Assembly: GCA_963835065.1 (NCBI GenBank)
Contig: CAWIEK010000022.1
Span: forward strand, 1 to 64,000
Origin: an uncultured Chthonomonadaceae bacterium
GTDB taxonomy: Bacteria > Armatimonadota > Chthonomonadetes > Chthonomonadales > Chthonomonadaceae
Length of the DNA stretch: 64,000 nt
Direction of reading: 5' to 3'
Shown here: one piece after another, positions 1 to 64,000 of the stretch
Layout of the letters: the number at the start of each line of letters is the position of its first letter
Position numbering within the stretch: position 1 is the stretch's first letter
The notes under the pieces: generated by a model
The model's database searches: none
What the model was told of the DNA's origin: nothing
The model's input: only the letters and a program-made list of their open reading frames with translations
Program-made: the position numbers and the translations under genes

Positions 1-1150
1 CGCGACATCGCCGTCCATCCATTTGCCTTCGTAGACTTGCGGCCAGGTGATATGGCTGGCGGCTATGTATTTGTCGAAGGTCATGCCCTTTGCGGCGGTC
101 AGGGTTTCGCCGGGGGGGTCTACGCTGACGCCCAGAATATCGAGTCCCTGATCGTGGAATTGCCTGTACGCGCTGCGAACATGGGTGAGTTCGGCCTGGC
201 AGTCGGGGCAGTACGACGCCCAGAAGTACAGCAGGACGAGTTTACCCTTGTAATCTTGGGGAAAGCGAACGGTTTTGCCGTCCAGCCGTTTTTGGGTAAA
301 GGCAGGTGCGGATTTACCCACGCGCAGGTCGGGCGGCGGCAGAATTTCCGGGACGCTTTGCTTGGATTTCACCACGCTGAATGTCGCGCCATCGGGCGGC
401 ATGTTGGCGAGTTCATAGGTGACTCCCTTAATGGTGAACGGGTGAGCGGAATCGTACATTTCGCCCCGCGCATCGAACTGCCCGTTGCCGTTGACATCTA
501 TGTACAAATGGACGCCGGAATTGGGCTGATTGCGCCTGCCGCGAAAATCGCCCTGTACCAATGTATCCACAAGCAGGGCATGATAGGTGTTCGCGCCGAG
601 CGTGAGATCGAATTCGCGGGCGTAATCGGGCAGGAACAGCAGGGTATTGCGCAGCAGGTCGCGGCTCGGGTCGTTGGGATCGTAGCGCAGCAGGTTCAGG
701 CGCACGGGCAGGGGCGCACCGCCGTAGCGCACCTGCACCACGACGCTACCCTGATATAAGGTAAGGGTCTGGCCGTTAAAGGTGAGTACGCGCTTTTCTT
801 CCACACAATGGGCGGGTCGTCGGTCAGGTCGCCGTTGCCGTTGCTGTCAATCCAGATGCGGGGTTCGCCGGCTGCCGCGCTGTCCATCACAGTTCCAAAC
901 CCCGTTGGCGCGTCCACGTTTCCCATCGTCAGGACGCCATATAGCGGTGTTTCGATACCGTCCGGCACTTTGGTAATGCTGGCCGGCTTTTGCGCCTCCA
1001 TATCCAACGGACGAGGCCGCGCGCCGTTTATCTTACTCCCTGCGCCCGCTTCCATCCATCTGGCGTGTACGGTCTGTGCCTGTATTGCTACCGGCAGCAG
1101 TAAACCGAGCAGTATTGCCAGTACATATAGACGTAAACTTGTCTGTACGA
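1..1150 (-). CDS. Exported TlpA/redoxin-family thiol-disulfide oxidoreductase; frameshift near 785, 3' end outside the window, start approximate
   Basis: The 696..1283 ORF gives a signal-peptide-like N-terminus (LYVLAILLGLLLPVAIQAQ). Manual translation of the second frame gives DYKGKLVLLYFWASYCPDCQAELTH...GLDILGVSVD, a CxxC thioredoxin fold. Confidence 0.8.
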
Positions 1151-1386
1151 ACCGGCATATACCCTTTAAATCTTTTTGCTGGTCAGCCAGGACTACGACC
1201 AATTGTCCTGTGGACAAGCGAACTCTCAGCGTGTTTACGCCATTGTATCCAGGAGACCAGAATTGAATGTTACACTTTCTCATGATAAGATTCTACCCTC
1301 AATAATGGCTTTAATGTCTGCATGAACGCCCTGCTGCTTGATAATTCGCGCCAGAAGCCGAAACAAATGATCTTTGACAAAGCCAA

Positions 1387-1436
1387 TTTGTACGACGCGC
1401 ATAGATACGATCAGGCCGCGCAGAAACTCGATGATT
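1387..1436. repeat. 50 bp exact direct repeat, copy 1 (copy 2 at 13239..13288)
   Basis: tttgtacgacgcgcatagatacgatcaggccgcgcagaaactcgatgatt occurs identically at both positions. Confidence 0.95.
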
Positions 1437-1811
1437 AGGCCCTGCTTGTTGAGCAGGGTCGAATAGCCGCGAAGGCGCAGACAGAAAAAGAAGGGCAGTA
1501 TGTAGAGATCGTCGAAATCTTGGCAATACAGCGCTTCCAGCCCGATGTCTCGTTGTGTCAAGTTGTAGGAGAGAGGCGTCATGGCCTCAAAAGCGTCAGG
1601 GCGAACGGGAGGGGTGGGACATGGGCCTGTACCTCCTTTCCTGAGTAGTGATAGTTGATAGTTGATAGGAACTACCAACGTTTAACCTTTGCGTCTGTAT
1701 AGTAGACGTGTGTATGTGTTAGACGTGGTGTGAGCTGCAAAAGGTTTCCTTTTTCTGCTGTTTGTTGGGTTTTTTTTCTGCTTTTTTGTGAGTTTGGTTC
1801 AATGCGGGGTG

Positions 1812-1861
1812 GCCGGGGGTTGAAAACTCCGGCTGGGGTTCCGGGTACTGAAAGTACCCGG
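1812..1861. repeat. Two adjacent GC-rich REP-like hairpins
   Basis: gccgggggttgaaaactccggc (1812-1833) and ccgggtactgaaagtacccgg (1841-1861). Confidence 0.6.
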
Positions 1862-2122
1862 CAGGAAAATACAAGCGTCTTTCAGACGCGGGAATCTTGA
1901 TGTAGAGAATCGCGTTTGTAGGACGCGGATATTACGTCTATTGGGGCAGTACATTGCGGCGTATCCAATATCTGTGCAGTAACCGGTGTATACCATCTAA
2001 ATTTCTTTGCCGGTTAGTTAGGCCTTCGGCCAATTGTCCTATGGACAAAAGAACTACTCGTATATCTGTGCCGCAGTGTACCAGGGGCTTATCTTTTTGC
2101 GGAACCTTGTCTGCTGTTGCGG

Positions 2123-3428
2123 TTAGTCTATCGGCGTATCCGGCGCACCGAAGGGGATACGTTGCGGCACATTGGCAAGCCCTTGTAAGCCCGCAACCTG
2201 TACACTGTTGGGCCTGCGCTTGTTCAAGGCATCTATAATCTGCGTCAGGCGTTTCTCCTGCTCGTCATCGGTGAACAGCGAGAGGTTCCTATCCTCACAC
2301 TTGATGAGGCCGCTGAACACGATGCCCACTTGCGCGGGTTCTGCCGCAGGGGAAAGGTCAGGAATCGCCTCCAGTAAGGGCCTGACGACACGCAGCCACG
2401 TTGGTTCATCGTTGGCATGAAGATGCTTGCGGCTACCCCGTGTCCAGACGCCTTGCTGTGACCAGCCGAAGCGCTCTCCCCCGCCTTCCTGAGTGCGATG
2501 GTACTTGACCGTGATCTGTACGGCGCTGGCGACCTGATTGTACGCGCGGAGCCGTTTCAATGCCTTGTCACAGAGTTCCAGCAGGATACGCTCTGCTCCT
2601 TCCCGGCTCCGATATTCGGGCGCAAGAACGTTGGAGTGCCCGACGCTCTTGCGCGTGTCACTGCTCAACATCGGGCGATAGTCGGCTTCCTGACTGCCGC
2701 GCAGCATGAAGTACCAGCGTTCGCCTAACACGCTGCGCCATACCCGGCGCAAGTCGGCAGGTTCGGCTTCCCACAAGCTGCTCCACACTCACAATGCCGT
2801 ACTCGTGCAGACGCCGCTTCATAGCGGAGCCGATGCCCGGCAGGTCGGTGAGTTTCAAGGCAAAGAGGGCGTCGGGGAGATGCTCTCGTGTCCAGATGGT
2901 CAGGCCGTCGGGCTTCTGGCAGTCCGAGGCGACTTTCGCCAGAAACACATTGGGCGCAATGCCGACCGAGCAGCTGACATACGGCCCCAACTCACACGCG
3001 ATCTGCTCCTTGATGCGTTCGGCAAGGCGTTGTTCTTGCAGGAGCGTTTTGTAGAGCAGGGCCGGAACGCGGCAGGCCATTTCGTCAACACAGAGAACAC
3101 GGATAGTGGCGAAGTGTGCGTTGAGAATGTCCACAAGGCGCTGATGATAGGCAAGGTAGAGTTCAGGCCGCGCTTCCACAATTTGCAGGTTCGGGGCGGG
3201 GCGCGGGCAAGGGCTATGCTTGTTCCCGTCTTGATACCCAACCGCTTCGCTTCATAACTGGCGGCAATGGCGCAGGTATGTTCCGTCACAGATGGGAACA
3301 ACGATAACAGGCTTGTCGCGGTACTTTGCGCACTCCTGCTGTTCCACAGAAGCATAGAAGGCGTTCATATCCACAAAGAACCAGCGTGGCGTTCCGGCAG
3401 GCGCAACAAACGGAAATAGGCTTTCCAT
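2123..3428 (-). CDS. Y-family DNA polymerase (DinB/Pol IV-like); about 3 frameshifts, probably assembly indels
   Basis: Manual translation from the ATG at 3428 gives RWFFVDMNAFYASVEQ. Other frames give AIAASYEAKRLGIKTG, VLCVDE, SVGIAPNVFLAKVASDCQKPDGL, LTDLPGIG and RKSVGHS. Confidence 0.88.
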
Positions 3429-3439
3429 TGCAGCCTCTC

Positions 3440-3459
3440 CTGTACATAATAGTGTACAG
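3440..3459. promoter_or_regulatory. Palindromic operator candidate at the RBS of the Y-family polymerase gene
   Basis: CTGTACA-taatag-TGTACAG, adjoining the AGGAGAGG RBS on the minus strand. Confidence 0.4.
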
Positions 3460-3749
3460 AAGTATGTAGAATAATGAACACTTTAGCAAGGATACGTATG
3501 GAGAAGCCAACAGTTTCTTCAAAATTCTTTCATTTGCCTGTTCGCAATGGCATCGTGCTGGATGTCGGAGTGGTCTTCCCGGCTTTTGGTTCTCAAACTC
3601 GCAACAACAGCCTTCTACCGCTCTGCGGGAAGGCCGTTGTGCGTTGCTTGCACTTTGCCAGGGATTGAAAATCCCTTTCTGGACAAAACAAGCGTCTTCC
3701 AGCGCGCCTTGCCCCAAGATGTACGCTTCGTAGCAGGCAACAGCCGTGT

Positions 3750-4085
3750 CTACAAGGGCTGTGCGTCTACAATTCCCATACGTCTTTGGAGGACACCTCT
3801 GAAAAGCACTTCTGTAATTTCAATAGTTGCTCTGAAACGATCTCCATGCCGGATACCCTGACTCTCAATAAGATCAAGCCGCCCTCCTTCAACAGGAGTG
3901 ATAGCAGGTTGCCGCAAACCTGTGTTGGGGTCGGCTCGACGTTCCCATCTTGTTGTACAGCCAAGGCGAGTCTTTTCCGTATCAAACGTGGCGAAGGCGT
4001 CTGGTGGGACGATTGCTGAAGCAGTTGCGTTACCTGCGGGACGCTTGTATACAAGTTCAGTCTGAATCATTGCTATGTAAGTCAT
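3750..4085 (-). CDS. Hypothetical protein
   Basis: Clean ORF (MTYIAMIQTELVYK...) with a GGAGG RBS; no recognisable motif. Confidence 0.55.
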   Translation of the reverse strand: MTYIAMIQTELVYKRPAGNATASAIVPPDAFATFDTEKTRLGCTTRWERRADPNTGLRQPAITPVEGGRLDLIESQGIRHGDRFRATIEITEVLFRGVLQRRMGIVDAQPL

Positions 4086-4219
4086 AACAGCCTCCGTTTG
4101 TATTTCTCTCGTAATAGGAGTGTTTGCTAACTTCTGGTTCCTTCTTACTCGCTTCCTACCGTCTCTCACCCGCCTGACGGAATCAACCCCTATTCTGGCA
4201 AGGGCATTGGAGTGAGTTA

Positions 4220-4771
4220 TTACAAGGGAAAGGCTTCTTTATAGTCTCCAATGTATTGCTGAAGAAGGGCATTTACGTAGTTGAACAAGTCTGTCTCATC
4301 AACTAATTTGGGCAGTTCCTTGTTCCCATGAAACAGATTGTTTCGAATCCTATGAGCGATCAACAATAGTGCATAAACTGCTGCTTCATCGGAAAGTGGG
4401 GTACTTGTATTGTTAGGGAGCAGCATTTTTAAGAACGTCTGGTTTGTCACTGTTGGATAATTCTAATCTGTCGAATTTGTTGTTGGTATTACCGGTGAGA
4501 ACATCAACATAGCGATCTCGAAAGAAGTTTATAAATGGCTCTAATTTGCTTGGGAAATTTTGCCAGCGCTAACTAGATCGATTACACTTGTTTTCATGCG
4601 AGGTTGTAGTGGGTTCGATTTCATAGGAGATAGCCAGGGACAAGCCTTAGATTCAAACAAGTTAAGCAACGTGAAGCTAAGAATCGGATTAAGATTGTCA
4701 TTGTTGAACCGAGTCGGCTCGCCGAAATAACGGTTCATCCACTTAATTAGTTCATCAATATCTTTGTTCAT
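4220..4771 (-). CDS. HEPN-domain protein (Apea-like/MauJ-type), frameshifted
   Basis: Two consecutive ORFs (4541..4771 and 4220..4450). The C-terminal part has the Rx4H motif in AHRIRNNLFHGNK. Confidence 0.65.
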
Positions 4772-4862
4772 GTTCCTCTACTTCCTTCTTCCGGTTCGTA
4801 CACTCCCTTTTCGGCCTGCCCTTCGGCTTCTCGCCACTGACGCGGGTACGTCACTTCTACGC
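4769..4862 (-). repeat. Conserved ~90 nt leader, copy A (copy B at 6603..6692)
   Basis: 25 nt identical core cggcttctcgccactgacgcgggta (4824-4848 and 6654-6678). Both copies end in AGAGGAAC-ATG on the minus strand. Confidence 0.85.
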
Positions 4863-4918
4863 TTCTCTCCTGCACCTGTTGGCGTGACCGAAATCCTAGC
4901 CCTTCTTGAGGAGACGCT

Positions 4919-6605
4919 TCACTCTCCTGTATGCTTCGGCAAGGCGCAGTTCAATGCCTCCTTTTGCTGGGTATAGTTCGTGATCGCTGCTAGACCTCCG
5001 AGAATTTCCTCTTTATCTTCCGATGTTTTCGGCTTTTCTTCATGTGAAACGGCGGAGGCTGCGTTACTCAACAGAAATTTTAAGTTCTCTATGCTTGTCT
5101 GCTGCATGAAGATTGTCGCGTCTTTAGCCTGCAATGTTGCCTGAAACAACATCAGTTGACTTTGTAGGTGAGATATGTTTGCTTTCAGAAGCATCAAACC
5201 TGCATCTGATTCCGTTGTGATCAAACTGGTTTCGGAAGACGCCGACATGTGCAAATAGATGTTCAGAGCCTCTGCAATGGCTTCGAGGGCTTGCCATTCA
5301 TCGGTCGGCGTCACAATGTAAACAGTACTTCCCCGGCAGAATGTTTCAGGTCTGCTTCGACTTCAACGCCGAAGTTGTGCAAGAACTGAACAAAGTACAT
5401 GAGGTACTGTTCACAGGGAACACGGAACGCCTCGGGAACATCCAGATTGAAGGTGACTGATCTATGTTCCTCCTGTACAATCTGAGGAAAACGTTCTGCG
5501 TACATGGAACGCAGACTCTCGATTTCTTGGCGACCATAACCCACTCCCATTAAAAATATCTCTGGAAGATGATTTACACAGGCGCGTATGGTGCGGGTGT
5601 CCAAATTAGAAGTGCCCTGATGGTCAATCGCATCCAACCCCTTCGCCTGATGTAGGGTGGGACAATCAGTAAAATTTGTCTCATATAGAAGCGCATTGGT
5701 AAGGTCTGCGTTGCTCAAATCGGTAGGATTGAAGTTTGTGTAACTCAGATTGGTTCCGTGTAGAATTGCATCTCTCAAAAGTGCCTCGCTTAAATTTGCA
5801 TGAGATATCTGCACCGGTCAAGTTTACTTCGTTCAGGGTTGCTTCGCCCAAATTTGTTGACAGTAGTTTTGCATTGGTTAAGTCTGCGCCGCTCAAATCG
5901 GCAGTTACCAAGTTCGCCAGAGTTAAGTCTGTGCTGGATAAATTTGCGCCTTTCAGAGATGCACTAATCAGCGTCGCTTCACGGAGAATTGCACCAGTCA
6001 AGTCAGCATTGCTTAAATCTGAACCAAACAGATTGCGCCAGTCAAATCTAAATTCTTCAGATCGGCATTTCTTAAGTCCAATGGTTGAGGGTTGATCTTA
6101 CAAGCGTACCTGTCTCTATGGTATGTATTATCTTTCCCGTTTCTTTATGCTTAATCTCGCTTATATCAGCCTGCTCAACAATTCCTGCAATGGGGTTAAA
6201 GGTACTTATTTTATCTTGGAATCTTTTATAAGCATCTTGAAGCAGAGCAATGAATTCAATACTTCTAATAGGTTTTAAAAGATACCCTAATGCCCCAGCA
6301 TTTATTGCGCGGTCTACATACGTATCATCCGAATATGCTGTCAACATTATTACGCACACAGGGTACTCGTTCGTGATACGCCGGGTAAGTTCAATACCGT
6401 CAATGCCGCCCGGCAAATTAATGTCCATTGTAACTATCTCTGGACGGAAGCGCATTATGTATTCAAGACCTAACTCGCCAGTTCCCGCTTCGGCAGCAAC
6501 AAGCATGTTTTGCTCTAATAAGACTTTACGAATTTGAAGTGCCGTTATACCTTCATCTTCAACGATAACAACCGTCTTACCAGCCAATATATTAAGTTCG
6601 TCCAT
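4919..6605 (-). CDS. Receiver (REC) domain + pentapeptide repeats + unknown C-terminal domain; four ORF pieces joined by frameshifts
   Basis: REC motifs VVIVEDE, VTMDINLPG, MLTAYS, YLLKP; pentapeptide runs such as LKGANLSSTDLTLANL and ADLSGADLTNA; overlapping ORFs 6072..6620, 5681..6001, 5311..5814 and 4919..5314. Confidence 0.7.
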
Positions 6606-6692
6606 GTTCCTCTTGACCATTTTCTATTTTGCACTCCTCTTCGGCCTGCCATGCGGCTTCTCGCCACTGACGCGGGTATGTGGTTTGTACGC
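6603..6692 (-). repeat. Conserved ~90 nt leader, copy B
   Basis: Aligns with 4769..4862. Confidence 0.85.
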
Positions 6693-6740
6693 CTCTGCAT
6701 CCGCATGGCTAATGGCCTGACATGTGATTACCTCTTTGTC

Positions 6741-7092
6741 TCAAAGGGCTGGGATTTCGCGCAGCAGATTGATTGATAAATCCTCTGCTGAAACCCAATT
6801 TTTCTTCCAATCCAGTTTGGTAATGTCCGTTGGCGGGAACTGATAATCCGCAATTTCACGAAGAAATTTCAAGTTGGCGTACTCTAAACCTAATAGCGGG
6901 TCTTTGCTGTGTATACGGTCTTCAACGATTTTGTGAACACCACTGGTCGCCGTGATGCCAAATTTATCTCGACCTGTGAGGAAGGCAGCATAGTACGCGC
7001 GACCAACCGCCGCCCTGAACATAATCTCTGTTTGACCCGGAGATTTAGGAGGCACCGCTTGCGCTGATATTTCTTGCGCGAACTCTAATAAA
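6741..7092 (-). pseudogene. HEPN toxin (UPF0332-like), 3' part, interrupted by the IS1595 element; 5' part at 10644..10677
   Basis: Motifs FRAAVGRAYYAAF and LREIADY. Removing the element and one TSD copy restores the in-frame MPLSPSPKRLLEFAQEISAQAVPPKSPGQTEIMFRAAVGRAYYAAF. Confidence 0.85.
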
Positions 7093-7140
7093 GGTACTTA
7101 TAACCCTGACACACAGGGATTTTTGAAAGAGAGGAACAAC

Positions 7141-7380
7141 ATGGAAGAAGAAAAAAGAGGGCTGACAGAGGCAGATTTATTGCTGCACTTTGTACATTAC
7201 AACAACCTAATAGATTTGCAAAACTCCCTGAATCGGATTTGTCAAAGTGGTAGCACTTTTGATTTACTAGATAACGAAACATCTTCCTTTTACAAATTAC
7301 ATGATAAAGTACGTAATTTAGTATGCGAACATGCAAGTGCTATTCACGGAGCCGCTATGCGAACTTCAAACGAGCCTTAA
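7141..7380 (+). CDS. Hypothetical passenger protein
   Basis: GAGG RBS and ATG at 7141 (MEEEKRGLTEADLLLHF...). Confidence 0.5.
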   Translation: MEEEKRGLTEADLLLHFVHYNNLIDLQNSLNRICQSGSTFDLLDNETSSFYKLHDKVRNLVCEHASAIHGAAMRTSNEP

Positions 7381-7741
7381 TTTCACGGATAATTTTCCTG
7401 CCAGCGTCTTCCAGTTCATCGTTGCGCTTTTTATCATCCTTAGCCTTGTCTATGTTTGCTTGGTATGCAGCATTAGTAGCAACTACATCTTCGTAAAGAT
7501 AGATAGATTCAACTTCAAGTTCGTTGATTTTACAGCGCAGCATGATTGCGTTATCTTGAAATTCAAAATGCTTTCTGTCTTCTGTCTTTGTCATATTACG
7601 TTTGGCTTGAAAAGTAGCCTGCCATACTCTATCGGGAGTATTATTTAGAGGAAATATAACATCCCAATACTCCGACATATCTTTGGTAGGATGTGATTTG
7701 TTTTCGTCTGGTATTGAAATTTCAATGGTAGGCATGTGCAA
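7355..7741 (-). CDS. Hypothetical passenger protein with a C-terminal coiled coil
   Basis: 128 aa ORF directly downstream of the XRE gene. Confidence 0.6.
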   Translation of the reverse strand: MHMPTIEISIPDENKSHPTKDMSEYWDVIFPLNNTPDRVWQATFQAKRNMTKTEDRKHFEFQDNAIMLRCKINELEVESIYLYEDVVATNAAYQANIDKAKDDKKRNDELEDAGRKIIREIKARLKFA

Positions 7742-7769
7742 TTCTTCTTTCTAAACTAGATATTGGAGT

Positions 7770-8006
7770 TTACCCTATTTTCACGGATTCTGTGTCTACA
7801 TCCTGCAAGAGTTCGGACAGAGTAATTCCGAGTGTACTAGAGATTTTATGCAGGTTCTTGACGCTGATGTTCCTTGCTCCGCGCTCTACATCGCTAATAT
7901 AAGTACGGTCAAGGTTTGCCTCTAGTGCAAATTCCTCCTGCGACATTCCTTTTGACTTGCGTAATTTCCTGACTCGTAATCCAATTGCAATGAGTAGCGC
8001 GTCCAT
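7770..8006 (-). CDS. XRE-family HTH regulator resembling restriction-modification controller (C) proteins
   Basis: RVRKLRKSKGMSQEEFALEANLDRTYISDVERGARNISVKNLHKIS. Confidence 0.88.
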   Translation of the reverse strand: MDALLIAIGLRVRKLRKSKGMSQEEFALEANLDRTYISDVERGARNISVKNLHKISSTLGITLSELLQDVDTESVKIG

Positions 8007-8021
8007 GCCCTAATCATAGAA

Positions 8022-8080
8022 TTTTGTCGGAAATAGGTCTACGGATTCCGCGTGACATTTTTGTTGGAAATAAGTCACAT
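8022..8080. promoter_or_regulatory. Tandem 18 bp operator-like repeats upstream of the XRE gene
   Basis: ttttgtcggaaataggtc (8022-8039) and ttttgttggaaataagtc (8059-8076), 16/18 identical. Confidence 0.5.
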
Positions 8081-8145
8081 TTTTCTCAAAACCTATTGAC
8101 TTAGAATTCAGGGTATGTTAATATGACGTTGGAAGTTACCAACAG

Positions 8146-8609
8146 GTGATTTTACTCTGTGTAGGAGGTCGAGTTCGTGGAAGACATAACCACTTTAGAG
8201 TTATGGAAGGAACTGGACACCGATTAGTCAAACCACTAAAGCAATTCCGTATACCGCTTGTGGTAGTGGCTATTTGCTTTTGGGGATTTCGCCATTTTAG
8301 TACAGACCCGATTGTGGGTCAATATGCTTATGGTGATGGAACGCTACTTATAAGTACATTTCTCTCAAAGCCGATGGAACAGGCGAAGTTCGTTCAACCC
8401 GTGCAGACAACTTTGACGCGCTATTGACATATCTGTACTGGAAACGCAAAAGTTCGGATGTTGTAGGGGTACAGACCTCTATGGACAAACTTACTAACGT
8501 GGAGGATCGGTACATAGATTGCAAATACTCGTATAGTCAGCCAGATATGGACTTAACGCCAGTCGGCAATCTAACTAATGTTCGGTACGTCCGTCTGAAA
8601 GACGAATAG
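8146..8609 (+). CDS. Hypothetical membrane-anchored passenger protein, probably frameshifted
   Basis: Two overlapping ORFs; hydrophobic segment IPLVVVAICFWGF; TTGACT promoter-like element at 8096. Confidence 0.4.
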
Positions 8610-8766
8610 ATTAGATAGGTGTATTCAAGCAGAAAATTTCTGCTAAATTCGTTGACAATTTCCTCCTTTTCTCTTATACTAGAAGTATAAGAAGGAAGGG
8701 AGGTTTTCATTATGGAGAACGATAAAATGAAAGTCAAACATAACCCCGACAAAATTCCCAGCAAAA

Positions 8767-9000
8767 ATGACTGATGCTTATGTAAATCGAATAGGCGGGA
8801 GAAAATACAAGCAGAAGTTTGCGTCAATTGTAAATACAAAGGAAAATCAAGACAAATTTTTTGTTCTTGATATAGAAACAGATGAATATGAAATTGGAGA
8901 GGATTTATCTGCTATGACTGAACATGCTGTAGCACGAAACCCTAACACAAAGTTCTACCTAAGACGCATCGGATACAATTCCATATTTTCTTTTATCTAA
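8767..9000 (+). CDS. Small DUF5678-like partner of the aspartic protease
   Basis: FFVLDIETDEYEIGED...ARNPN...LRRIG, homologous to 24976..25245. Confidence 0.7.
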   Translation: MTDAYVNRIGGRKYKQKFASIVNTKENQDKFFVLDIETDEYEIGEDLSAMTEHAVARNPNTKFYLRRIGYNSIFSFI

Positions 9001-9002
9001 TC

Positions 9003-9419
9003 ATGTCAAAAACTATATTAACAGGTGTTGTAAAGTCAAATAATGAGGTTATTGTAGAAGTAGAATTTTACAATAACAAGGATAAATATATTGTAGTTCC
9101 GTGTTTAATTGATACGGGTTATAATGGGTTTGTAACAATGTCTAAATCTCTTATTGCTGATTTAGGACTAGAACTCACACCATATCCACTAGCAGAATTG
9201 ACGCTCACAACTGGCAAAACTGTTAAGGCTAAATTGCACTCAGGTTACATAAAATGGCAAGGAGTGCGTGAACACATATTGGTTGCTGAAATAGGTGATA
9301 TAAGTATTATCGGTATGAGTCTGCTTATTAGATGTACAACGTTAGTTCATAGGGTGATAACCATTGAACAGAACAGAAAACGACAAAACAGAATCCGAGC
9401 AGGAAGAAGTAAAACCTGA
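9003..9419 (+). CDS. Clan AA (retropepsin-like) aspartic protease; 3' end probably frameshifted
   Basis: LIDTGYNG catalytic motif and IIGMSLL; homologous to 24602..24979. Confidence 0.8.
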   Translation: MSKTILTGVVKSNNEVIVEVEFYNNKDKYIVVPCLIDTGYNGFVTMSKSLIADLGLELTPYPLAELTLTTGKTVKAKLHSGYIKWQGVREHILVAEIGDISIIGMSLLIRCTTLVHRVITIEQNRKRQNRIRAGRSKT

Positions 9420-9537
9420 AAGTTGGCAGCAATTTGAACTTGCCGTCAAGCAGGTTCTTTCTGTGTCAAAACTGACTTGAAAAAGCATGAAGCAACCCGC
9501 TTACACCGTCCTAAACGGAAACGGATTACTCCTGCTA

Positions 9538-10532
9538 CTACGGGCTAACTGCTGTCTGCTTCTTGTTTACGAGCGTTTTGTATGTCAGCCGTTTACCGGG
9601 AATTTGCTGCACACCTTTTAGGAAGCGTGTCAAGTCAGTACCGTCACGGTTATTAAAACGGAATTTCAGTTCGTCAGCGTATCGGGAAAGATGTTCGGGT
9701 CGCAGTGCGTATACGTGCCATCAATCATGCGGTCTAGCAATGTCCAGACGTTTTCCACGCTGTTTGTATAGATTTTGCCGTCTACGTATTTAACGGCATG
9801 GTCTACTACTCCATGCTGATAGTTCTCACTTAGCCCCTCGTAACCTCTGTGTGCGTCTGTGTAGAGCGTAGACTTTTCTTCTACGGAGTTCTTAATCTCT
9901 GTTTGCAGAGTTTCGGCAGAGGTATCAGGCACAACCTGCAATCGGACTTTGCTGTATATCTTGTCTTTCGGGCGGCGTTGTTTGCCCATTTCGTTCTTAT
10001 GTCCGTTACCGCGCTGAACTACTCCGAATACGATTGTCTTACCTGCCGCGCCGCGTCCTTTGATTTTCTCTTTCTTTTTGGCGAAGTGCATATTCTTTGC
10101 TTTGCCGCCGACAAAGGTTTCATCGGCCTCAACTTCGCCTTTTAGTTTTTCGATGCTTTTCTGCTGAACAGCGAAGCGTAACCGATGGAGAACAAACCAA
10201 GCGGTTTTCTGTGGTATACCTAACGAACGTGCCAGTTCGCAAGAGGAAATACCATTTTTGGAGTTCGTCAACATCCAAAGTGCAATCAGCCATGTATCTA
10301 AGGCTAATTGGCTATCTTCAAAGATAGTGCCGACTTTGATAGAGAATTGTTTCTTGCAACCTTTGCAACGCCATATTTTGCGGGTTGCAATGAAGTGTGT
10401 TTCTGTATGCTGACAGCGCGGGCATACCACATTTCCGCCCCAACGCAGATTAACCAAAAAGTCAAAACAGCGTTGCGGATCGGCAAAATAGCGAATAACT
10501 TGAACTAACGTTTCGGGATACTGGTTTTCCAT
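9538..10532 (-). CDS. IS1595-family (ISXO2-like) DDE transposase; frameshift near 9690
   Basis: Zn ribbon CPRC...CKGC; motifs VEADETFVGG, YTDAHRGY, TNSVENVW. The second frame gives RYADELKFRFNNR...GKRLTYKTL. Confidence 0.93.
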
Positions 10533-10660
10533 AAAATAAACCTCTTTCTAGTAATTGATGAGTCCCATTATACATTACTACGGAGAGGTTCGCTGAAAAG
10601 GAAGGATGAGAGGTAAAATTTGTGTGTCAGGGTGATAAGTACCCTAATAAACGTTTGGGG

Positions 10661-11101
10661 CTAGGTGACAGCGGCATCAGAATTCCAGCTTATGTTGATT
10701 ATTATATTGTCCTGGATAAATTTTGCTTGCTCAGGAGATAAGGCTTTTATCCACTCTGCTACCAACTTGAATATCTTCCTTCTATAATCGAGAGCCTGAT
10801 TTGATGTGAGGTCAGCTACTTGAGTCAGCACGATTTTCTGAGTACCATCTTCTGGACTTGTATGACCAGAGTAGGAGACATTCAAAATTCCACTTGCTGC
10901 CGACTAGCCTCCACCTGCATCAAAGAACCGATATACCAACAGCGCCGATGCAGGGCCTTTCAACAATGGCAGGGCCGTCGCATCCACATGCGGGCCAGTT
11001 TCTGCAAGCGGAAGACGGTCGCTTGTTTGTTCTGGCTGTCGTAAACTAGTCTGACTAACAGGCTTATTTATTGTTGTCGGATTTGCTGGTTCACCAGTCA
11101 T
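10661..11101 (-). CDS. Probable antitoxin/partner of the interrupted HEPN toxin; contains an internal stop or indels
   Basis: ORFs 10904..11149 and 10661..10885 are in the same frame; the 3' end overlaps the HEPN start codon at 10677. Confidence 0.45.
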
Positions 11102-11360
11102 TTTATTGTCCTCGAGACGCCAATTCTGGCTGCAAAACCTGAAGGTCACTCATTCCTCCATACACTAAGACGTGAGTATGATACCACGAGTTGCAGAACT
11201 TTCCAACATGTTATAAATAATTTTGGTAAGAGCCATGCCAAAAAATATTTTTCGTCCTACCTTCTAAAACAGCAGACAAGTGTGAATATATAGTGAGTGT
11301 GCAACTCACACCGGCCTGCCCTGTAGGGCGCGGCAACACACCAGAGGAGGAAATGACGCT

Positions 11361-12897
11361 ATGACCAACCGGTACAGGGAGGCGGAACACGACGCTCCGA
11401 ATTTCCAACCTGCAAACCCACATTCTCAAGCGTTTGCCCGCTACCAGAACGACCCGGCAGGTTATGCCCATGACATTCTCGGCGTTCACTGGTGGGAACG
11501 CCAACAGGAAGTCGCCCGCGCCCTGCTTCGGCATCGGCGCGTTTTTGTTAAAGCCAGTCACGGGGTGGGCAAGTCGTTTCTGGCGGGCGGGCTGGTGAAC
11601 TGGTTTTTTGACTGCTTCGATCCCGGCCTGTGTATCACGACTGCGCCCAACAGCAGGCAGGTGAAAGACATTTTGTGGAAGGAGATACGCGCCCAGCGCC
11701 CGCGACAGGCGCGAGAGGTGCTGCTGCCCCGGGCGTGCCGCATGGAAACCGATCCCGAACACGTGGCGGTGGGCTATACCGCCCGCAACGACAGCGGCTT
11801 TCAGGGCCGACATGCGGAACACGTCCTCATCGTTTTCGATGAAGCGACGGGGGTAGACGCGACGTTTTGGGATGCGGCGGAAGGCATGATGACGAGTCTG
11901 CACTGTTACTGGCTTGCCATTCTCAACCCGACGGACACGGCCAGCCGCGCTTATGAGGAGTGTCAGCGGAAGGGCAAATGGCATGTTATGGAAATCTCGG
12001 CGCTGGAGCATCCCAACATCGCGGCGGACCTGGCGGGAAAGCCGGCTCCCTATCCCCGCGCCGTGCGGCTGGAATGGGTACAGGGGCGCGTGCGCGAATG
12101 GTGTACTCCGGTGGGGGCGAGTGACAGACGGGCGGGGGATTTTCCGTTCCCGGCTGGCAGTGAAACGTGGTATCGCCCCGGCCCGCTGTTTGAAAGCCGC
12201 GTTTTGGGACGCTGGCCGACGCAGGGCAGTTTGGCCGTGTGGACCGAAGCCGTGTGGAACCTTTGTCTTGCGCGGCAGGTTCCCGGCCCAGTACGAACTT
12301 CTGGCGCTCGGCTGCGACAAAGCCCGGTTTGGCGACGATTTTACCAGTATCATTGTTCGGCGCGGCAATTGCGTTTTGCACCACGAAACGCACAACGGCT
12401 GGAACAACAACGAAATTGCGGGACGCTTAAAGCAGCTCTGCCGCCGCTTTGCGCTTGCCGGCGAAGACCCGCGCCGCGCTGTCGTTCGCATAGACGATGT
12501 GCAGGGCGCGGTTGTGGATTTGGCGGAGGGTTACAACTTTCAGGCCGTCAACAGCAGTCATCGCGCCAACGACGGAGCCGCGTTTCCCAACAAGCGCAGC
12601 GAATTGTGGTTTGAAACCGTTGACCGCGCGGGGGAGGGACGCCTGGACCTGACGCGCCTGAACGAAGAATCGCGCAATCTGCTGCGAACGCAGGCGATGT
12701 CGCCGACATGGAAAATAGACGCGCAGGGCCGGCGGGTCGTGGAACCCAAAGCGGACACGAAGAAGCGGTTGGGGCGTTCGCCGGATGATATGGATGCGCT
12801 GAACCTGGCGTTTTATGCGGGGGGTGATTGGAAGGAAGCGGCGGAGGCGACGGCTTTGCTGGTTGGGGCGTCGTTGGGCGGGGCGGGGGTTTGGTAG
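11361..12897 (+). CDS. Phage terminase large subunit-like ATPase-nuclease; frameshift near 12290
   Basis: WERQQEV Q-motif, Walker A ASHGVGKS, Walker B LIVFDEA, ILNP, nuclease motifs LGCDKARFGDD and SPDDMDAL; GAGGAGG RBS. Confidence 0.88.
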
Positions 12898-13137
12898 GTG
12901 TGAAAAGGGAAGGAGTTCACCACAGAGGCACAGAGACACAGAGGGGTCACAGAGAAAAACAAGGAGAAAAGGAGAAAAGGAGAAGAGGAGGAGGTGAGGG
13001 GAAAGCTGCCTGTAACAATCCTTGCTGTCCAACCGTAACAAAACCGGGTTGCACACGTCTATACCAATATCCGCAGAAGTTTCATTGCCAACCCTCTTAA
13101 CCATAGGTTTACTGTCGGTTTATTCAGGAGCCGCATC

Positions 13138-15363
13138 ATGCAATCCCGATGTTTGCTCATCGCGCTGGCCGGAGTGTGCCTGCTGCCCACAGCAGGTCGC
13201 GCCGACTCGCCCGAAGAACAGCTTGCCGCCGCGTCCGCTTTGTACGACGCGCATAGATACGATCAGGCCGCGCAGAAACTCGATGATTTTCTGGCGCAGA
13301 ACCCCAAACACGCCAAAATGGGCCTTGCCGCGTTCGTGCTGGGCCGCTGCCGCTCGGAATTAAAGCAATACCCTGCCGCTATTTCCGCGTACAGCAAGGC
13401 CGTTGCCAGCAAGGACAACGCTGTTTTGTCGCAGGCGGAACTCGGTTTGGCCGAAGCCGCCATGCAGACCAATGAGTACGACAAAGCCGCGAATGCGCTT
13501 CAGGACGCCGTAAAGGGACCACTGAAGCCGGAGCAGGCGGCAATCGCGTGGTACTGGCTTGGCGAGTCCGATTACAACCTGAAAAAGTACGGCGCGGCTC
13601 GTGACGCTTACGATCACGTTGTCAATGAGTTCGGTAAAACCGACCTGGCTCCGGGCGCGTTGTACGGCGCGGGAGTGTCGGCTTTGCAGGACGGCAAGCC
13701 CGACGACGCCAAGCTGCGCTTTCGCGCGCTGGCCGACAAGTACCCGCGCAGCAAGGAGCGGGGGCTGGCTTTGCTGTACATCCCGCAAATTGATCTGAGC
13801 AACAAAAATACGGTGAGCGCGCGGCAGGGATTTGAAGCCCTGCTCCATGACCAGGCCGCGCTGCAAATCACCCCGGCTCTGCGCCCCAAAGCCGAAGACG
13901 GCCTGATTCAATGCCTGCTGGAAGCCAAAGATTGGGAACACGCCGCCCCGCTTTTGGAAGTTGCTATGAGCCGGCAGGGGCAGGACGACCCGCAGAAGTA
14001 TCGCGCCGCCATGAGCCTGGGCAACGCCCGCTACCAACTGAAGCAGTATGACCGCGCCCTCAACGCCTATCAAATCGCCGCGCAGTCCAAAGAAGACAGC
14101 GTTGCGGCGCAGGGCTTGTACTGGTCGGCAAATGCGCAATTGGCTCTGAAGAAACCGGATGAGGCCGCGTCACAGTTCGGGCAATTGGTGTCGCGCTTCC
14201 CCAAAGACAAACTCGCCGCTAAAGCGCAGTTACGCGCCGGGGATGCCCTTGCCGACGCCAACAAGCCCAAAGAAGCCACCGTTGCCTATCAAGCCGTCGT
14301 AGACAAATTCCCGCAAGCGCCCGAAGCGGCGCAGGCGCGCAAGAATTTGGGTGACATGGTAGGCGCTCTGGACGATCCGGCGCAGATACTCGCCGCCATC
14401 AAAAACGCCACTCCCGAACAAAAGAATAAAGCGATGCTGCGCGTTGCCCGCCTGTATCTGACGGCGAAGAAAACGCCCGAAGCCATGACGGTTCTCAACG
14501 ACCTGGTGAAAGCCAACCCAACCGGCGACATCGGGGGGGAAGCGCAGTACCTGCTCGGACTGGCCTACGATTCGCAGCAAAAGTCCGCGCCCGCCGCAAG
14601 CGCCCTTGCCGAAGCCACGCGCCTGACGCCCCACGCGACATGGGCTTTGGACGCCGATACGCGCCTTGCCGAACTCTACCTTGACCTGAAACAGCCGGAC
14701 AAGGCCGAAAAAGCCGCCAGCGCCGCCCTCGACCTGAAGCCCGAAGAACAGGCGGGACAGCAAATCCGATTGACGCAAATTCAAGCGCAATTGGATCAAA
14801 AGAAGTGGGACGAGGCGTTCGCCAATTGCCAGACCGTTCTCGCCAATCATCCCAATGCGGAAACCACAGCGACGGCGCTGTACACCCAGGCCTGGGTCCG
14901 CGACAAACAAAACAAGCCCGAAGACGCGCTTCTTCTCTGGGACAAACTCGCCAGCGAGTATCCCAAAAGCGAGTATGCAGCCGAGGCCCTGCTGCGACTC
15001 GGAGACGCGCGCTCAAAGGCGGAAAAGTATGCCGAAGCCCAGGACAAATACTCGCAACTGCTCACCAATTTCCCGAATAACGCGCTCGCGCCCCAGGCCC
15101 GGTTCAAGCGGGGAAGCGCGCTGTTCAATTCTGGCAAACCGGAGGATGCGGCCGCTGATTTCCAGGCCGTCGCCGACGACAAAACGGCGGGCGCTTACCA
15201 ATCGGAAAGTCTTTATTGGGCGGGTGTCGCCCTTGATAAAGCGGGTAAAAAGGATCAGGCGATCCAACGGCTGACCGCATTGGTCACGCAGTACCCGACC
15301 CATGCCCGCGTTCCCAACGCCAAAATCCGTCTCGCCGCGCTCAAAGCGACGATTAACAACTAA
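13138..15363 (+). CDS. Exported multi-TPR protein (CpoB/BamD-like repeats)
   Basis: Signal peptide; repeated TPR pairs such as AWYWLGES...YDHVVNEF and AQLRAGDA...YQAVVDKFP. Confidence 0.9.
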   Translation: MQSRCLLIALAGVCLLPTAGRADSPEEQLAAASALYDAHRYDQAAQKLDDFLAQNPKHAKMGLAAFVLGRCRSELKQYPAAISAYSKAVASKDNAVLSQAELGLAEAAMQTNEYDKAANALQDAVKGPLKPEQAAIAWYWLGESDYNLKKYGAARDAYDHVVNEFGKTDLAPGALYGAGVSALQDGKPDDAKLRFRALADKYPRSKERGLALLYIPQIDLSNKNTVSARQGFEALLHDQAALQITPALRPKAEDGLIQCLLEAKDWEHAAPLLEVAMSRQGQDDPQKYRAAMSLGNARYQLKQYDRALNAYQIAAQSKEDSVAAQGLYWSANAQLALKKPDEAASQFGQLVSRFPKDKLAAKAQLRAGDALADANKPKEATVAYQAVVDKFPQAPEAAQARKNLGDMVGALDDPAQILAAIKNATPEQKNKAMLRVARLYLTAKKTPEAMTVLNDLVKANPTGDIGGEAQYLLGLAYDSQQKSAPAASALAEATRLTPHATWALDADTRLAELYLDLKQPDKAEKAASAALDLKPEEQAGQQIRLTQIQAQLDQKKWDEAFANCQTVLANHPNAETTATALYTQAWVRDKQNKPEDALLLWDKLASEYPKSEYAAEALLRLGDARSKAEKYAEAQDKYSQLLTNFPNNALAPQARFKRGSALFNSGKPEDAAADFQAVADDKTAGAYQSESLYWAGVALDKAGKKDQAIQRLTALVTQYPTHARVPNAKIRLAALKATINN
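13239..13288. repeat. 50 bp exact direct repeat, copy 2, inside the 5' part of the TPR gene
   Basis: Identical to 1387..1436. Confidence 0.95.
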
Positions 15364-15371
15364 GGGGATAG

Positions 15372-15463
15372 GCATTAGGCATTAGGCATTAGATGCTCTG
15401 GTAATTCGGCGTGTCATGGTGAAGTTGGAGCATTCTAATGCCTAATGCCTAATGCCTAATGCC
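15372..15463. repeat. Inverted heptamer tandem repeat element (GGCATTA)n...(TAATGCC)n
   Basis: Seen directly; the same unit recurs near 54670-54745 and 59900-60015. Confidence 0.85.
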
Positions 15464-15480
15464 TCCTCTAAGGAACCCGC

Positions 15481-16140
15481 ATGAAGTTACTCGATCTATT
15501 CAATGAAGCCGATCTTGTCAAGTATCCGCTTGGCTTGTTTTCCGTTCTGGCGCTGGCGATTGTGCTGGAACGGATATTTACCCTGATGCGCCTGAACGCG
15601 CTGGAAGACAAGGCGTTTCTCGCCCTGCAAACCGCGCTTGCCAATGACAATACGAGCGCCGTCAATGACCCGCAGATTTCCGCCGCGCCCGTTGCTCAGG
15701 TGATGAGCGTGGTGACCACGCTGCGGGGCGCGAACCGGGAAAGCCTGCTCAATGTGGCGGATGTGGCGATTGCGCAGCAGCGTCTTCGCTTGCGCCGGTA
15801 CCTGGGTACGCTGGCGACGATTGGCAGCACGGCTCCGTTCATCGGCCTGTTCGGAACCGTTTTGGGCGTGTTGGGCGCGTTCAAGGATATGAGCAAGCCG
15901 GGCGCGACGGCGATTGAAGGCAGCGCGGTTGCGGGCAGTATCGGCACTGCTCTGAGCGCCACCGCTATCGGCCTGCTGGTCGCCATTCCCTCCGTTATGG
16001 CCTACAACTTTTTGGTGGGCAAAGTACAGGCCAATCTGCTGCACGTTTCGGGCCACGTTTCGCGCCTGCTGCCCCTGCTGGAAACGCCGCATGATGTGCG
16101 GGCGACAGTGACAAACGGGCGGGCGCATCAGGAGGTCTGA
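15481..16140 (+). CDS. MotA/TolQ/ExbB proton channel protein
   Basis: LATIGSTAPFIGLFGTVLG and ALSATAIGLLVAIP. Confidence 0.93.
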   Translation: MKLLDLFNEADLVKYPLGLFSVLALAIVLERIFTLMRLNALEDKAFLALQTALANDNTSAVNDPQISAAPVAQVMSVVTTLRGANRESLLNVADVAIAQQRLRLRRYLGTLATIGSTAPFIGLFGTVLGVLGAFKDMSKPGATAIEGSAVAGSIGTALSATAIGLLVAIPSVMAYNFLVGKVQANLLHVSGHVSRLLPLLETPHDVRATVTNGRAHQEV

Positions 16141-16141
16141 T

Positions 16142-16561
16142 ATGCACGGCGGACACAGCAACGAAGACGAACCGATGGCGGAAATGAACATGATTCCGCT
16201 GATTGATATTGCCCTGACCCTGCTTATTATTATGATGGTGACAACCGCGTTCGTGCGCAAGCCGGGCGTGTCGCTGAAACTGCCGGAAACCGCCACCCAC
16301 GAGGGCGCGGCGGAAATGAGCAAGGATCAAACTATCTATATCGCCGCCAATGAAAGCCTGTATATGAACGGCAAGGCCGTCAGCGATCAGGAAGTGGCGG
16401 CTACGATGAAGCAAGTGGGCGCAGCCAACAAGGACGCGCGCATCCTCATTAAAGGCGACCGCAACGTGCGCTATGACCGCGTGATGGGCGTCATGGACAT
16501 CGTGCGGCAGGCCGGATTAACCCGCGTTGTGCTGCCGACAGACCCGAAGACGGCTCATTAG
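16142..16561 (+). CDS. ExbD/TolR family protein
   Basis: EMNMIPLIDIALTLLIIMMV and IKGDRNVRYDRVMGVMD. Confidence 0.93.
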   Translation: MHGGHSNEDEPMAEMNMIPLIDIALTLLIIMMVTTAFVRKPGVSLKLPETATHEGAAEMSKDQTIYIAANESLYMNGKAVSDQEVAATMKQVGAANKDARILIKGDRNVRYDRVMGVMDIVRQAGLTRVVLPTDPKTAH

Positions 16562-16688
16562 TTGACAGTTGATAGTTGATAGTTGATAGGACACCACTCT
16601 ACTGTTACTTGTTTTAGAAGAAGGCGAGAAGCAGCGAACCATGACTATCAACTATCAACTATCAACTCCCCAAGACAGGAACAATCCC

Positions 16689-18368
16689 ATGCGTATAGAC
16701 CGATGGTACTGGCTCGCCGTTTTCTGCATGGTTTCCGTAACGGCGCATTTTTGCCTGAAATACTTTCGCGCCCCGTTGGTTCCCTCCAGCGGCGCAGCGG
16801 CGGCTCCTACCGAGATAACAGTAACGCTTGGACCACCGGATGCGCCGGTTGTGCCGCCTAAACCGGAAGCAAAGCAGCCTGATCCCGTTGCCAAACCGGA
16901 CGCGCCGGAGCCGCAACAGGAAGAGATTCCGGTTTCCAAACCGCTGGTTGCTGCGCGTAATACCGCAGCGCCCACTCCGGCCACTACGGAACACGTTCGG
17001 CTGCCTGCCGCGTCGCAGCAGGAAGACGCGCTGCCGAAGTTCAACAAGGCCGCGCCCGACCCGGTTGGCGTACAGGACGAAGAAAAAATCAGCCATGAAG
17101 CGCCGCCTGCGGGATTGCCGGACGCGCCCAAAGCCACTGCCGCGCCCCGCGTGGCTTCAAATTCGCCCAAAAGCCTGGCGGTTCCCACTGAAGCCGCCGG
17201 GGGCGGTTCGCTGGCTCCCGACAAATCCATGACGGGTAAAAACGGCGCGGCAGGCCCGGAAAACCCGGTGGAAGATATAGTGTACGCGGGCGGCGGCGCG
17301 GGAGGTCAAAATCTGCCCAAAGCGCCTGCCAAAGCCGGCGGTGGCGGCGGAGCCTCTATCCTGTCCGTTGAAAACCCGCTTGCCAAAGAAGTGATTCCCG
17401 AAGACAAACCCGGCCTCAATTCTGGAACGGGCGGGAACGCGGGAACGGGGAGCGGGGGCGGCATTGGCTTCCGCATCGGCAAAGGCAACGGTACGCGCGC
17501 TAATGGCCTGAACGCGCTGGCAACCCTCAACAGCAAGCCGGGCAACGGCATTGGCGCGGGCGAAGGCAGCGGTCAGGGCACGAAAGCGCCGGGAGGCGGC
17601 AAGGGAACCGGCGCGGAAACGCCCGGAACCGGGGGAGAAGGCACGGGCTACGGCAAGGGCGCGGGCATTGACATCGGTGAAGGCAAAGCCCCGCACGGGC
17701 AAATGGCCGCGCTGACGCGCGGTATTCCCTTTGGCGACATTACCGGAATGTTGGGTAAAGGCCAGCCGGACGGCGGAGGCGGCAACGGCAAGCCGGGGCG
17801 TGGCGGCGTCTTCGGGGCGGCTCCAACCATTACCGGCGGGGGCGGCGGCAGCATCCACATTATTTATCTGCTGGACACGTCCGGCAGCATGAAAGATTTC
17901 GGCAAGATTTACAAAGCGGAAGACGCGCTGAAGAAGGCGTTGAGCGAACTGCGTCGAACGGATACATTCAACGTCATGAACTTTGACAATTCGGTGCATG
18001 TGTTTTCGCCGGAAATGCTGCCTGCCACCAATGAAAATATCATAAATGCCGCAGCGTATATTGACAGCCTGCGGCTTGCGCCCTATACGAACCTGTCCTC
18101 AGCCCTTGACCGGGCGTTTCAGGAGACGTCAGCCACGCACATCTTCATTCTCTCGGATGGCGAACCACATGGCGGCATCGAAAATCCCACGCAATTACGC
18201 GCCTTCGTTCACGGCTTGAACACGCGCAAAGTCCAAATCAACACCCTTACTCTGGGTGACGGCAGGAGCATGGAGGGCGTCAAACTGCTTCGCGCCATTG
18301 CGGAAGAGAATGACGGCACGTACCACTACATCAATATGCTCAACAATACGGCAACGCCGATCAGGTAA
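16689..18368 (+). CDS. TonB/TolA-like membrane-anchored Pro/Gly-rich protein with a C-terminal vWA domain
   Basis: N-terminal TM with SxxxH (VSVTAHF); Pro-rich then Gly-rich linker; MIDAS motifs LLDTSGSM, TNL and ILSDGEP. Confidence 0.85.
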   Translation: MRIDRWYWLAVFCMVSVTAHFCLKYFRAPLVPSSGAAAAPTEITVTLGPPDAPVVPPKPEAKQPDPVAKPDAPEPQQEEIPVSKPLVAARNTAAPTPATTEHVRLPAASQQEDALPKFNKAAPDPVGVQDEEKISHEAPPAGLPDAPKATAAPRVASNSPKSLAVPTEAAGGGSLAPDKSMTGKNGAAGPENPVEDIVYAGGGAGGQNLPKAPAKAGGGGGASILSVENPLAKEVIPEDKPGLNSGTGGNAGTGSGGGIGFRIGKGNGTRANGLNALATLNSKPGNGIGAGEGSGQGTKAPGGGKGTGAETPGTGGEGTGYGKGAGIDIGEGKAPHGQMAALTRGIPFGDITGMLGKGQPDGGGGNGKPGRGGVFGAAPTITGGGGGSIHIIYLLDTSGSMKDFGKIYKAEDALKKALSELRRTDTFNVMNFDNSVHVFSPEMLPATNENIINAAAYIDSLRLAPYTNLSSALDRAFQETSATHIFILSDGEPHGGIENPTQLRAFVHGLNTRKVQINTLTLGDGRSMEGVKLLRAIAEENDGTYHYINMLNNTATPIR

Positions 18369-18452
18369 GTGAAGAGTGAAAGTGGAGAGTGAGAGAAAAT
18401 GATTGTTCCCTCTCACTCTCCACTCTCACTCTTCACTTTATTGTTGCTAACA

Positions 18453-18489
18453 AACAGCGCACAGCGCGTATAATACGCTGTGCGCTGTT
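18453..18489. terminator. 14 bp perfect stem-loop, probable terminator
   Basis: aacagcgcacagcg-N9-cgctgtgcgctgtt downstream of the operon. Confidence 0.6.
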
Positions 18490-18568
18490 GCTTTACAGGA
18501 ACCTGTCATACTAACATCGAATTAGGCAAAAACATAAGGGATTAAGAGAAGAAGCAAGCCTTTTCACT

Positions 18569-18994
18569 ATGGGACACATGAACTATATTTTTGGTTATAT
18601 TCGCGCGGCGGTTGACGAGGACGAATTCAATAAACAACGCCTTCGCAGCTTCGAATATGATGAACTCTGGCCTTTGCCAAATGTGTTTCATTTATCCGCC
18701 GATGCAAAATGTGTGCCTATGATAAGTTTCGGTATGGCTTTCAATAGTACAGATGAAGACTGGACAGATTGGTTCCCTCGCTTTGAGTATTTGCTGGGCC
18801 GATTACACGCTTTGACGGCGAGGGTAGTTTGGGAACGTGAGGATTTTGGTGATTTATTTTCGGTCGAATATGTATGTTCGGATCCGAGTTATCCCGGCCA
18901 ATGGGCGCCAGAGGCTCAACGGCAGTGGATTAAAATCGTATCCGGGCAGCAGTTGAACGGGATTGAGATCGGTGAGATAAACCTGATTCTATAA
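18569..18994 (+). CDS. Hypothetical protein
   Basis: Clean 141 aa ORF with lower GC; no recognisable motif. Confidence 0.6.
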   Translation: MGHMNYIFGYIRAAVDEDEFNKQRLRSFEYDELWPLPNVFHLSADAKCVPMISFGMAFNSTDEDWTDWFPRFEYLLGRLHALTARVVWEREDFGDLFSVEYVCSDPSYPGQWAPEAQRQWIKIVSGQQLNGIEIGEINLIL

Positions 18995-19017
18995 ACTAAC
19001 GAGGAGACTCTTTTTCT

Positions 19018-19419
19018 ATGTCGCAGCAATTAATTTATGTCGTGGACGATGAGCCGCTGATTTCCCGCCTGGCGCAGGTGAATCTGGAGCGGGCAGGCTA
19101 CAAGGTGCAGACCGCCCTGGACGGGCTGGAAGCGCTGCAGGCGCTGCAATCCGGGGCTGTGCAGCCCGATCTGATTCTGCTGGATGTGATGATGCCGTTT
19201 ATGGACGGCTTTGAACTGCTGGAACAACTGCGCGCGGACTTTCAGCTGCAATCCATTCCGGTTGTGGTAATGACCGCCCGCTCGCGTGACGAGGATATGT
19301 TGGTGGGCAAGGAGTTAGGCGCGCGGCAATACCTGACCAAGCCTATCAACCCAACGGAACTGATTTCCACCGTCAATGAAATCTTGAAGCCGACAGCAGA
19401 AAACGCGCCATCCACGTAA
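19018..19419 (+). CDS. Single-domain response regulator
   Basis: VVDDE, LLDVMMP, MTA and YLTKP. Confidence 0.93.
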   Translation: MSQQLIYVVDDEPLISRLAQVNLERAGYKVQTALDGLEALQALQSGAVQPDLILLDVMMPFMDGFELLEQLRADFQLQSIPVVVMTARSRDEDMLVGKELGARQYLTKPINPTELISTVNEILKPTAENAPST

Positions 19420-19508
19420 AAACGTCACGCTGTCACGTTTTTCAGGAACGTTACGGCGTGACATTGATTGTTTTGTGGTTTGAGCAACCGCCTGCAATTC
19501 GCTGAAGT

Positions 19509-20732
19509 TCAGGCGCGTAACGCCGCGTCCAGATCGTTCCACAGGTCGTCTACGGTTTCCAGCCCGATGTGCAGGCGGATCAGCCAGCGGGGTTCCGGTT
19601 CTCCGATGGCCGCGCCCGCCGCAAGGGACGCCAATGCGAGGCTCTCAAAGCCGCCCCAACTGCACCCAATGGCGAAATACTGCAACTGATTTACCACGCG
19701 GTACGCGGCTTCCTTTCCGGCTTGCTTTAAGGCAATGCTCATCAGGCCGCTGGTTCCGCGCAACTGCCTGCGCGTGAGTTCCGCCTGCGGATCGTCGGGC
19801 AGGCCGGGATAAAACACGCGCGCCACAGCCGGATGTTCGCGCAGGGCATTGGCGATCCGCTTTGCGCTTTGCTGGTGGCGCTCCATACGCAGGGGCAGGG
19901 TGCGCAGGCCGCGCAATAATAGCCATGCGGCAAACGGATCGAGCATCGCGCCGAGCAGACAGCCCTCGTCAAACGTTATTTTCCGCATCCGCGCCGCGCT
20001 TCCCACCACGACGCCCGCGGTAATATCGCTGTGCCCGCCCAGATACTTGGTTGCCGAATGAACCACAAGGTCAATGCCATGCGCAAGGGGATTTTGAAAA
20101 ATCGGCGTCGCCCACGAATTGTCAATTACCGTTGACACGACATGCGAACGGGCCGCGCCATGATCGCGCGCAATCTGCGCAATCCCGCTCAAGTCCTGCT
20201 GCTTCATCACCACGCTGGACGGCGATTCCAGAAACAGCAGCGTGGTATTGGGGCGCAGCGCGTTTGCCCATTCCTGCAAATCTTCCCCATCCACAAACGT
20301 TACGCCAATATCAAAGCGCTTCAAATAATCGCGCAAAAACTGCCGGGTCGGGCCATACGTGGTTTCGGGCGCGATCACATGGTCGCCCGCCTTGACGCAC
20401 GACAGAATCGCCGCCGATATGGCCGCCATGCCGCTGCCAAAACACCGCGCCCGCTCCCCGCCTTCTAATGCGGCAATTTTGGCCTCGACAATATCCGTTG
20501 TGGGGTTGCACACCCGCGAATAATCGTACAGTTCCGACACGCCGCCCGCCGAACGCGCGCCCTCTTCCGGCGACATGACGTAATTACGCTCCCGCGCCTC
20601 ACAGTTCGGGAACGTAAACAGCGAATTTTGATAGATCGGCGGAATCACCGCGCCCCGGTACTCTTCCGGGTTTTCGCCCAAATGCGCGCAAATGGTTTCA
20701 AAATGGGGTCGCTCGTCGGGAGGGAGAGGCAT
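19509..20732 (-). CDS. Cys/Met metabolism PLP-dependent enzyme (cystathionine gamma-synthase/beta-lyase family)
   Basis: YSRVCNPT, GSGMAAI, IDNSWATP and HSATKYLGGHSD. Confidence 0.93.
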   Translation of the reverse strand: MPLPPDERPHFETICAHLGENPEEYRGAVIPPIYQNSLFTFPNCEARERNYVMSPEEGARSAGGVSELYDYSRVCNPTTDIVEAKIAALEGGERARCFGSGMAAISAAILSCVKAGDHVIAPETTYGPTRQFLRDYLKRFDIGVTFVDGEDLQEWANALRPNTTLLFLESPSSVVMKQQDLSGIAQIARDHGAARSHVVSTVIDNSWATPIFQNPLAHGIDLVVHSATKYLGGHSDITAGVVVGSAARMRKITFDEGCLLGAMLDPFAAWLLLRGLRTLPLRMERHQQSAKRIANALREHPAVARVFYPGLPDDPQAELTRRQLRGTSGLMSIALKQAGKEAAYRVVNQLQYFAIGCSWGGFESLALASLAAGAAIGEPEPRWLIRLHIGLETVDDLWNDLDAALRA

Positions 20733-20743
20733 AACATACTCCG

Positions 20744-20847
20744 GTGTTCAGGTGTTCGGGTGTTCAGGTAGTGGCTTTGCCGCATTGGAGTGGGATTGTG
20801 GCATTTTGCATTGCCCGAATACCTGAACACCTGAACACCTGAATACC
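20744..20847. repeat. Inverted octamer tandem repeat element (GGTGTTCA)n...(TGAACACC)n
   Basis: Seen directly; related copies near 23222-23320, 23542-23660 and 58673-58817. Confidence 0.85.
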
Positions 20848-20849
20848 TC

Positions 20850-21434
20850 TTAGATTTTCGTCATTTTATCCTTGATGTCGTCCACGCCGAAGCCCAAATC
20901 GTCTTCGCTTGGCGCGGGGTAGTCTTCAATATACCATTTTGCGCCCACTTTGCGGCATTTTATCTGGCGGATGCGCTCCACTTTGTACTTGCCGTCCTCG
21001 TCCGTGTACGTGCCTTTTTCGGTAACGGAGGCGACATAATGGGTGGCATCGCCGGGAGTCAGGCCGCGCAGGGTGTAGGCGGTGGGTACGAACGTGCCGC
21101 GCGGACGCTCGAACAGAATCGGCGGATGCTTGCTGCCGGGCATGTCTTTGGGGCCGTAGCCTTGCAGCCACTGGTAGCGCTTTTCCACCATCAGGTCGTC
21201 GGGGTTGGGCGTCATCAGCTTTTTAATCATCGTCACTTTGTCTTTGCGCTGATACGCTTTCTCGAATTGCATGACCAGCGCCGTCACTTCCGTTTTGGCG
21301 CCGCCTGCTTTTTCTAACGTCGCCTTTTTAGGCTTGCTTGGCGGTTTGGCATAAGCGCTCATGCCGCCAACGCCGATTGTAATTCCGAACGCGCAAGACA
21401 GCGTTAGCGCTGCCCGATACCAACGTAGGGACAT
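20850..21434 (-). CDS. Exported hypothetical protein, possibly NTF2-like
   Basis: GAAGGAAGGA RBS; signal peptide MSLRWYRAALTLSCAFG...AYA. Confidence 0.7.
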   Translation of the reverse strand: MSLRWYRAALTLSCAFGITIGVGGMSAYAKPPSKPKKATLEKAGGAKTEVTALVMQFEKAYQRKDKVTMIKKLMTPNPDDLMVEKRYQWLQGYGPKDMPGSKHPPILFERPRGTFVPTAYTLRGLTPGDATHYVASVTEKGTYTDEDGKYKVERIRQIKCRKVGAKWYIEDYPAPSEDDLGFGVDDIKDKMTKI

Positions 21435-21886
21435 ATCGTTCCTTCCTTCATAGATCATTTTGGAGATTGGAGAGTGTTCGTCAATGCCGTTTGCCGCATC
21501 CTGCACTTCCCGCCGTTATATTTCGTCACGCGCCATCCAAAAACCTTCTGCGCAACGCCGCAGCCCAACGGTTTACAGGTCGGCGGGTTGTTTTCAAGTG
21601 TTCCTGCGCCATCAGTACGTTTCCTCGCTTGCAGTGTGACGCCTCGTACAAACATCATCATAAACAACATTGTTTTCCCGAATAACAGGAGACGGCGCGA
21701 AAAACTGCCGGAATGTGATAAAATGCCTGTAACCATAGGAGAAACCGAGCGACAAACAGAACATTAAGCACGGGTGTCGGGTATTGGGTGTTGGGGCGAG
21801 GCAAAAGTACAAAGGTTACTCTTACGCGGCAAAGCCCAATATCCGACACCCGACACTCAACACCCTACGGGAATTAGGAGCGGCAG

Positions 21887-23215
21887 ATGCTGACAATTGC
21901 AGGCGGCAAGCGGGGCGGGTTTTGTGACGGCGTGACGCGGCGCGAGTTTTTGAAGATCGGCGGGCTGGCATTGGGCGGATTGGGCCTGACCGACATTCTC
22001 GCGGCGGAAGCCCATGCCGGTATCCGCTCGTCGCACAAAGCCATTATCATGGTGTATCTGCCCGGCGGCCCGCCGCATCAGGATATGTTCGACCTGAAAA
22101 TGGACGCGCCCAGTGAAATACGGGGCACGTTCAAACCCATCAAAACGAAAGTGCCGGGAATCGAGATTTGCGAACACATGCCGCGCATCGCCGCCATGAT
22201 GGACAAGTTCGCAATCATCCGCTCCCTCGTCGGCGCGCGGGACGAACACGACGCCAGCATTTGTCTGAGCGGCTATTCGGCGGCAGAACTGAACCAGAAC
22301 CACGCGCCCTGCCTCGGCTCCGTTGTTTCGCACTTGAACGGCCCCGTTGACAAGACCGTGCCTGCGTTTGTCGGCCTGTCGCCGCGCATGGGACATGCGG
22401 AATGGGCGCTGTCCGGCGATCCGGGCTTTTTAGGATTGGCGCATAGCCCGCTAAAACCCGAAGGTCCGCTGATGGCCGATATGACGCTCAACGGCATCAC
22501 GCTTGACCGCCTGCGCGACCGACGGACGCTGCTCAACAGCCTTGACCGCTTCCACCAGAAGGTAGACACGCTACAGGGCATGGACGCGCTGCACCAACGC
22601 GCTTTCGACCTGCTCACGTCGCGCAAACTCGTGGATGCGCTGGACATCAGCAAGGAAGACCCGAAAACGCGCGAACGCTACGGTAAGGGTGACAGCAAAC
22701 TCGTGGACGACGGCGGGCCGATGGCAAACGAGCAGTTCTTGATTGCGCGGCGTTTGGTGGAAGCCGGGGCGCGCTGCGTGACCATCGGCTACGGGCGTTG
22801 GGATTATCACGACCGCAACTTCGAGCAATTGAAACTGCGCCTGCCGATGCTGGATCAGGCTGTCAGCGCGCTGGTGCAGGACATTTATGACCGGGGAATG
22901 GACAAGGACGTGTCGGTGGTTGTGTGGGGTGAGTTTGGGCGTTCGCCGCGCATCAACAAGGACGGCGGGCGAGACCACTGGCCCCGCGTGGCGGGCGCGT
23001 TGCTGGCAGGCGGCGGCATGAAAACCGGGCAGGTCATCGGCTCCACCAACCGCTTCGGCGAGGAACCCGATTCGCGCCCGGTTCACTTCAAGGATGTGTT
23101 CGCCACCCTGTACCGCAACATGGGCATCAACATCAAGGATACGCCCGTCATGGACTCCCTTGCCCGCCCGCATTACCTGCTTGACGACCACGATCCGATT
23201 CAGGAACTCATCTAA
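21887..23215 (+). CDS. DUF1501 domain-containing protein with Tat signal
   Basis: TRREFLKIGG, LPGGPPHQDMFDLK, WDYH, WGEFGRSPRIN and GRDHWP. Confidence 0.92.
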   Translation: MLTIAGGKRGGFCDGVTRREFLKIGGLALGGLGLTDILAAEAHAGIRSSHKAIIMVYLPGGPPHQDMFDLKMDAPSEIRGTFKPIKTKVPGIEICEHMPRIAAMMDKFAIIRSLVGARDEHDASICLSGYSAAELNQNHAPCLGSVVSHLNGPVDKTVPAFVGLSPRMGHAEWALSGDPGFLGLAHSPLKPEGPLMADMTLNGITLDRLRDRRTLLNSLDRFHQKVDTLQGMDALHQRAFDLLTSRKLVDALDISKEDPKTRERYGKGDSKLVDDGGPMANEQFLIARRLVEAGARCVTIGYGRWDYHDRNFEQLKLRLPMLDQAVSALVQDIYDRGMDKDVSVVVWGEFGRSPRINKDGGRDHWPRVAGALLAGGGMKTGQVIGSTNRFGEEPDSRPVHFKDVFATLYRNMGINIKDTPVMDSLARPHYLLDDHDPIQELI

Positions 23216-23402
23216 ATGCAAGGGTATTCGGTGTTCAGGTATTCAGGTGTTCGGACAATGCAATGCTCTTACACTGCAACTGTCAAGTCGAACACCTGAA
23301 TACCCGAACACCTGAACACCGACAAACGTAAAAGTGGCTGATGAAGGGTAAAAGTGGGCTGTCACCAGCCACCAACCACCCTTCACCAGCCACTTGTTCT
23401 TA

Positions 23403-23485
23403 TGCCGAAGATGGGAGTCGAACCCATACGAGGTTGCCCTCGACGGTTTTTGAGACCGTTGCGTCTGCCATTCCGCCACTTCGGC
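23403..23485 (-). tRNA. tRNA-Leu(CAA)
   Basis: Reverse complement gccgaagtggcggaatggcagacgca-acggt-ctCAAaa-accgt-...-gggttcgactcccatcttcggca with a long variable arm. Confidence 0.95.
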
Positions 23486-23681
23486 CTGACGCTTCGTATT
23501 ATACGGTACATTCCCCTATTCTGTCAATGCGCAATTCACAATCAGGTGTTCAGGTATTTGGGTATTCAGGTATTCGGGGAGTGCAAGGGCAGTCTTCCAA
23601 CGCGCAAATTTCCCTCGGCACTAAAACCTGAACACCGAACACCTGAATACCTGAATACCTTCCCTCTGGTATAATGAAGGC

Positions 23682-24572
23682 ATGACTTCCACCAACCTGA
23701 CGTCTGCCAACCTTGCTCTGCCTGAAAAAGAGATTTCCATTCGCCGCCGTGTTGCCCGCGCTTTATTTGGAACAAAGGCGCGGTGTGTTTGTACATTGGT
23801 GATTGTGACCGGCGTTTTTGGTTGGCTGTTGTGGTTTAATCAGCATCGGCGCATGGGGTGGAAGCAGGCGCTTAGTCCGGCGTATTGGGTTGCGCGTTCG
23901 CGGGGCGAGGATTTGTATGACCCGGCAAAAGCCTTGCTGATGCACGGAAACCGGCAGATTGCGGAAGTGGCTTTGACTTTCGATGATGGACCGCACCCGG
24001 AAAGTCGCGGGCAGATTTTAGACACGCTGAAGCAGTTTGGCGCGCATGCCACTTTTTTTGATGTGGGCGAACATCTGGCCGCGCAACCGGAACTGGTCAA
24101 GCGCACCCTTGCCGAAGGCCACGAGATCGCCAACCATTCCAACACCCACTTACGGCTTGATGAACTCTCCCCGCGTGACCGTCACCGCGAAATCAACGAT
24201 GCGGCCATTACCTTTTACCGCGTCGCGCATCAGCATTTAACTTTGCTGCGCCCGCCCGGTATGCGCTACAATGACGCCGTGCTTGCCGACACCCGCGAAA
24301 TGGGCTACATTGTGGTTGGCTACAATACGGTTGCCCGCGATGCCGACCCCGAAACCGAGCCGGACTTCATTGTCCAGCGCACCTGTGACCGCGTGGAAAA
24401 CGGCAGCATTCTGCTCCTGCACGATTACCCCGCCACCGCCCGCGCCTTGCCTGAAATCCTCAAACGCCTGACAGCGGAAGGCTACCATTTCGTCACCATG
24501 TCCGAGATGATTTCCCACCTGCCTCCCATTCCGCACAAGCAAGTGACCGAGTTTCAGCAAACTCACCCGTAA
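23682..24572 (+). CDS. Polysaccharide deacetylase (NodB/CE4), membrane-anchored
   Basis: ALTFDDGP, ANHSNTH, LRPPG and ILLLHD. Confidence 0.93.
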   Translation: MTSTNLTSANLALPEKEISIRRRVARALFGTKARCVCTLVIVTGVFGWLLWFNQHRRMGWKQALSPAYWVARSRGEDLYDPAKALLMHGNRQIAEVALTFDDGPHPESRGQILDTLKQFGAHATFFDVGEHLAAQPELVKRTLAEGHEIANHSNTHLRLDELSPRDRHREINDAAITFYRVAHQHLTLLRPPGMRYNDAVLADTREMGYIVVGYNTVARDADPETEPDFIVQRTCDRVENGSILLLHDYPATARALPEILKRLTAEGYHFVTMSEMISHLPPIPHKQVTEFQQTHP

Positions 24573-24601
24573 AAAGCGCTAATTTCACGCGCCACAGCTA
24601 T

Positions 24602-24979
24602 TTACGGCGTTTGTATGCGCCACAGCGTGAACGTGCCGCCATCCACAATTGGCATATCCAGATGATAACCGTACATCAGTGACATGCCAATAAGTGAGTC
24701 TAAGTCTACTTCGTTCACCAGAGTAACAATCGGCTGACCATCCCAGATTATCGTAGCCGTGTAGACGTTGTAGTTAATCTGGCTGCCGTCGGCAAGTATT
24801 GCGCGTCCGTACTCACGCCATGACAGCCCAAGCGCGGCAATACGAGCAGGCGGAAGCGTTAGCGTTCCTGTAAATCCAGTGTCTATCACGGAGACAATTT
24901 CCTGCGGCTGTCCCATCGCGTCAAGTACCATAACGCGCAAAATACCCTCGCGGTCAGGCGTGATATTGCCGGTCATCAT
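24602..24979 (-). CDS. Clan AA aspartic protease
   Basis: VIDTGFTG, LADGS and LIGMSLM. Confidence 0.88.
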   Translation of the reverse strand: MMTGNITPDREGILRVMVLDAMGQPQEIVSVIDTGFTGTLTLPPARIAALGLSWREYGRAILADGSQINYNVYTATIIWDGQPIVTLVNEVDLDSLIGMSLMYGYHLDMPIVDGGTFTLWRIQTP

Positions 24980-25245
24980 CGTATGCGCCGCCCTCCACCA
25001 ATCCGATGCAGATAAGGGGAGCCGACGCGCATCATCCATATTTGCGCATCAGGATTGCGCGCGAACATTTTATCCCCTGCTGTCATTTGGTCGGTGTCCA
25101 TTTCCCACGCGCCTGTTTCTATATCAATGGCGACATACTCCCCTGCGTGGTCAGGCTCGACGCTGGCTTTCACACTGCGGTTATAAATCTCATCGCCGCG
25201 CCGCGCCGCTTCTTCGGCTGTATAACGAGGTACTCGCACTGTCAT
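24976..25245 (-). CDS. Small DUF5678-like partner of the aspartic protease
   Basis: ARRGDEIY...GEYVAIDIETG...ARNPDAQIWMMRVG; stop overlaps the protease start. Confidence 0.8.
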   Translation of the reverse strand: MTVRVPRYTAEEAARRGDEIYNRSVKASVEPDHAGEYVAIDIETGAWEMDTDQMTAGDKMFARNPDAQIWMMRVGSPYLHRIGGGRRIR

Positions 25246-25352
25246 TGTGACGGCTCCTTTATCCTTTATGTTCTTGTTGAACAATAATACGTCCTATCTT
25301 CAGTATAGCAAACGCAGGCGGGTTTGACAAGCGCGAGTTTGACAAACAACCC

Positions 25353-27296
25353 TCAGCGATAGTGCTGCGCCTGCATCTCAAATAAATGGGCGTATTTGCC
25401 GTTGAGGGTCATGAGTTCGTTGTGGCTGCCGCTTTCGATAATCTCGCCGTTTTCAAGCACGTAAATGCAGTCGGCCATGCGGACGGTGGAAAAGCGGTGG
25501 CTGACCAGAACGGTTGCGCGGTCTTTTGCCAGCAATCGGAAATCGCGGAAGAACTCGTATTCGGCGCGAGCGTCCATCGCGCTTGTGGGTTCGTCCAGCA
25601 CGATGATTTGCGCGTCCCGCAAAAACGCCCGCGCTAAGGCCACTTTCTGCCACTGCCCGATGCTCAATTCCGCGCCGCCCTCAAACATTTTGCCCAACGT
25701 GGTTTCATAACCTTCTTTCAGTTCCGTAATCACGGCGTCCGCGCCCGCGTACCGCGCCGATTCGATAATTTGTTCGCGTACGGCCTCTTCTTCGAGGGGC
25801 AGGGCTATGTTGCCTAACCAGATGTTTTCGCGGGCGGACAGTTGGTACTTTTCATAATCCTGAAAGATAACGCTGATCTGCTGCCGCAGATCGTTGGTAT
25901 GGAAATCGCGCAAGTCCCTGCCGTCCAGCGTGATGCGCCCGCTTGTCGGATCGTACAAGCGGCACAGCAGTTTGGTGATCGTGGTTTTGCCGCTGCCGTT
26001 TTCCCCCACAAGCGCGATCATCTTGCCGGGCGCGACTTCCAGAGTGACGTCTTTCAGCACGGTTCGGCGACTGTTCGGATAATCGAAGGCGACGTTTTCA
26101 AAGCGGATACCCTGCCGCATCGGATTGGGAACAGGCTGAGGGTCGAGCGGTTCCGCCACTTTGCGCTCGATTTCCAGAAACTCGTCCAGATCGGACAGGA
26201 ACAGGCTGCTTTCATACAGGTCGGCAAGGTTGCTCAACATCTGCTGCACCAGACTTTGCCCGCGCTGAAACGCGCCGAAGTACATGGTCAGGCCGCCGAG
26301 CGTGGTTTTGCCTTGCAGCGTCCGCCATGCGGCAAAGGCATACGCGCCGTACATGGCAACGGTCGCTAAAACCTGCGCGCCAAAATCAAGCAGGGCGTTG
26401 CGGGACTGCATTTGCAGCCGTTCGCGCCGTATTTCCGTCCGCAGGGTTTTCGCCCGCTCCAGAAACAGTTTTCCTAATTGAAACAGGCGTATCTCTTTGG
26501 CGGACGTGCCGCCCGTGAGCAGCGAATCGAAATAGTTGGAAAGCCGCTCCGTTGGCGTCCGCTTGCGCTGCCAGCCGTACATGCGCCCGCTGAACCGGAT
26601 ACGGACAAGCGCGCCAGGAACGGTAGACAGGAACAGCAGCAGGGCAATCGCCCAGTGCAGCGAAAACAGCAGGCCGACAAGCGCGAGCAGGGAAAACGCG
26701 CTTTGGGCGGCGTACAGCAGGTTGTTGACGATGCTGACGGGGCGATAGGACGCCTGACTCTGCGCCCGCCGCAGCGTGTCGTAAAAGCGGGCGTTCTCGT
26801 AATATTCCAAATCCACTTCGATAGACTTGGCGTGTACCACTTCGGTGACGTAATCGGTGACATGCGCGGCCTGCGCGTTGCGCACAAGGCTGCTGATAGC
26901 CGTCAGAACCGCGCTGAGGAGCATCACGCCGCCCTGCAACCCGATGTACCACCCCACCTGCCGGAAGGCAAATTCCCGCGACGGCGAACGCAGGCCGTTG
27001 GCAACCGCGTCCACCACCAATTTGCTCAAATAAATCGGCAGTGTGGTTAAAGTGGCTTGGAGCGGAAGCAGCGCGATACTCGCCACCGTCCACGTTGGCG
27101 CACCCTTCCACACAAGGACAAGGGCGCGTTTAATCGTCTTCAGTTTCTGTCCGGCGCTTGCCGCCTTGCCGCCCTTTTCTTTTTCCTCGTCCTCGCCCTC
27201 TTCGTTTTTGCGCTGATTATTCCCGCCCGCTTCCGGTTTCCCGCGCCCCGGCCCCGAAGCCCCTTGTGCCTGCATGTTCGCCCCGCTTCCCTTCAC
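25353..27296 (-). CDS. ABC exporter, fused permease and ATPase
   Basis: TM domain; GENGSGKT, LSIGQWQKVALAR, VLDEPT and SHRFST. Confidence 0.95.
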   Translation of the reverse strand: MKGSGANMQAQGASGPGRGKPEAGGNNQRKNEEGEDEEKEKGGKAASAGQKLKTIKRALVLVWKGAPTWTVASIALLPLQATLTTLPIYLSKLVVDAVANGLRSPSREFAFRQVGWYIGLQGGVMLLSAVLTAISSLVRNAQAAHVTDYVTEVVHAKSIEVDLEYYENARFYDTLRRAQSQASYRPVSIVNNLLYAAQSAFSLLALVGLLFSLHWAIALLLFLSTVPGALVRIRFSGRMYGWQRKRTPTERLSNYFDSLLTGGTSAKEIRLFQLGKLFLERAKTLRTEIRRERLQMQSRNALLDFGAQVLATVAMYGAYAFAAWRTLQGKTTLGGLTMYFGAFQRGQSLVQQMLSNLADLYESSLFLSDLDEFLEIERKVAEPLDPQPVPNPMRQGIRFENVAFDYPNSRRTVLKDVTLEVAPGKMIALVGENGSGKTTITKLLCRLYDPTSGRITLDGRDLRDFHTNDLRQQISVIFQDYEKYQLSARENIWLGNIALPLEEEAVREQIIESARYAGADAVITELKEGYETTLGKMFEGGAELSIGQWQKVALARAFLRDAQIIVLDEPTSAMDARAEYEFFRDFRLLAKDRATVLVSHRFSTVRMADCIYVLENGEIIESGSHNELMTLNGKYAHLFEMQAQHYR

Positions 27297-27635
27297 GGCA
27301 ACATTGCCACAGCAATTGTTGCCCTACTCTTTTGGCTAAACCAACGTTTTAATGATTATGTGTGTTGTTATTGTAGACAAATTTTCCACTTTCGTCAACC
27401 TGCGCTTTCGGGCAGGCAGGGCAACGCTTGTTTTGCTCCTGTCGTGGTAAAGAGCCAAAAATAATTGAAAAAGTGACTTAGCAAAAGGAACGGGCGAAGC
27501 GATAGTGATGTTGGGAATTCGCTTTCATGCTCCCTGTCAGGACGCCGGCCCTGTACAGCGAACGGCGCATGTAGTGCCCAGGAAAGGAGGTGGGTAAGTT
27601 GGTTCATATAGCCCTTACTCACTTCCGACACGTGG

Positions 27636-27718
27636 CGGTTCGCCGTTAACGTTTCGGAACGTGAGCAACCGCCTCGACAGCGTTGAAAAACGTTGCCGGG
27701 GCGGTTAATTTTTGAGGT
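27636..27718. repeat. 83 bp structured direct repeat, copy 1
   Basis: 80/83 identical to 28534..28616; two hairpins followed by a T-run. Confidence 0.92.
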
Positions 27719-27779
27719 AAGTTAAACAGAAGTTTCGGATTGCGCGTCTACTCTGAACGAAGATTGTCGCAGGAGTTTC

Positions 27780-28145
27780 GTGATGAAAACTGCTTTCCGT
27801 GAAACCCGCAACTTTACGGATGCTATCAACGACTATTTCGGCGGGGATGCGGCTTACTTTCCGCTTCAGAATTTTCTTGGAACGAACCCGGAACTTGGAG
27901 CCGTTATGCAGGGTACGGGAGGTCTGCGTAAATTGCGCTGGCCTGATCCCCGGCGCGGCAAAGGCAAACGCGGCGGGCTGCGTATCATCTATTTGTACAT
28001 TCCTGCCGCGCGTTTGATTGTGTTGCTTGATGTATATGATAAAGATGAGCAGGACGATCTTTCTACGGCGGACAAGAAAGCGTTTGCAATTTTGGCAGAG
28101 GCTATCCGGCAACAACTGACGGCAGAGGGAGGTTGGGAACGATGA
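27780..28145 (+). CDS. RelE/HigB-2-like type II toxin
   Basis: FRETRNF, NPELGAVMQGTGGLRKLRW, GKGKRGGLRIIY and YDKDEQDDLS. Confidence 0.88.
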   Translation: MMKTAFRETRNFTDAINDYFGGDAAYFPLQNFLGTNPELGAVMQGTGGLRKLRWPDPRRGKGKRGGLRIIYLYIPAARLIVLLDVYDKDEQDDLSTADKKAFAILAEAIRQQLTAEGGWER

Positions 28146-28489
28146 GTGAAAACAATTCGAGGATGCGCCCGCCGCTTGCCGAGCGTTTACGCGGGGCGCT
28201 GGAAGAAACATTGGCGTGGACACAGAATGAAGGCGAAGCGCGTGTCACGCTGTTGCAGGAAGATGGAAGTCGCGTGGGTCCAAAATCTATGACGCGGACA
28301 CAGTTCGAATTAGAACGCGCTGAGGAACCAACACCCCAACTCAACTCTGCAACCGAGGCGTATACGCTTATTCAGGAACTGCTTGCATGGACAGGCCGTG
28401 AACCCTCTTCAGAGGAAATAGATCAGGTAGACACCTTGCGGAAACGCGCCACAACTTTTTTGCAGCAGTCCGAGTCCATTGCTGTATAA
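28142..28489 (+). CDS. Probable antitoxin without a recognisable XRE HTH
   Basis: ATGA overlap with the toxin; the N-terminal LAERLRGALEETLAW resembles HigA2-type neutralising helices. Confidence 0.55.
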   Translation: MSENNSRMRPPLAERLRGALEETLAWTQNEGEARVTLLQEDGSRVGPKSMTRTQFELERAEEPTPQLNSATEAYTLIQELLAWTGREPSSEEIDQVDTLRKRATTFLQQSESIAV

Positions 28490-28533
28490 TCGTGCTGCTA
28501 GTCACCTATGCCTTACCCGCTTCTAAAACATGA

Positions 28534-28616
28534 CGGTTCGCCGTTAACGTTTCGGAACGTGAGCAACCGCCTCGACAGCGTTGAAAAACGTTGCCGAGGC
28601 GGTTGGTTTTTGAGGT
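28534..28616. repeat. 83 bp structured direct repeat, copy 2
   Basis: See copy 1 at 27636..27718. Confidence 0.92.
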
Positions 28617-28647
28617 TACGGATAGGGTTCACCCTACATGGGGACAC

Positions 28648-30453
28648 TCATGGAGAGGGTTTGGTCAGCACAGGGGAAGCGTCCAACTCTGCATCCGGCA
28701 CGTCGGCGTAGATTGAATCGGCGTCCTGCCCGGTCAGCATTTGCCATTGGCGGAACGTAATGTCCGGGTAATTGTCCAAATAGTTGTTGAACAGCATCGT
28801 GCTGAAAAACGCCTTGCCGTCGGCAGGGTCGTTTGCTCCCTTACGCCGAAACCAGCGATTTTTGCCGGACTTTACCGTAGATACGAACGTCTGCTTGGCG
28901 AAGCGCGATGTGGCTTCCTTACCCTCTAAAAACAACTCGGAATCGGGACGATTGGCAATCAGCGTCGAGCCGGAGATATGGAAACCGGTAAACGTGTCCG
29001 GCTCGTCCGTTTCTACCGTATCTTTGCCGCCCTCGTCATTGCGCAGATCGGAATGGAAACACAGCAGTGCGGCGTCTTCCCCCCACATCGGCCCTTTGTA
29101 ACTGCCGTATAAAACGCAGTTTTCAATGCTGATGTTTTGCGCATTGTACGCCATGATAGCGGCTCCACGATTGTTCTTCAGCAGGCTGTTCTTTATCGTC
29201 AGCGGTCCATGCGTCATTTCACTCATAATCCCGCCGTGCTGATTTCCCGCGAACAAACACCGCTCGAATGTGAAATCGCGCCCGCCATAATCACACCAGA
29301 AGCCCAGGCAATTGTTGTCCACGAACTTGCAGCGCGCGAATGTCAGCCCGGTGGACAGGTAGGGAACGCCAAAGTAGCCGCCCTCGAATGTTTTATAACC
29401 TGCCGCGTCATGTCCGTACATAATCGCGCCGAACCGCCAGTTGTTGCGGCTGAACTCGCAATCCTCGAAGCGCCAGTTGCGGAACACGCTGCTGCCCGCG
29501 CCCCGTTCGCCGTTGTCATTGCAACGTACGCGACGCGCAATCAGATTGGTCACGAAACCCGCTCCAAACCCTACGCTGTTGTTTTGCGTCATAACGCAGT
29601 CTTCCACCAGTATATCGGTTGGAAAGTTTTTTGGATCGCGCGAACTGCCCTGAATAGACAGCGCGGGGCTGGCATTCCAATAATTTGCCGAGTGCTGAAA
29701 CACCAGCCCTTTAATTTGAAAATTGCTGTGGTCTTTTACGGCAAACAGGGACTTGCCATCGCTATAGTGCCCGCCCGCCGGGAACGCGCCCCGAACCGCC
29801 ACTTCAATCCTGGCCGTCGCCATATCCGTGTTGACAGGCGGAACCAGCGTCAGCCTGCCATTGTTCGCCGTGTTATCCACGACGTGAAACTTGCCCGGTC
29901 CTAATTCCGCGAGGCTGAGAACCTGCTGCATCCGCGCGCCATTGATCCAGATGTTTTCGCGCCGGCGTTCCAGGATATGTACGTTGAAATCTATGCCAAA
30001 GAAACCGGTGGGACCGACGCCCCAGTTGTTCGGCCACTCATGCATGTAGCGTTGGCCTGATTTTTGCCAGCCGGTGAACACATCGGAGCCGGAAATCACG
30101 GCTTTGCCAATGTTCTGCGCCTGCACAATCAGCAGATTTGTTCCGGCTCCCACAGCCACATATTCACGGTAACTGCCATCCGCAAGCACAATGCGCGTAT
30201 TTTTGCCTGCCGCCGCATCAATCGCTTTTTGAATGGTCCGCAGCGGCTTGTCGCGCCGGCTTCCCGAATCGGCGTCACTGCCGCCAGGCGCAACAAACAA
30301 TGTTTGCTCGACACCTTCTGCCTCTGAAGCGCGCAGATCCGCCAGGAGGGGCGCAGAACCAACGCGGTTCGGAACCGATACTATCAGTGCGGCAGAAAAC
30401 GCGCCTGCCGCCAGTATACCTATCGTTCTCAGCCTTTGTAACAAGCGTGTCAT
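28648..30453 (-). CDS. Secreted right-handed parallel beta-helix protein (pectin lyase-like fold)
   Basis: Signal peptide; FVAPGGSDADSGSRRDKPLRTIQKA and GSYRE; repeated units such as FEDCEFSRNN and FERCLFAGN. Confidence 0.85.
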   Translation of the reverse strand: MTRLLQRLRTIGILAAGAFSAALIVSVPNRVGSAPLLADLRASEAEGVEQTLFVAPGGSDADSGSRRDKPLRTIQKAIDAAAGKNTRIVLADGSYREYVAVGAGTNLLIVQAQNIGKAVISGSDVFTGWQKSGQRYMHEWPNNWGVGPTGFFGIDFNVHILERRRENIWINGARMQQVLSLAELGPGKFHVVDNTANNGRLTLVPPVNTDMATARIEVAVRGAFPAGGHYSDGKSLFAVKDHSNFQIKGLVFQHSANYWNASPALSIQGSSRDPKNFPTDILVEDCVMTQNNSVGFGAGFVTNLIARRVRCNDNGERGAGSSVFRNWRFEDCEFSRNNWRFGAIMYGHDAAGYKTFEGGYFGVPYLSTGLTFARCKFVDNNCLGFWCDYGGRDFTFERCLFAGNQHGGIMSEMTHGPLTIKNSLLKNNRGAAIMAYNAQNISIENCVLYGSYKGPMWGEDAALLCFHSDLRNDEGGKDTVETDEPDTFTGFHISGSTLIANRPDSELFLEGKEATSRFAKQTFVSTVKSGKNRWFRRKGANDPADGKAFFSTMLFNNYLDNYPDITFRQWQMLTGQDADSIYADVPDAELDASPVLTKPSP

Positions 30454-30664
30454 GGACTGCTCCTTCTTGTGGTGTTTCTTTGTCATTTCGAGTTCCTGCC
30501 ACCGCAAACGTTCGCTTTAGCAGCAAAGTTCATGGGCGAATTCGGTTCGCGTCAAACTCTCAGCCGCTTTGTTCAGTATACAAACTGGAAAGTTAAATTT
30601 CAATGCAGTAAACCGGCACATTTGTATAGAATGTCACGATCATGGGAAGCAGGGATACAGGGTT

Positions 30665-31504
30665 ATGAACAAAGTTATGAACAATAAGCGGGACAATGCG
30701 CGGATACAAGATCGCTGCGAAGCGCGCCTGTTTGAAGCGCGCGCCATGTGGCTCGACGTATGGCGTTACGATGGCTTGGAGGATACGTATTGGCGCTTCT
30801 ATCGTAATGACCGCTCAGGGGCCAGCCTGGAGTTGGAGGGTCGCGCGCTTGCTTTGGAGGCGGGGCGCTGCTACTTTGTGCCGGCGGGAGTGCGTTTTAA
30901 TGCCCGCCTGACGCAGCCTGTAGAACATCTTTATTTTCATTTCGTCCCCACAGGTTTGCCGCCGCTCCTGCTGCGCCGCTTGTTTAGCGGCGTGATTTCC
31001 ATTCCATGCACAGAATGGCTGAAGCTGGCCGTTGACGCGCTTGCGGCCAGCCTGCGCAAGGAAGCCCCCATCAGCCTGCCGCAGCAGTATCAAATAAAGG
31101 CCATTCTCTGCCAGAGCATGGCGCTGGTATTCGAGGCTATGCCACCCGAACAAGCGCTTCTCGTCGAACAGTCTTTGTCGGCGCTGGAGCCGATTGCCGC
31201 CGCGCTCCAGGCCATTGAGAACAACCTTGCGAGCGATCTTTCCAATGCGCAACTGGCGAACTGTTGCGGGTGCAGCGCCAATCACTTCCTGCGCCGCTTT
31301 CGAGAGTGTGTCGGGCAAACACCGGCGCAGTACGTGCTGGAACGGCGCATCACCTTTGCCGCGCAATCCCTCGCCTTTACAGATGCCAGCATTGACCAGA
31401 TAGCGGCGCGTTCCGGCTTCAGCAACCGTTTCTATTTTTCGCGCGTATTTACGCAACATCGCGGTATTTCCCCCGCTGCCTACCGCAAACTGTCACGGCA
31501 ATGA
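30665..31504 (+). CDS. AraC-family transcriptional regulator
   Basis: HFLRRFRECVGQTP and IAARSGFSNRFYFSRVF...GISPAAYR. Confidence 0.92.
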   Translation: MNKVMNNKRDNARIQDRCEARLFEARAMWLDVWRYDGLEDTYWRFYRNDRSGASLELEGRALALEAGRCYFVPAGVRFNARLTQPVEHLYFHFVPTGLPPLLLRRLFSGVISIPCTEWLKLAVDALAASLRKEAPISLPQQYQIKAILCQSMALVFEAMPPEQALLVEQSLSALEPIAAALQAIENNLASDLSNAQLANCCGCSANHFLRRFRECVGQTPAQYVLERRITFAAQSLAFTDASIDQIAARSGFSNRFYFSRVFTQHRGISPAAYRKLSRQ

Positions 31505-31730
31505 TGGAACATTCCTGCCCGCGCTTGGCTGTACGCAGCGTTGCTGCCGCTTTTTCTCATTTCTAATCCTTGTTCCCCGTGTTTTGCGCAGGAGTTACGG
31601 CGCGAATGTCGAATGTATGCAGGGTAATGGCAATACTCCCGTTATCCTCCCGGCAAGAACAAAATCAAACTGTTATCCGCATACTTTTTGCAGCACAAAC
31701 ACATTCGTGGACAACTGAGGAGAAACGTCA

Positions 31731-32897
31731 ATGGCAAAGAAGCAAGTCAACGTCGCCTTGATCGGCTATCAATTCATGGGCAAGGCGCACAGCAATGCGT
31801 ACCGGCAGGTCGGCAGGTTCTTCGATCTGCCCGTAGACCCCGTGATGAAAGTGCTGGTCGGACGCAGCGAACACAAAGTAAAAGCCGCCGCGGAGCATTT
31901 CGGATGGCAGGAATACGCGACCAATTGGGAAGACGTGATCAACCGTGACGATATTGACCTGATTGACATCGGGACGCCCAACGACAGCCACGCCCTGATT
32001 TCGCAGGCCGCGCTCAAAGCAGGCAAGCACGTGCTGTGCGAAAAGCCGCTTGCCACCACTCTTGACGACGCCCGCGCTTCCTACCAACTGGCGCAGGAAA
32101 CCAAACTCATCAACGGCATCTGCCACAACTACCGCTTCGCGCCCGCCATCGCTTTCGCCCGCCAACTCGTCGCGGACGGCAAACTCGGTCAAATCCGGCA
32201 TTTCCGGGGCACGTATTTGCAGGACTGGATCATTGACCCCGCCGTTCCGCTTGTGTGGCGATTGGACAAGAGCATCGCGGGCAGCGGTTCGCACGGCGAC
32301 CTGAACGCGCACTTGATTGATACCGCCCGGTGGGTGATGGGAACCGAGTTCGCGGATGTGTGCGGCATGAGCGAAACCTACATCAAGAAACGCCCTCTGC
32401 TGGCGGACACGGAAGGCGGCTTGTCAGGTTTCAAGTCGTCCGAAGAAATGGGCGACGTGACCGTTGATGACATAACCGCTTTCCTTGCCCGCTTTGAAAA
32501 CGGCGCGACGGGAACATTCGAGGCTACGCGATTGGCTCCGGGCCGCAAAAACTACAATCGCTGGGAAATCAACGGCGAAAAGGGTTCCATCGCCTTCAAT
32601 CTGGAGCGCATGAACGAGATCGAAGTGTACCTGACCGACGACCCGCAGGGCTTGCAGGGCTTCCACACCATTCAGGCGACCGAAAACTTTTTGCCCTACA
32701 TGGACGCTTACTGGCCCGTCGCCCACATCATCGGCTACGAGCATACGTTCGTCAACATGATCAAAGACCTGATGGAAGCCATCGGCAACAACACGCCCTT
32801 CACGCCCGACTTCGCGGACGGCTACCGCAACCAGGCCGTGCTGGACGCGGTGGAAAAATCCGCCGCCAGCCGCCAGTGGAACGCGCCGGAACATTAA
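31731..32897 (+). CDS. Gfo/Idh/MocA oxidoreductase
   Basis: IGYQFMGKAH, GKHVLCEKP and GDLNAHLID. Confidence 0.93.
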   Translation: MAKKQVNVALIGYQFMGKAHSNAYRQVGRFFDLPVDPVMKVLVGRSEHKVKAAAEHFGWQEYATNWEDVINRDDIDLIDIGTPNDSHALISQAALKAGKHVLCEKPLATTLDDARASYQLAQETKLINGICHNYRFAPAIAFARQLVADGKLGQIRHFRGTYLQDWIIDPAVPLVWRLDKSIAGSGSHGDLNAHLIDTARWVMGTEFADVCGMSETYIKKRPLLADTEGGLSGFKSSEEMGDVTVDDITAFLARFENGATGTFEATRLAPGRKNYNRWEINGEKGSIAFNLERMNEIEVYLTDDPQGLQGFHTIQATENFLPYMDAYWPVAHIIGYEHTFVNMIKDLMEAIGNNTPFTPDFADGYRNQAVLDAVEKSAASRQWNAPEH

Positions 32898-32904
32898 GCA
32901 GGAG

Positions 32905-33112
32905 AGTTCACCACCCGCTGCGCTAAGACACAGAGACACAGAGGAAAAGCCAATACGAGAAAAGCAGAGGGAAAGACAAGGAGAGGAAACGGAACCGCAA
33001 AGAGGCAAAGAAGGCAAAGGGGTTTCTCCTCTTCTCCTTTTCTTCTTTTCTCCTTTTCTTCCTCTGTGTTCCCTCTCTGTGTCTCTGTGTCTCTAGCGAA
33101 GCGGGTGGTGAA
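32905..33112. repeat. Long palindromic intergenic element with (CACAGAGA)n arms
   Basis: ttcaccacccgctgcgcta...cacagagacacagag pairs with ctctgtgtctctgtgtc...tagcgaagcgggtggtgaa; a related half-element lies near 12915-12960. Confidence 0.8.
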
Positions 33113-33140
33113 TTTTTCAGCCGGTTAGGAAAGGAAAAGC

Positions 33141-33629
33141 ATGATCTACAGATTACGGCACGATCTCTTTACGTTAGGCCACAAATTCACTATTGAGAAC
33201 GAAGCGGGGCAGGACGTGTACCAGGTTGAAGGTCCCTTCTTCCTCCCCGGCAACGCCCTGTCCTTGCGGGACATGGCAGGCAGGGAACTGGCCTCCATTG
33301 AGCAGAAATTGCTTTCTATGGGCCATACCTACGAGGTACATCGGGACGGACGGCTGGAAGCGGTAATCAAGGAGGCTTTCTTTCATCCCTTCAGCCATCG
33401 CTTCACCGTAGACGAAGAGCGTCCCAATGACCTGATTGCGCAGGGCGATCTCTTCAACCGGGAGTACACCTTCTCGCGCAATGAGCAAACCGTTGCTACG
33501 GTTTCTCATCGTCTGTTTTCCTTCCCCGACATTTACGGTATTGACATCGCAGAGGGCGAGGATGAAATTCTGCTTCTCTGCTGCGCAGTGGTAATCAACC
33601 TTGTGCATAAGCGGCAGCATCACCATTGA
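33141..33629 (+). CDS. LURP-one/scramblase-like (Tubby C-terminal fold) protein
   Basis: FTIENEAGQDVYQVEG, QGDLFNREY and YGIDIAEGED. Confidence 0.85.
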   Translation: MIYRLRHDLFTLGHKFTIENEAGQDVYQVEGPFFLPGNALSLRDMAGRELASIEQKLLSMGHTYEVHRDGRLEAVIKEAFFHPFSHRFTVDEERPNDLIAQGDLFNREYTFSRNEQTVATVSHRLFSFPDIYGIDIAEGEDEILLLCCAVVINLVHKRQHHH

Positions 33630-33638
33630 TAACGTACC

Positions 33639-33697
33639 CGGTAAGTTGTTCCTTCCTAAAATGCGGCGGTAAGTTGTTCCTTCCTAAAATGCGGCGG
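33639..33697. repeat. Perfect 28 bp tandem duplication
   Basis: cggtaagttgttccttcctaaaatgcgg twice, between convergent genes. Confidence 0.85.
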
Positions 33698-33769
33698 GCG
33701 GGCACGGGTTAGAAGCGCGGGCACAACATGTTGTGCCCCTACGAACTCTTATTTGAACGGTATTGCGCT

Positions 33770-36700
33770 TTAGAGGGGACAGATCAGGAAGAAGGGACAG
33801 CGACTGCACTCCTGGCCGGGGTTCGGCGCGAAGCGTTTCTCGCGGATGCCTTTGAGCGCTTCATCGTACTTTGCCACGCGGGCGGGTTCCAGGTGCTTTT
33901 TTTCTTCCACTTCGCGCTGTTCGCCGTCCTGTAGATACCCAAGCACGATTTGTACGGGGAGGTCGGATTGCTGCCGGGCGGCGTGACGGGCAAGAGCAAG
34001 GCGTGGGTTGGTATGGTCCGAGTCGCCGCGCTGCGCCTTGTACGTGGTGAGGCGCCATTGGCCTTCGGCGGTTTCTTCAGCGTGGTCTACGCGCACCTGA
34101 ACCGCGCCATGCGCCAACTGCGCCGTCAGTTCCACGCCCCGCTTTTCTTCCGTTGCGCCCCCGACGTTGTGATGCCCTGCCGCCAGCATCCCCCGCGCTT
34201 TTGCCTGCAAAACCCGCGCATGAGCATTGTCGGGCGCATTGGGGCGCGTGTGCCAGGCTTGACGCAGTTTCTCATTGATATCTTCCGGTGTCGGCGTCCG
34301 GCCTTCCGCGCGTTCGGCTTGCAGCCAGGCAACGGTTTCCTGCAAGGTGTTGTGAAACGTCAGGTACGTGGTGTCCTCGCCACCCTGCGGCAATTTCAAC
34401 ACGCGCTGATAGTAATACTGGCGCGGACAGTTCCGATATTGCTCCACCGCCGAAGCGGAAAGCGTGAGCGGTTCTTCCTGTGGTTCCTCCATTATTGTAC
34501 TGCCGTTTTGCGTCACGTCCTGATTACTCGCCGCTTCCTGTGCCTGCGCTTCCGCCTCTACCCGCGCTTCTATCTCAGGGGAGTTGGAGAACGTGACCAC
34601 ATCGTTTTGCGGTCCTTCCTCTTTTATGTCGTCTTTCCAGTCCACATGCCGCGCGTTGCAGGCTTGCAGCGCGGCCTCGCACGAGGTAAGAAGGGCGCTT
34701 GGCGGTATAGGCTTTCCGTTCCACGTTGCCGGGCGCGACAGCACCAGCACATCCCGCGCCCGTGACAGGGCGACAAAAAACAGACACTCAGCCTCGCTGT
34801 TTTCCTCTTCCGCTTCACTCGGCTCACCCTGTTCCGTGTCTGAATCCGACGCATCCAGCCAGGAAGCGGGCGGCGACACCATACTTCCCATCTTGCCCAA
34901 CGGAAACTGCCCTTTTACTAAATTCGGCAGGTACACAATCGGGAATTCCAGCCCCTTGCTTTTGTGAACGGTCATCAGGCGGACACCATCCAGTTCGGCA
35001 TCGTCGCCCGATACGCGCAGGGCTTTTTCCTGTCCGCAACGCAGCAGAAACCGCAAGTGGTTCAGCAAGGCCGCCTGCTGATTCTCGTCCGCTTCAAACC
35101 GCGCTGCCAACCGCAATGTCACCATCAGCAGTTCATGGACGGCAAGCAATTTCTGCCGCCCCGCAACGGAGGAATCACGGAGCAGTGGCAGGAGGTAATC
35201 GCTCGTCTCAAACAAATACCCTGCCAGAAATGCCCACGCCGTGCCGTGATACAAATACGGTTCGATATGCCGGAATAACTTGAGCAGCGCGTTTTGTCCC
35301 TGCGCGGAAATGTCGGGCAGGTGGGCAGCCAATGTCAGCGCGGCGGGAAAGGTTTTGCGGCGTTCACGGGCGGCTTGCAGCAGCAGGGACACATCCTGCG
35401 CGGGAATATCATACTCGGCAAAACGGGCTACCCGCGCCAGCGCGGTTCCTTCCGGCTCACAGGCCAGCGACAGCAGGGCAAGCAAATCTTTGGTTTCTTC
35501 CCGGTCGAACAAGCCGCTTGCGTGTTGTGTCTCGATGCCGTTCGCGCCGAGCAGTTCGGCAAGGCGGCTTGCCTGCCGGTGCGTGTTGCACAAAATCACT
35601 TGATCGCGCAGTCCCACTCCCGCTTCTTCCGCCTGCCGGATATGCGCGGCCATGCCTGCCGCCTGCGCTTCCTCGTTGTCCGCGACGGCAACGGTCACGG
35701 CAGGCGTACCGGGCGCGTCTTGGGTTGCGGAAGGATCGGAGCGGTGTGGCTGCCAGTCGGCAAACGTCGCCGTCGCGCCTGCCATCGTGCCGGCATACGC
35801 GCCGAACATCGCCACGAGCGCAGGCCGCGAACGATAATTGCGCTCCAGTTGAATGCGCTGCCCACCCGGAAAATCCTCATCGAACTTGCGCACGTTTGCC
35901 GACGACGCGCCCCGAAAACGATAGATCGCCTGCCGCAAATCCCCTACCGCCCACAAACCGCGCCCATTCCCCGCCAATCGCTGCACCAGTTGAGCGCTCG
36001 CGCGGTTGATGTCCTGATACTCGTCGGCCAGAATATGCGGGTACTGCGCCTGCCACCGCGCCTTTACGTCCGGGCACGTATCCAGCAGTTCCACGCTGCG
36101 CATGATCAGGTCGCCAAAGTCGAGTTTGCCTTCTGCCTTTAGAAGCTTTTGATAGACGGCGTAAACATGCGCCACTTCCTGCGACTTTTCCGCGATTTCA
36201 AGGTGCTTTTCCACGTCCGCCTTTTTGGTGTAGCGCGATACGTCAGCAAGCTGCCGCTGCGCGACTAAGGCGTACTCCTGCGGCGTTTTCAGTTCATCCT
36301 TGGCGCGGGAAATACAGTCAAGAATGTCCGGGAACGGCAGAATGGGGAAGCTGAGGTACTCCAGGCGGCGCAGAGTCAGCCTGTCCATGTTGTCTTGCAG
36401 CAGTTTGATGGCGTCCGGCATGTCCAGCAGGTCGGGCGCGGCGGGAAGGCCAATGCGCGTACCCTCCTTGCGCAGCAGTTCCCTGCCGAACGCATGAAAC
36501 GTGCCGATCCAAACCCGGTCCGCCAGGTCGCCCACTTCGCCCCTGAGCCGAGTGTGCATTTCTTCCGCCGCTTTGTTGGAAAACGTCAGGGCAAGAATGT
36601 TTTCCGGCGCAACGCCCCGTTCCGTCAGCAGAAACAAAATCCGCGCAATCAGCGTCCGCGTTTTGCCCGTTCCCGGCCCCGCGTCCACCAGCACCGGCCC

Positions 36701-37469
36701 GTATTCGATATGGGCGGCGGCGCGTTGGCTGTCGTCGAGTTGAGGGTTGAGAGGAAAAGACAATGATGAGTGATGAGTGATGAGTGATGAATGGGAATTC
36801 AATTCATCACTCATCATTCCGCGTTCAGCATTGTCTTCTCCCCCTCTCCCCCTCTCCCCCTTTCCTTTTCTATTCCCCGTTCCCTGTCCCCTGTTCCCTA
36901 ACAAGAGCGCGCTTGCCAGTTGCGTGAGGACGCAGGAGAGGGACAGGCCGGAGTGGGCGGCGAAGCGGCTTGCTTTCCAGCGGTGTTCCAGAAACAGCTG
37001 ACGGAGAACGGGGCCGGGGAGCAGCAATTCCGCCGCGAACAGGTTGGCTTCGGATTCGCGGCGCTCCTTGCGGCTGTAGCCTTCGGCAAGCTGGGAGTTG
37101 GGCAGGCGGAATCCGGGCGCGGCGAAAGCGTCGGGGGTGTCTTCGGCAAAGCACTGGTCGTGGCCGATTTCGGGGTGAAGCCAGATAGTGCGCGAACTCA
37201 TGCGCCTGCGCAAACAACTGCCGCTCGCGCCGAACGGACGCGCCGCCCGCGTACCAGATGCCGGGTATGTCGCGGTCCAGCACGGCATGAGCGCCCGCCA
37301 GCAGGCCGTCACCCGGCGGCACGGATATTCGCGTTACATCCGTCGCTTCCTGCGCGGCTTCCAAAAGCATTTCGGCAGGCGGCAGCAAAGGCGCGTCTTC
37401 CGGGAGGAAGGCGCGCAATTGCAAATGCTGTTCGTAAGCGCGGCGGCGCAGGGCGTTCCAATCGGGCAT
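33770..37469 (-). CDS. Fusion of IrrE/ImmA-like metallopeptidase, UvrD/REP helicase and PD-(D/E)XK-like domain with Fe-S cysteines; frameshift near 37185
   Basis: N-terminus: RERQLFAQAHEFAH and ESEANLFAAELLLP. Helicase: AGPGTGKT, LTFSNKAA, ADEYQD, VGDLRQAIYRFRGA, NYRS, MTVHKSKGLEF, FVALSRA. C-terminus: LSASAVEQYRNCPRQY...CSRCPFFLIC. Confidence 0.9.
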
Positions 37470-37539
37470 GGCAGTCCTAAACAACTTTTCACGCGAAGAT
37501 AGTATAGTTTACCCGAACGGACGCGCGTTTGTTTTGGGG

Positions 37540-38196
37540 CTACGGTTGTTCCAGCCAGAACTGTTTTTGTTCCGCGTTCATGTCGGTGCAGGCGCGAACC
37601 GCCGCGTCGAAATCTTCCGCCTGACCAGCTTGCGGGACGCCATCCGATTTGTAACTGGCTCCCATTGCCAGCGTACTTGGACGCGCAAGATAAGCGCGTA
37701 CCTGCTCCGTGCCCGTATCGAGCGCCTGCGCCAGCCGATTGACCAATTCCTCCGGTATGGTGGACAGCCTAATCAACCGCTGTTGCAACTTGGCGACAAG
37801 AGGCAGCCCGACGCCGATTTGGGACGCCAGCGTTTTGGGCGTCAAGCCCTGCGCTTTGGCCGCTTGAATCAAATCTTCAAGAGCGGGGACGGGCGCGGGT
37901 TCCAGAGCGGCAAAATAGCGCGTCCGCATTTCAGCCACGACGCTGCGCCCGATTGCCAGCGTATGCGCTTCGCCTGCCGCATCCGGCGTCGCGGTTTCCA
38001 GGGCGCACTCCAGCGTGGGCGCGTCTGCCGCCCATCCGATGAGTTCGTCGGCAAACTGCGGGTAGCGGTTCAGCCAGGCGCGCAGGGATTGCGGCGTGGC
38101 GCTTTGCCGATCCTCGCTCCAGTCGGCAAACAAAATATCTATAGCGTTCTGCTGCCGCTCCATGTCGGCTTGATTATTTTGGTTCATCAGGATCAC
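37540..38196 (-). CDS. Hypothetical protein with a helical N-terminus and central HTH-like segment (candidate anti-sigma/repressor)
   Basis: LRAWLNRYPQFADEL, then AAKAQGLTPKTLASQIGVGLPLVAKL...LVNRLAQAL; lies between the sigma and peptidase-helicase genes. Confidence 0.7.
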   Translation of the reverse strand: MILMNQNNQADMERQQNAIDILFADWSEDRQSATPQSLRAWLNRYPQFADELIGWAADAPTLECALETATPDAAGEAHTLAIGRSVVAEMRTRYFAALEPAPVPALEDLIQAAKAQGLTPKTLASQIGVGLPLVAKLQQRLIRLSTIPEELVNRLAQALDTGTEQVRAYLARPSTLAMGASYKSDGVPQAGQAEDFDAAVRACTDMNAEQKQFWLEQP

Positions 38197-38494
38197 CCAT
38201 TGTCTTGCGAAAGACTACAAAAGAAAGGATTGTAGAGCCGCCTGCGCGGTGTATACCCAGGCTACTAGCCCGCGCGAAACCAAACCGGAAAGCAAAATTA
38301 AGAAACAGCTAAAAATAAAACCGCAAAGAAGCAAAGGAAGCAAAGAAAAAGCACACAAGAGAAGATATACCCACCTGGTAAACACTGATGAAATCGAAGC
38401 AAGAAAGTTTTATTGCGGTATTTGTAACTCGTCTGTAGGCGTTTTTCTTCTCTTCGCCTCTTTGCGTTCTTTGCTTCTTTGCGGTTCACTCCCC

Positions 38495-39265
38495 TCAATG
38501 CGTTTTCTCGGCTCGCCATTCTTCCAGGCGTTTTTGGGCGCGGGACAGGAGGTTGCGGACGGTGCGGTCTGTGACCTGCAGGGTTTCGGCGATCTGTTCC
38601 TGCGACCAGTCTTCGTAATGGTACAGGATAAAGGCTTTGCGTTCCGTATCGGGCAGGACGCGCAGGGCTTCGCGCACTTCCACGCGCTCGTGGGCGGACA
38701 GGCTTTCACTGTCGGCGGTACGCTCGAAGTAATCCGTCGTGTGGCCTTCCTCGTCTTCGATGGGCGGGGGCGCGAACTCGGCCTGCGCCATGCCGCGATA
38801 CTTTTGCACGATGTTGAGCAGCCGCCGTTTCAGGCACAGCCAGAAGCGCACTTCCCAGAACTCGCAGCCCCGGCTGTCATTGAACAGGTCTTGCAGCATC
38901 TGTACCTGTATGTCGCGCTTGCAGTCGTCCACATGCTGCGGCGACAGTTTCCAGCAGCTGACGTGCTGGTGAATAAAGCGGGCGCTGCGCTCGATAAGCA
39001 AGTCGGCGATCTGCCAGGCGTTTTCCTTGTCGGCGCGCTGCGAACTGCGCTGCCAGATGCGCAGCATACAGACAAGGGTTTCTTCCTGTACCCACTCCGG
39101 CGCTTTGCGATCCGGCAGGCGGGCATCGCGCCAAAAAACGCTTTGGGGCGCGCGCAGCAGGCGCTGTACCTGCGCTTCCACTTGCGGTTCGCGCGTTCGG
39201 CCTTCGGTTTGGAACCCGGCAAGCGCGTTCGGGGGGCTTGCTGTGGGCAATGTCTGCTCGGACAT
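38495..39265 (-). CDS. Sigma-70 family ECF-like sigma factor with an N-terminal extension
   Basis: Region 4: ALRVLPDTERKAFILYHYEDWSQEQIAETLQVTDRTVRNLLSRAQKRL; divergent region 2. Confidence 0.85.
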   Translation of the reverse strand: MSEQTLPTASPPNALAGFQTEGRTREPQVEAQVQRLLRAPQSVFWRDARLPDRKAPEWVQEETLVCMLRIWQRSSQRADKENAWQIADLLIERSARFIHQHVSCWKLSPQHVDDCKRDIQVQMLQDLFNDSRGCEFWEVRFWLCLKRRLLNIVQKYRGMAQAEFAPPPIEDEEGHTTDYFERTADSESLSAHERVEVREALRVLPDTERKAFILYHYEDWSQEQIAETLQVTDRTVRNLLSRAQKRLEEWRAEKTH

Positions 39266-39514
39266 GATTGACTCCGCCGGATGTTGAAAATTTGTCTTTT
39301 CGTCGGCTATCTGGGATAATAGACTATAGCAAAGCTGCGTTCGCGCCGTCGAATGGGAAGGAATTTGCAGGGTTATTGTACCCTGCGCGGCGCGGTTTTA
39401 GTTGATTTTTGTGCGCGTATTTTTTGTTTTTCCGGTTTTTGGTTCCGGCCTGTAGTTCGTTAATTGTGGGGTGAAATCCTGCCTGATAGTCTGGTGAAAT
39501 CGAGGAACATAACG

Positions 39515-39856
39515 ATGAACGAAATGGCTTATGATACGGAACTGACCGCCGGGGATGTGTACGATCAGTTGTGCGAACAGGTGGCGGCGGCGCGAACGCG
39601 GGCCTTAATGGGCGAACGCGCCGAAGCCCTGCGCCTGTTCCAAACGGCTTCGCTGGAATACGAGCGGTTCCGCGACGCGCTGCAAGGCTTGCCGCTTCAT
39701 GCGCTGGAACACGACTTTACAGTCACGCGCCAGATTTTGAGCGTGGATCGCTGCCTGTCGGAATTAGCGCCGGTTGGCCCGACGGAATTGGTTCCCGTTC
39801 TCGCGGCGGAACAGTCTCGCCCGCGCAGCCGCAAGCGTACCGCCAAAGCCGCTTAA
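39515..39856 (+). CDS. Hypothetical helical protein divergent from the sigma gene
   Basis: GAGGA RBS; clean ORF with GC-rich codon usage. Confidence 0.6.
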   Translation: MNEMAYDTELTAGDVYDQLCEQVAAARTRALMGERAEALRLFQTASLEYERFRDALQGLPLHALEHDFTVTRQILSVDRCLSELAPVGPTELVPVLAAEQSRPRSRKRTAKAA

Positions 39857-39979
39857 AAATAAATCGGCGGCATGTGCAAAAATATCCGCGTCCGGCGCAA
39901 CTAAACGGTTCGGGCGGCTGTCAGGAAAGGTGTAAGCGCGTTTTCTGTCGAAACAGAAAGCGCAAATTACGCCGACCTC

Positions 39980-40008
39980 TTGACGCCGCGCCGGTTCCGT
40001 GCTATAGT
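39980..40008 (+). promoter_or_regulatory. Sigma-70 promoter
   Basis: TTGACG-N17-TATAGT. Confidence 0.75.
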
Positions 40009-40063
40009 ATAGGTGTTCTGCCCGTCAATATAACAAATACTTTTCTTCAGAGTGGTAGTGTAT

Positions 40064-40744
40064 ATGAAGGTAGATGCTCGTAAACAAGCGTGCGTAATGA
40101 GAACAGAGAACGGCGCATCTATAGGCGAAATTGCCATAAGTCTGAGTGTTTCAAAAAGCACAGTTAGCCGTTGGGTTAAAGACATTTGCTTGACGGAAGA
40201 ACAGTTGCAAAAACTATCAGAACGTAATCCAATTTATAATAATCAAGTTCGTGGCAGTAATTGTTTGAAGCAAAGCAGTAAAGTTGTTCGGCAACAGTAT
40301 CAAGAGGAGGGGCGGCAACGTGCCCGACGCGCCAATCCACTGCATTTAGCTGGATGCATGCTGTATTGGGCTGAAGGTAGTAAAAGCCGCAACGTTCTGA
40401 CGTTCACGAATTCTGATCCTGATATGGTTTCGTTTTTCGTGCGCTTCCTTCGATGCTGTTATGATCTTACAGAAAGTGATATAACGGTTTGTGTAAACTG
40501 CTTTGATGATTGTCACTCTGCTGAAGACATTGAGCGGTTCTGGCTAGAAAAGTTGAGTTTGCCTGTTGAATGTTTGCGTAAAACAACACTGAACTACCAC
40601 TCAAGCTATTCACAAAAGAAGCGTTGCAATACGTTAGCTTATGGCACTTGCAGAATAAATGTTTGTCGAACTCACATAGTCCAGAGCATCTACGGCGCAC
40701 TTGCAGAGTACGTCGGCTTAGATGCAGCAAAATGGTTAGAATAG
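40064..40744 (+). CDS. HTH + LAGLIDADG-like domain protein directly upstream of tRNAs
   Basis: SIGEIAISLSVSKSTVSRW, then AGCMLYWAEGSK...FTNSDPDMVSFFVRFLR. Confidence 0.7.
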   Translation: MKVDARKQACVMRTENGASIGEIAISLSVSKSTVSRWVKDICLTEEQLQKLSERNPIYNNQVRGSNCLKQSSKVVRQQYQEEGRQRARRANPLHLAGCMLYWAEGSKSRNVLTFTNSDPDMVSFFVRFLRCCYDLTESDITVCVNCFDDCHSAEDIERFWLEKLSLPVECLRKTTLNYHSSYSQKKRCNTLAYGTCRINVCRTHIVQSIYGALAEYVGLDAAKWLE

Positions 40745-40753
40745 TTACACAGC

Positions 40754-40824
40754 GCGGGAGTAGCATAATGGTAATGCACTTGCCTTCCAAGCAAGCCACG
40801 CGGGTCCGATTCCCGTCTCCCGCT
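40754..40824 (+). tRNA. tRNA-Gly(TCC)
   Basis: Acceptor stem gcgggag/ctcccgc; anticodon arm cttgc-ctTCCaa-gcaag; atypical T-loop tccgatt. Confidence 0.88.
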
Positions 40825-40859
40825 TTTTCATTTACTTCGTTGTTTACTTATGTTTTTAC

Positions 40860-40933
40860 GCGCCCGTAGCTCAGTGGATCAGAGTATCCGGCTTCTACCC
40901 GGTTTGTCGGGGGTTCGAGTCCCTCCGGGCGCA
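40860..40933 (+). tRNA. tRNA-Arg(TCT)
   Basis: Acceptor stem gcgcccg/cgggcgc; anticodon loop ctTCTac; ggttcgag T-arm. Confidence 0.9.
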
Positions 40934-40946
40934 TTGAAGTTTTTTC

Positions 40947-40975
40947 TTGACAGATAGCGTAAATTATGGCATACT
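40947..40975 (+). promoter_or_regulatory. Sigma-70 promoter for tRNA-His
   Basis: TTGACA-N17-CATACT. Confidence 0.65.
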
Positions 40976-40987
40976 GTTGGTGTTTAT

Positions 40988-41062
40988 GGCGATTTTAGTT
41001 CAGTTGGTTAGAACGCCTGTTTGTGGAGCAGGAGGTCACCGGTTCAAATCCGGTAAGTCGCC
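40988..41062 (+). tRNA. tRNA-His(GTG)
   Basis: G-1/C73 pair; anticodon arm cctgt-ttGTGga-gcagg; ggttcaaatcc T-arm. Confidence 0.92.
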
Positions 41063-41091
41063 CTTATCTGTAAATTGTAAGTAAACGAGGC

Positions 41092-41478
41092 TTATAGTGA
41101 AAAACTATAAGCCTCGTTTGTTATGCGGTCTGTGGCGACATTTGCCATATCGTAATCAACCATGTTACGCTTACGTCGGCACGTATCAAAATAAGCAGCC
41201 AGCGCTGTCATACTGGACCCCATTGCCAGTTCGACAGCCTCAAAAGTGGTTTGATGATGCCCTATTCCGGTGACGCGGTAGCCTTTGCAGGCGAGAACCA
41301 TTTTGGCGATTTGCAGCACGGCGTTGTAGGCAGTGGCAAAGCGGCGGTCCGCGGAAAGATCGGGAATAACCGCATCCGCCAGATCACGCGCCACTACCGC
41401 CCGAAGCGCGGTCAGTTCCGCTAAACTGGTGACATGCGTTCTCACTTTTTTGTCGGCTAAGAGCTGTGACCAACTCAT
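41092..41478 (-). CDS. HEPN-domain toxin, possibly C-terminally truncated
   Basis: RRFATAYNAVL, GHHQTTF and CRRKRNMVDYD. Confidence 0.8.
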   Translation of the reverse strand: MSWSQLLADKKVRTHVTSLAELTALRAVVARDLADAVIPDLSADRRFATAYNAVLQIAKMVLACKGYRVTGIGHHQTTFEAVELAMGSSMTALAAYFDTCRRKRNMVDYDMANVATDRITNEAYSFSL

Positions 41479-42052
41479 CTTCGCTTCCTTTTAAGTAGAT
41501 TTTGGCTGCGTTCAAAACGGTGGTAACGAAGTGATTGCCTTCCTCCGCTTTATGCGCAAACTCCTGCCAGGTGAACAGCGTGGGATTGACCGGACGCCGC
41601 AGTTGCTTTTCCGCTTCACGTAAGGCCGGGGCTAACTCCACGAGGCGCAACTCTCCGATAAGCATCAGGTCAATGTCACTGGCGGACGTTTCCTCATTTC
41701 GCGCGAACGAGCCATAAACGAAGGCAAATTCCGTTTGCGTCCAATAAGGTTGAAGTATCTCCTGTAAAACGTCCGCAACACCAACGGTTTTTATAAGCAA
41801 CCCGCGCAGTTCCGGCAGTATAGGGCACTGAGCGTCGGGTTGGTAGTAAACCCTGTTGCCGTCCCGACGACTTACAAGTATGCCTGCTTCCACCAGGGAG
41901 AACAATTCCCGTTGCAAACTTGACGGCGTGACATGCAGATAATGCGTCAGGTCGCTCATGTACCACCAGCGCTCAGGATGCAAAATGGTGGCTGCAAGAA
42001 CAGATTGGCGCGTCTTCGGCATCAAACTATCCAAAAGGAGGGTTGTACGCAT
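41384..42052 (-). CDS. wHTH + minimal nucleotidyltransferase (MNT) antitoxin
   Basis: SSLQRELFSLVEAGIL (wHTH) and VYGSFARNEETSASDIDLMLIG (GS-x10-DxD). Confidence 0.88.
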   Translation of the reverse strand: MRTTLLLDSLMPKTRQSVLAATILHPERWWYMSDLTHYLHVTPSSLQRELFSLVEAGILVSRRDGNRVYYQPDAQCPILPELRGLLIKTVGVADVLQEILQPYWTQTEFAFVYGSFARNEETSASDIDLMLIGELRLVELAPALREAEKQLRRPVNPTLFTWQEFAHKAEEGNHFVTTVLNAAKIYLKGSEDELVTALSRQKSENACHQFSGTDRASGGSGA

Positions 42053-42082
42053 ATTGCGTACATTATTACGCAAATTGTGTAA
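42044..42082. promoter_or_regulatory. Tandem palindromic operators over the MNT start codon
   Basis: TGTACGCA-tat-TGCGTACA (perfect) followed by TTACGCA-aat-TGTGTAA. Confidence 0.65.
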
Positions 42083-42126
42083 AAGCGCAAGGTGAAGTTT
42101 ATACTTTTCACTCACTTCTGATGGCT

Positions 42127-45100
42127 CTACTCCACATACACAAACTCGTTCAGGCCGAATAAGGTTTGGCAGAAGTCTGTCAGGGCGAGTTGGGATGCGT
42201 TGTTTTGGCCTTGCGCCTGATAGGAAGCGGCTTGCTGCTGTAGAAAGGTGAGCGCGTCGGTCAGTTCCACATTGGAGGGGGCGCGGCTCAGGGCGAGCAG
42301 GTACGCGGCACGGACGGCTTCAGCGGGGGGTGTTTGCTCGGTGGGCGCGGCGCGATTGGCGAACTGCATAGCATACCGGCGCACATTCGGGCTGTTCATC
42401 AGCATCAGGGCTTGCGGGGCAACAGTTGTCACCTGCCGCGCGCCGATGCTTTGCAGCGAATCGGGGCCGTCGAACAGGCGCAGGGTGGGAATCAGGCGGC
42501 TGCGCTTGATGGTGAAATAGATGCTGCGGCGCGTCATACCCTCGTCCAGCGTTCCCGGCCCGAACAGGCTTGCGTCCAGCAGGCCGGCAACACTGAGCAT
42601 ATTGTCGCGGACGATTTCGGCTTCCATGCGCTGACGCGGGTGCCGCCAGACGAGTTTATTATCCGGGTCGAGTTTCAGTTTCTTCGGGTCGGGCAGGGAG
42701 GATTGGCGATACGCCGCGCTGCACAGCATCAGCTTGTGGAGCGGCTTGAGCTGCCAGTTGTTTCTAATCAATTCACTCGCAAGCCAGTCCAGCAGTTCGG
42801 GATGCGTGGGCTTGTCGCCCTGTGTGCCGAAGTCGCTTGGCGTGGAAACGATGCCCCTGCCGAAATGGTGCTGCCACAGCCGGTTGACGATTACGCGCGC
42901 CAATAACCCGCCCGCGCCATTGTCCACATCCGTCATCCAACTGGCGAGCGAACGTCGGCGGTACGAGGTATGCCAGCCCTGCGGCGGCGCGGTTTGCCAG
43001 CGTTTTTCGTCCACGCCGTCGCGCATCAGGACTTGCAGAAACGACTGCGTTGCAATTCCCTGCTTCTGGTTCGGGTCGCCGCGCTTGAGGAAATACGTTT
43101 GCTCCAGAAAGTCGCCGCCCTGCGTGTGCGTCCGAATGGCCGTCACGCCCTCGCTGCACACCATCACTTTTTCGATACGCGGTTTGGGCACAAACGCGAG
43201 ATGCTCCTGTACGGCCTTGTTCCGCGCCTGCCATCCCGCATCCTGCGTTCGATACCAGGCAAGCAGCGCGGCCCGATCCTGTTCCCCAATGGTTTGTCCG
43301 GCATGAAGCGCTGTCAACGCGCTGTCTGCCTGTGAAGGCCGAACGGGCGCGTTCAAGGCAAGCGGGGTTTCCCCATCCGCCAGTGACAGGCGCAACCGCC
43401 CGATATTATGGCCCGTGTTGTTCTCGAATTTGAGCGTAAAGGTCAAAAGCGCGCCGCCTGAGAAATCAATGGGCGCGTCAAAGACAAATGCCGCCGCATG
43501 ATCCTTGCCGAACTGTGGATCAATCGCCCAGGCGGATTTAGGGTCAGCGTCAATTGTGGCGGTAATGGGCAGTCCCTTTTGCTCAAAAGTGGCGCGGGGC
43601 AAACGGAGTTTTACCTCGGTTGCCGCTGCGTTGCCGTCACTCGGCTTTGCCGTCACGCGCAGGTCGGTCAGGGCGAAGTTTCCGTTGGGCGCGCGTCCGG
43701 GTCCGCCTTTCACCAGGGATGGATCCGCCAGCGCTTCCAGCCGAAAACCCGTGATGTGTTTCAGGCCGGCGCGAACCACGATGGTATACGTATCGAAGTC
43801 GGGGTTTTTGCCCGTTGCCAGCAGGGAACCGTCCGGCTGTGGAACGAACGCCGCGCCCCCGGCGGAATTGGCGCTGACCGTTTCCGGCAAATGCCAGGCA
43901 ATCGGCAGGTTTTTACTCGCGGGGCTTTTGATCCACGCTTCCAGCTTTTGCGGCAACTGTTCGCGTTCGTAGCGCGTCAAGTCTGCGGCAAGCGGGGCGT
44001 GTTCCTGATCGAACTTGGTTTTCGCCTGCTTGTAACCTTCCGGGTCCATGTCCACATCCATGTCGCTGCGAACGGTCGTGGTGAAGGTGGACAGCAGGCG
44101 GTAATAATCCTGATTGGGAATGGGGTCGTACTTGTGGTTGTGGCAGCGGGCGCAGCCGACAGTCAGGCCGAGCATGGCAACGCCCGTCGTCGCCGTCATG
44201 TCGTCAAGTTCGTCGTAGCGCTCTTTTTCCACCTGATTTTTCGTGATCTGTGTGGCGTGCGTACCCGCGCCGAGAAAGCCGGTCGCCATCAATGCTAGCG
44301 GGTTTTCGGGCGCGATTTCATCCCCGGCAAGCTGCCACTGCACGAATTGATTGTACGGCATATCCGCGTTAAGCGCCTTGATGACAAAATCGCGGTAGTG
44401 GTAGGCATACGGGCGGTCATAATCCTGCTCGTAACCGTGACTTTCGGCAAAGCGGGCCAAATCCAGCCAGTGCCGCCCCCAGCGTTCGCCATAGTGCGGG
44501 CTTGCCAGCAGGCGATCCACCATCCGCTCGTAAGCGTCAGGGGTTGTGTCACCCACAAACGCCTGTACCTCTTCGGGCGTGGGCGGCAGGCCAATCACAT
44601 CAAAATAGGCGCGGCGAATCAGCGTCCGCTTATCGGCCTGCGAGTTGGGCGCAATGCCTGTTGTCTCTAATTTACTGAGAACAAAGCGGTCTATAGGATT
44701 GCGACACCAGCCGGAATTTTTAACGGATGGCGCAGGCGTTCGCTTCAAGGGCTGAAACGCCCAATGTCTGCGTCCTGCCGTAAGGTCCATGCCGCTCGCC
44801 GCAGCCGGAGGGTTCGCGCCCGGAGTTTTGCCGTTTGCAGCCTTGTCGCCTGCGCGGGGGTCGGGAGCGCCGCGCTTCACCCACTCCGCTAATAGCGCGA
44901 TTTCCTTTTCCGATAATTTCCCCGTCGGCGGCATGGCGGCAACACCGGGCTTGTGCTGCACGGCCTGTAGAAGCCGGCTTTTCTCCGGTTCCCCCGGCAC
45001 AATCACCGCCCCATTCGCGCCCCCCTGCATCCATCCCGCCCGCGTGTCCAAACGCAAGCCGCCCTGCGGCGTAGTGCGTTTTGGCGGAATGGCAGGCATA

Positions 45101-45246
45101 GCACTTTTCCGCCAAAAGCGGACGAATGTTCTGCTCAAAGAAATTGGCGCATTTTGTGGCTCAAGGGGCGCGTTCTGCGGAACAGCTGTAGTTGAGACTG
45201 TCAACAGCAACGCAGATGTTGTAAACAGGAGTGAAGTTAATTTCAT
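42127..45246 (-). CDS. Planctomycete cytochrome c + DUF1549/DUF1553 (PSD1) protein; compensating frameshifts near the N-terminal heme motif
   Basis: HWAFQP, YGERWGRHWLDLARF, CARCHNHKYDPI, VNRLWQHHFGRG, THPELLDWLA; KCYACH lies in the alternative frame near 45100. Confidence 0.92.
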   Translation of the reverse strand: MKLTSLLFTTSALLLTVSTTAVPQNAPLEPQNAPISLSRTFVRFWRKSAMPAIPPKRTTPQGGLRLDTRAGWMQGGANGAVIVPGEPEKSRLLQAVQHKPGVAAMPPTGKLSEKEIALLAEWVKRGAPDPRAGDKAANGKTPGANPPAAASGMDLTAGRRHWAFQPLKRTPAPSVKNSGWCRNPIDRFVLSKLETTGIAPNSQADKRTLIRRAYFDVIGLPPTPEEVQAFVGDTTPDAYERMVDRLLASPHYGERWGRHWLDLARFAESHGYEQDYDRPYAYHYRDFVIKALNADMPYNQFVQWQLAGDEIAPENPLALMATGFLGAGTHATQITKNQVEKERYDELDDMTATTGVAMLGLTVGCARCHNHKYDPIPNQDYYRLLSTFTTTVRSDMDVDMDPEGYKQAKTKFDQEHAPLAADLTRYEREQLPQKLEAWIKSPASKNLPIAWHLPETVSANSAGGAAFVPQPDGSLLATGKNPDFDTYTIVVRAGLKHITGFRLEALADPSLVKGGPGRAPNGNFALTDLRVTAKPSDGNAAATEVKLRLPRATFEQKGLPITATIDADPKSAWAIDPQFGKDHAAAFVFDAPIDFSGGALLTFTLKFENNTGHNIGRLRLSLADGETPLALNAPVRPSQADSALTALHAGQTIGEQDRAALLAWYRTQDAGWQARNKAVQEHLAFVPKPRIEKVMVCSEGVTAIRTHTQGGDFLEQTYFLKRGDPNQKQGIATQSFLQVLMRDGVDEKRWQTAPPQGWHTSYRRRSLASWMTDVDNGAGGLLARVIVNRLWQHHFGRGIVSTPSDFGTQGDKPTHPELLDWLASELIRNNWQLKPLHKLMLCSAAYRQSSLPDPKKLKLDPDNKLVWRHPRQRMEAEIVRDNMLSVAGLLDASLFGPGTLDEGMTRRSIYFTIKRSRLIPTLRLFDGPDSLQSIGARQVTTVAPQALMLMNSPNVRRYAMQFANRAAPTEQTPPAEAVRAAYLLALSRAPSNVELTDALTFLQQQAASYQAQGQNNASQLALTDFCQTLFGLNEFVYVE

Positions 45247-45514
45247 TATTCTAGCATTCAGTTCAGGAGATTGCGCCAGCGGATCACACCGTGGAGAATT
45301 TGTGTATCATTGTGTCAGTATATCATAAACCGTTCATAACAGGCGACAGTCAGGCGAATGTGAGGACCGTTCTGAATGTTGAGAGGGCGTGACAGCATGT
45401 AATCGGGGAGGCAGTCACCACATTCATCATGTCAAGAAAGCGCTTGCGTAGCGGGTCACAGTCCGCGCGTAGATTGGACATCTCAAAAACTACGCATGGG
45501 CTACTTCGGGTTAT

Positions 45515-46338
45515 TTATTCTACAGTGAGTTGGAGCAATTCTTCTTCTACTTGATGAATGTCGTGCTGCAGTCGTTCGCTTTGTAATTTCAAAACCACTC
45601 CAGTTGCCGGGTTCAAATTAGTAAGAAGCGCATCATTAACAGCCGTATACTGTTTAAGGAACAGTGAGAGCCGCTCTTGCAGCGCTTTTTGTTGAACTGC
45701 TGAGAGACGTGAAGTTTTTTTGGAAGCTGTAGTGGAAGGCGGAGCAGTAAAAAGGGAACAGGGACTGTTTTGCCAGATATCAGCAATATGTTCCACTGAG
45801 AGAGCTAATCCCGTTTTGCCATCGCCGTAGCGATGACTGACGACTCCGATGACAGCGCCGGATGACTCGTGTATCACCGGCGCTCCACTGTACCCAGGCT
45901 GCAGGTTGAAGGCATCGAGGATGCTTAAGTCCCACGCGCGAACGGTACTGTCCTGATTTGTTGTGACTAATCCAATCTGCCCGCCTAGTGCACTGTGCAA
46001 AGGCGGCAAAGGAACGGCGAAAACTCTGAAATCCCATGCTCAGAAACGTATCGCCCGTTTGGCCGGTGCGCTGCAACCTGAAACACGGCTTTTCTGTCAA
46101 TCCCTCCACGCGCAGAACAGCCAGGTCGGGGAAGCCGTCTTGACCTATGGCGACTATGGTGGCGGGTAGTCCCGCCACCTTTATCTGTGTTTCACCACCG
46201 ACCGCCGCGATGACATGGGCACAAGTTACAATATAGGTCGCCTGCCCATCATGGCAGACGAGGAAACCCGTGCCGAATCCGTGCGATTTGGCTTCCTGGC
46301 TGCCAATAAACGAAAGAGGAGAAAAAGTCAGGCTTCAT
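45515..46338 (-). CDS. Trypsin-like serine protease with a C-terminal EAD9-like helical domain; frameshifted
   Basis: GTGFLV, VTCAHV, PDLAVL and PGYSGAPV across frames; C-terminal KALQERL...QYTAVNDAL...LKLQSERLQHDIHQVEEEL. Confidence 0.8.
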
Positions 46339-46374
46339 AATAATGTTTCCGGCAGCTTTGCGTAACAGGGTGGC

Positions 46375-46691
46375 TTATGGTATTGACAGGGGTTTGATAA
46401 TGAGCTTGACTTTCAAGTTGGCTCCTGCCTTTGACTTTGTTACATACAGATTTCCATCCAATCGAAGATCAAGTTAAATTCGACTTCGGCTTGTTCAATA
46501 TGCATCTCCTTGTTGAGTTCGTTCCAGGTGTTGATGATGGGGCGGCAAATTTTGATCAGGGCAGGACGGATAGCATCAACAGTTTCGTCTATTTTGGTAG
46601 CGAAACCTCCCGCCACGGGCGTTGCCTGATCGTCAGGAACATCAACCTCTACCAGAGTGTCGTCTTGCAGGCGAATCAGTGTGACAGCCAT
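46375..46691 (-). CDS. Trypsin-co-occurring domain protein (Trypco1/CU044_2847-like); frameshifted near the 3' end
   Basis: DTLVEVDV, IEQAEVEFNL and ANLKVKL; lies directly upstream of the trypsin gene. Confidence 0.72.
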
Positions 46692-46714
46692 TAACTTCTC
46701 CTTGAAGGCAGCGC

Positions 46715-48496
46715 TTACTTGCCGCCTTTTGCGGTGGGAATTTGCGTGGACGGTTTCATAGCAATATCTTCCGCCCATTTTGCCGGTAAAAACGTGAGCG
46801 TGTCAAAAGATACAAAAAGATTGCCCTGCGAAAGCAATGTCGTGTATCCAGGATGCTGTTGCGGTTCCAAAAACACGTAGGGCACGTCTATTAGGAATCC
46901 CAGGTCATTCGTCCCGGATAATGCGAACGTTTGTGGGGTTGCCGAAGACAAGTCGGGACGAAAGCCATAGTCTATCGCAAGATTTTGCATGGGCTTAGAA
47001 AGCAGGAACCCGATGAAGGCATCTGTAGACTGGCGTGTTGATACGGACCAATCTCCATAAAGGCTGGCAGCCGAGATAGGTACATCCAGTGTAGGATTAG
47101 GATAAACGACGCGCAAGTTGACGTTATCATGGCTTTTAAAATACATAAAAGCATCGGATTTATAGCCGATAACGACATCTGCCATTCCCGCGTTTTGCCC
47201 CGCGCTATTCGCCGCAAACGGGGTATTGACCTGAGCGTTGTCTGTTACATTGGCGAAATCCTGTATGAATTGCAGTAGCCCCTTATCTTTGAAGGTAACG
47301 CCAGGATGTCGGCGCTCGTATTCGGATACTATCAGCACAAGCGCAGCAAGACCTGCGTGAAATTTGACGGGATCGGCCATGAAGATATGGCATGGTTGAC
47401 CGGCATAGATCGGATCAATTACTTTCCATGTGTTCAGAACAATATCGTGAAGCAACTGCCATGTGTTGCCCTGATACTGTGATTCAACCATCTGGTTGAA
47501 TTTCTCTGCCCGGTCAGCAGGCACAACCAATACGAGACGCGAATGGAGAAGCGTTCGAGCGCTGCTTAGATTGACAATATCTATGGGCTGATTGAGTACT
47601 TTGGGATCTCTCCAGTCCCTATTTAATTTGCCGATCCAGTAGTTATCGTCCGGGCAGTAAAGCGCGGGACGCCCCTGGGTCTGGTAGCTGAGACCCTTTC
47701 CACTGTGAGTGATGATGTTTTCTTTATAGAGAATGCATTGCTTGCCATCTCGTGAGCCATAGGGTACAATGCTGCCGGGCAATTGCTGCCCCATATTCCG
47801 AAAACTATCCGCAGCCTGCTCCATCCACGCTTGCGAACTATCCGAGCAGAAGGCCAGTGGGTTCGTTTCTACATGAACTACGCTGTCTGTCGCATAGTTC
47901 GCCGGAATAACTGGCGTGGGAGGCTCATGCGAGACTCCCAGCACCAGCAAAATGCTGCAAACTGCAGAAAACAGGATAAATAAGTGTGTATAGGTGTTGT
48001 TGGAAACACCGGTTTTAGTATGAGTGGATATCCCGGGTGGGTACGGTAATTCACCTCCCGGCGGCGGAATTGATTTTCGGGTAGCGAGTTCCCGATGTAT
48101 AGCGTCCTGCAAGGATTCTGCATTTAGAATAGAAGGACATATCGCTGCATTAGGACACGCAGAAACGAACATGTCAACTTTATTCAGAACCTCTTTAATA
48201 GTCAACGTACCTGCATCTGTTTTTATACTTAGTGTGGCGACGAATCGTTGTTTCAAATCGTCGTATTCCATCTCATCTTGAAGCAACAATTCATCAAGAC
48301 GTGCCTGTTCGGACTTGATTTGTTCCTCGAATTCTGTTATTTGGGCGGACAATGTTTCTATGACAACAGCGTCAGTAGACAGCAGGCGTCTACTATATAA
48401 TTTAGTCAATACTCTTAATTTGAACTCAAGAGATTGATGTAGATTATGTTTTTCATGCTCTCGTTGTTGATATGAAGTGTTCCGTAACATGGTCAT
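46715..48496 (-). CDS. Cytoplasmic coiled-coil (EAD9-like) domain + single TM + extracytoplasmic solute-binding-like domain
   Basis: N-terminal LTKLYSRRLLSTDAVVIETLSAQITEFEEQI; TM LFILFSAVCSILLVLGV; SBP-like SRLVLVVP, MADPVKFHAG, VVYPNPT and FIGFLLSKPMQNLAIDYGFRP. Confidence 0.7.
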   Translation of the reverse strand: MTMLRNTSYQQREHEKHNLHQSLEFKLRVLTKLYSRRLLSTDAVVIETLSAQITEFEEQIKSEQARLDELLLQDEMEYDDLKQRFVATLSIKTDAGTLTIKEVLNKVDMFVSACPNAAICPSILNAESLQDAIHRELATRKSIPPPGGELPYPPGISTHTKTGVSNNTYTHLFILFSAVCSILLVLGVSHEPPTPVIPANYATDSVVHVETNPLAFCSDSSQAWMEQAADSFRNMGQQLPGSIVPYGSRDGKQCILYKENIITHSGKGLSYQTQGRPALYCPDDNYWIGKLNRDWRDPKVLNQPIDIVNLSSARTLLHSRLVLVVPADRAEKFNQMVESQYQGNTWQLLHDIVLNTWKVIDPIYAGQPCHIFMADPVKFHAGLAALVLIVSEYERRHPGVTFKDKGLLQFIQDFANVTDNAQVNTPFAANSAGQNAGMADVVIGYKSDAFMYFKSHDNVNLRVVYPNPTLDVPISAASLYGDWSVSTRQSTDAFIGFLLSKPMQNLAIDYGFRPDLSSATPQTFALSGTNDLGFLIDVPYVFLEPQQHPGYTTLLSQGNLFVSFDTLTFLPAKWAEDIAMKPSTQIPTAKGGK

Positions 48497-48553
48497 TTCC
48501 AAGACGCGCTTCGCATGCGTTACAGTTGATTGGCGAATGAAGGCATTGCTGTC

Positions 48554-50302
48554 TTACATCTGACGCGGACTCACGGATGGGTCGCGGTCGGAGTAAGCAG
48601 GAGCATCCAATTCACTTATGTCCAGACCGATGTCTTCATGAGGCGCTTCGGAGCGAATGCCGCCGGGAAGCTTGAACAGCTTGCGCCAGCAGGCATTTTG
48701 CAGCCGAAAGAACAGGTAAGCAGCGCCGAACGCCCAAACAAAACTCACGACGCAACTGATCACTTGCGCTCCTAATTGCCCCCAATCGCCATATATCGCG
48801 CCGGTTACGCCCAAATTGGAATGACCGAGGTAAGTTTTGTCGCCGACGCCATTCCAGTTCACTCCATACGTGCCATCCGCAAAAAGACCTACGGAGAGTA
48901 GTCCCCACAGGCCACAGACGCCATGCACGGCAACGGCCCCTACAGGATCATCCACCTTTTTTTGTTCTATAAGGCGACAGGCGATGCAGACCAGAACGCC
49001 CGCAATCAGTCCAATGAGAACTGCAAAGGGTGCGTTTACAAAGGCGCAGGGCGCGGTGATGGCGACCAATCCTGCCAGCATCCCGTTCGCGCACATGGCA
49101 GGATTAGGTTTTTTGTAAATGGACCACCAGTAAGTCATTGCCGCGATAGTGCCGCCTGCCGAAGCCAGCATGGTATTTGTCGCGATAACTCCGATACGCA
49201 ATGCCCCCCCGCCGGACGCGCCCAATGTCGAACCTGGATTGAACCCAAACCATCCGAAGGCAAGTACCAGCGTACCCAACAAGGCCATTGGCAAATTATG
49301 CGGTCGAAACTCCGCTGAGGCAGTCTCTTTTGAAACACTCTCGCCATTCTCACCGGTGTGATCGGCAGTTTTGTTATCAAACCGCCCGCGTCGCGGTCCG
49401 AGTACAATGGCTCCTGCGAGCGCTGCCCATCCCCCAACGGCATGCACAACGCCGGAACCGGCAAAATCTACCGCGCCATGTCCCAACGACAGACCATGCC
49501 CCTGCGCCCATGTGCCTAAATTTGCAAGCCAACCGCCTCCCCATACCCAGTGCCCGTAAAGCGGATAAAGGAACATAGACGCGAACAGGGCATAGCCTAC
49601 AAAGGCTGAAAAACGCCAGCGCTCCGCCATAGCGCCAGTTGGGATGGTAGCCATCGTATCCATGAAGACCATCTGAAACAGGAACATCGTGAATACGCCA
49701 ACATCATAGAAGTTAACGGACAGAAAGAAACCATGCGTTCCCACAAGGCCATGAAAGTCTGGCCCTGCCAGTGGATGAATGCCCCCAAGGCTGGCGGGCG
49801 GCGCTCCCATTCCGCCAAACATCAAGGCAAAGCCCACGGCCCAGAAACCTAGGATACATAGCGGATATACAATAAGGTTTGTCATGAAGACATGCGTTGC
49901 GTTTCTCGCGCGGCAAAGGCCACACTCCAGCAACGCGAAGCCCACCTGCATGAACATTACCAGATACCCGGTCACCAGGGTCCAAACAATGTTAATGGCG
50001 ATTCGATTTTGACCTACAGCATCGGAAAGGGCTGCCGCTAAGGGTTCACTGCTCCCTTTATTCCGCCAGGCGTCTGAGGACGTGAGGGCTGTGCCATCTG
50101 CGTTCAGAACATCATCATGATTGCCTGTAACGCTTCCCCCAGGATCACCGGTGAAATTGCCTTTTGCCGCGCCTTGCGCCGTTCCTGTTACAGGAACGCA
50201 CAGGAACAGCAAAGTCCAGAATAAGGCTATCATCATTAGGACAGGACGAAACATGTGGCGCGGCAATATGTCGGCATGTTTCACACACGGCAAGCCTTTC
50301 AT
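48554..50302 (-). CDS. amtB: Ammonium transporter (Amt family)
   Basis: MQVGFALLE, GAMAER, HWVWGGGWL, DFAGSGVVH, FGWFGFNPGS, AGLVAITA and DDPVGAVAVHG. Confidence 0.95.
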   Translation of the reverse strand: MKGLPCVKHADILPRHMFRPVLMMIALFWTLLFLCVPVTGTAQGAAKGNFTGDPGGSVTGNHDDVLNADGTALTSSDAWRNKGSSEPLAAALSDAVGQNRIAINIVWTLVTGYLVMFMQVGFALLECGLCRARNATHVFMTNLIVYPLCILGFWAVGFALMFGGMGAPPASLGGIHPLAGPDFHGLVGTHGFFLSVNFYDVGVFTMFLFQMVFMDTMATIPTGAMAERWRFSAFVGYALFASMFLYPLYGHWVWGGGWLANLGTWAQGHGLSLGHGAVDFAGSGVVHAVGGWAALAGAIVLGPRRGRFDNKTADHTGENGESVSKETASAEFRPHNLPMALLGTLVLAFGWFGFNPGSTLGASGGGALRIGVIATNTMLASAGGTIAAMTYWWSIYKKPNPAMCANGMLAGLVAITAPCAFVNAPFAVLIGLIAGVLVCIACRLIEQKKVDDPVGAVAVHGVCGLWGLLSVGLFADGTYGVNWNGVGDKTYLGHSNLGVTGAIYGDWGQLGAQVISCVVSFVWAFGAAYLFFRLQNACWRKLFKLPGGIRSEAPHEDIGLDISELDAPAYSDRDPSVSPRQM

Positions 50303-50684
50303 AGCTGTTTTCCTTGAAAATTATGGATAATCGAGCAAGACAGAGAATACAGGCTTCCTGTTAAACACAAAGATTTCGTCAGTAAGCCTTGTTTAGGATT
50401 ATCGCAGGTAAGCCTGCCGCCATTACTATTATGCAAATAATTCTCATTTCCTTCATTCCTATACAAATTTACAATAAAATTTTAGAGTGAAAATAGTCAC
50501 GCCATTGGTCTACAACATTGTCAGGGAGATTGTGTGAGATGGATACGTAATGGTGATTATAGCAGGAGGCAGAAGTGGATACAGGAGGAGGGCAAATATA
50601 TCTGCAAAGTGAAATTGAAGGGGTGAAATGTCCAATGAAAATTCCCTGCCGAGCGTGGAGGCTGGGCAGGGAATTATCATACTA

Positions 50685-51539
50685 CTATTTGCCGACCGCA
50701 AAGGTCAGGGATGCGACGCCATTCGCGGGAATGTTGGAAGCGTCGGTTGAGAAGTTCTGGAACGTGACCTGGCTGGACGCGATGAACTGCGTTTGATCCA
50801 GCACGAAGCCGTTGCCGTAGTTAATGGTCAGGTGCGCGGCGCGTCCGTCGTTGCCCGCGCCGAACGTGGCGGTCACTTTGGAGCCGACGGCGTTTTCGCC
50901 GTTGTTGGGGATTTTGCCCGTGATATTGGTCGGGAACGGCGACACCAGAACGCCGTTGCGTACATAAAAGCGCCCGCTGAAATTGGTCGTCTGTATGGTC
51001 AGGGCGCGGGTTTGCAAGCTGCTCTGGGGCAGGGCGATGGTGTAGTCCGTGCCTTGCACCGGGTCAACGGGCAGGGCGGCGTTCTGCACAATCGCGCCGG
51101 TGGCGTCAATGGTCAGGCCGGAATTGGAAACGCCGTTGACCGCAATGGCCGCGCCGGAAGGATATACGCCGCTCAGGGGCGCGGAGCCGCTCATCACGAC
51201 GGCAAGGGGAGCGCCCGCGCCGACGCTCGCCGACCCACTCGGCACAACGGCGGTGACTTGCTGCCCGTTGACCGCAATCGTCTGCGTGGTTCCGCCCGTT
51301 GGGGGCACGGAAATCAGCGAGGTGGACGTGGCCGCCGCCTGCGCGGTTTTGCCCGTAACGGTGTTGGACGTGCTGACCGGGGTGGTGGAAGAACCGGAAC
51401 TGCATCCGGCCAGCACTCCGGCTCCGAGCAGCAGCGCGCCCGCCTGCGCCAGCAGCGCCTTGCTCAATTTTGCGGTCTTGTTCGTGGCCGTGTTTCGCGT
51501 CGTGGCTGTCATGGTCTTCGTGATTTTCATGGTCTTCAT
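50685..51539 (-). CDS. Lipoprotein of unknown function
   Basis: Lipobox LAGC followed by a Ser/Thr-rich linker and a beta-rich domain. Confidence 0.8.
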   Translation of the reverse strand: MKTMKITKTMTATTRNTATNKTAKLSKALLAQAGALLLGAGVLAGCSSGSSTTPVSTSNTVTGKTAQAAATSTSLISVPPTGGTTQTIAVNGQQVTAVVPSGSASVGAGAPLAVVMSGSAPLSGVYPSGAAIAVNGVSNSGLTIDATGAIVQNAALPVDPVQGTDYTIALPQSSLQTRALTIQTTNFSGRFYVRNGVLVSPFPTNITGKIPNNGENAVGSKVTATFGAGNDGRAAHLTINYGNGFVLDQTQFIASSQVTFQNFSTDASNIPANGVASLTFAVGK

Positions 51540-51601
51540 GGTGTGTCTGTCTCCTCAACAGGGTTGTTTAAACTGGATTGTTAAAACTAGTTTTGAATGG
51601 C

Positions 51602-52492
51602 TCAAAAGTGGTTGGAAAATTGAAGCTGCACGTTGAAGTTGGCAATCGGCCCGGACTGGATCGCCTGAAACGTGCCCGGCTGGTACAGCAGGTAGCCACT
51701 GAAACCGGAAAGGGATGTGCCGCCATAGGGCATCCCGAACGGCATGATGTCGGCGCTTGCAATCAGGGTCGCCCACCGGACGGGATGGTACGCAAGGCTG
51801 GCGTTCATATAGGATTTGAACGACTTGGAAATCACGCTGCCGCCCGCCCGCTCGGCGTAGCCCGTCACTTCCACATCTGCCGTCAGGCGCGAATTGATCT
51901 GGAACAGTGTGCCGCCCCCAAACAGAAGCGCGTCGGCTCCCGTGCCAACCGCATCCACGCGGCTGTATCCGCCGAACACGCTGTAGGTGGGCGCGACGCG
52001 GCTTGTCGGCGCGTTCGGCAGCGCTCTGCCGAAAGCGTAACGCGCCGTCAGCACATTGGTTTGCGTACCCGGATACTGAACGCGGGTCACTTCGCCGGGA
52101 CGAATGATGTGATTGCTGGGCGTGACAAGCCGGGCATTGGAAGGCAGGTAGCCGTTGTAGCCCAGTGTCCAGCCGCGCAAGGGACTACGCGACAGGCCCC
52201 ATTGCGCGCCGACGCGGGACGTGTCGGCGGTGAAATGGGTCGCGCCGCTGCTCCCGGTAGCAAGGATGTTCTGCTGTCCGTACCATGCGAACAAGCGGGG
52301 CGTAAGACGCTGGCGCAGCGTCCATCCGCCCGTTTGCAGCGTCCGGTTTTGCCGTCCTGCAAACGAGTAATCGCCGAGCAGGGATGTGCCGGAAGGTTCG
52401 GACGCGATCTGCATCATATTCTGCTGCGCCGACGCGGAACCGGCGACAGCGAACAGGCCGCAAACACAGGGGAAAAGCCGATAACAACGCAT
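51602..52492 (-). CDS. Putative outer-membrane beta-barrel protein
   Basis: Signal peptide ending ASA; amphipathic strands; C-terminal FNVQLQFSNHF. Confidence 0.65.
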   Translation of the reverse strand: MRCYRLFPCVCGLFAVAGSASAQQNMMQIASEPSGTSLLGDYSFAGRQNRTLQTGGWTLRQRLTPRLFAWYGQQNILATGSSGATHFTADTSRVGAQWGLSRSPLRGWTLGYNGYLPSNARLVTPSNHIIRPGEVTRVQYPGTQTNVLTARYAFGRALPNAPTSRVAPTYSVFGGYSRVDAVGTGADALLFGGGTLFQINSRLTADVEVTGYAERAGGSVISKSFKSYMNASLAYHPVRWATLIASADIMPFGMPYGGTSLSGFSGYLLYQPGTFQAIQSGPIANFNVQLQFSNHF

Positions 52493-52804
52493 AGAGGTTT
52501 GCTTTCTGAAACGGTTTTCTCGCGTGGAGGATACAGTACGCGCAGGCATGTAAATGGCTGGCTGTCAGGCGTGTTGCGGATACCTGCTATGCGCCACTGC
52601 CTGTTTTCGCGTTCACATTAAAGGCCGCATTTGCGCAGCCTACGCAGGTATTATTGGCAGCAGGAATGAAAAATGCAGGGTAGAAACCGCCTTATCAAGA
52701 AAACGGTTTCTATCCGCGCATGTCCAAACAAAGTTTTCGATTGTTTCCGTGTTACAATTAAATCCGTAGTATCTCATTTGCAGCATTGACAGGAGTTTGA
52801 CCTC

Positions 52805-53605
52805 ATGAATCGCAAACGCCGCTCCCTGCTTGCCGCGTGTCTTATCTTGCTCCTGCTTCTCGCGCTTCCTCTTGGCTTGACGTACCGGCGGTGGCAGCAG
52901 GCGCGGCTTGACCATGCGCTGGCGCTGGCCGTAAAAGATAACCGGCTTGCCGAAATTTCTCGGCTGCTGGCGGAAGGCGCGAACCCCAACACGGCGAACA
53001 ATCCCGTGCCGACCTTTACGGAAATGCTGCGCGCCCTGCTGTCGCGCCATGTTCCTTCCGCCGCCACCGGGCAGCCGAGCCTGATTTCTGCGGCGCTTGG
53101 GCAGCATTGGGATGTCGTAGACGTTCTGCTGGCGCATGGAGCGGACGTGAACGCGCATGATGATCGCGGAATGACGCTGCTGCATTGCGCCGCGCTGTCG
53201 CAGGATCAGAAATGGTTCCTTGCGACATCGAATGACCCGCACAAAAAGGAAAGCATTGAATTGGGCATGCCGCGCCTGCACGCCCTGCTGGCACGCCACC
53301 CGAATGTCAATGCGCGCGACAGTACAGGCCAAACGCCGCTGCACTACGCCGCCGAGTTTGAGGACGGCCCGTTTGTGGAAGCGCTGATCGCGGCAGGGAG
53401 TGACGTGGACGCGATGGATCGGGGCGGTAACACGCCGCTTGCCAATGCGACTCGCGGCCTGCACTTCGACACGGCCAAAGTACTGCTGGCGCATGGAGCC
53501 GACGTTAACCACAAAGACAAGCGGGGAGGCACGATGCTGAACTACGCGAAACACTTCAACGGCCCGCAAATGGTCGCGTTTCTCAAGCGCAATGGCGCCA
53601 AGTAG
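52805..53605 (+). CDS. Membrane-anchored ankyrin repeat protein
   Basis: GADVNAHDDRGMTLLH, NVNARDSTGQTPLHYAA and GNTPL. Confidence 0.92.
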   Translation: MNRKRRSLLAACLILLLLLALPLGLTYRRWQQARLDHALALAVKDNRLAEISRLLAEGANPNTANNPVPTFTEMLRALLSRHVPSAATGQPSLISAALGQHWDVVDVLLAHGADVNAHDDRGMTLLHCAALSQDQKWFLATSNDPHKKESIELGMPRLHALLARHPNVNARDSTGQTPLHYAAEFEDGPFVEALIAAGSDVDAMDRGGNTPLANATRGLHFDTAKVLLAHGADVNHKDKRGGTMLNYAKHFNGPQMVAFLKRNGAK

Positions 53606-53731
53606 GGAAAAGCAGGGGAAGAGAACAGACAGGATATAGCGTCCTAATTTGCGAAGACAACTTGTTGCCTTGTTGGATGTTCCAGGCGAGACAGCGCAGG
53701 ATACCGGCAGGCGACTGTGGAAAATAGCGAC

Positions 53732-54662
53732 ATGAACTGGCAACACTCTCTTGTATTGTTTCTCGCGTCCATGACGGCGGGAGCCATTAACTCCGTGGCG
53801 GGCGGCGGCACACTGCTGACGTTCCCGGCCCTCATCGCCACCGGGCATACCGCTTTGATTGCCAATGCGACCAGCACCGTAGCGCTGTGGCCGGGGCAGT
53901 TGAGCAGTCTGTGGGGCTACCGCAAAGAAATCGGGCAAACGCGGGCCGCTATTATTCCCCTCACGGTTCTTGGACTGCTTGGCGGCGTCGTGGGCGCATC
54001 CCTGCTGCTTATTACGCCGAGCAAAGTGTTCGACAAACTCGTGCCGTTTCTGGTTTTAGCGGCGACTTCGCTGTTCATGGCGCAGGAGCCGTTGGCGCGG
54101 CGTCAGAAAGCGCGGGCCGCGCAATTCGCGCAGGATGTGCCGAACGCCGCCGCATCCACCCGCCGAAGCCGCGCCCATTCCCAACACTTCCCCAGTTTCA
54201 GCCGCCATTGACAATGTTTCTGACAGCGCTGCTTCTGCTGCAATTCCCTCCCCGTCTTCTGCATCCGCTTCCCCTGTCACTGCCTTTGTTGCCGGCAAAT
54301 TGCCCCTGTCCATCGCGGTTCTCGCGTTCCTCACAGCCATTTACGGCGGCTATTTCGGCGCGGGCATCGGCATTTTGACCCTTGCCGCGCTCGGCTTCAT
54401 GGGCTTCACCAACATCCACCAGATGAACGGCGTGAAAAACATCTTTACCCTGTTCATCAACGGCATTGCCGCGCTGATTTTCGTGTTCAAGCACCTTGTA
54501 GATTACCCGACTGCCGGATTGATGGCGGCCGGGGCGATTTTCGGCGGGTATGCGGGCGCAGGCATTGCCCGGCGCATCGGGCAGAAAAACGTCCGGCGCG
54601 TCGTCATCGGCCTGGGCTTTGTCCTGACCCTTTCCCTGCTGTGGAAAGCGTGGAGCAGGTAG
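53732..54662 (+). CDS. TauE/SafE (TSUP) sulfite exporter family; frameshift near 54160
   Basis: [29 protein letters not shown] and [10 protein letters not shown]. Confidence 0.88.
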
Positions 54663-54837
54663 GCACAAGGCATTAGGCATTAGGCATTAGATACAGGACA
54701 GAAGACAGAAGTTACTTGTTCCTGATACCTAATGCCTAATGCCTTGTGCCTTGTGCCTTCCTCTTCAAGCAACCATTGCCGCCGTGTCAACGTAGGATGG
54801 GAGTACGTCAAACCTTCAGAAGCGAAAGGAAATCCTT

Positions 54838-55175
54838 ATGAAAACGGCATCAGGGCTGGAATACGAAGACATCAAAGCAGGAACGGGCGCGACGCCCAAA
54901 ACCGGGCAAACCGCCGTCGTGCATTACGTCGGCACACTGACCAATGGAACCAAATTCGACAGTTCACGGGATCGGGGCGAGCCGTTCTCATTCCCGCTCG
55001 GCATGGGGCGGGTTATCAAGGGCTGGGACGAGGGCGTGTCCACTATGCAGGTCGGTGGCATCCGCAAACTGACCATTCCGCCGGAATTGGCTACGGTTCG
55101 CGGGGCGCGGGCAACGGCTTAATTCCCCCGAACGCCACGCTTGTCTTTGAAGTGGAACTGCTCGATGTGAAATAG
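54838..55175 (+). CDS. FKBP-type peptidyl-prolyl isomerase; frameshift near 55085
   Basis: [16 protein letters not shown] and VIKGWDEG; second frame GYGSRG...[14 protein letters not shown]. Confidence 0.92.
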
Positions 55176-55271
55176 CATCGTGTCCTGTCCCTATCGAATG
55201 GCTGAACGCGCTTGTGAGTGATTTGAGGCGCGGCAGTAAATTCCAGTTCGGTACAAACGAGTAGGAAAGCC

Positions 55272-56522
55272 ATGAGTGAAGCAGTATTGGCGCAGGCAAA
55301 ACGGGCGAAGGAAGCGGCGCGGCGACTGGCGGCAGTTGGGGCAACGGTAAAGAACGCTGCCCTGACTGCAATGGCGGAAGCATTGACGGCGCAATCCGCG
55401 CAGATTTTAGACGCCAACGCGGTGGATGTGGCGGCGGGGCGGGAGCGCGGCCTGTCCTCGGCGCTGATTGAGCGGCTGACGCTGACGCCCAAACGCATTG
55501 AAGCTATGTCGGAAGGATTGCGGCAGGTTGCCGCCCTGCCTGATCCGGTCGGGCAAATACTGGATGGCGGGCGGCGTCCGAACGGGCTGGACATTCAGCG
55601 CGTCCGCGTTCCTCTGGGCGTTATCGGCATCATCTATGAAAGCCGCCCGAACGTGACCGTAGACGCGGCGGGTTTGTGCGTGAAAGCGGGCAACGCCGTG
55701 ATTTTGCGGGGCGGGTCGGAAGCCATTCGCTCCAACACGGTTCTGGCGCGTTTAATATCTGCGTCGGGCGAACGGGCCGGTCTTCCTCCCTACAGCATCC
55801 AACTGATCGAAACTACGGACCGGGACGCGGCAACCGCCCTGATGCGCGCGGAAGGTCTGGTGGATGTTCTCATCCCGCGCGGCGGCGAAAAACTAAAAAA
55901 AGTGGTGATGGAAAACGCAACCGTTCCCGTGCTGACGTCGCTCGGCGGCAATTGCCATACCTACGTGGATAGCGGAGCCGATCTAAGTATGGCGGCGGAC
56001 ATCGCTTTTAACGCCAAAGTGTCGCGCCCGTCCGTGTGCAACGCCATGGAAACCCTGCTGGTACACAAGGAGGGGGCCGCGCTGCTATTGCCGCCCCTGG
56101 GCAAGCGGCTTGTCGAAGCGGGCGTGGAAATCCGGGGCTGCGAGCGTACTCTGGCATTGCTTCCGCAGGCTATTCCCGCCACCGAAGAGGACTGGGCAAC
56201 AGAGTTTCTAGCCCTGACGCTTGCCGTTCGGGTCGTGGACAGTCTGGACGACGCCCTGCGCCACATTGCGCGCTACGGCACGGGTCATTCCGAAGCCATT
56301 GTCACGCCCAATTATGCAAACGCGCAGCGCTTTACGCAGGAAGTGGACGCGGCCTGCGTGTACGTCAATGCCAGTACGCGCTTTACGGACGGGTACGAGT
56401 TCGGGCAGGGCGCGGAAGTGGGTATCAGCACCCAAAAACTCCATGCGCGCGGCCCCATCGGCCTGACCGAACTGACCACCTACAAAACCATCGTGCGCGG
56501 CAGCGGACAGATACGGGAGTGA
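55272..56522 (+). CDS. proA: Gamma-glutamyl phosphate reductase
   Basis: VPLGVIGIIYESRPNVT, RPSVCNAMETLL, NASTRFTDG and STQKLHARGP. Confidence 0.97.
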   Translation: MSEAVLAQAKRAKEAARRLAAVGATVKNAALTAMAEALTAQSAQILDANAVDVAAGRERGLSSALIERLTLTPKRIEAMSEGLRQVAALPDPVGQILDGGRRPNGLDIQRVRVPLGVIGIIYESRPNVTVDAAGLCVKAGNAVILRGGSEAIRSNTVLARLISASGERAGLPPYSIQLIETTDRDAATALMRAEGLVDVLIPRGGEKLKKVVMENATVPVLTSLGGNCHTYVDSGADLSMAADIAFNAKVSRPSVCNAMETLLVHKEGAALLLPPLGKRLVEAGVEIRGCERTLALLPQAIPATEEDWATEFLALTLAVRVVDSLDDALRHIARYGTGHSEAIVTPNYANAQRFTQEVDAACVYVNASTRFTDGYEFGQGAEVGISTQKLHARGPIGLTELTTYKTIVRGSGQIRE

Positions 56523-56629
56523 AGAAGAGAAGAAAAGAAGAAGAGAAGAAGAGGAGAAATAAACCAAAAGAGAAGAGAAGAAAAGTGGTTCCATCTCCTT
56601 TTCTTCTCTTCTTCTTCTTCTTTTCTTCT

Positions 56630-57808
56630 TCACCTTGGTGTTCTTCGTGTCTTGGTGGTTCCAGTTCTTCTATGGCGGCGCTTCCTGCGGTGAGGCGTAG
56701 TCGAACGTGTTTCCCCTGACGCGGTTTTGCGTCCATCATCGTAAGTCTGAAGGCGCAGGCCGTTTAGTTTGGCGGTTTTTACGAACTTCGCCAGTCGTTG
56801 CGGAACCGTCACCGTATTGGGGTCGCCGTCGCTGACGTAGCGCTCGCTTGCGCCGGATTTCAGTTCATCGAGGGCTTCGGGGATGCCGCCCCCGCCGTTC
56901 ACGGCCAGAACGCGCGGAATTCGCAGGGGATCGAACTTTGTGGAAATCGGCGAGGGAGCCGGTCCGCCCCAGGCGTCGATGACGGCGCGGTTGGCGTAGG
57001 ATTTGCCGTTGTATTCGCCGGAAGTGAGAACGCTGTAGTTGTGCGAACGGGGCTTGCAGCCGCCGGGCAGGGCCAGCGTGTCCAGATGCGCGCCGGGAAC
57101 CATGCGCTCCGTGACGCTTTTGCCCAGGGCGATCTCTTTGGCAATGGCCGCGTCCGACATGCGGTTGAAATAGTGGTGGCTGAGGGTATGATTGCCTAAC
57201 TCGCAGCCCATATCGAGCAGGGCGCGCATTTTCTTCGTGGCGTAGCGCTCCGAGCCGAACGCCCCCTGGGGCAGCACGTAAAACATGGCTTTGGTGGGGA
57301 AATCAGGATGCTGGCGCGTAAACTCCTGCATGATGCCAATCGCGCAGTCCGGGTCTATGCTTTTGTCGCTGCGATAGCGGAATTGCGTACTGCGGGCGTC
57401 GTCGAAGGTCAGAATCACCGGGCTGGTTCCCAGGGGCAAATCCATTTTGTTGTTGAGGTACTCGCTGAGATTGACCGGGCGGTAGCCTTCGTCATACAAG
57501 CGCTGCAAATCGGCCTGAAACTCGTCCAGGCTGCGGTGCATCATGCGCGTGGCGCGGCCCGCATTGGATGGGGTAGCCCCGATTTCATGGTACTCCAGAA
57601 TCGGCACGCGCCCCGCTTCATTGACGCGCATGGCTTTTAACTGCGCGGGGTCAATGGCGGGCGCATCGGGCGTTTGCGTCTGATGCGGCGCGTTCTTGAG
57701 CGAAGCAGGCGTATAGCGAATGGGAACCGGGGCGCGCTGCCAGGCAAGCATCAGCCCCAACAGGGCGCAGAAAACCAAACCGGTACTCAGGAACAACAAA
57801 GATTTCAT
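56630..57808 (-). CDS. Polysaccharide deacetylase family protein; 3' end uncertain
   Basis: PILEYH, ILTFDDA and GNHTLSH; N-terminal TM. Confidence 0.82.
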   Translation of the reverse strand: MKSLLFLSTGLVFCALLGLMLAWQRAPVPIRYTPASLKNAPHQTQTPDAPAIDPAQLKAMRVNEAGRVPILEYHEIGATPSNAGRATRMMHRSLDEFQADLQRLYDEGYRPVNLSEYLNNKMDLPLGTSPVILTFDDARSTQFRYRSDKSIDPDCAIGIMQEFTRQHPDFPTKAMFYVLPQGAFGSERYATKKMRALLDMGCELGNHTLSHHYFNRMSDAAIAKEIALGKSVTERMVPGAHLDTLALPGGCKPRSHNYSVLTSGEYNGKSYANRAVIDAWGGPAPSPISTKFDPLRIPRVLAVNGGGGIPEALDELKSGASERYVSDGDPNTVTVPQRLAKFVKTAKLNGLRLQTYDDGRKTASGETRSTTPHRRKRRHRRTGTTKTRRTPR

Positions 57809-57971
57809 GGGCGGAATAAATTGAACAAAAGTGGAACGCGAACCAGAAGACGTTTTTTTGAACTCTGATACAGTATAACACACTGCGCGTCCGTTGAACA
57901 CTCGTCGGCAGGACAAAGGTTTTTCGGACAGGGGAACAGGAGGCGGAAAAGAAGGGTCGCGCAGGAAGCGA

Positions 57972-59000
57972 TTATTCCTGCGGGCATGGCAGGAAGGTCG
58001 TTCCCACGCCGCGCTCGTGTACCACGTCGTCTATGACGCGCTCCCGACGCCCGCGCGCAATTACTGTACGAATACCCGATTGTGTGGCAATTCTGGCCGC
58101 TTCAATTTTGGTACGCATCCCGCCCGTACCCACGCCGCTCGTCGCTTCCCCGCCCAGCGCGGCAATCGCCGCGTCAATGCGCTCTACCGTAGAGATGAGG
58201 GTGTTGGGTGTCGGGTGTCGGGTGTCGGGATTTTGGATTGCCGATTGCCGAATTACTGTCTTCTGTCTTCTGTCTTCTATCTTCTCTTCTGTTCCCTGTT
58301 CCCTGTTCCCTGTTCCCTGTGTCTTCTCCTCTTCTTCCTCCGGCGGCTGCGCGTACAAGCCTTCCACGTCGGAAAGGATGAGCAGTAAATCCGCGCCGAC
58401 GAGGGTGGCGACGCGGGCCGCTAAGGTGTCGTTGTCGCCGAATTTGATTTCGTCTACGGCTACCGTGTCGTTTTCGTTAATGATGGGCACGACGCCCATA
58501 TCCAACAGCGCGCGCAGGGTATTTTGCGCGTTGGCAAAGCGGACTGCGTCGCTCAGGTCGTCGCGGGTCAGCAGCACCTGCGCGACCGTCACTTCCCGCC
58601 ACGCGAACGCTTCGGTATACGTGTGCATCAGCAAGCCCTGCCCGATGGCGGCGGCGGCTTGCTTAAAGGCGAGGGTATTCAGGTGTTCGGTGTTCAGGTG
58701 TTCAGGTGTTTTGATACTTGGATGTCCCTCTGTGGGCGCGTCCATTACGAACTTATTGATTGAATCTGCATTCTCCTGAACACCCGAATACCTGAATACC
58801 TGAATACCTGAATACCCAGCCCCCATCGCCTCTCTTCCCGCCCGTATCGCGCCGGACGTGACCAACACCACGTCGCGGTTCTGCGCCCGCTGCGCGGCCA
58901 ATTGCGCGGTCAAATCGGCAATAAACGCGCGGTCAATGCGTCCGTGTGTATTGGTGAGCGTACTGGTTCCAACTTTAACCACAATGCGCTGCGGCAGCAT
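57972..59000 (-). CDS. proB: Glutamate 5-kinase lacking the PUA domain, with two in-frame repeat-derived inserts
   Basis: VVKVGTSTL, QAAAAIGQ, PIINENDTV, FGDNDTL and GTGGMRTK. Confidence 0.95.
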   Translation of the reverse strand: MLPQRIVVKVGTSTLTNTHGRIDRAFIADLTAQLAAQRAQNRDVVLVTSGAIRAGREAMGAGYSGIQVFRYSGVQENADSINKFVMDAPTEGHPSIKTPEHLNTEHLNTLAFKQAAAAIGQGLLMHTYTEAFAWREVTVAQVLLTRDDLSDAVRFANAQNTLRALLDMGVVPIINENDTVAVDEIKFGDNDTLAARVATLVGADLLLILSDVEGLYAQPPEEEEEKTQGTGNREQGTEEKIEDRRQKTVIRQSAIQNPDTRHPTPNTLISTVERIDAAIAALGGEATSGVGTGGMRTKIEAARIATQSGIRTVIARGRRERVIDDVVHERGVGTTFLPCPQE

Positions 59001-59306
59001 AATCCTTCTCTTTCATCTTCCAGTGAATTTTGGCGCTGACGGGCTTATATACTTGACCAAGCCTGCGTCACTTGTGGCTATACCTCAGAAGTGGCATTCT
59101 GTCAAGGATTTTTCAGGGTTGCGTTGAAAACCGCAAAACCGCCAGCCGATGAATAACGTAGATAACAGAACGGATAACCATTGTTGGGATGCGTCGTCTA
59201 TCTGACAGAGCCATCCGAAACATGGACTTGCGCGGCCCGCGCTCTTGTTAAACGGGGTTTGCGCCGACAACAAAATTTGACCCGGCGGATGGTCAAGCGA
59301 GGCAGG

Positions 59307-59903
59307 ATGCTAGGGGAGAGAAACCGCTGCGAGGCGATTGTGCAGGTACCCGATCAGGAACTCATTTCGCGCTGCCAGCAAGGCGACCTGGACGCCTTCG
59401 GGCAGATTTACGCGCGCTATGAGCGCGTGGTGTATCGCTACGCCTACCACATGCTGGGCGACCCGGATGACGCCGATGATGTCAAGCAGGATACGTTCCT
59501 CAAGGCGTACCGCACCCTGCCCGGCTTCCGGGGCGAGTGCAGCCTGCTGACGTGGCTGCTCAAAGTGGCGGGAAACCTGTGCCGCGACCGCCATAAAACC
59601 CGGACGCGCCGGGGCGAAATCGCCCTGCTGCCGGAAATGGCCGCCGAACTGCCCGATATGAGCGATCTGGGCGGCGACCCGGCCCGCCTGCTGGAGCGCA
59701 AGGACCTGCATCAATCGCTGTACCGCGTCCTGGCCGCCCTGCCCGAAGGCCAAAAAGAACTCATCGTCCTGCGCGACGTGCAGGGCTTAAGTTATCAGCA
59801 GATTGCCGATGTTCTCAATTGTTCGGTTGCCAGCGTGAAACTGCGCTTATTTCGCGCCCGGCGCGGCTTCCGGGACCGCATGGAGTCGCTGTTACAGAAG
59901 TAG
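59307..59903 (+). CDS. ECF RNA polymerase sigma factor (RpoE/SigW-like)
   Basis: GDLDAFGQIY, DADDVKQDTFLKAY and LSYQQIADVL...SVKLRLFRAR. Confidence 0.93.
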   Translation: MLGERNRCEAIVQVPDQELISRCQQGDLDAFGQIYARYERVVYRYAYHMLGDPDDADDVKQDTFLKAYRTLPGFRGECSLLTWLLKVAGNLCRDRHKTRTRRGEIALLPEMAAELPDMSDLGGDPARLLERKDLHQSLYRVLAALPEGQKELIVLRDVQGLSYQQIADVLNCSVASVKLRLFRARRGFRDRMESLLQK

Positions 59904-60039
59904 GCATTTAATATTAGGCATTAGGCATTAGGTAGGATGCGAATTATGTGCAAATTACCCTGCACAGCCAAGTGTTAAGACGGCTTCCCCCTAATGCCTA
60001 ATATCTAATATCTAAATACCTACCGTGAGGAGTAGGATC

Positions 60040-61050
60040 ATGTTGCTAATCAGGTGGGCGCAGTGTCGGCGCATTCAGCCGGCGTTGTGGGATTTTGCGT
60101 CGGAGCGCCTGTCCGAAGAAATGATGGAGCGGGTAGAACAGCATTTGCATGGCTGCATCGCCTGTGACCGCGAACTCGCGTCGCTGAAGCGGGCGCAAAC
60201 CTTGCTGGCGGCCTGCCGCGCGCAGGAAGAACCCGCGCCCCGCGCCGATTGGAGCGACCTGCGGCAGCGCATCGTTGCCGAGGGCCTTGCGCATATCGCC
60301 ACGCCTGCCTTGTCACGGCGTACCGGCAAAACGGCAGGCCGCGAGCGCGCGACAAGCGGGTATCGCGCCCCCTGGACGATGCAGTTGGCGACCTCGGCGG
60401 CAGGCGGTTTCGCCGCCGTGCTGGTGCTTGGATTGGGTTACGGCGCGTTCCATGCGCGGAATACCGGTTTGCCCGCGTCGCCTGTGGTGTCCGTTCCGCC
60501 GGGACAAGTTGTGCCCACTTCGCCCGAACAACTCGCTTCTGCTTCTGACGCGCAAAACGCGCAATGGCCGGAGAACGTAGTAAAAGCCCTGAACAGCCTA
60601 TCGGTACAAAGCGATAAAATCGAGACAGCCGGTTCCATGCCTGCAAAGAGCGTTCACGTTGGCGCGACTGCCTCTGCGCCAAATACGCATGGCTCCCATA
60701 GCGTTACGACATTTCGAGTAACAGGCACGGGACGTGGACACAAAACAACGCCCCGAATGGACTACGCAGCCGCGTCAATGCCGCCGAGAATGACCTATGT
60801 CGGCCTGCGCGAAGCATCGGCTCGTCGCGCGCCCACGCCTAAAACATTCGCTTCGGCGACAATTACGCCGAAGTCCCGACGTTCCAACGGTAAATTCGGC
60901 CAACAATCGGCAAGCGCGCCGCAAACGCAGATCGCTTCCAACTATGCCCTGGGCCATGTCAAGCCCGACGGAAGCGACAGCGGCGATTCCAACATCAATG
61001 TCATCGGCGTCGTCAGTCCTGTGTCCCGCGACGATGATGGCGTCTACTAA
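60040..61050 (+). CDS. zf-HC2 (ZAS) membrane anti-sigma factor
   Basis: HLHGCIAC (Hx3Cx2C), a TM helix and a low-complexity extracytoplasmic tail. Confidence 0.85.
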   Translation: MLLIRWAQCRRIQPALWDFASERLSEEMMERVEQHLHGCIACDRELASLKRAQTLLAACRAQEEPAPRADWSDLRQRIVAEGLAHIATPALSRRTGKTAGRERATSGYRAPWTMQLATSAAGGFAAVLVLGLGYGAFHARNTGLPASPVVSVPPGQVVPTSPEQLASASDAQNAQWPENVVKALNSLSVQSDKIETAGSMPAKSVHVGATASAPNTHGSHSVTTFRVTGTGRGHKTTPRMDYAAASMPPRMTYVGLREASARRAPTPKTFASATITPKSRRSNGKFGQQSASAPQTQIASNYALGHVKPDGSDSGDSNINVIGVVSPVSRDDDGVY

Positions 61051-61146
61051 CGGTCAGGTGTCAGGTATCAGGTGTCAGGTGTCAGAGAAGGATTTCTTCT
61101 GCGCCTCGTCCTGACACCTGAACACCTGACACCTGATACCTGAACC

Positions 61147-62668
61147 ATGACCTACCACACGCAGATTGCCGCTTTGATTTCCAATATCGCGCGCCCGCTT
61201 CCTTTCCGCTTGCTGGCGGGAATGGGGCTGGGACTTGTCACGGGTGGGTTGCCGATGCAGGCGCGGGCGCAAACATCCCCGCCGCCCGTTGTGCAGGCTG
61301 CGCCGCCTTCGTCTGTCGGTTCCGGTTCGGCGTCGGGGGGCGTGTTGGGGCAGATGGGGCGCGAACTCAGCGACATTTTGCAGCAAAACCGCAGTGGCGT
61401 CGTGATGATACGGGGGCATCGGCTTCTCGTAGCCCCCGCGGCCTTTGCAGGCAAAAACGACAAAATGCCGATGGGAATGGCGAATGCTCTTTAGCGGCCT
61501 CCCACCCATCATTCCCGTAATTGGAAGCGGTTTTCTGGTGCAGGGCAATGTGGTCGTGACAACGGCGGAAGTGGCCGAAGACATTCAGAGTCCTACGGTA
61601 ATTCTGGCGGATGGCAAACATTTGCGCGTCATAGGCCGCAGCGTGGATGCGCAGAGCAACCTTGCCATTTTCACCGTTGAGGGCGTGGACACGTCTGTCG
61701 CGTTGCGCATGGGCGACTCCGACACCGTTTTACCCGGCACATTTGCCGTCACTATCGGTACGCAGGCCGGCTTCCCCAATTCGGGCGGACTGGCGTTTAT
61801 TGCGCATACACGCCGCCGCGCGCGTTCGGGCGAACGCCATTTCGACAACCTGATTCAGTTTCAGGGCGCAATCGGGCCGGGCAGCAGCGGCAGTCCCCTG
61901 ATCGGCTCTTCGGGAGAAGTGATCGGCATTGTCATGGCCGCGCCGGATATGACGAGTGGCGGGCGCGGCAATTGGCCTGGCAACGGCTGGGATCGGCAAA
62001 ACGGCGGCAGGGGCGGGGGGCAAAACCGCTTTGACAAAGGGCATCAGGAGAAATCCGCGCCGGACAAGTCTGCGCCGGACGCCAACGCCCACGCGCATCG
62101 AAGCCGCGCCGCGTCGGAAATGCAGACCCCGCCTCCGGGTGTTCCTGCCGACCCGCGCAGCCCACGTTCGGGAGGTTCGCCTTTCGCGCCTTTCCCCGGC
62201 GAAATGCCCCAGGGCGGTTTCAATCCGTTCGGCGGCTTGTCCAACATCGGCTTTGCGCTGCCTGTCAACGAACTGCGCGCCCGGCTTCCCGAACTGGTGC
62301 GAACAGCGCAGAAGATACCCGCCGCCGGCTGGATGGGCGTTCGTCCGGGCAACGGTCCCAAACCCGGCGCGTATGTCACCAACCTGTATGAAGACTGCCC
62401 TGCAGAAAAGGCCGGCCTGAAAATCGGCGACATTATCACGCACATTGACGGGCAGCCGATTCATTCCGATATGGAGTTCATCGGCGCTTTAGTGCGTGGG
62501 CAGGAAGGGCAAGCCATGAAAGTGCAAGTGCTGCGCGGGAACGCCGTCCACATTTTCGAGGTACGCCTGCGCGCCCGTCCCGACCCCGACGAAATGCGGC
62601 GCATGAACCTGCGTATCCAATCGGAAGTCGGCGTTCGGATTGTCGTGTACTTCGCTTATATGGTTTGA
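61147..62668 (+). CDS. HtrA/DegP-like trypsin + PDZ protein with a degenerate catalytic triad; frameshift near 61485
   Basis: IGSGFLV, VTTAEV, DAQSNLAI, IGPGSSGSPL, IGFALP; PDZ PAEKAGLKIGDII. Confidence 0.85.
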
Positions 62669-62860
62669 GTGATGAGGGAGAGTGGAGAGTAGAGAGTGGA
62701 GAGTGAGAGGAGGCAATCCTTTCACTCTCCACTCTCTTTGTTTGGCTTGCGCGGAACGCCTCTGAGGAAATTGTGGCTTCAACATTGGTTTTGCGGCAGG
62801 AAAAGCCACAGGGCAACGCGAACAGTAGCAAAAGTAGGTTCGGAAAAGGAGAGAAACGTA

Positions 62861-63085
62861 ATGCAAATACAACTGACAGCCGTTTTCCAAAAAGTGCCCG
62901 AAGGGTACATCGGATTTGTCGAAGAATTGCCGGGAGCGAACACGCAGGGCGAGACACTCGAAGAAACGCGCGCTAACCTGCGCGAAGCCGTCTCCCTGGT
63001 TTTGGAAGCCAATCGCGCGCTGGCAGAGGAAACGCTTTCAGGACGCGAGGTAATCCGAGAAACCTTGCAGGCAGCAACCGCATGA
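62861..63085 (+). CDS. hicB: HicB-family antitoxin, short form without a DNA-binding domain
   Basis: GYIGFVEELPGANTQGETLEETRANLREA. Confidence 0.88.
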   Translation: MQIQLTAVFQKVPEGYIGFVEELPGANTQGETLEETRANLREAVSLVLEANRALAEETLSGREVIRETLQAATA

Positions 63086-63270
63086 AGCGCGTAGACTTAC
63101 TTCGACATCTGGAGGCGCAGGGCTGTGAGTTTGCGCGCGAAGGCGGAAATCACACCATTTATGTCAATCGCGTTGCGCAAGCAAGTTCTGCTGTGCCACG
63201 TCACCGCGAAATCAATGATTTTCTAGCCGGCAAGATATGCCGCGATTTGAAAGTGAGGGAACCAAAATAA
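63082..63270 (+). CDS. hicA: HicA-family toxin
   Basis: GCEFAREGGNHTIY...VPRHREI; ATGA overlap with hicB. Confidence 0.9.
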   Translation: MKRVDLLRHLEAQGCEFAREGGNHTIYVNRVAQASSAVPRHREINDFLAGKICRDLKVREPK

Positions 63271-63338
63271 AGTATTTGTTCAGCGCCCACCGAGACGAAG
63301 TTTGGCAAAAATTCTCGCAAGCAAGTTGAAGGAGGTTG

Positions 63339-64000
63339 ATGATGAAGCGATTCTATGGGTTTGCACTGCTGTTTGCTCTGCCTCTGCCGTCGCTATGTGC
63401 CGCGCATCGCGCCGCGACGCAGTCCACACCTTACGCCTTGTTTCAATTCAACGGGAATACGACAAATAAAGGCACGGGCAAAGCCACCTTTGAACTGCGG
63501 AATACGCGCTTTCAGAACAATGCTTTGTATCTTAACGGCAAGTACGAGCATGGCCCGGAGCATGGCGGTTTCCACGCCGTTTGTTCCACGCCTGCCGTTC
63601 CCTACGAAACCTTCACGGTAGCCCTGCGCTTCAAAGCCGAAGTTTTTACGTCCGGCAAGAATAACCTGATTACAGGCGGAACTTCCGCGCGCTGGTTCAG
63701 TCTGTGCCGTTCGGAAGCCGGGCATCTGGTCATCACGCTGAACAATCAGGATTACCAGCATGAGATCAAGGGCGTCACGCTGGACAAGGACAAATGGACG
63801 GAAATCGCCTGCGGCGTTGACATTCCCCAACACAAAATCAGCGTCTTTCTCAATAAGAAGAATGTTGACAACATCGTCCTTCCTTCCTCTTTCACGCTGC
63901 AGACAGGCGACGCAGAAGATAAAGACGCAGACAAAAATTGGTCGTTTACCAACTACTCCAATGCGGACGTGTTTCAGGGATGGGTTGACGAACTGCGCAT
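63339..64000 (+). CDS. Exported LamG/concanavalin A-like domain protein; frameshifted, runs off the window
   Basis: GGAGG RBS; manual translation gives FTVALRFK...KWTEIACGVD...ISVFLN...FQGWVDELR. Confidence 0.7.
   Translation, partial: MMKRFYGFALLFALPLPSLCAAHRAATQSTPYALFQFNGNTTNKGTGKATFELRNTRFQNNALYLNGKYEHGPEHGGFHAVCSTPAVPYETFTVALRFKAEVFTSGKNNLITGGTSARWFSLCRSEAGHLVITLNNQDYQHEIKGVTLDKDKWTEIACGVDIPQHKISVFLNKKNVDNIVLPSSFTLQTGDAEDKDADKNWSFTNYSNADVFQGWVDELR

What the first reader, a model, noticed from the sequence alone, without database searches (positions are those of the whole stretch)
33770..39265. ECF sigma + HTH-like partner + metallopeptidase-helicase-nuclease fusion: candidate DNA-sensing proteolytic sigma switch
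Seen: three co-oriented genes. They encode an atypical sigma-70 factor, a 218 aa protein with an HTH-like middle, and a ~1,230 aa protein. That protein has an IrrE/ImmA-type N-terminus (AHEFAH zinc motif plus E-x-EAN-x-FAAELL), a complete SF1 UvrD motor and an AddB/Cas4-like C-terminus with four cysteines (C...CxxC-x5-C). Established: IrrE/PprI cleaves DdrO, ImmA cleaves ImmR and CapP cleaves CapH; PprI and CapP are stimulated by ssDNA. Inference: the helicase loads on damaged or phage DNA and activates its own protease, which cleaves the partner (an anti-sigma or repressor) and releases the sigma factor. This would be a RecA/LexA-independent damage response or an anti-phage system. The nuclease motif looks degenerate (RVDH...LTTYK where DYK is expected), which fits a sensor rather than a DNase. 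I know of no characterised system with this architecture.
Basis: partly seen in the sequence, partly recalled or inferred. Interest (0 to 1): 0.85.

Follow-up and report, generated by a model that had tools for sequence, protein, structure and literature searches.

The report
Helicase-protease DNA-damage sigma switch
Three conserved genes (a sigma factor, a protein predicted to bind and inhibit it, and a protease fused to a DNA helicase) likely form an undescribed DNA-damage switch that would turn on repair and defence genes through its own promoter, alongside the classical SOS system.

Summary
The three genes are real. The fusion is broken here by one extra base near 37184, probably an assembly error: two relatives' contigs lack that base, and 31 of 32 neighbouring homologues carry peptidase and helicase in one frame. 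The fusion occurs once in 57 of 68 genomes of this class, and 56 of these also have the partner. Protease, helicase and four cysteines are conserved; the nuclease motif is lost in 29 of 30. The sigma and the partner's N-terminal domain are predicted to bind (0.83, best control 0.00), covering sigma regions 2 and 4, as an anti-sigma would. A strand-specific promoter-like motif, TTTCCG-N19/20-AGT, precedes the cassette, ssb (22 of 27 cassette genomes, 0 of 5 without) and recA (12 of 27, 0 of 5). It also precedes ligA, ruvB, recQ, SRAP, restriction and CRISPR genes. LexA is present, so this would run beside SOS. Cleavage of the partner, probably at a conserved [YF]-[RK] loop, and the DNA trigger are inferred, not shown. 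The scan noted this cassette before on other DNA (8 notes listed); no paper found describes it.

The parts
38495..39265 (-). ECF-like sigma-70 factor, 256 aa: about 80-aa N-terminal extension, then sigma2 and sigma4
   Evidence: family profile aligns to AlgU/RpoE over positions 82-247
38260..38294 (-). Predicted promoter of the cassette sigma (TTTCCG...AGT, 19-base spacer) upstream of partner and fusion; best-scoring site in the whole genome (25.9)
   Evidence: a site at the same place in locus L031
37540..38196 (-). Partner, 218 aa, predicted anti-sigma: helical sigma-binding domain (aa 10-98), XRE-like HTH (about 105-170), conserved loop, C-terminal helices
37648..37653 (-). Tyr182-Lys183 in the conserved A-x-[YF]-[RK] loop of the partner; candidate cleavage site (inferred)
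   Evidence: Y/F 98%, R/K 92% in 166 homologues; coil in the model; CapH is cut at F82|R83
37185..37469 (-). Fusion, 5' piece: first half of the M78 zinc peptidase with AHEFAH (37205-37188)
37184..37185 (.). One extra base that splits the fusion gene; probably an assembly error
   Evidence: relatives lack one base; 3 of 28 conserved genes of this assembly are split, among them recA
33770..37186 (-). Fusion, main frame: rest of the peptidase (E-x-EAN-x-FA), SF1A UvrD motor (about 36736-34736), degenerate PD-(D/E)XK domain with four cysteines (about 34465-33776)
36756..36900 (.). In-frame low-complexity heptamer-type repeats lengthening the peptidase-helicase linker
   Evidence: sequence; very high depth in metagenome contigs
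39426..39460 (+). Second predicted promoter of the same type (21.8), divergent, in front of the small upstream gene
39515..39856 (+). Divergent 113-aa gene of no known family; conserved next to the sigma in 11 of 40 class loci; likely regulon member

Best explanation
The three genes likely form a cytoplasmic sigma / anti-sigma / sensor-protease switch: the partner is predicted to hold the sigma factor inactive, and the helicase-protease would cut the partner when it loads on damaged or foreign DNA, freeing the sigma to transcribe repair and defence genes. Shown by sequence or comparison: the gene set and its strict co-occurrence, intact peptidase and motor motifs, a dead nuclease motif, and a strand-specific, fixed-spacing motif before the cassette, ssb, recA and other repair and defence genes. 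Predicted: sigma-partner binding through the partner's N-terminal domain over sigma regions 2 and 4. Inferred: (1) the AdnAB/AddAB-like motor and iron-sulfur domain act as sensor of single-stranded DNA or DNA ends; (2) the M78 domain cuts the partner at [YF]|[RK] behind its HTH; (3) the cut destabilises the anti-sigma, by loss of its C-terminal module or by exposure to general proteases; (4) the motif is read by this sigma. In this genome the best site lies before partner and fusion, which would give negative feedback. In rhizobial plasmids the same cassette is wired locally to a ubiquitin-like operon.
For: Co-occurrence: fusion N-terminus at one place in 57 of 68 class genomes; partner in 55 of 68 plus G012; the 11 genomes without the fusion also lack the partner. 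Sigma next to partner in 39 of 40 loci, fusion adjacent in 32 of 40, and present elsewhere in the genomes of the other 8. Sigma and partner in 20 of 20 loci from other families, fusion in 17 of 20.

Catalytic motifs. Fold: best Foldseek matches of the fusion model are UvrD/PcrA, AddA and AdnA/B.

Complex: score 0.83, best of 3 controls 0.00. The mark was reached by 116 of 157 solved complexes and 2 of 215 mismatched pairs (holds only roughly, own alignments). Runs agree in at least 98% of contacts, partner pLDDT at least 84. No sequence likeness of the binding domain to a solved structure or Pfam family.

Promoter: spacer 19 in 29 sites and 20 in 9, other spacers at most 4. In the window's genome 40 sites score 18 or more at spacer 19, against 8-17 at eight other spacers. 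Found just upstream of the sigma in 15 of 20 held-out loci. ssb 22 of 27 against 0 of 5, recA 12 of 27 against 0 of 5, reverse strand 1 of 78. Exact pattern 346 against 104 control matches in 57 cassette genomes, 9 against 12 in 6 cassette-less genomes. Downstream genes.

Precedent: CapP cuts CapH at F82|R83 when stimulated by ssDNA (bioRxiv 10.1101/2022.04.27.489752, passages); PprI binds ssDNA and cuts DdrO in a loop (PMC10904395, passages).
Against: No cleavage, DNA binding or expression was measured.
- The predicted sigma interface does not include the candidate cut site, so how a cut at residue 182 frees the sigma needs an extra, unshown step.
- polA carries the motif only in the window's genome (0 of 24 other cassette genomes).
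- In family f29, ssb lacks the motif in 10 of 10 genomes, 8 of them with the fusion. The loose pattern was not above its control there (37 against 37 in 5 cassette genomes).
- Several class genomes with the cassette have 0 or 1 exact pattern matches (for example G035, G048, G050, G016, G017).
- Many motif hits precede genes with no repair or defence annotation, and no random-gene baseline was run.
- No site scoring 13 or more points towards the sigma gene itself in this window.
- The 6 cassette-less genomes are few, and kin are not independent.
- The conserved HTH has no role in the simple model.
Confidence: 0.62

Rival explanations
1. Sigma and anti-sigma are a real pair, but the fusion is an effector of the regulon (a repair helicase, or a protease that removes DNA-bound proteins) and does not cut the partner. 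The sigma is released by another signal.
For: The best promoter site of the genome drives partner and fusion. The fusion is unlinked from sigma and partner at 8 of 40 loci. The regulon holds the SRAP peptidase.
Against: Single-copy co-occurrence holds even when unlinked. M78 peptidases of known function cut XRE-type partners. The partner keeps a [YF][RK] pair in a flexible loop behind its HTH.
Confidence: 0.15
2. The partner works mainly as a DNA-binding repressor or tether, CapH/DdrO-style. It sits on operators through its HTH and holds the sigma there, and cleavage lifts repression or hands the sigma to RNA polymerase at those sites.
For: Conserved XRE-like HTH; weak fold matches to CapH, SinR and DdrO; conserved C-terminal helices that could dimerise.
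Against: The only upstream motif found is directional and bipartite, not palindromic. The predicted interface covers the sigma2 helices that bind core polymerase in ECF sigmas (role of that helix from established knowledge).
Confidence: 0.11
3. The cassette is a self-contained anti-phage system in which the fusion is sensor and killer.
For: It occurs on conjugative plasmids next to ubiquitin-like operons; restriction and CRISPR genes carry the motif.
Against: Single copy in 57 of 68 class genomes, which is unlike the patchy spread of defence systems. Only 1 of 60 phylum loci has a ubiquitin-like operon. PADLOC gives only generic helicase models. The nuclease motif is lost in 29 of 30.
Confidence: 0.07
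4. The TTTCCG...AGT motif is read by another regulator, and the cassette is only one of its targets.
For: These genomes hold many other ECF sigmas. The motif was not tied to this sigma by experiment.
Against: The motif is missing before ssb and recA in cassette-less genomes. Its upstream half travels with the cassette into alphaproteobacterial plasmids.
Confidence: 0.05

Closest known systems
CapP + CapH (bioRxiv 10.1101/2022.04.27.489752; passages read)
   Same: HExxH M78 peptidase encoded beside an XRE-HTH protein; aromatic|basic candidate site behind the HTH; found upstream of ubiquitin-like operons in mobile DNA.
   Different: No GAF domain; the peptidase is fused to a UvrD motor and a dead iron-sulfur nuclease. 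The partner has an extra N-terminal domain predicted to bind a sigma factor. The output would be activation by a dedicated sigma at a directional promoter, often genome-wide.
IrrE/PprI + DdrO of Deinococcus (PMC10904395; passages read)
   Same: Chromosomal M78 protease switch beside LexA that controls repair genes such as recA.
   Different: DdrO is a repressor on an operator motif; here a sigma/anti-sigma pair and a -35/-10-like motif. PprI has no helicase.
ECF sigma / anti-sigma pairs released by regulated proteolysis (RpoE-RseA, AlgU-MucA, SigW-RsiW; mechanism recalled)
   Same: sigma2 + sigma4 architecture; co-encoded partner predicted to clasp both domains; own promoter next to the operon.
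   Different: The anti-sigma is soluble with an HTH and has no match to known anti-sigma domains. The protease would be a DNA-sensing helicase fusion. The ECF reclassification paper PMC7826278 has 0 main-text hits for helicase, UvrD, IrrE or M78 (its supplements were not opened).
AdnAB / AddAB helicase-nucleases
   Same: SF1A motor plus C-terminal PD-(D/E)XK domain with four cysteines.
   Different: Single chain, nuclease motif lost, N-terminal peptidase; this genome has a separate UvrD/PcrA-like gene.
CapK + CapS and CapW (PMC13373217; passages read)
   Same: DNA-damage-responsive controllers of adjacent immune operons.
   Different: Kinase or WYL sensors and repressors; that paper has 0 hits for 'helicase'.

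Membership tests
CapP/IrrE/ImmA protease-repressor switch | M78 peptidase with HExxH and third zinc ligand Glu | tested here: met
   Pfam PF06114 over cut-off; HExxH 30 of 30; E..A..FA conserved
CapP/IrrE/ImmA protease-repressor switch | Peptidase followed by HTH-like and GAF domains (CapP, IrrE) | tested here: not met
   No GAF; UvrD and PDDEXK_1 follow instead
CapP/IrrE/ImmA protease-repressor switch | Partner is an XRE HTH protein | tested here: inconclusive
   Central HTH matches CapH, SinR, DdrO only weakly (E 0.03-0.2), behind a 100-aa N-terminal domain
CapP/IrrE/ImmA protease-repressor switch | Partner represses by binding an operator | tested here: inconclusive
   Only a directional bipartite motif was seen upstream; no systematic palindrome search was run
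CapP/IrrE/ImmA protease-repressor switch | ssDNA-stimulated cleavage of the partner | not testable with these tools
   Candidate [YF]|[RK] site only
ECF sigma / anti-sigma system | Sigma with regions 2 and 4 only | tested here: met
   TIGR02937 over cut-off; profile aligns to AlgU/RpoE; extra 80-aa N-terminus
ECF sigma / anti-sigma system | Co-encoded protein that binds sigma2 and sigma4 | tested here: met
   Predicted only: 0.83 against best control 0.00; mark reached by 116 of 157 solved and 2 of 215 mismatched pairs
ECF sigma / anti-sigma system | Own bipartite promoter upstream of the operon | tested here: met
   in this window it precedes the partner and the divergent gene, not the sigma
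ECF sigma / anti-sigma system | Anti-sigma domain of a known class | tested here: inconclusive
   No sequence match in PDB or Pfam; Foldseek matched only the HTH; the more sensitive fold search could not be run
AddAB/AdnAB resection nuclease | Active PD-(D/E)XK nuclease motif | tested here: not met
   [DE][YFW]K in 1 of 30 homologues, absent in the window; far below AddA cut-offs
Named anti-phage system (PADLOC 2.0) | System-specific models for all partners | tested here: not met
   Only generic GajB/DRT helicase hits; none for the partner

The most novel reading that the evidence does not exclude
This is a second, sigma-factor-based DNA-damage response. A helicase that scans for single-stranded DNA or DNA ends switches on its own protease, destroys a new class of anti-sigma, and launches a regulon that joins repair (ssb, recA, ligA, ruvB, recQ, recJ-like, SRAP, PARP/NADAR) with innate and adaptive defence (restriction-modification, CRISPR, ubiquitin-like operons). 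It is fixed in the chromosome of several Armatimonadota families and mobile across other phyla as a controller of immune operons.
Probability: 0.5. Interest if true: 0.9.

Novelty: categorically new. Interest (0 to 1): 0.82.

Why it matters
The DNA-damage switches that I know of or read about work through repressors (LexA, DdrO, CapH, CapS, CapW) or activators of the housekeeping polymerase (PafBC, DriD; recalled). I found none described that uses an alternative sigma factor freed by a helicase-coupled protease.

The parts all belong to known families and only the wiring is new; a strict reader may call it a hybrid variant of IrrE/DdrO and ECF/anti-sigma switches.

The system is now directly testable: three proteins, a predicted interface, a candidate cut site and a defined promoter. 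It could explain how some Bil/Bub-type operons are controlled, would link repair and immunity in one regulon, and offers an orthogonal DNA-damage-inducible promoter. The partner family is large (1,764 clusters at 50% identity).

Tried and rejected
Rejected readings
- 'Replaces LexA': rejected, lexA is present.
- 'Peptidase and helicase are separate genes': rejected.
- 'Always upstream of ubiquitin-like operons' (an earlier scan note): true for 4 of 4 plasmid loci read, but only 1 of 60 phylum loci; the window's genome has no match to the Ubl, E2 or JAB queries.
- polA as a conserved regulon member: 0 of 24.

Controls and searches that gave nothing or failed
- Within-genus control in f29 failed: 3 of 5 supposed negatives hold the fusion, so the phylum search under-counts the partner.
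- No RNA holder listed.
- No solved-structure match for the peptidase domain by single-sequence search.
- No known anti-sigma family for the partner N-terminus; a recalled likeness to class I anti-sigma domains stays untested because the VIA fold search could not be run.
- Atlas: partner clusters unnamed; upstream gene below 0.9.
- The search for related loci with the single partner gave one true relative (L031) and four weak hits that the family profiles did not confirm.
- The peptidase-partner complex was not modelled (the one job went to sigma-partner).

Paper searches that found no description. The library lacks most subscription papers. Supplements of PMC7826278, PMC13373217 and the two Bub preprints were not seen and may list this cassette.
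Full report
Observation. The window is the start of contig C22 of genome G000. The closest named record with a partner homologue is titled uncultured Chthonomonadaceae (L031), which points to the phylum Armatimonadota. Three minus-strand genes are present: sigma 39265-38495, partner 38196-37540, fusion 37469-33770. Pfam gives Peptidase_M78, UvrD-helicase, UvrD_C and PDDEXK_1 for the fusion, Sigma70_r4_2 for the sigma, and only a weak HTH_31 for the partner. PADLOC gives generic helicase models only.

The break. The frame shifts right after AHEFAHY. One contig in each of two studies, 96% and 92% alike, lacks one base at 37184/37185 (depth 5.4 and 2). In 31 of 32 class loci with an adjacent fusion, peptidase and helicase share one frame; the exception (L041) is broken in many genes. 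In this assembly 3 of 28 distinct conserved genes tested are frame-split, including recA (29 rows, the sigma counted twice). An assembly error is the most likely cause. A recent inactivation in this strain is not excluded, because its own reads were not seen.

Distribution. The partner is found in 55 of 68 class genomes, plus G012 with the profile. The fusion N-terminus is found at one place in 57 of 68; the 11 without it also lack the partner, and the one genome with fusion but no partner is 64% complete. Five well-assembled negatives hold only generic ECF sigmas, at most 62 bits, against 127-222 bits for 18 of the 20 held-out cassette sigmas. In the phylum the partner profile hit 99 of 401 genomes, mostly in four families; this under-counts. 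Of 40 class loci, 39 have sigma next to partner and 32 have the fusion adjacent; the genomes of the other 8 hold it elsewhere. Twenty loci from other families all have sigma and partner, and 17 have the fusion. Outside the phylum, 28 plasmid records cover at least 80% of the fusion. The 4 plasmid loci read have the three genes in the same order, followed by ubiquitin-like, E2-like or JAB, and E1 genes. Only 1 of 60 phylum loci has such an operon. The partner family has 1,764 clusters at 50% identity. lexA is present in the window's genome and in 30 of 31 and 21 of 21 genomes of the two main families.

Anatomy of the fusion. In 30 intact homologues HExxH, Walker A and Walker B are present in 30, the four cysteines in 29, and a [DE][YFW]K nuclease motif in 1. 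The model of an intact homologue is confident (pLDDT 87, pTM 0.88) and matches UvrD/PcrA, AddA and AdnA/B. An active protease and motor with a dead nuclease fits a sensor (inference).

Anatomy of the partner. The model (pLDDT 93) has an N-terminal helical domain, an HTH with weak matches to CapH, SinR and DdrO, a coil and two short helices. In 166 homologues the coil holds A-x-[YF]-[RK]-[AS]-x-x-x-P, with Y/F 98% and R/K 92%. CapP cuts CapH at F82|R83 (passages) and PprI cuts DdrO in a loop (passages), so Y182|K183 is the candidate site (inference).

Sigma-partner complex. The score was 0.83 against a best control of 0.00. The mark was reached by 116 of 157 solved complexes and 2 of 215 mismatched pairs, counts that hold only roughly with my alignments. 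Runs agree in at least 98% of contacts and the partner's pLDDT is at least 84. Partner residues 10-98 touch mainly sigma 77-150 and 194-229, that is sigma2 and sigma4 by alignment to AlgU/RpoE. This includes the helix that binds core polymerase in ECF sigmas (established knowledge). The binding domain has no sequence match in PDB or Pfam. This supports an anti-sigma role; it does not show it.

Promoter. Upstream of the sigma in 32 class loci, TTCCG-Nn-AGT occurs 29 times with n=19, 9 times with n=20 and at most 4 times with any other n from 12 to 24, often in both directions. A matrix trained on the 29 sites finds 40 sites at score 18 or more in the window's genome, against 8-17 with eight other spacers. 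The best site is at window 38294, before the partner. In held-out loci it lies just upstream of the sigma in 15 of 20, and in 3 of 4 plasmid loci. The TTCCG half also stands in the gap before the ubiquitin-like gene in 4 of 4 plasmid loci, by eye.

Regulon. In the window's genome 29 sites score 20 or more; their downstream genes include SRAP, polA, ssb, gyrA, WGR-PARP and NADAR, besides RNase Y, glyoxalases, DUF899, Uma2 proteins and many unannotated ORFs. recA (16.9) and ybaB-recR (16.4) were picked by hand from lower scores (40 regions fetched, 75 of 82 ORFs scanned).

Orthologue test, 900 bases upstream, score 14 or more: ssb 22 of 27 cassette genomes against 0 of 5 without; recA 12 of 27 against 0 of 5; polA 0 of 24 against 0 of 6; reverse strand 1 of 78; shifted spacers 10 of 78. 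Genomes of uncertain status and regions under 300 bases were left out, and the loci are the best 30 matches per gene plus the negatives. The exact pattern gave 346 matches against 104 for the control in 57 cassette genomes and 9 against 12 in 6 negatives; 5 incomplete genomes were set aside.

Forty pattern hits from G002 (16 of 18), G006 (9 of 10), G024 (14 of 16) and G025 (1 of 6, hand-picked) were read; cassette and recA-operon hits were left out. Seven precede repair-type genes (ligA, ruvB, recQ, SRAP, dinD, an ADP-ribosylglycohydrolase, an exonuclease-endonuclease-phosphatase). Nine precede defence-type genes (two Dcm, a BglII-type pair, HsdR, Cas3, two ResIII/SNF2, AAA_21 with DUF4276, a RelE toxin). 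Three precede RhuM and three glyoxalase/bleomycin-resistance folds (49 of 60 ORFs scanned; the third glyoxalase by likeness). In family f29, 9 of 15 scanned ORFs had a Pfam family: two RecJ-like DHH, two DEAD-box helicases, DndB, HD with S24, REase-ARP, Cas6 and a Dam-type methylase.

Against this: f29 ssb lacks the motif in 10 of 10, the loose pattern is not enriched there, some cassette genomes have no exact match, and no random-gene baseline was run. The regulon is therefore lineage-specific in content, with ssb and recA typical of the window's class.

Mechanism and comparison. The most likely wiring is this: the anti-sigma holds the sigma; the helicase loads on single-stranded DNA or ends; the protease cuts the anti-sigma; the fragment is lost; the sigma fires TTTCCG...AGT promoters, including that of its own inhibitor and sensor. 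It works like IrrE/DdrO and CapP/CapH at the input and like an ECF/anti-sigma pair at the output. It is not a member of the first kind (no GAF, sigma output) and matches no anti-sigma family tested.

Literature and earlier notes. Eight paper searches (listings only) and passages of six papers gave no description; supplements were not seen. Earlier scan notes report the same cassette on other DNA. One of them suggested a chromosome-wide repair regulon, which prompted my promoter test; my scores rest on the calls above.

Noticed in passing
G000:C54:62220-63177 (L138): recA of the window's own genome is split by a frameshift, as is a gene at C71 near 20296; suggests indel errors in this assembly.
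   Followed up: partly
L255:1586-2170, L277:488-1117, L280:110-940; L119:176-940: An unnamed family follows the motif in three genomes (51-59% identical; phrog_27776, phrog_11717), and another unnamed protein does so in G000 (phrog_22961). By recall both look like Rad52/Sak-type annealing proteins; no Pfam match.
   Followed up: partly
L259/L282, L113/L250, L121/L262: Further orthologue pairs that carry the motif in two genomes each: two unnamed families and a glyoxalase/bleomycin-resistance fold.
   Followed up: partly
L036 (G032) fusion C-terminus: The only one of 30 homologues with an intact DYK nuclease motif, in the same genus as the window, whose copy has TYK.
   Followed up: no
L065, L068 (G049, G051): Extra partner paralogues, one of them lacking most of the N-terminal domain, between partner and fusion.
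   Followed up: no
L226 and L243 (G234): Two copies in one genome: a full cassette before a Ubl-E2-JAB-E1 operon, and a sigma-partner pair without adjacent fusion.
   Followed up: partly
window 38294-38498: About 200 bases of purine-rich repeats between sigma and the internal promoter; contigs of relatives skip them.
   Followed up: no
window 2123-3355: Overlapping ORFs that read like a split Y-family polymerase (DinB/ImuB type, by recall).
   Followed up: no
window 9666-10532 and 11361-12897: A transposase-like ORF and a terminase-like gene split over two frames (both by recall) in a low-GC stretch.
   Followed up: no
window 27780-28489 and 41092-42115: Two small gene pairs that read like toxin-antitoxin modules (RelE/HigB type; nucleotidyltransferase with HEPN type; by recall); no Pfam hit at 1e-7.
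   Followed up: partly
window 40052-41063: An HTH gene followed by tRNA-Gly, tRNA-Arg and tRNA-His, 0.8-1.8 kb upstream of the cassette.
   Followed up: no
window 14993-15028 (-): A further strong motif site (21.7) with no clear gene behind it.
   Followed up: partly
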